Origin: a virus
Taxonomy: Duplodnaviria; Caudoviricetes
DNA length: 24,559 bases
IMG/VR virus record: IMGVR_UViG_3300025084_000215
Span: 1-24,559 of that record
Direction: 5' to 3' (one strand)
In this document: positions 1 through 24,559 of the stretch, one piece after another
Numbering within the stretch: position 1 is the stretch's first letter
How the letters are laid out: every line of letters starts with the position of its first letter
Notes under the pieces: model-generated
What the model saw: only the letters and a program-made list of their open reading frames with translations
What the model was told of the DNA's origin: nothing
The model's database searches: none
Program-made: the position numbers and the translations under genes

Positions 1-199
1 TTGTGTGGGACATATCAGGCCCGCCTTTACCGTAAATACCTGCTTTGCGTCTTGCGGCATTAAGCTCAGATCTGTATTCACGGTTCTCGCTTGTCTTGTT
101 TCTCTGCCGTTGTGCAGCATTCTTTTTGGCGCGAGCTTTAGGGTTTTTGGCGTAATAGCGGGCACTCTTCCCAGGGTTTGAAGAGACCTTAGGTGCCAT
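1..199 (-). CDS. Basic phage protein, 3'-truncated by the window edge; possible minimal HNH/His-Me-like protein
   Basis: Manual translation from ATG at 199: MAPKVSSNPGKSARYYAKNPKARAKKNAAQRQRNKTSENREYRSELNAARRKAGIYGKGGPDMSHT..., open to base 1. The ATG overlaps the upstream TAA (TAATG). Not in the ORF track because it is partial. Confidence 0.7.
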   Translation of the reverse strand, partial: MAPKVSSNPGKSARYYAKNPKARAKKNAAQRQRNKTSENREYRSELNAARRKAGIYGKGGPDMSHT

Positions 200-285
200 T
201 ACTTCTTACCTTTATTTTTAGGGGGTGTAGCTTTTTTTGGGGGACGGCCTTTTTGAGTACCGTAAGTTCCTTTACCTTGAGGCAT
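199..285 (-). CDS. 28-aa Lys/Gly/Pro-rich peptide (MPQGKGTYGTQKGRPPKKATPPKNKGKK)
   Basis: AAGGAG Shine-Dalgarno about 6 nt upstream of the ATG. Its stop overlaps the next ATG (TAATG). It fills the gap exactly. Below the ORF-track size cutoff. Confidence 0.7.
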   Translation of the reverse strand: MPQGKGTYGTQKGRPPKKATPPKNKGKK

Positions 286-295
286 TGTTTTCTCC

Positions 296-421
296 TTATT
301 TTTTCTTTTTAGGGAAACCTTTTTTCATGTTGCTATAAGCCTTAGGAGATACTGTTGAGTTCTTTTTAGAACGTGAAGTACCTGCCTTTTTACGCTTATT
401 TATATTGCGATAAAGACTCAT
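296..421 (-). CDS. 41-aa Lys/Arg/Ser-rich peptide (MSLYRNINKRKKAGTSRSKKNSTVSPKAYSNMKKGFPKKKK)
   Basis: The ATG overlaps the stop of the small terminase gene (ATGA). Its stop TAA runs into the SD of the next ORF. Confidence 0.7.
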   Translation of the reverse strand: MSLYRNINKRKKAGTSRSKKNSTVSPKAYSNMKKGFPKKKK

Positions 422-666
422 GAGATTTCGGTCTGTATATCTTCAAATGAAAGTTCAGGAATAAGCCCCAGCAAATCTGCCAAGGGGCTTTCATCAACAG
501 GAATCCCTGTAATGCCGTTAGTTTTTAGCCACTCACAAGCAGCACGGAGATCAGCAGTAGAGGATTCACCGGCCTTGATACGTGAAATAAATTCAGAGGT
601 AACAAGGCCGTGAAGAGTCTCAAACTGCTCCTCGGTGCCCATGTTGGTTTGTTCTTTTTTAACCAT
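418..666 (-). CDS. gp18: Terminase small subunit (DNA maturase A, T7 gp18-like)
   Basis: 82 aa with the pattern EEQFETLHGLVT.EF..RIK.GE.STADL.AACEWLKTN.I.G....SPL..L typical of cyanopodovirus small terminases. Located after the tail and lysis genes. Confidence 0.8.
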   Translation of the reverse strand: MVKKEQTNMGTEEQFETLHGLVTSEFISRIKAGESSTADLRAACEWLKTNGITGIPVDESPLADLLGLIPELSFEDIQTEIS

Positions 667-914
667 TAAAAGTTTCGCAATTTATCCAGTTTTTCCTCGA
701 TGCGGATCATGTGGCTCTCCATCTTTTCAAGAGCAACCACGAAATCACTTTTATTGACATAGTTTTGAGCGAAATACAACTCAAGTCTGTCTATGCGATT
801 ATCGAGTTCAGAAATGCGGTTATGCACAGCATTTATTCTGTTATGTAACCTATTAGCAACAGCAGAAACACCAGCAATAACAGCAATGCCTGCTGAAACA
901 CCAGCTTCAATCAT
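666..914 (-). CDS. Small protein with hydrophobic N-terminus and coiled coil; possible lysis accessory/membrane protein
   Basis: N-terminal apolar stretch (IEAGVSAGIAVIAGVSAVA) followed by heptads (ISELDNRIDRLE...MIRIEEKLDKL). Overlaps both neighbours. Confidence 0.65.
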   Translation of the reverse strand: MIEAGVSAGIAVIAGVSAVANRLHNRINAVHNRISELDNRIDRLELYFAQNYVNKSDFVVALEKMESHMIRIEEKLDKLRNF

Positions 915-1464
915 TTGCCTTAATAAGGTTAATTAGTTTTTCTGCATATACTGGATCTGTTGCATACCCTTCGGCTTTGAGAAGATAGCAACATTCTTGC
1001 CAAGTCTCAGCACGGTTTACACCACGATAAGACTTATAATCTTTATACCATTGAGTGACAAGCTCAAGGATGCAAGCGTAAATTGTAGGGTAATCTTTAA
1101 AAGAGGCCTTAATAGTTACCGCACCTGCACCATAGTCTTCCCAGGTGGTCTTGACAGTTCCTGGACCTTTAATGCCAAAAAAATTGTTTTTGCCGGAGAC
1201 GTGTTGTCCCCAAGCACTTTCAAGAGCCCATTGAGCAGCTACAACTTGTGGGAACTTAGCCCCAGCTTGAATAGCAGCCATCTCAATACCATCCCAGGTG
1301 TTAGAAATACTTTCTGGATAATACGCTGAACGCCAGAGCTTGACCCAAGTAGCGTCATCAGACAAATTATCAGGCCCAAGAACTTCTTCCAGGGCGTCGA
1401 TTGCTTTAATTTGATGGTCTAAACCTTTAAAATTAGCAAATAGGTCTATAATATTAATAGACAT
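907..1464 (-). CDS. Endolysin, GH73 glucosaminidase (FlgJ-like) peptidoglycan hydrolase
   Basis: GH73 motifs AAQWALESAWG (catalytic Glu), NNFFGIK, F..Y, and GYATDPVYAEKL. Has a separate N-terminal extension of about 50 aa. Confidence 0.85.
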   Translation of the reverse strand: MSINIIDLFANFKGLDHQIKAIDALEEVLGPDNLSDDATWVKLWRSAYYPESISNTWDGIEMAAIQAGAKFPQVVAAQWALESAWGQHVSGKNNFFGIKGPGTVKTTWEDYGAGAVTIKASFKDYPTIYACILELVTQWYKDYKSYRGVNRAETWQECCYLLKAEGYATDPVYAEKLINLIKAND

Positions 1465-1469
1465 TTTGA

Positions 1470-1649
1470 TTAGATACTACATTGACCAGTTTTGCAAGGG
1501 AAAAGCCCTCTGCGGATGATGGCTACAGCCTGGTCATCGATGTCATTATCTGTTTGTTGTGATAACTTTTCTAAGAGATCAACAATAAGGCGCTTGACTT
1601 TATCAGAAGTCAAAAAAGAGAAAAGAATTGGACGGATAAGAGTAATCAT
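1470..1649 (-). CDS. 59-aa small cyanophage-type protein (MITLIRPILFSFLTSDKVKRLIVDLLEKVIQQTDNDIDDQAVAIIRRGLFPCKTGQCSI); holin candidate by position
   Basis: Manual translation. TAATG overlap with the upstream stop, ends 5 nt before the endolysin ATG. Amphipathic helices and a TDN.IDD.AV motif. One codon under the ORF-track cutoff. Confidence 0.75.
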   Translation of the reverse strand: MITLIRPILFSFLTSDKVKRLIVDLLEKLSQQTDNDIDDQAVAIIRRGLFPCKTGQCSI

Positions 1650-1885
1650 TAGTCTACTTTAGGTTCAGGTGTGTAATCAGCAGGAAGACCGCATTCTTCT
1701 TTTGCAACTACTGTTTCTTCGGCGGTTAATGCTGTAATAGTAATTGTACTATTGGATACATCATCTAGATTACATCCAGGACGCAAAGCAAAGACAGTGT
1801 TGCTTAGAATTTCAATGTCAGGACTACCGGGAAGTCCATAACCCCAGGTCTCTTTTAGACCGGTATTTTTGTAGTTGTAAAACAT
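1649..1885 (-). CDS. Hypothetical protein following the tail fibre gene (possible fibre assembly chaperone)
   Basis: 78-aa ATG ORF that fills the gap and is coupled to the downstream ORF. Function inferred from position only. Confidence 0.6.
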   Translation of the reverse strand: MFYNYKNTGLKETWGYGLPGSPDIEILSNTVFALRPGCNLDDVSNSTITITALTAEETVVAKEECGLPADYTPEPKVD

Positions 1886-1899
1886 AGTTAATTAATTAA

Positions 1900-4563
1900 T
1901 CAAAGATTTAATGGTTTCAAATGGAACCCGTTACAAGCCAACACGGCACCCTCAGTATCAACAACGCCACCGTGGTAAACATTTCCAGAAGCACCAATAC
2001 ATACCCAGTTTTCAAAGTTCTGAGCACCATCACCCATCATCACACTGACAAAAGGTTCCGGTTGTGTATTTACAGCACGCCAGCCGATAGAATTCGTGGC
2101 GTTTCCTTCAAAGTCCACATTATTATCATTTTCGATAAACAATGAAGGGTTATACGCTTTAAAGTTACCGCTTTGCCATAGTTGACCATTAGAGTCAAGC
2201 ATAAAGTGATAAGCGATAGCGCCAGTATTATAAATACCACGTCCTGCATAAACAATACAAGGATCACCAACTTTTACTAAAGTACCTACACTTTCGCGAA
2301 TAGAAGTAGTAGTATCTCCAGTACGGAATACACATTCAGCTAAATTCCAATCACTCGCAACGGAAGCAGTTGCACCAGATGTAATTGAGTTAGCCGTACC
2401 TTGCTGATTTGAGCCATTATAACCACATGAATACATACGGATAACACCAGAATCACCTCCATCAGTGATAAACCATTGCGTAGGTTTACGACTGCTACTC
2501 ATCCACATAGAAACAACCTCTTGGTTATCACTATTAATGGTTGTAGCCGCATCGTCTAGTTCAACAGGTAACGTTGCATCAACACCAACATTTGTACTTG
2601 AATGTACTCCATTGTTTGAACCATATTCTTCACGGTTGCCTAGGAAATATACTTTACCTTCAGTAGTTAAAATGTAAAACTTTGCACGGCCCCAATCAGC
2701 AGCATTGCCCATAACATGAGTTACAGCTTTACCATTAATGGCTGAACCAGTAACAGAAGTCATCTCAATTGGAGTGGAGCGGGCTGTTACTGAATTATCG
2801 CCTAGTTGTCCACTTGAATTATCGCCCCATCCCCAAAGCTTACCGTTCTCATCAATAGCATAAGCACTAACAGCACCAGCTCTGCCAAAACAGAATACAG
2901 AAACGATTGGTACACTACCAAAACTTGTAGGGTTAATACGTCTGAAAAAGTAGTTTGCAGTTGTATCACCTTGACCAAGCTGTCCTGCGTTGTTCATGCC
3001 CATTATAAATACTTCACCATCAGTACTTACAGCCATAAGATTTCCAATAGAATCGGAGGATGCAGCGGTGGCGTACATTCCATCTTTAGCGGAAAAAGCA
3101 AATTGCTTAAATTTCGGGCGAGCAGTACCAACTAATTCGGTTGAACCATCTTGGTCATAAGCAGCAATATTTTTCAGTGCTTCGTTAGCTGACCTCACCT
3201 GACCTTTGCCATCAGATCCAACATCAGTACCTCCACCAGCTTTAAATAGCATACCGTTTTCGGTAAGTACAATATTCTGATCTTTTACACGGTATTGTTG
3301 GATAATTTTTGGTGTTGAAAATATATTATAGCCTAGGTCATTATTCTCCAGGTCAGTCAGAAACTTTGCATCAACGGTATTACCAGCAACGGCGGCTCTA
3401 AAATGCTGGGGCAAAGACATTTGAGCAGTGTAAACTCCACTGCTTCTTGTACCTACAGCTGATTGCGGCCCCCCAATCGCTTCTGCACCATAAGTTGAGC
3501 CTGCGGTAGTAACATTGTAAAAACGGCCCCAACTATAAGTTTTACCGTTTTTTGCAACAACAGACTGGGCATGAAAGGCAGTCTCACCAGGAGTGTTGCC
3601 ACCAATGCCACCACGACCATATTCAGGATGTTGTTGGATAGCAAGAATACCAGCTGTTTGTGTATTGCGGTAGTCGTTGGCACACCGGAAGCCAAGGTTA
3701 GATTCAATTTCTGGTTCACCATAACCAGGGACAAGCGCAAGATTATTTACAGTAATAGTAATTACATCAGTGCCACTATTTTCATTACGAATTACAAGAG
3801 AAGAAGGTGATGCTAAATTTAGAGTAAGTTTAAGATCCCCTCCATTTGTAACAAAAGCTGGAACTGTAGGTACACGTCCCCCCGCGTTTGCGATGTTGTA
3901 AGCCGCATCATTTGGATCTTTTACTGAATAAGTCTCTCCATCTGCAGGGAAAGTAATCGTATAACTACGGTTACGCGATAGATTAATAGCACCATTGGCT
4001 GCATCAGTGCCATAAACATTAGTAGCATCATCTCCATCAGTAACAATACCTGTATAAGGGACTGAAGTACCGACAGAGTACGTGAGGTTTGCAGGGATGC
4101 TGTGATTAGGTTGTTCTAAAACTGTAAGAACATTATTTTTGTCCCCAACAGGAAGACGTGCGCTGTTATTACCCGCATCTCTGAAAACAATGTCACCAGC
4201 AGTGGTGAGCACATTAGAAGCAGGTGCTGGTGTCAGTAAATCCCATAGAGCAGAGCTACTGGTAGGTTCGTTGTTCGCAGTAACAGTTTGAGTTGCAAGC
4301 CAAGTTGCACTGTTATGCGTGACGACTTCATATTTGGCATAAACATTAGTTGTAGTCCACGCAGCTCTAAAGTAAAAGCCCTGCGTCATTTCATCAAAAT
4401 CACTATTTTCATAGGGATTAGTAGTATTAGTAGCAGGAATATCAGCGGTTGCTACATAAGAAGATCCGTTGTAAAGAACAACGTCATCTGTTTCGTATGC
4501 AGTGCTGTTTGCGTATGTACCTTGCCACTGAAATTTAAGTTTGCCGAGATCAATAAGTGCCAT
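1900..4563 (-). CDS. Second tail fibre / receptor-binding protein with N-terminal W.G.Y...Y..DDVV.YNGSSYV repeats and a C-terminal RCC1/BLIP-II-like beta-propeller
   Basis: 887 aa. Two CBM5/12-like N-terminal repeats (WQGTY...YETDDVVLYNGSSYVA; RAAW...YAKYEVVTHNSATWLA). RCC1-type repeats GEVFIMGMNNAGQLGQG, GKLWGWGDNSSGQLGDN, GKVYFLGN, MYSCGYNGSNQQG. Directly follows the gp17-like gene. Confidence 0.75.
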   Translation of the reverse strand: MALIDLGKLKFQWQGTYANSTAYETDDVVLYNGSSYVATADIPATNTTNPYENSDFDEMTQGFYFRAAWTTTNVYAKYEVVTHNSATWLATQTVTANNEPTSSSALWDLLTPAPASNVLTTAGDIVFRDAGNNSARLPVGDKNNVLTVLEQPNHSIPANLTYSVGTSVPYTGIVTDGDDATNVYGTDAANGAINLSRNRSYTITFPADGETYSVKDPNDAAYNIANAGGRVPTVPAFVTNGGDLKLTLNLASPSSLVIRNENSGTDVITITVNNLALVPGYGEPEIESNLGFRCANDYRNTQTAGILAIQQHPEYGRGGIGGNTPGETAFHAQSVVAKNGKTYSWGRFYNVTTAGSTYGAEAIGGPQSAVGTRSSGVYTAQMSLPQHFRAAVAGNTVDAKFLTDLENNDLGYNIFSTPKIIQQYRVKDQNIVLTENGMLFKAGGGTDVGSDGKGQVRSANEALKNIAAYDQDGSTELVGTARPKFKQFAFSAKDGMYATAASSDSIGNLMAVSTDGEVFIMGMNNAGQLGQGDTTANYFFRRINPTSFGSVPIVSVFCFGRAGAVSAYAIDENGKLWGWGDNSSGQLGDNSVTARSTPIEMTSVTGSAINGKAVTHVMGNAADWGRAKFYILTTEGKVYFLGNREEYGSNNGVHSSTNVGVDATLPVELDDAATTINSDNQEVVSMWMSSSRKPTQWFITDGGDSGVIRMYSCGYNGSNQQGTANSITSGATASVASDWNLAECVFRTGDTTTSIRESVGTLVKVGDPCIVYAGRGIYNTGAIAYHFMLDSNGQLWQSGNFKAYNPSLFIENDNNVDFEGNATNSIGWRAVNTQPEPFVSVMMGDGAQNFENWVCIGASGNVYHGGVVDTEGAVLACNGFHLKPLNL

Positions 4564-4565
4564 AA

Positions 4566-6650
4566 TTAGATAGAGAGAATAAGATGTCCGTTAGTGTTAA
4601 ATTCAAGTTTTGGTTGACCAGCTAGAGCACCAGTAGTATGTATGATATTGTTTGAACTTAAAAAAGAATGTTGTGTGTTTTTATACACAAAATCTTTTAT
4701 AGGATATGTAGTTGTATCGGATTCCGTACTATAAGTAAGTTCTAATTTACTAGATGTTGTACGTTTGAATCCTAAAAACACTTCGCGTCCAGGCGGACTA
4801 GCCCAAGACATGTTTCCACTACCATCGGTACTTAAAACTTCACCTGCAGAACCGTCAGCTGCTGGTAAGTAGTAGGTTGTATCAACGAATGAAGCTGGTG
4901 GTTTAAACTTTAGTGTAGAGCCAGCTTTAGCAATAGAAAACCCCCTATTGGTGGTTGCAGTATTGTAAACTGAAAGATCTTGCCCTTCAATAAATTGCAG
5001 ATAAAGTTGATTATCAAAAAACAAATCTAGGCGGTCAGTGCTAAGCCTAAATTCACTTTCTATAGAATTTGCTGAAGAACCATAGTTTGATAAGGATGCA
5101 GTACCACTTGTTCCAGAACCTCTTAAAGTAGGTGTAGATCCTAAAATTACACCTGCATTAGTTATAGCTCCACAGGAAAGCGGGCCACCAATAATTTGAA
5201 CCGCACCATCATGCCCTGAAACATCATTATCTACACTAAGAGTTATGTGTCTGGCAGCGGTAATATCAATATCTGTATTAGTACCACTTGAAACAATCTC
5301 GTGTCCATTAACATCTAAATCACCACCAAGTTGTGGTGTAGTGTCAAAGACAACATCTGCTCCACCCCAAGTTGTAGTACCGCTACCATCAGTCTTTAGT
5401 ACATAACCACTTGTACCAGTATCATCAGGTAGTGTCAGCGTATAACTAGCAGCTGCACTATGTGGTGGACCTTTAATCTTGACACCGTGAGAATTATTCT
5501 CACAATTAAGAGTAATTTGACCTGAGCCGTTTGTTGAGTCACCAGTAACAACTGGTACATTCTTTGTTAGATAACGATCTTCAGGGTCATTGGCAAAATA
5601 GCTCATAAATCCCCAAAGGGATGTAGAGCTGGAATATTCAAGTCTTATACTAAGCCCAGAGGCACCAACAAATCCAGAAGGCAACCCTGTTTGGGATGAA
5701 AAAGATTCAATACCTGTACTGTCACCAACTTCAATTCGATCGCCGTCAGACGGGGATAAGCCGCCAATGCCAGCAACATTTGAAACAAGGGTGAAGGAAA
5801 CAGCTAGAGAAGCGGCAGCACTAGCTGCATTGGCTGTAATAACAGCAGCAGACGCATTAGTGTCAGCTTGACCCGCTGTAGTATTAGCAGCGTTGGCTGT
5901 TGTGACAGCTGCTGCTGCATCTGTAGCTGCTGAATCGGCTGTTGTGACAGCATTAGAAGCTGAAGCTTGAGCAGCATTAGCTGTAGTAACAGCAGAAGCC
6001 GCTGTTGTATTAGCATTTGAAGCTGAAGTAACAGCACTATCAGCTGTTGTATTAGCTGTAGCAGAATCTGTTAAAGCGGTGTTGGCTGTAGTAACAGCAG
6101 CGGTACTATTAGTAAGTGAAGTATTAGCCGTTGTGACTGCTGTTGCCGCATCAGAAGCTGCAGTAGTTGCTGTTGTATTAGCAGTATTAGCTATGGAAAC
6201 AGCAGAATTGGCATTAGATGACGCTGTATTAGCAGTCTGAGTTGCTGCATTTGAAGTTACAACCGCAGCTGCACTATCTGTTAATGCAGTCTCAGACTTA
6301 GCAAGTGCTGCTGCAGACTCAGTAGTGGCCTCACCAGCTTCACGAATAACCTCTTGGGCAACATATAAAGACTGAGTAAAATTACTATTTAGATCTTGTG
6401 CCCGGATTGATGAGCCCGGAAAGAATTCGGATGCAATGGTATCAGCATCCGTATCACGTCTAATAGCAACAACAGCCCCCGTAGTAGGAGCTGTGTTTAA
6501 TTCAACTGTAGTGGCGTTGGCAAATGTAAATAAAGTTGTGTCTGTGCCATCAATGGCAACCTTAAGGTCGCTTTGAGCAATATATTCAATTGTAAACGGG
6601 AACAGGACTTGGCCTGCCCCAGAAGTAAATGATTCAATTGTAGTAGCCAT
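4566..6650 (-). CDS. gp17: Tail fibre protein (T7 gp17-like N-terminal attachment domain)
   Basis: N-terminus FPFTIEYIAQSDLKV...IRRDT...FFPGSSIRAQDLNSNFTQSLYVAQE matches the T7-type fibre anchor. Followed by an Ala/Thr coiled-coil stalk and fibre modules (LP..G..G.VL.TDGSG..W twice; DTTPQLGGDLDVNG). Confidence 0.88.
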   Translation of the reverse strand: MATTIESFTSGAGQVLFPFTIEYIAQSDLKVAIDGTDTTLFTFANATTVELNTAPTTGAVVAIRRDTDADTIASEFFPGSSIRAQDLNSNFTQSLYVAQEVIREAGEATTESAAALAKSETALTDSAAAVVTSNAATQTANTASSNANSAVSIANTANTTATTAASDAATAVTTANTSLTNSTAAVTTANTALTDSATANTTADSAVTSASNANTTAASAVTTANAAQASASNAVTTADSAATDAAAAVTTANAANTTAGQADTNASAAVITANAASAAASLAVSFTLVSNVAGIGGLSPSDGDRIEVGDSTGIESFSSQTGLPSGFVGASGLSIRLEYSSSTSLWGFMSYFANDPEDRYLTKNVPVVTGDSTNGSGQITLNCENNSHGVKIKGPPHSAAASYTLTLPDDTGTSGYVLKTDGSGTTTWGGADVVFDTTPQLGGDLDVNGHEIVSSGTNTDIDITAARHITLSVDNDVSGHDGAVQIIGGPLSCGAITNAGVILGSTPTLRGSGTSGTASLSNYGSSANSIESEFRLSTDRLDLFFDNQLYLQFIEGQDLSVYNTATTNRGFSIAKAGSTLKFKPPASFVDTTYYLPAADGSAGEVLSTDGSGNMSWASPPGREVFLGFKRTTSSKLELTYSTESDTTTYPIKDFVYKNTQHSFLSSNNIIHTTGALAGQPKLEFNTNGHLILSI
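5806..6330 (-). repeat. Degenerate coding repeat: Ala/Thr/Ser/Asn heptad (7/14-aa period) stalk in the tail fibre
   Basis: Recurring AVTTANTA / AVTTANAA / AVTTADSA units. At DNA level, repeated gctgttgtattagc / gctgttgtgacagc words. Confidence 0.75.
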
Positions 6651-6665
6651 AGCCTAAAGTCAAAA

Positions 6666-9600
6666 TTAATTTTGGTTAAACCTAAGTTGATCTTGTCTTG
6701 CGCTGGTTTCTTTTGCAAATTTAGCTTTACGCTCTAACGCTTCAGTCCATCTTTTAGAAAATGATCTAGATGGCTCAGTAAGACCTAGCTTCATAGTTGC
6801 GCGAGCATCATTTCCATACGCATTAGTAATACTAGAAAGTTCTCTATAGACATCTGTTGTCGAAGCATCGTCTCCACGTTCTAGTGCTTTATCAGAACTA
6901 ATTTTGTCAACTTTTGTATATTGGTCACTTTTAAAGTAATCAACAAAAGCTTTTCTAAAGTCCCCGTTTGCTGAGCGTAGAGTGTTGAACTCAGCCATTT
7001 CTTCATTTGTTAGATCAATTCCGCTGATTTCACGGTTTTTATCTTCAATATCAAAGCCCCAGTCATAAAGCTCCTTATGAACAGGGTCTGTACGATTTTG
7101 TGAGAATCGTAGTCCTAAAGGAACTGCCATATTTATAAGCCCTAACAAGTTACCACCTCCATCGCCATAACCATCTCTAGTAAGCGGTTTATCTGTAAGA
7201 GGATCCGGACGTGCAGGTAATAGACGTGATAAACCCATACCTCCATTTTTTTTAAGGAACCAAGACCAAGTAGGTTCATGACGTGCTCTATATTCTCGAA
7301 TTGTAGGGTCAATGACTTTCCCTACCTGAGAACGGAAACCTGAGTAAGGCGTAAGTCCACGGGCAATGTTTTGACCAAACCTTGCAAAATCTCTTTCTGT
7401 AGTGGCCGTTATAATTTCAGCCATTGTAGAAAGTTGAGTAAGGAATGACTTATTAACAACATTAGAGCCAATAGCCCCTACAAAACTTGCCTCTTGTTTG
7501 CCAAGACCAATAGCTCCAAGATCAGCAAACAAACCAACAATAGTTGTAGCAGGTTCTAATGCTTGATAACTAAATTCAGCACCAAACGGCAGTTTAACAG
7601 TAAAAGGCGTATTACCATCCTTACGCCATTTATCATTTAGATCACGATTAAGTGGACCCGCACCAGTGATAAAACCAGCTGCACCACCTGCGGTTGCACC
7701 AAATCCAATTACATAAGACATAGCCTCTTGGCCATCACGCATCGCCCTATAAAATGGAGTACCGTTTTTATATGCTTCGTCGTTTTTTTTTAACAAACGA
7801 GAAAGACCTGGAGTTAAATTAAATGATGCTTTTAGAATTTCAGATGGGGTTTTAACAAAAGTTAGACCCAACAGACGAGCACCAGGAAGCGATGCTACGG
7901 AGTTAAGCTTTTTGGTAACATCATCTTGCTGGCTAACAGGTTTTTGAAAAGTAAAGACACCAGCAAGCTCTTCTGCTTCGGGATCAATCAAAGTCAGTTT
8001 ATCTTCACCAAAGATTTCCAGCTCATGTTTCTTTTTAAATTGCTGGACAAGCTCACCAAATTCCTTAGAGCTAACTTCAGTCAAAGGGCGGCTTTCGCCA
8101 ATAACATCCAAGGCATCAGCAACAGCACGTTTGGTAACGACTTGACGACCAGCAACAACACGGAAATAGCTATCCACACTTCCCATAACCTTCATCATGG
8201 GCGTAAAGGCCGGTGAATTAAGAATCTTTCTCATGTTGATAGCAAAGCCATACATACTTTCCTGTGCCCAAGAAAGCTCACCTTTATCCCTTAATTCTGT
8301 AATCTTGGCCATATTTTCTGTAAGCCCCTCATCCCAAACGTTATAAGCACCGCCTTCAGGATCTAGACCTTTAACGTTATTACTCCAGATACGCTTAAAT
8401 AGATCAGTAAATTCAAGTATACTTTCGTGTGTAGCTGCCATCACAGCAGAGGCTTCTAGTCGGACAGCTCTATTGTTTTTACCAGGAATAGCAGTACCTA
8501 AAGATGCCATTAAGGGGTGACCAATAGTTTGATAGAAGTTACCCCAAAAATTTCGAAACTGAGTTTCAGGTCCAGACAAAATGGAATTAATATAGAAACC
8601 ATCTAAGTTTTTGACATTTGCTGCAAACAAAGTCTTCCAAACAGCAAGCTGCTTATCAGGCTCAGCGTGAACATAAGCCAAAGCTTTTATAGCTCTACTT
8701 AGTTCACGTGCAGCGCGTTTAGGGTTGGTTCTAATCTCATCACCCATTGCTAAAGTATTTTTATACAGAATCTCTTGTCTTGCTAACGTATCTTTTTGAC
8801 GGTTAATAAGCTCATCATAAAGTGGGTTATCTCCTGGACGTACTGGTGTAGCAAGGTTCTTATTGATAACATCAATTTCACGCAGAAGACTACCTCTAGC
8901 GCCACTATTGTTTTTAGCAAGACTAAACATAGCCAAGAAACGTGTTGTAAGACGCTCAAGGTTTACAAAAGCTTCAGGAGCACCATCTTTTGTTTGGTTA
9001 TCAATAGTTTTGGAAAGATCACTGATGTCTTGAACACTTTGTTTAATAAGAAGTGCCATTGCCGTCTGCGACTCCACAGAAAGTATTGAATACTTACCAC
9101 CGCGTACACTGTCAATTAGCTCAGGATTGGCGTCAAAAAACTCATCAACTTCGCCTAAGTCAAATGCTTTTTGCATTGACTCTTTTATTTCAAGGACTTG
9201 CTGGGACTGCATCTTGCCAATAATTTCGGCATCAGTCTTACCCATAAAACGGGGTAGTTTTGAAGCAAGATCTTTAAGGGTAGTAAAAGTATCTGAATCT
9301 TTGGAGAGTGAACGAAATTCAGATTCTGTAACCGTAGTTTTAATAGTCTTAGCTGTATTAACACCACTAACATCATCTACAGCAGAACCAAAGTCAGCCC
9401 GTGGTTGTGTTGGGATAAGTTCATCAGCATTTTTACCAGCTCTTAAAGCATTGACACGGGTTGTAGGAGCAATGGTTTCATCTGCATTCTTTACGACAGC
9501 ATCAATAGTCTCAGGAGAAAGCTCAGTAGACCCATCGGTCTTCATTTGCTCCGCTTTAGCTTTAAACTCAACATCCTTGCCATTCATTTTGGCATAAAGA

Positions 9601-11435
9601 GCTTCACGTTCTAGCTTTGCAGTTGCGATTTTCTGTCTAAGGCTGATCTGTTCTTCGAGCATTGGCTGAAGAGCCTGTCTACTTGAAGCTGCCTGAGAAC
9701 CAGAAGCAGCATCTTCTGCTTGAAGTTGCTTGATTTGCTCTGTAAGTGACTCAAGGGTTTCTCCAAAATCATCAACCTGTGGCCTATCGACGTTTCCAAG
9801 CCTTGCTAAAAGATTGGATTTAATTTTGCCATCAGTACCTTGAGAGAGTATTTCAGTAAACTCATCAACGTTTTCACTGGTCAAGCCTTTAATACGACGG
9901 CCAGGAGTGATGGTGATGCCTTTGGGGAATTTAAAAGCAAGTTTTCCATCTTCACCTTTGAGCTTACGGAGATCTTGAATAAACCGTACCTGACCAGCAG
10001 ATAGGTTCATTGGGATAGCAAGTTTGTTTGCCTTTACATCTGCTAGCTTTGGAGCATCAAGTGAACGAACTTGTAGCTGCTGAATGGCCTGTGATCTACC
10101 AGGGCCAGCAGAAGACTGACGAGTAAGCTGCTCAGAAAGCTCTGCGACACTTTCATCTAGTTTAGATGTACGATTACCAAAAGCAATGAGTGTATTGTCA
10201 AGATCCTCAAGACGGGCATTGGTAGATGACATCTCAAACATATCGACGACTTCTTCTTCTGGAGCACCGCCATACTTAACAGTGTCATAGGCCTCGTCAA
10301 TCTTCTCTGCGGCGTTCTGTGCCTTTAGACGTAAAATAAGGTATTTACGAATATCGTTATCACGACCAGCAACCTTATCAATAATATCATCTAAATCCCC
10401 TGCTTCATCAAGTGTGGAAAATACCTTGTCAACATCTTGATTTCTTAGCGAAGCAAACTCAGACGCATCACCATAATACTTTTCTTTCGATAAGTCTAAA
10501 AGCTTTTTATAAGCTTGAAGATTAAGATTCCGCTGAGACCCCGATTTAAGTTTGTAATCAGTAAAGTCTTTTACTCGTGTAAAAGCATTGCCAGCTTTTT
10601 CACCAATATTAGATTTCTTTAAGAAATCACCTATAGGACCAATAGCTAATGCTTCAAGTGCAGCACCCTCAAAACCAACCAAAGTTCGGTTAGCAATAGG
10701 GTTTTTATCATCAGAAGTTTGTAGAAATGATGTCCAGGGAGTACGGCCAATAAGAGTATCGTCTTCAGCAGTACCATCAGCACCAATAAAGTCTTCAATA
10801 AAACCTTGAGCAGCACGCCCACCAGCAAGGCCTAAGCCTGTCTTACCAGCAGTAAGCTTGCCGCCTGTGAGACGCCCACCTTGCCTAGCAGCAATGAGGT
10901 AACGCCCAAGAGTACGGACTGCTTTACCAGCCTGTGTATTGTTTTCCCTGATAAAGTTAAAATCGACATTAAGAAAGTCGTCATCAACATTAGGAAGAAC
11001 ACTTAGAACATCACCAGGAAGATTTACAACGCCTTCAGCAAAGTCTTCAACAGCTCCTAAACCAGCTCGAATGGTTTCACCTTCAAAGCTAGTGTCATTA
11101 GCAAAAAACTCCTCTATTTCATTGGACTTTTCTGCAGTTTCTTGACGTAGCTCGGCTCGATCTTCAGCTACCTCATCAGCATCACGAGAACCATCAAACG
11201 TATCAACAAGAGGTATATAAATATTTTCCTCAACAAACTTAGCAACGCCTTCGAGTTCACCTGTATAAGGTTTTCTGTCAGGTCCAAGCCTAAAGGGTTC
11301 TTTTTCTTCTTGAAATTCAGAAAGGTCTTCTTCGGGTTCTTCTTCTGTTTGTTGCGTAGGAGGAGGGACAACAGGCTGTTGAGTTAAATCTTCTAGGGGC
11401 TTCTCCTCAAAATCATCTGGTAAAGTAATGGGCAT
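6666..11435 (-). CDS. gp16: Internal virion (ejection) protein, T7 gp16-like
   Basis: 1589-aa largely helical protein directly upstream of the tail fibre, the canonical gp16 position. C-terminal half has NSILSGP.TQ..N..GN, FVKTP..I and SY..LEP-type motifs seen in podovirus gp16-like proteins. Confidence 0.75.
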   Translation of the reverse strand: MPITLPDDFEEKPLEDLTQQPVVPPPTQQTEEEPEEDLSEFQEEKEPFRLGPDRKPYTGELEGVAKFVEENIYIPLVDTFDGSRDADEVAEDRAELRQETAEKSNEIEEFFANDTSFEGETIRAGLGAVEDFAEGVVNLPGDVLSVLPNVDDDFLNVDFNFIRENNTQAGKAVRTLGRYLIAARQGGRLTGGKLTAGKTGLGLAGGRAAQGFIEDFIGADGTAEDDTLIGRTPWTSFLQTSDDKNPIANRTLVGFEGAALEALAIGPIGDFLKKSNIGEKAGNAFTRVKDFTDYKLKSGSQRNLNLQAYKKLLDLSKEKYYGDASEFASLRNQDVDKVFSTLDEAGDLDDIIDKVAGRDNDIRKYLILRLKAQNAAEKIDEAYDTVKYGGAPEEEVVDMFEMSSTNARLEDLDNTLIAFGNRTSKLDESVAELSEQLTRQSSAGPGRSQAIQQLQVRSLDAPKLADVKANKLAIPMNLSAGQVRFIQDLRKLKGEDGKLAFKFPKGITITPGRRIKGLTSENVDEFTEILSQGTDGKIKSNLLARLGNVDRPQVDDFGETLESLTEQIKQLQAEDAASGSQAASSRQALQPMLEEQISLRQKIATAKLEREALYAKMNGKDVEFKAKAEQMKTDGSTELSPETIDAVVKNADETIAPTTRVNALRAGKNADELIPTQPRADFGSAVDDVSGVNTAKTIKTTVTESEFRSLSKDSDTFTTLKDLASKLPRFMGKTDAEIIGKMQSQQVLEIKESMQKAFDLGEVDEFFDANPELIDSVRGGKYSILSVESQTAMALLIKQSVQDISDLSKTIDNQTKDGAPEAFVNLERLTTRFLAMFSLAKNNSGARGSLLREIDVINKNLATPVRPGDNPLYDELINRQKDTLARQEILYKNTLAMGDEIRTNPKRAARELSRAIKALAYVHAEPDKQLAVWKTLFAANVKNLDGFYINSILSGPETQFRNFWGNFYQTIGHPLMASLGTAIPGKNNRAVRLEASAVMAATHESILEFTDLFKRIWSNNVKGLDPEGGAYNVWDEGLTENMAKITELRDKGELSWAQESMYGFAINMRKILNSPAFTPMMKVMGSVDSYFRVVAGRQVVTKRAVADALDVIGESRPLTEVSSKEFGELVQQFKKKHELEIFGEDKLTLIDPEAEELAGVFTFQKPVSQQDDVTKKLNSVASLPGARLLGLTFVKTPSEILKASFNLTPGLSRLLKKNDEAYKNGTPFYRAMRDGQEAMSYVIGFGATAGGAAGFITGAGPLNRDLNDKWRKDGNTPFTVKLPFGAEFSYQALEPATTIVGLFADLGAIGLGKQEASFVGAIGSNVVNKSFLTQLSTMAEIITATTERDFARFGQNIARGLTPYSGFRSQVGKVIDPTIREYRARHEPTWSWFLKKNGGMGLSRLLPARPDPLTDKPLTRDGYGDGGGNLLGLINMAVPLGLRFSQNRTDPVHKELYDWGFDIEDKNREISGIDLTNEEMAEFNTLRSANGDFRKAFVDYFKSDQYTKVDKISSDKALERGDDASTTDVYRELSSITNAYGNDARATMKLGLTEPSRSFSKRWTEALERKAKFAKETSARQDQLRFNQN

Positions 11436-11437
11436 AA

Positions 11438-14089
11438 TTAGTTTCTGATATTTTGAATTGCTCTATCAAGCAATGTGCGGTTAATACCGGGGAATAAAAG
11501 CAACAAAGCTTTTTTAAGCTGAGTATTAGTAGGCTTAGATGCAGCTAGAAAAGTAAAAGCGGCTTTCTGCTGAGAATTCCCAGTTTTAAAAGAATCAATC
11601 TTTTTACTGACATACTCAAGTTGAGTATATGGATCTAATGGATCTCTAGAGGTACTTTCAGCAAACTCATAAAGAAGGTTTTGTTCCTGAGCATTAAAAT
11701 CAAACAAACCCTTTTGACCAGAACCAAGGTTAGGATTACCTGAAGAAAGAGAAACTACAAGCTGTGATAAAGCATCAGCAGTATTAGCAGTTAAACCTTT
11801 TTCTGCATAAAAAGTTTGTGTACTCTTAAAAGGTTGCCATCCCCGCTTAGGCTTAGTAAAGCTATCAGGCTTAGGGTCATCAACTGTGCCTTGAATATCC
11901 ATAAGATCCATCTGCTGACGGAGAAAGTCAACAGGCTTTATACCAGCAGCTCTTGATAAATCTTTTAAAAGACCAGAAGTATTACCTTGTTCATAAAGAG
12001 CAACTTGGTCTCTAAGTTCAGCAACTTCTAGGTAAACATTAGCATTTGGCTCTAAAACCCCATAAGCTCCACTACGAGCATTCAGGCGCTCTTGGGGCGT
12101 TGTAAATGCAAATGTATTTAAGCCATTAGTAACATTGGGAATAGCAGTTTTTTTGACGCCTGGAGCAGTTGTAGGTAAACCTTTGTAATAACCTGACGCA
12201 TACTCCTTTTCAGTAATAGGTTTTTCAATAAGATCTTTATTTGCGTCAAGAAACTCTTTAAAAGAGGAACGTTGCTCAGATCTTTTCCATATATTAAAAC
12301 GGCGTTGTAACTGATCTTGCCTCCGACTAATAGCATTGTTAATACGATCTCTTAAAGTAGCATCTTTTTGTAATTGTGGCGGTGTAAGAGTAGGACTTAA
12401 ACCAGCAATAGCATCTTTAACTTGATTAAATTTATCCCTAATAGCAGGCTCAACTTTGGCTACCTTTTCGGTTTGGTCAGCATATCTTAGGGTATCTAGA
12501 TAAACCTCTGAACCTAGTTGACGCTTATTTCGTTCTGCCCAATTTCTGATATCCTCAGCTGTCCATTCTCCAGAATTTAGCCAGAGATCTCTAGCTTCAA
12601 TATTTGCTTCTTTGTTGATGATAGAAAGCTCATTAGCGGCCTTAGTAACTCTAAGCTCATCTTTAGATTCTAAATTGCCTGATCGGTTAATTATTTCCTG
12701 CCGTTGTGCATCACGAAGGGCTGGATCTGTAACGTTCTCTAGCCTTTCAAGTTCAAGCAAAAGGTTATTACCTTTTTCAGCAGACTCTCTGGCCATTTCT
12801 TTTCTAATATCTTCCTCTTCCTTCTTCAAAAAAGTTGGATAATCGTTCAGAGCATCAGCAGCAAAATAGCTAAAAAATTCTTCCCCTTGAAGTACGCCTA
12901 CAAAAGTTTCTAGAGGCTTTAAATTACCACCACTAGCATCCGCTACCACTGCATCATAAGCCTTTTTAACATTTGCACTAGCATTTTCAGGATCGGCCTT
13001 GATAAGAATAGTAAGCGATCTTGCGACATCACTAGCATATACTGACTCATTAAATGCAGCCCCTGACGGTCCTTGGTAAGATATACCTGCTGTACGCAAG
13101 TCACTAATAGCTTTACCTATTGAAGCTTTTTTTACATAATTAGCATTTTTGGAATTAAATGCTTGAGATACTTCGGCCTGTTTAGATATAAGTGTACGAG
13201 CGAAGTATTTGTTTAAAATTTCAGGTGGAACTGAAGTAAGATTATTTTGATCAATGAAATCAACAGTAGCTTCTCTTATAAAAGACTGCTGCATAATATA
13301 GGCATTAGGACTACCAAAAGGAAATTTTTCCTCAAACTCCTTTTGCCTCTTACTTAAATACCCACCAATGCTAGCGGCTGCTTTGAGGGCGACGCCTTCC
13401 TGATAACCATAATTATAAAAACCATTGTTAGAACGTAGCTCAGTGGCATCATTAATACGGCCAGCTGCTTCATCTGCATTAGCGGCATCAGAAAGAGTGA
13501 CATTTGCATCAACCCTTGCCTGTTGTGCAGCATCTAAGGCTGATGTTTCAGAGTTTAGTTGAGCCAAGTAGCCATCAAGCATAGCCCCTGCTTGAATCCT
13601 GCGGTTTGCTTGATTAATGCGTTCAGCCCGTTCCTCAACCAAAGTCTGGGAAAATTTTAAGAAAGACTCTCCAAATGTAGTAATTGAGGCATTACGATCT
13701 ATGGCCTGCTGTTGTTTAAATTGATCAGCTGTAACTTGCTGAGCATTTTTTAGGTTAAGAATCTGATTGTCAAAATCAGCCAACATCTTATCGTCAGCAA
13801 GCCCTTGACTTTGCCGCATTTGACGAGCTTTGTTGGCTAGCTCTTTGTTATTACTAAGCTGCGATTGTACTAAACGCTGGTTATTAATATCAATTTCTGA
13901 AACAGTTTGTTGATTAAAAGCAGTGAATTTCTGGTTTAACCCTATGGCTGTTTGAACGTTTTGGTTTTGAATATTTTGTTGTCGTGCAAGCTCCGCAGTT
14001 TGTTTACTTCGGTCAGGAGCTTTTAGATTAGAGATACCTTCAGATTGACTAGCTCTCTGCTGTACTGACCTAAATGGTGTTTGACTCAT
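11438..14089 (-). CDS. gp15: Internal virion (ejection) protein, T7 gp15-like, with a degenerate lysozyme-like C-terminal region
   Basis: 883-aa helical, Q-rich N-terminus. Lies between the gp14-like and gp16-like genes, with an ATGA overlap with gp14. Confidence 0.7.
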   Translation of the reverse strand: MSQTPFRSVQQRASQSEGISNLKAPDRSKQTAELARQQNIQNQNVQTAIGLNQKFTAFNQQTVSEIDINNQRLVQSQLSNNKELANKARQMRQSQGLADDKMLADFDNQILNLKNAQQVTADQFKQQQAIDRNASITTFGESFLKFSQTLVEERAERINQANRRIQAGAMLDGYLAQLNSETSALDAAQQARVDANVTLSDAANADEAAGRINDATELRSNNGFYNYGYQEGVALKAAASIGGYLSKRQKEFEEKFPFGSPNAYIMQQSFIREATVDFIDQNNLTSVPPEILNKYFARTLISKQAEVSQAFNSKNANYVKKASIGKAISDLRTAGISYQGPSGAAFNESVYASDVARSLTILIKADPENASANVKKAYDAVVADASGGNLKPLETFVGVLQGEEFFSYFAADALNDYPTFLKKEEEDIRKEMARESAEKGNNLLLELERLENVTDPALRDAQRQEIINRSGNLESKDELRVTKAANELSIINKEANIEARDLWLNSGEWTAEDIRNWAERNKRQLGSEVYLDTLRYADQTEKVAKVEPAIRDKFNQVKDAIAGLSPTLTPPQLQKDATLRDRINNAISRRQDQLQRRFNIWKRSEQRSSFKEFLDANKDLIEKPITEKEYASGYYKGLPTTAPGVKKTAIPNVTNGLNTFAFTTPQERLNARSGAYGVLEPNANVYLEVAELRDQVALYEQGNTSGLLKDLSRAAGIKPVDFLRQQMDLMDIQGTVDDPKPDSFTKPKRGWQPFKSTQTFYAEKGLTANTADALSQLVVSLSSGNPNLGSGQKGLFDFNAQEQNLLYEFAESTSRDPLDPYTQLEYVSKKIDSFKTGNSQQKAAFTFLAASKPTNTQLKKALLLLFPGINRTLLDRAIQNIRN

Positions 14090-15069
14090 TCTTTTTCTTT
14101 TCCAGGGGGATCGATTAGATTTTTATTCTTCACGTAAGTGCCATAACCACTCACAGCTGCTGAGCCGATACCTGCCACTAAGCCAATAGAACTAGGACCA
14201 GGAATTCCAACGGGCATTGCACCATAAGTAGGTCCACTCGTAGGCCCTGGATCGAGACTAAACGGAGCAAAGACAGGATTTTTAGGTGCAGCCCCAAATA
14301 CAGGTGAAGCTATGTTTGGTAATTCAAGGGGTTGCATAGGCTTTGGCATAATTGATGCAATTGCTTCAGAATCTTTTTGTGCCTTAGCCAAGTAAGCATT
14401 GACGTTTTCTGTACGAAAGTCTGCCAGTGCTGATTCACGGTTACGATCTAACATTCTTCTGTCACGTCCGTAACTGCCAATTACATTATTAACAGCTAAA
14501 CCAATTGATTGTCCTGTCCTACCTTGAGCAAGAATAGATCCTTGAGATTGAATGCTAGAAGCTAGTAAACGTTCAGCTTCAAACGAACGTAAAGCTTCTG
14601 CATCATTTTGCTTGCGCTGATTAGCTTCAAGTTTAGAATTTAGACCTTCTTGGTTAAGCAGAAGTTGTGTCTCAGCACGTTGGTCAGAAAGAATAGCTTG
14701 ATTTAGGTTTTGTTGCCATTGAAGCTGGTTATTGAGGTTAGTATAATCTCTTTGTTGTTGAGCAGCTAAAAACTCTGATTGAAGTGTTAAGTTGGCCTGA
14801 TTTCTTTGTTGGTTTGTATTTAGCCACGAGTTAAGAGCTAGTTGGTTATTTTGCTCGACTTGATTATTGTAGTTTTGAAGTTCATACAATGATCTGTTCT
14901 GTTGCTGCAAAGCAGCTTGCTCAGCAGCCCTATTTTGAGCTTGATATTGAGCAAATTGTTGGTTGCTAGCAGCGCTTGCCTGGGCCTGTTGTTGGGAGTA
15001 ATTAGCAACTGTACTAATAGTGCCAACAACAAAGGTAGCAATACTTAGACCTACTACTGGATCACACAT
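14086..15069 (-). CDS. gp14: Internal virion protein, T7 gp14-like
   Basis: Likely start is ATG at 15069 (MCDPVVGLSIATFVVG...), the typical 'MC.P + hydrophobic segment' start of gp14-like proteins, rather than 15123. Q/N-rich helical body and Gly-rich hydrophobic C-terminal segment. Confidence 0.72.
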   Translation of the reverse strand: MCDPVVGLSIATFVVGTISTVANYSQQQAQASAASNQQFAQYQAQNRAAEQAALQQQNRSLYELQNYNNQVEQNNQLALNSWLNTNQQRNQANLTLQSEFLAAQQQRDYTNLNNQLQWQQNLNQAILSDQRAETQLLLNQEGLNSKLEANQRKQNDAEALRSFEAERLLASSIQSQGSILAQGRTGQSIGLAVNNVIGSYGRDRRMLDRNRESALADFRTENVNAYLAKAQKDSEAIASIMPKPMQPLELPNIASPVFGAAPKNPVFAPFSLDPGPTSGPTYGAMPVGIPGPSSIGLVAGIGSAAVSGYGTYVKNKNLIDPPGKEKE

Positions 15070-15530
15070 AATTTCGCAAATTCGACGTAAGTAAGACGTT
15101 TTGGACCTACGGGCACATAGCACAAACGCTTAAACCCCAGCATCTTCAAGAGCTTTCGGTGCATCTTGTTTCTGGGGTCCATAGTGTTGTGCAGCATTAT
15201 GTAGTCTTGCCTTTCTAACCATTTCTTGGCTTCTTTAAAGAAGAGAATTGGTATTGTCTCCACAGCTGGTGTGGTGAGCATCCATACACGTCCTATTCCA
15301 CCTCCTTCATCAACTACTCCTGCAAAGCCAGCTAGCTCATTATCAGGAGTGTAAAAAGAGACAGGATCTTCAGTAACAGCAACACTCATTGCCAAGGCAT
15401 AAAAAGGAGGGTGCCCTTGACCCTCCAATTCTTGTTTATCCTGCCATCGGAGTAGGTCTGAACTTTGCCAAGCCAACTCCATAGAGCAGGGTTTAATATA
15501 TTTAGATTGATTGTATTCCTCTGTTTGCAT
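15054..15530 (-). CDS. gp13: T7 gp13-like protein (internal virion protein A family, GNAT-like fold)
   Basis: Position after tail tube B. Motifs LR..DK.E, AGFAGV...G.VWMLTT, LHN..D.RN..H.KLLK.LGF. Start uncertain: TTG 15539, ATG 15530, or a later ATG near 15482. Confidence 0.75.
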   Translation of the reverse strand: MQTEEYNQSKYIKPCSMELAWQSSDLLRWQDKQELEGQGHPPFYALAMSVAVTEDPVSFYTPDNELAGFAGVVDEGGGIGRVWMLTTPAVETIPILFFKEAKKWLERQDYIMLHNTMDPRNKMHRKLLKMLGFKRLCYVPVGPKRLTYVEFAKLCVIQ

Positions 15531-17904
15531 AAAGCCCAAACCAAGTAGCAGCGATAAAAGAAAGTGGAAATGGTGTATTGCTAGTAAGAGTTACATCTGA
15601 ATCTGTACCCTTACCATAGACAGGGATAACGTTGTCTATAATTTCAGGAAGAGGTACTGTGTTAGAGATGTAGCTGTTTGCAAGTGTTTGTTGAAAAGAA
15701 TAAGTTTTAGCAGTCCTACCTTTGACAGCGACAGAAGCTTCAAAGGGGCCAGAATCTGTGCTTTGAATCACAACGCGATGAACACGCGGTATGTTTATCA
15801 CATCAGATTGAACAGTACCACCTGCTTGAGTGGCTTTTCGATAGAACTTAGGAAGCCCTACAGTCATTTGATACTGGTATCCAAGAGTAATTTGATTGGA
15901 GGTTGTCCGGTCACCAGGCACCTCTACATAATCGTCAGTGCCATTGTTACCGTGAGTAGGATTAATGTATAGGACACCTCGCTCTGTAGGCGTATCATCT
16001 ATAACAACAACAGGTGTAAGCGTTGAGTCATATACGTCTGTGCCAAAGAAAATTCTAGTGGTATCTGTGATATTGTTATAAGCAACAGTAAGATTGTTCT
16101 CAAACAAGTCCATACGATATTCATAAGAAATACCATTTTGATTAACAGCAGTACCCTCTACGTCTACTAAGACCGTACATGACGACAAACATACACCATT
16201 TTCTTGTGATGTTACAAAGAAATAGTTATCATGATCAGTAGTTTGCAATAAGCAATTACCAGGCAACAACCAACGTATCCAAGACGCCAATACTCTTTCG
16301 GTCCCATTGTTGAAGTATTTAAAGATATACAATTCATCTGGATTCTGAATACCCAACAAACTCAGCATAGTAGCTGAGCTATTACTAACCATTGATCTAA
16401 GGGCACCCGGAACAAAGTTAGGTGCTGTCCTTGAAAGGTCGGCTTTCTGTGGTCTATTTTCAGCAGAAGTTACCAACATCTCAGTCACTGTAGAGAACCC
16501 TTGATGGGTATCAACGTAGATGACTGATGTCCCGGTATCTACTGGTGAGATATCAGGGTTGATGTTTAAAGTGCTAAAGGCTTTTAGCTGGGCACTGCTA
16601 GGTCCAAACGTATCCCCTTCTGCTGTAAGCATAAACTGAGAGTGCTCAGAAAAAATCAGGAGGCCTAGTTGGTCTCCAATAGCAAATCGTAAGTTGACTG
16701 GCCGTAGAGAACCTGAAGCAAGGTCAACAGCATCTGCATCAGAAGTTGTTAATGCTGAAATACGAAAAAGATTGAAAAAACTACTAGGTTGTGAGCAGAT
16801 TACATTGGCACCTGCAAGTAAAACAAGTCGGTTTCTAAAGAAACTTAATCCCGTTATCTGGCTACCAACCACTGTAGGCATAGGATTTGATGTGTCGTCA
16901 CCAATACGACGCTCAACCCAATACAAGTCGTCTCCATCCTTATCTGCTTCATTAAGAGATCGAAACGTAAAAGTCCCATCACTTTCGCGGATAATCGCGT
17001 GAGGCATTGTATCGGGATCAATAGTTGTAATAATGCCCGGAGCAACAGTCTCTTCCCAACTACCAACGCCTTTTGGTTCAGTTCCATTGACAACAAATTT
17101 TACATAATATTCGTCGCCATTTAGATTTGCTAAATTTTGAATCTTAAGTACCATCCCCGCAACACAAGATCCAGGCAAATCAGCTACATCACGAACAGAG
17201 CTTTTATATGCTTCTACAGCAATAGAATTCAATCCACCTTTAGCTTCAATAGTAAAATCAGCATTATCTACTCTAGTAATATGAATTACATTACTAATAG
17301 TAGTTGTCGTATAAGTATTTGGGATTCTATTTGCAATACCAGCTACTACTGACTTAATAGAAACAGTACCGGTAGCTGGTGTATTGTAGTTATAAGCTTG
17401 ACCATCAAGTGTAACGGTGTAAGAAGTTTGATAACCTGCAATACGCAAGACAATCAAAGCTTCAGGGCTTGGGGTAGGACTTAAAGTTGGTAATGTTGCA
17501 ACAGTTTTACTTCTGTTTAAAACAAAGTTATAATCATTGATTTGTAGCATCTCGAAGTCGGCTTCAGAGACACCATTTACATAAGCTGTCGCTGCTGTAC
17601 TAAGGGGATTAACAGTAGCAGCTGCCCCTGAAAAGGCATTCCACATACGGAGTGTACCCGTAGTATCAAACTGGCCAATATACTTTTCCTGCGAGTCGCG
17701 AAAAATAGAAAACCATCTACCGTCAGCAGTTGCTCCAGCGAGGCTAGAAATAAGCTTTAAACCTGGACGCTTAAGTAATCCATACGTGGGGTCTGGTAAG
17801 CAGTTATCAGCTTGTGTAAGTTGACCAGGCAGTTTAAGAGAGTCTGGTTGCTGTGAAACGCCACCCAACAAATTTGGGATGCGTTGGGAAACGGATACAG
17901 GCAT
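15502..17904 (-). CDS. gp12: Tail tubular protein B (nozzle, T7 gp12-like)
   Basis: 800 aa starting VSQRIPNLLGGVSQQPD...GLLKRPG. Contains WEETVAPG, TMPH.IIR, W.ER..GDD.SNP.P, FFRNRL and SW.RW motifs. Confidence 0.92.
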   Translation of the reverse strand: MPVSVSQRIPNLLGGVSQQPDSLKLPGQLTQADNCLPDPTYGLLKRPGLKLISSLAGATADGRWFSIFRDSQEKYIGQFDTTGTLRMWNAFSGAAATVNPLSTAATAYVNGVSEADFEMLQINDYNFVLNRSKTVATLPTLSPTPSPEALIVLRIAGYQTSYTVTLDGQAYNYNTPATGTVSIKSVVAGIANRIPNTYTTTTISNVIHITRVDNADFTIEAKGGLNSIAVEAYKSSVRDVADLPGSCVAGMVLKIQNLANLNGDEYYVKFVVNGTEPKGVGSWEETVAPGIITTIDPDTMPHAIIRESDGTFTFRSLNEADKDGDDLYWVERRIGDDTSNPMPTVVGSQITGLSFFRNRLVLLAGANVICSQPSSFFNLFRISALTTSDADAVDLASGSLRPVNLRFAIGDQLGLLIFSEHSQFMLTAEGDTFGPSSAQLKAFSTLNINPDISPVDTGTSVIYVDTHQGFSTVTEMLVTSAENRPQKADLSRTAPNFVPGALRSMVSNSSATMLSLLGIQNPDELYIFKYFNNGTERVLASWIRWLLPGNCLLQTTDHDNYFFVTSQENGVCLSSCTVLVDVEGTAVNQNGISYEYRMDLFENNLTVAYNNITDTTRIFFGTDVYDSTLTPVVVIDDTPTERGVLYINPTHGNNGTDDYVEVPGDRTTSNQITLGYQYQMTVGLPKFYRKATQAGGTVQSDVINIPRVHRVVIQSTDSGPFEASVAVKGRTAKTYSFQQTLANSYISNTVPLPEIIDNVIPVYGKGTDSDVTLTSNTPFPLSFIAATWFGLYANRGIQSI

Positions 17905-17907
17905 TGT

Positions 17908-18513
17908 TTATCGCAAAAGGGATCTATAAGGCTGATAAGAAATGTAGTTGTTGGTGCCATCTTGCAGGCCAAACACGTTCGGCTTGCCTGTGGCTGTGTC
18001 ATACTCAATGCAGATAGTTCTAGTAGCTGACTCATCTTGAGCAATAAGTTGTACTTGCTCTTCAGAAGTCACCAGACGACTGGCATAAATACGTGAGGCT
18101 CTTGCTGTGATGTATTCCTTCATTGGTTGAGGGCACTCCACAAACGGGAAATACCAAACCACATCTGCATAGATGGTTTCTGTGAAGGTGTAGGTATGAT
18201 CTTTCTTGTTATAGAATTTACCTCCACGTTCTACGATCAAGTCACGATCAGCACCGTGCTTGTAGAAGGATAAAGTAAAACTAATGAGATTATCGGGGAC
18301 ACCGATCTCTCCATTTGTTTGTATTGGAAATGGATATTCCAATTCAGTATTAAAGTTCCACCCCTCTGCTAATACGTTACGTGTCGTCTCTTCCAAGATG
18401 GACTGTGCGGTGAAAACTTCAGGGTTATCGGTGTCGAGTGTTACGACAGCCGCACCGCCGATGCAAGAAAGCATCTGGTTTACGGCATCTAGGACGGTTG
18501 TACGTGCAGACAT
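17908..18513 (-). CDS. gp11: Tail tubular protein A (adaptor, T7 gp11-like)
   Basis: 201 aa with T.LDAVNQMLSCIG.A.V.TL...NPEV, EGWNFNTE and YITARASR motifs. Directly follows the capsid terminator. Confidence 0.92.
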   Translation of the reverse strand: MSARTTVLDAVNQMLSCIGGAAVVTLDTDNPEVFTAQSILEETTRNVLAEGWNFNTELEYPFPIQTNGEIGVPDNLISFTLSFYKHGADRDLIVERGGKFYNKKDHTYTFTETIYADVVWYFPFVECPQPMKEYITARASRIYASRLVTSEEQVQLIAQDESATRTICIEYDTATGKPNVFGLQDGTNNYISYQPYRSLLR

Positions 18514-18558
18514 TTAGGTTTCATATTTGCAAAGGTTGGTCGTCTCGGTCTGGAGACT

Positions 18559-18581
18559 AAAAAAGGGGCCATAAGACCCCC
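18559..18581 (-). terminator. Intrinsic terminator downstream of the major capsid gene (T7 T-phi position)
   Basis: Minus strand GGGGTC-TTAT-GGCCCC followed by TTTTTT, starting about 7 nt after the stop codon of capsid exon 2. Confidence 0.85.
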
Positions 18582-18587
18582 ATAAAA

Positions 18588-18665
18588 TCAGGTGTTACGG
18601 AAAGCACCTGCAACAGAGACGCGGACTGCGCCTGCGCCCATTGCAAGGCGTCCCACAACGAGATC
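18588..18665 (-). CDS. gp10: Major capsid protein, exon 2 (DLVVGRLAMGAGAVRVSVAGAFRNT*)
   Basis: These 25 residues are the conserved C-terminus of T7-like capsid proteins (YQGD.IVG..AMG.G..R...A). In frame with exon 1 after removal of 18666..18887, and followed by the terminator. Confidence 0.92.
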   Translation of the reverse strand, partial: DLVVGRLAMGAGAVRVSVAGAFRNT

Positions 18666-18887
18666 CAAGTTATCCACACTTTAATGTGGCTCTGACTATA
18701 TCTTCACCCCTTTGGGTGCCGGACGCTATTGGTGTATTACGTGACAAGCGTGTCACACCACCTAGTCGATGCACTTTCCTCTCACGCTTGAGAGGCTTAG
18801 CTCAGGATTGCCATAGCTTTCGCCTTAGGTTTCCCTGAATTCATCCAGTGTTTATTTAACGATTACTCGCTAAAGGGGCAATCACTT
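18666..18887 (-). mobile_element. Group I self-splicing intron (222 nt, no ORF, probably subgroup IA) in the major capsid gene
   Basis: 5' splice site after U in a U.G pair of P1 (GGGU|AA-GUGA-UUGCCC); terminal G (..AACUUG|GAU). Core elements: P AAUUCAGGGAAAC (18829-18841), Q AAUCCUGAGC (18800-18809), R GCAUCGACUA (18763-18772), S AAGAUAUAGUC (18694-18704). P3 CUGGAUG/CGUCCGG, P8 CACCC/GGGUG, P9 CCACA/UGUGG. Confidence 0.93.
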
Positions 18888-19826
18888 ACCCTGATACATG
18901 ATGGAAACATCTCCACCAGAAGTTTGAACAGAAGGACCAATTGCCTCTACGGCAGCCGCTGCATCACGATGGAAAATCAATCCGCAAGAGTTGCTGAAGT
19001 CGGTGGTATCACCGTAGTCATTCTTCTCATTGGTAGTATCGGTATCTTCGATAGCTGTACCAGTGGCCACACCATACTTTCCGAGGAAAGGAATGTTGTT
19101 GGACTTTTGAATCTTGATACCGGCGATCTCATAAAGACCATCGCCAGAGTTCAAATTACCTTGGGTGTTGCCAATATCCCGATTTAAGATATTAGTGTCC
19201 ACGCTAGAAATTAAGCTATAATATTGCCTGGGGCTAAGTACAGCTACTCGGCCATCTTTAGGAGCAGAACGTTCATCTAATACAGCCGCAGCTTCAAAGA
19301 AACCGTCGACTAAAGATTGAGCATTGTACTCGTTATTTGCACCCAATCCAACAGTAAATCCACCGGGTTCACCTGTAACAGGAGCCGTGGCTACTGCTGC
19401 ACGATCAAGCACACGGAAGATACGACGGTCATAATGTTCGGCCAAACTTTGTCCGATTTGACGAGCAATTGGGCCGCGAATATCGTAGTGAGCAAGAACA
19501 CTATCGAGTTCGTAAACGAACGCTTGAGAAATAAGTAGTTGGTCAACAGTGATGGTGGTTTCGGCTTGCTTAGGGGCACCATCTGTACCACTTCCATTAC
19601 CGAGTAGTGGGGTTCCCGGCGTATGAAAACCCGCCGTCATGGTCCCGGTATGGATGAATTGGGCTTCTTTGCCGTTAGTCAGAGTACGGCTCTGAACAAG
19701 AGGCTTGGCGATTAGGGCTGTACGGAAAGATTCATACACCTCTCCAGTAAACAGCTTGAGTAGCAAGGCGCGAGAATCGCTGCCTCCATTTGACGCGCCT
19801 GGACGCGTAAGATTCATGTTTGCCAT
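18888..19826 (-). CDS. gp10: Major capsid protein, exon 1 (313 codons; spliced product 338 aa)
   Basis: T7 gp10-type motifs ALLLKLFTGEV, RTLTNGK.AQFI.TG, ITVDQLLIS..FVYELD..LAHYD.R, GR.AVLSPRQYY.L, IAGIKI.KSNN.P. Follows the scaffold gene. Confidence 0.95.
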
Positions 19827-19978
19827 GTTTATTTAAAAGTTAAAAAGTTAAATATGTGCTATGAAGATCTTCACTTAAAAAAGTATTCAGTTGTCGAGTA
19901 ATTACACCGAATGGGGTATCTCTTTCAAGGCCCAGATATATCGGGCTGGTTTTTTACAAGGTCCGAAGCTTCCTTAAT

Positions 19979-20024
19979 AAGGTGAGGGGGGAATCGAACC
20001 CCCCAAACTCAGCCAGAGCACCCT
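19979..20024 (-). ncRNA. tRNA-like (D-loop/T-loop) structured element without an anticodon arm, in the scaffold-capsid spacer
   Basis: Minus strand AGGGUG-[CUC-UGGCU-GAG]-UUU-[GGGGGG-UUCGAUU-CCCCCC]-U-CACCUU: a canonical 7-nt T-loop on a G-C stem, a small GG-containing loop and a closing helix. Confidence 0.5.
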
Positions 20025-20052
20025 TTCGTAACCGACGCCTTTTCCGAGACGT

Positions 20053-20898
20053 TTACATGAGATCCCCAGATCGCGCAAGTTTGTCTTGAACGTCGAGTCT
20101 GTATGCGGGATCGTCGCGGTAACGAGAGTCAGAAATAGCCCGAGCCAATTCGGCTTGACTACGGAAACCGGGTTCAGGACGCGGAGCCCTTACACCAGAT
20201 ACCTGCTTACCCTCGTAACCATTGGACTCGACGTATTTCGATCTAAGCCCCTGTACTGCCCAATATATGGCATCAGGGTTACCACTGGAAACCACAGAAT
20301 CATAAGCCGCAATCTCATCAGGAGCCAAGGCCTCACTAGCCCAGCCGACCATTGTTTCGTATTGGTCAGTGCCCCCAACAGAACCCATGATTCTGTCTAC
20401 TTCCTCTTGGGGCATAGCTCCTGCGGGCTGTTCAGGCTTCGAGCTATTGACGTATTCCACCCAATTCTCGATTAGCTCTTTGCTATCCAGTTGGGAGAGC
20501 TTTTCAAGGGTTGCCTCGGATAGCTGCCCACCCTCCTCATACTCCTGAGAAGCGGCTTCAAGGGATTGATAAGCCTCAGTAGGCTCAGCTTCTGTCTCGG
20601 TCTCTTCAGAGGCCTCCTCTTGCTCTTCTGCAACAGGCTGCTCCTCTGAGTCCTCGGTGCGGTCCCCAAGCTTTTTCTGAAGTTCCAAGTAAGCTTTTTC
20701 AAGCTCCTCAGCAGATTTATATTTACCGGCATAGTTGGCCTCTGTATCAAGAGCCTTTTGATCTGAGTCAAACTTTTCTTGAGCAGCTGCTTCTTGCTTG
20801 GCAATTAACTCTTCGCCACTTTGCAACGCTCGCGCTTCGGCTTCTACACGCGCAGCCTCAGAGGCTTCATCTTGGGGATTAAATGTAGTTGTGGTCAT
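20053..20898 (-). CDS. gp9: Capsid assembly scaffolding protein (T7 gp9-like)
   Basis: Acidic 281-aa protein with AGKYKSAEELEKAYLELQKKLG, VGG..QY..MV.WA and C-terminal FRSQAEL..A.SD.RY..DPAYR.DV..KL.RS motifs. Confidence 0.92.
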   Translation of the reverse strand: MTTTTFNPQDEASEAARVEAEARALQSGEELIAKQEAAAQEKFDSDQKALDTEANYAGKYKSAEELEKAYLELQKKLGDRTEDSEEQPVAEEQEEASEETETEAEPTEAYQSLEAASQEYEEGGQLSEATLEKLSQLDSKELIENWVEYVNSSKPEQPAGAMPQEEVDRIMGSVGGTDQYETMVGWASEALAPDEIAAYDSVVSSGNPDAIYWAVQGLRSKYVESNGYEGKQVSGVRAPRPEPGFRSQAELARAISDSRYRDDPAYRLDVQDKLARSGDLM

Positions 20899-21104
20899 CA
20901 GTGAACAGTGATTTTAACGGTGTTGAGATTCGCAGCAGTGACACGCCCCGCATTGGGTTGACCAACACGAGATGCACCAATACTTGGGCGAACTTTTTGA
21001 GTGGGTGCGTATTTGTTTGAAGGCTTAGATTCCTGCTTCGGGGACTCCTTCTTCAATAGGACCTCCTCCTTCAGCGGGGATTGCTTCTTCTTCGGCTCCG
21101 CCAT
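20898..21104 (-). CDS. Small basic protein between portal and scaffold, overlapping the portal 3' end
   Basis: 68 aa with GGAG about 8 nt upstream of its ATG. Its TGA overlaps the scaffold ATG (TGATG). It covers the otherwise empty 20899-21024 gap. Confidence 0.65.
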   Translation of the reverse strand: MAEPKKKQSPLKEEVLLKKESPKQESKPSNKYAPTQKVRPSIGASRVGQPNAGRVTAANLNTVKITVH

Positions 21105-22704
21105 TCATTTGCTCCATAAGTGCGGGGTTTTTATCAGGGTCAGCCAGAGGGGATTTAGCCAGTTGACCGGCTTGTGAAAGGATTGCCTGCTGCTGTGCCT
21201 GCTGCTGTGCAGCCTCTGATTCCTGCTGTTTCTGTTCAGGCGTCTTGACAAGGCCCAAATAATCAATTCCTGCTGATGCTGCGAGGCGTTTAATCGCTTC
21301 ATCAGGATTTAGGTTTGCAAGCATCGCCTCAGGCCCGAGGGTCTGTGCCAAAGTTTGCATAAACATCATCAATGCTTCACGATCTTGGCCGCGGCCTACG
21401 CCTTCGAGACCAGCAACCACTGTCGGGAAGACAGCAGGTTTACCATTAATCTTTGGTAACTGTGGCAACATTCGTTGACGTTGCAGAACTAGCAGCTTTC
21501 TATTAATAAAAGGTTCGAGTAGTTCTGTAGTTAGAGAGGCATAGATTCCTCCCAACATTTCGTCCAAGGCCTGTTGGGTAAATCTGATTTCTTCGGCTGT
21601 TGTGCGTTCGGAATCTCTAGGAGTAAAGACAAGGAAAGCTTCACTTAGACGCTGGGTCAAAGTTTGAACCATGTCATAAGCTGTTTTAAAATCTCCTTGT
21701 TTGCCAACACTAACTACACCTATGTCCTCTGGTCGGCCTTGGATAATAGCTCCATTGCCAGCTTGGGCTAATTGATTAGGTTTAGTAGTTGCACTAGGTG
21801 AAATTGTAAAAACTACTTTCGCACTCGCACTTGCTCCTTCGACAAGACTCTGCATTAAAGAATCAAGACTTTGAAGATCAGCACGATATTCAGAAATTCT
21901 GCTCCGACCGTAATCTTCGCCATCTACAACATTGAACCTAAGAGCGAGCCAGGGATTGGCTGTCTTTGGTGCTGAAGACTGAGAACCTTCAAGGATCTGT
22001 CCATCAACTTCCTGATACCATTTCCATTGACCGTCTATAAGTTTTACACAGGTATAGACAGCAACTTCATTGCTACTGGGATCGATTTTTAGATCAGAAG
22101 GAATACCACCACCAGGCTCACCCACATGATTTGCAGGTTGTACGCCATTATTCTTAGGGACATAATCAGGCATTGTGTCGGCATCTACAGCCTCCACAGT
22201 GATGATCTTAGTAACCTGACCATCGCCATCTCTACGGATTACATAGCGATCTAGAGGGTATAGCTTCAGACCTTTCTTACCCATAAATACCAAAACGTTG
22301 CCAGAAACAACTAGATGTTTCATAGCTTGGTGAAGAAGGACACGATCAGCCTTTTCGGCCACGTCCTGCATCACAACACGTTCCATCTTTGACAAGACAA
22401 GATCAATTTCAGACCTTGCTTGTGCATCAATATCTGGGTCTTGAGCTAAGGCCCCGTCAGCAATTTGCAACTTAAAAAATTTTGCATTGACAGGGAACAA
22501 GCTCAACATCAGACGAGATGCCATAACATTTACACCTTTTGCACCGACTGATTGCCAAGGTGTATGTAGTTTGTTCCCACCAGAGTGGCCGCTAGGCGGC
22601 ATCATGTACGGGACACTTAACTTGGCACATGCTCTTGCGTCGTCTAGGAACTGAGTCCTGTTAGCTGACAGCCGGGCGTATTCAGCTGCTACTGTTTTTT
22701 CCAT
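21025..22704 (-). CDS. gp8: Head-to-tail connector (portal, T7 gp8-like)
   Basis: 559 aa with PWQSVGAKGVN.MAS.LML.LFP, YPL.RYV..RDG.G, GEDYGR.R..EY..DL.SL, R.SERTTAEEIR and GRGQD motifs. Confidence 0.95.
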   Translation of the reverse strand: MEKTVAAEYARLSANRTQFLDDARACAKLSVPYMMPPSGHSGGNKLHTPWQSVGAKGVNVMASRLMLSLFPVNAKFFKLQIADGALAQDPDIDAQARSEIDLVLSKMERVVMQDVAEKADRVLLHQAMKHLVVSGNVLVFMGKKGLKLYPLDRYVIRRDGDGQVTKIITVEAVDADTMPDYVPKNNGVQPANHVGEPGGGIPSDLKIDPSSNEVAVYTCVKLIDGQWKWYQEVDGQILEGSQSSAPKTANPWLALRFNVVDGEDYGRSRISEYRADLQSLDSLMQSLVEGASASAKVVFTISPSATTKPNQLAQAGNGAIIQGRPEDIGVVSVGKQGDFKTAYDMVQTLTQRLSEAFLVFTPRDSERTTAEEIRFTQQALDEMLGGIYASLTTELLEPFINRKLLVLQRQRMLPQLPKINGKPAVFPTVVAGLEGVGRGQDREALMMFMQTLAQTLGPEAMLANLNPDEAIKRLAASAGIDYLGLVKTPEQKQQESEAAQQQAQQQAILSQAGQLAKSPLADPDKNPALMEQMNGGAEEEAIPAEGGGPIEEGVPEAGI

Positions 22705-22707
22705 TTA

Positions 22708-23265
22708 TTAATACTTTTTAATTTGAGCAATGTTTAGACCATTACTAGATTTACTGCCTTTTTTAGCAATACCCAGAGTGTTAATAGCCAGAGGATTTAG
22801 ATCCTTAGTCAACTGCTTAGTACCAAGACGTGCTTTTTTCTTGGATTTTTTCATCTGCTTGTTCTTTTGAACAACGCCTGCCTCAGCAGCTTCTGTTGAG
22901 CGGCCAAGATTTCTAGCCTTTTCAGCTTCAAGACGAGCACGCTCTTCAGCCTCTCGCTGAGCTTTTAGTTGTGCAGCAAGTTGTGCCTCTTGTTGAATAC
23001 GGGCTTGTTCTGCCATTCTTTGATCTAGAACAGCCCGGTTTTGTTGTGCTAAGAGACCTTCCTGATAACGCCTTTCAGAGTCTTCTCGCCCAATACGAAA
23101 TTGTTCCTGAAGACGGGCATTATTCTCTTCATTGATCCTTGCCTGCTCAGCAATTTGTTGCTCATAACGCTCCTGATTTTCTCGGTTAATTCTGTCTTGC
23201 CGCTCCTGCTCTTTTCTCTTTTCTTTTTTAGATGGGCCTTTGCTTCCACCACCACCACCACACAT
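22708..23265 (-). CDS. Virion-associated protein at the T7 gp6.7/gp7.3 position
   Basis: AAGGAG SD. MCGGGGGS start typical of these proteins, long E/Q/R helical region and basic C-terminus (GTKQL...GLNI). Directly upstream of the portal. Confidence 0.65.
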   Translation of the reverse strand: MCGGGGGSKGPSKKEKRKEQERQDRINRENQERYEQQIAEQARINEENNARLQEQFRIGREDSERRYQEGLLAQQNRAVLDQRMAEQARIQQEAQLAAQLKAQREAEERARLEAEKARNLGRSTEAAEAGVVQKNKQMKKSKKKARLGTKQLTKDLNPLAINTLGIAKKGSKSSNGLNIAQIKKY

Positions 23266-23276
23266 AATCTTGCTCC

Positions 23277-23465
23277 TTAGGTTTTGTCGAGTTTTACTTT
23301 TAAAAGCCGAACGACAGAGAGTTGCCCAGCTCTGTAAGCAAGCTCTCTTGGATCAGTTAAATAGTCTGGGTAGACATCTGGAAACAATGAATCCAGTTCA
23401 GCCACCACGCCCTTGAGGGTCCCTGATGAAAGGGACGCAAGGCCGAGATCTTCGGTAATAATCAT
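23277..23465 (-). CDS. Conserved small podovirus protein (L...FP...P......ELAYRAGQ.SVV..L motif)
   Basis: 62 aa, TAATG-coupled to the RNR stop. Its stop runs into the SD of the next gene. Confidence 0.7.
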   Translation of the reverse strand: MIITEDLGLASLSSGTLKGVVAELDSLFPDVYPDYLTDPRELAYRAGQLSVVRLLKVKLDKT

Positions 23466-24559
23466 TACTTTGGTTTTGATTCAGCAAAAAGACATTTATC
23501 AGAATCACAGGCAGCAGGACCTTGACCATCCCCAAGATTGGTCCCAAAGGATTCCATAGCTAGAGAAAAGTCACTGGTAATCCGGCGAGACACTACTTCT
23601 GATTGCATAGCATCAAACTGTGATTTAGAAATAGGTTCAAACGGCAGACGCGGAAAAGTTTCGTTTGCATCAAAACGTGCCAGCAATGCTGCAGAGATGT
23701 ATCCACTGTCATTCTCAATAGATTCATAAATCAATTTAGACAGGGATTCAATCTCATTCTCACGAAACTCCAGAGTTGCTGAAGTATTGTGAGTGGTGTA
23801 ATAAGTTTGAACTTGCATATAAAATTTATATTGAGCTTCAACACTAAAAGCATTGATGTCAATGGAGTCACATCCAGGCATATTTGCCCAGGATGTTTCG
23901 GTAGGAATTTCAACCAACCATTCAGTACATCTTGGATCACGAGGATCCTCTAGTAATGCTCCGGTTTCATCTCGATCAGATTGAGAAGGAATAATCTTGT
24001 AACCATAAGCTTCACAAGCCAAGGCAACAGGATCATTTTTCCCAAAAGTAATACGACGGATAAACCGAGCAGCTTTGGGGGGATGCCAACCAGGAGAAGC
24101 ACCTGTCAATAAAGACTTAGTACCCGCCGGTTGAACAGTTGTCGTTCTGTTAGGAACTCGAAGACTATGTTTACGGCAATAGTCCTCAACAGTTTCCTCA
24201 ACAATATCCTTCCAATAGGAAAGAAATTCCTGCTCTTGAGCAGCAAAGATAATTCCAATAGGAGTGTCAGGACGGCCAAGTTCCCACCACTTCAACCACT
24301 CACTTCCGAAGGCCATTACAAAGAAATCAAATAGACCTGTAAAGCTGACACCAACAATTGGATCAACCCTACGGCTGTATTGATAGCGATCCACTACAAA
24401 ATTGTGATGGAGAAGCGAGGCAGCTGCAATAGCTGCAGCACGGAAAGCACGCTCTTGTGCTAAGTGGTCAGTGGGATCTAAAGTGTTTAGATGTACTTCA
24501 GAAAGATTGCAATGAAAGTCTTTTCCAAGAATTTCACCACAGGGGTTTAGCCCATATCG
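23465..24559 (-). CDS. nrdJ: Ribonucleotide reductase, class II (B12-dependent, monomeric RTPR type, cyanobacterial-like); 5'-truncated by the window edge
   Basis: The frame is open to the window end: RYGLNPCGEILGKDFHCNLSEVHLN... (catalytic NPCGE and CNL). Also TTVQPAGTKSLLTGASPGWHPP, HNTSATLE and the C-terminal redox pair GPAACDSDKC. The ORF-track start at 24394 is an internal GTG. Confidence 0.9.
   Translation of the reverse strand, partial: RYGLNPCGEILGKDFHCNLSEVHLNTLDPTDHLAQERAFRAAAIAAASLLHHNFVVDRYQYSRRVDPIVGVSFTGLFDFFVMAFGSEWLKWWELGRPDTPIGIIFAAQEQEFLSYWKDIVEETVEDYCRKHSLRVPNRTTTVQPAGTKSLLTGASPGWHPPKAARFIRRITFGKNDPVALACEAYGYKIIPSQSDRDETGALLEDPRDPRCTEWLVEIPTETSWANMPGCDSIDINAFSVEAQYKFYMQVQTYYTTHNTSATLEFRENEIESLSKLIYESIENDSGYISAALLARFDANETFPRLPFEPISKSQFDAMQSEVVSRRITSDFSLAMESFGTNLGDGQGPAACDSDKCLFAESKPK

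Follow-up and report, generated by a model that had tools for sequence, protein, structure and literature searches.

The 24.6-kb stretch of viral DNA analyzed here (hereafter the window) is a partial genome of a T7-like podovirus, with all genes on the minus strand. Encoded functions include ribonucleotide reductase, a head-tail connector, scaffold, capsid, tail tubular proteins A and B, and internal virion proteins, together with fibers, an endolysin, and a small terminase; a second tail-fiber-like gene with RCC1-like repeats was observed at 1900-4563 (-). The Gp10A-like capsid gene lies in a portal-scaffold-capsid-tubeA-tubeB order, and the closest isolates are cyanopodoviruses. The nearest of these, Synechococcus phage S-CBP2 (83% amino-acid identity for the capsid), shares the gene order and has an uninterrupted capsid gene. 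The window phage presumably infects a cyanobacterium.

In the window, the capsid gene is split in two (Table 1). The initial annotation had reported a capsid reading frame stopping at IMYQGK*, with the missing C-terminus located downstream, and its coordinates hold: the open frame (19826..18882) encodes 314 aa, and a 222-nt gap separates exon 1 (939 nt) from exon 2 (78 nt), which once joined form a frame of 338 aa (313 + 25 codons). The insert begins after the U of GGU, the last base of exon 1 and a member of the U.G splice-site pair, and its final base is a G. These boundaries were set independently by the relatives of the window, in which YQG and D are separated by a gap of 0 in intronless alleles and of exactly 222 nt in three intron-bearing loci. 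The joined product is colinear with intronless alleles (98-99% identity), the exon 2 protein aligns to the capsid chains of Syn5, P-SCSP1u, and T7, for which structures have been solved, and coverage of Pfam PF21703 (279 positions) extends from 1-258 in the truncated form to 1-277 in the joined protein.

Because the unspliced frame includes 9 in-frame stops within the insert, a full-length capsid needs splicing. In P-SCSP1u, whose capsid protein is present in 415 copies per T=7 head, residues 2-328 are built in the map, and the residues matching exon 2 lie in this built part (PMC10575957). The 314-aa truncated product would probably be no working capsid, and no second capsid gene was found in the window, itself a partial genome. 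Alternative splice sites can yield open frames on paper but do not match relatives. As had been anticipated, automated calls truncate such capsid genes: 3 of the 120 listed protein clusters (P0022, P0025, and P0026) end in YQGK and, judging from the proteins alone, are probably truncated calls of intron-bearing genes. Beyond exon 2, the hairpin of the terminator-like element occupies 18581..18564, and a terminator scan yielded 2 sites vs. 1.5 expected, a signal weak by itself.

Table 1 Features of the split capsid gene and its intron, with positions in the window.
Feature	Position	Strand	Evidence or remarks
Exon 1, major capsid protein gene, 313 codons ending ...YQG	18888..19826	-	PHROG 267 major head protein, E 7e-65
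Class IA-like group I intron (222 nt, no ORF)	18666..18887	-	RF00028, 98.9 bits; gap vs. intronless alleles; covariation
Exon 2, C-terminal 25 residues of the capsid plus stop	18588..18665	-	Same as C-terminus of intronless L003-L005
P1 / internal guide, 6 bp, U.G at 5' splice site	18876..18891	-	96/96 cells paired in 16 copies, invariant
P2 hairpin, GUAA tetraloop	18855..18874	-	Compensatory change in 5/8 pairs
P4-P5-P6-P6a domain (L6a loop 18789..18784)	18773..18838	-	P6a compensatory in 5/6 pairs
Catalytic domain P3, P7, P8	18693..18848	-	P7 invariant in 16 copies
P7.1/P7.1a extension (L7.1a loop 18751..18746)	18731..18762	-	8/11 pairs compensatory (two helices)
P9.0, P9, terminal omega-G (18666)	18666..18692	-	P9 4/6 and P9.0 1/3 pairs compensatory
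Terminator-like hairpin and U-run	18558..18581	-	Between exon 2 and tail tubular protein A; intronless relatives have one too

The insert was recognized as a group I intron by cmscan, with an RF00028 match at 18887..18666 (model positions 1-253, E 8.8e-25) that scored well above the 50-bit cut-off. This was the sole Rfam match in the window and lies on the minus strand, where the initial annotation had proposed to look for it; the match, the boundaries, and the similarity to S-CBP2 all agree with its central claim, namely that a group I intron interrupts the major capsid gene of a T7-like cyanophage. The intron RNA is also predicted to fold stably (z = -3.37, 0/200 shuffles equally stable), and includes no ORF within its 222 nt and no aptamer or extra domain identified by the Rfam scan.

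The intron has P1, P2, P3, P4, P6, P6a, P7 with its bulged C, P8, and P9, each of them paired, which bears out the secondary structure elements first listed, except that the GNRA loop of P1 is not kept in other copies. Within the catalytic domain, P3 pairs 18848..18843 with 18724..18719, P8 spans 18718..18705, and P7, the G-binding site, pairs 18769..18763 with 18698..18693. The P1 guide bases 18883..18880 appear, by eye, able to re-pair with the start of exon 2 as P10, and P9.0 is found directly before the terminal G. The L9 loop is UAAA in the window and GAAA in 13 of the 16 distinct copies, i.e., those other than the window, L006, and L015. An in-frame TGA stop (18884..18882) lies in the P1 loop, a position at which stops are thought to aid folding (PMC3984707, section 11).

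Three elements were added to the earlier list: P9.0, the P7.1/P7.1a extension, and a 6-bp loop-loop complementarity between L6a and L7.1a, reminiscent of a P11-like kissing pair (91/96 cells paired), whose two loop sequences are exchanged in introns at other sites. This loop contact would correspond to P11. Class IA is characterized by extra helices between P7 and P3 and by an L6a-L7.1 loop pairing (P11), and the nested P7.1/P7.1a together with the L6a-L7.1a complementarity point to a class IA-like intron. The IA2 layout of Pf-WMP3 and T4, with separate P7.1 and P7.2 hairpins and a GUA linker, was not found in the window, where the extension is nested and 3/4 of its outer pairs are compensatory.

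Conservation of the fold was evaluated across 31 rows, comprising the window and 30 loci with an insert at the same position (YQG^D) and representing 16 distinct inserts; this set excludes a truncated locus, three metagenome contigs that are duplicates, and L297, which was found later. These inserts range from 222 to 228 nt, with all three frames represented, and their removal restores an intact capsid C-terminus in 31/31 rows. Across the 16 distinct copies, 99.6% of the 1216 cells of a 76-pair model are paired, compared to 34-39% in slid controls, and 28/76 pairs show compensatory (two-sided) changes, with 0/500 shuffles reaching the observed values. These shuffle statistics are nevertheless inflated and represent no true probability, as the model derives from the sequence of the window itself and was applied to related copies. 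Every cell of the P3-P7-P8 and P4-P5-P6 core is paired. P1, P4, and P7 are invariant, as are the U.G pair in P1 and the terminal omega-G, while P2, P6a, P7.1, P7.1a, and P9 covary heavily and P3, P6, and P8 also show compensatory changes. Similarly, the introns of the window and L006 differ at 10 positions, 8 of them in helices, with pairing kept in all, and 2 at unpaired positions. The exon context is also shared, with CAG GGT^GAT flanks in 31/31 intron rows vs. 23/143 intronless alleles (14/69 and 9/74), and P10 changes along with exon 2 between clades (by eye). This level of pairing and compensation across distinct copies argues for a ribozyme under selection, and the intron is very probably functional, with splicing predicted.

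The YQG^D codon is occupied by the same intron in two cyanopodovirus clades, with a total of 21 IMG/VR contigs. In the first neighbor set, i.e., the best 80 of 235 IMG/VR relatives, 72 loci reach the intron site, of which 69 are uninterrupted and 3 carry a 222-nt insert (L002, which is nearly identical to the window, L006, and L015). In the second clade (80 loci, 3 of which could not be parsed and 1 of which was too short), 2 of the 76 scored neighbors are intron-bearing, one being the query's own contig. Overall, ~3-4% of the nearest scorable capsid alleles carry the YQG^D intron and ~96-97% of close relatives are without it. A core-motif scan blind to exons identified 17 contigs, corresponding to the near-identical one, 15 at YQG^D, and one at a second site; the capsids of these 15 are only ~51% identical, with a C-terminus resembling the P-SSP type. 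Several contigs of this P-SSP-type clade were also observed to include a glutamine-II riboswitch or psbA upstream of the capsid gene. In metagenomes, all 14 matches to the P1-P2 pattern are at the YQG^D site. No cyanopodovirus isolate with the intron was found among the matches listed (40 of 215 records in one search, all 50 in another), and a two-piece tblastn match in P-SSP2 proved to be an in-frame insertion within one CDS, with no RF00028 match.

The view of the window as a single case, implicit in the initial annotation, was understated, as the intron belongs to a family distributed over five capsid sites across marine cyanopodoviruses. A looser motif matched 88 contigs, including 23 with a capsid match, and the sites recognized are LFSG^E (7/7 matches), SAG^Y, SP[RT]Q^Y (2), NV^Q (2), and YQG^D. 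Over the five sites, at least one capsid intron was observed in 29 distinct IMG/VR contigs, several of them near-duplicates, and the introns at all five sites are ORF-less and 206-233 nt long where measured. One capsid gene (L115/L298, G002:9960-11654) has five exons, separated by four group I introns that lack ORFs and measure 206-233 nt; each intron is 65-76% identical to that of the window, and intron removal yields a 332-aa capsid. Only the first of these four introns is found in L295, which has 95% protein identity to this capsid. By eye, the guide sequence of each intron fits its own site.

Related introns were also observed outside of capsid genes. The nearest non-capsid relatives are L182:176-409 and L128:1257-1490 (79% and 77% identical over ~157 nt), which by eye interrupt a DNA polymerase A-like frame (MYH^DEAQ) and a frame with a terminase Walker A-like motif, respectively. 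A second, different group I intron (G003:20596-20837, L208; 66.7 bits) is located on a contig that also has a capsid intron, in a frame resembling the ribonucleotide reductase small subunit (by eye), and eight non-capsid viral loci (L147, L149, L154, L173, L161, L167, L104, and L145) contain two related cores 300-600 nt apart. The core motif had 46 matches in GTDB that share only ~25-80 nt with the intron; those inspected were tRNA/tmRNA-intron-like (by eye), and no cyanobacterium was found among the titles of these 46 records.

The intron can be present or absent in alleles that are 99.9% alike. The exon 1 sequences of L015, with the intron, and L016, without, are 99.9% identical, and the two loci differ only at -1 across the upstream 900 nt and only at +3..+33 downstream. 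L015 equals the intron-bearing L006 from -39 to +32, and the exon-2 start of L016 matches the intronless L012. This pattern is a putative short conversion-tract footprint with which gain and loss are both compatible, loss by recombination fitting equally because of the match between L016 and L012.

A second signal comes from the intron itself, since the core of the window (128 columns) shows 0 differences from L110, L117, and L123, whose capsids are only 54-58% identical at the amino-acid level, and 15 differences from L192, a member of the window's own clade (93% amino-acid identity over 46 residues). The window intron is a mosaic, in which both termini, unlike the core, agree with the phage clade. 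The capsid tree unites the window's clade (100/100), whereas the core tree, which is short and poorly resolved, does not. Core identity between phages with such dissimilar capsids suggests a recent cross-clade exchange of the intron core. Scatter alone is not significant: the intron label takes 3 changes on the exon tree, and shuffled labels reach 3 in 68/500 cases.

We found no endonuclease inside or beside any intron copy. The search, which covered fragments, three Pfam families, and a motif scan, found no free-standing endonuclease among the 20 window proteins, a single unconvincing motif match among 371 ORFs from 34 loci, and none near the capsid in five larger records (61-84% complete). 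EndoVII or HNH genes are encoded in 3/5 of these larger records, at least 8 kb away, and an EndoVII homolog occupies the same place in the intronless S-CBP2. The EndoVII of G001, a near-identical contig, was accordingly rejected as a homing partner: it lies between DNA polymerase and exonuclease, ~9 kb off, and has a counterpart in S-CBP2. A junction-anchored scan for longer, endonuclease-bearing versions returned 20 matches, among which there was no longer version: 14 were copies already known, and the other 6 had neither capsid nor core. With no endonuclease found in or near the copies, trans-acting homing or plain recombination is the default for intron movement.

Among 6 RNA-labeled runs (contigs, each with 5-11% of query words), no joint across the intron was found, which provides no support for splicing and weak evidence against it. 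One run (X3, an oligo-dT library) included a 1.8-kb contig with an L015-type intron unspliced across both exons, which may be DNA carry-over, while a joined-looking end in X2 reads GGT-GAC and corresponds to an intronless L003-type allele rather than to spliced RNA. Short intron-only contigs were identified in X4 and X5, and X5 also included the NV^Q-site intron on a contig of 282 nt, flanked by ~29 nt at either end. These are compatible with either excised intron or one arm of a two-form assembly bubble, and bring no support for splicing because spliced RNA and an intronless allele look alike there.

We consider it likely that the insert is a compact, endonuclease-free group I ribozyme, predicted to self-splice and so give the 338-aa capsid, and most probably maintained as a near-neutral selfish element moved by DNA recombination between co-infecting cyanopodoviruses. 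Following known group I chemistry, the P1-loop TGA would arrest ribosomes and the RNA would fold, exogenous guanosine bound in P7 would attack after the U.G pair, and P10 and P9.0 would then align the omega-G with exon 2 for the exons to be ligated in frame. More tentatively, the intron may spread via homologous gene conversion, probably begun by a trans-acting endonuclease, although none was found in or next to any copy. Where several copies are present, conserved cores could recombine while the ends stay fitted to the local exons.

The same splicing introns could instead have come to occupy the five capsid sites via RNA, i.e., reverse splicing into the abundant capsid mRNA followed by reverse transcription and recombination, with no endonuclease involved. 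This would fit the uniformly small, ORF-less copies at all five sites, the similarity of the four introns of one gene to that of the window, and the apparent match between each guide and its own site, and the occurrence of related introns at several positions within a single gene has been described as a circumstantial sign of reverse splicing (PMC3984707). We nevertheless judge this route quite unlikely: relatives of 77-79% identity interrupt terminase-like and DNA-polymerase-like frames, so that the introns may have arrived at each of the five sites independently, the tract at +3..+33 is in keeping with DNA-level conversion, and the absence of endonucleases is bounded by the scope of the search given above. 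A combined scenario, in which the most abundant phage mRNA receives introns by reverse splicing, seeding a five-site landing strip for an endonuclease-free family, and cores are then swapped across podovirus clades in co-infection, is in our view unlikely. If true, it would offer both a tractable system for an unproven RNA route and a marker of oceanic cross-clade co-infection.

The intron might also be domesticated, with splicing tying capsid synthesis to host GTP, Mg2+, energy state, or late-infection timing. Such a role would be plausible for the most highly needed structural gene (see the 415 copies per head in P-SCSP1u; PMC10575957), and both the stop codon at the intron 5' end and a structure under selection are compatible with it. 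It is however very unlikely, as most close relatives are without the intron, including 99.9%-alike alleles, the presence of five sites and up to four introns per gene resembles colonization, and selection on splicing needs no regulatory role, with no aptamer or extra domain detected in the intron. Finally, a dead or bypassed intron (a defective phage, use of the 314-aa capsid, readthrough, or an assembly artifact) would be in line with the lack of observed spliced RNA, the unspliced contig in an RNA library, and the non-GNRA L9 loop of the window, but is extremely improbable given that readthrough is excluded by the 9 in-frame stops, other copies shift frame, and exon 2 remains whole throughout the 31 rows. 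In addition, the insert recurs in many different contigs, as well as in a contig from one of the runs that has compensatory variants of its own, and the window, as far as this partial genome extends, lacks a second capsid gene.

As a likely self-splicing and near-neutral mobile element, the window intron can be compared to known phage introns. The initial annotation knew of no capsid-gene intron in this phage group; in its broad form, this rarity claim does not stand, as group I introns have been published for capsid genes of LittleE, Tuc2009, and crAss-like phages, but we likewise found no T7-like or cyanopodovirus capsid intron in the literature, bearing in mind that survey supplement tables could list some, and the word capsid is absent from the main text of PMC12350094 and PMC11878797. 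Pope et al. 2013 (PMC3706429) used RT-PCR and N-terminal sequencing to show that the mycobacteriophage LittleE capsid intron is spliced, and also cite a capsid-gene intron in lactococcal phage Tuc2009. LittleE and the window share a group I-type intron in the major capsid gene, preceded by U and ending in G, with all capsid subunits dependent on splicing (as a prediction for the window). However, LittleE is a siphovirus with a spliced 819-bp intron encoding an endonuclease, whereas the window is from a T7-like podovirus and its 222-nt, ORF-less intron is predicted to splice. In crAss-like Delta and Zeta phages, major capsid protein genes are split by several group I introns into up to five pieces (Yutin et al. 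2021, PMC7886860). These are also metagenomic capsid genes with several group I introns, yet they belong to large gut phages and their inserts were recognized by encoded protein domains, while here ORF-less introns are found in ~45-kb marine podoviruses.

Within T7-like phages, the cyanophage Pf-WMP3 has a spliced group IA2 intron in its DNA polymerase gene, PhiI and W31 being cited as well and such introns called rare (PMC3428280). The Pf-WMP3 and window introns are both group I introns of a T7-like cyanophage, with a P7.1-type extension and a 4-bp P10, but differ in host gene (DNA polymerase vs. capsid), ORF content (an HNH ORF in P6a vs. none), and extension (P7.1 and P7.2 hairpins vs. nested P7.1/P7.1a). 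The closest annotated copy from a cyanophage isolate is psbA intron 2 of S-CBWM1 (MG450654; 73% identical over ~155 nt), also a short, ORF-less group I intron, although the cyanomyovirus psbA introns differ from that of the window in both host gene and phage family. In S-PM2, the psbA intron is associated with the adjacent free-standing F-CphI through collaborative homing (PMC10448857, PMC3428280), a process also known for T3/PhiI and treated in PMC3984707; in S-PM2 the endonuclease adjoins the intron gene, whereas none was found beside the capsid introns. Group I introns are hence on record both for this host gene and for this phage group. What appears to be undescribed is the combination of the two, along with the ORF-less family at five sites and the exchange of cores between clades.

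Splicing-dependent capsid synthesis as such is already established for other phages, and the present data add the T7-like capsid gene, from an abundant ocean virus group, to the genes known to carry group I introns. In practice, annotation wrongly renders intron-bearing capsid genes as truncated, and one with four introns would go unrecognized as a capsid. The combination of five ORF-less sites, presence/absence pairs that are 99.9% alike, and shared cores makes endonuclease-free intron movement directly testable, and a 222-nt ribozyme with many natural compensatory variants represents a convenient small class IA model.

A further observation was made ahead of the capsid gene, where the window includes a non-coding leader at 19830-20060 (-). 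Neither an Rfam family at threshold nor a tRNA was called in this leader, which contains a tRNA T-arm-like hairpin at 19987-20003; it is kept in relatives, and its hairpins covary.
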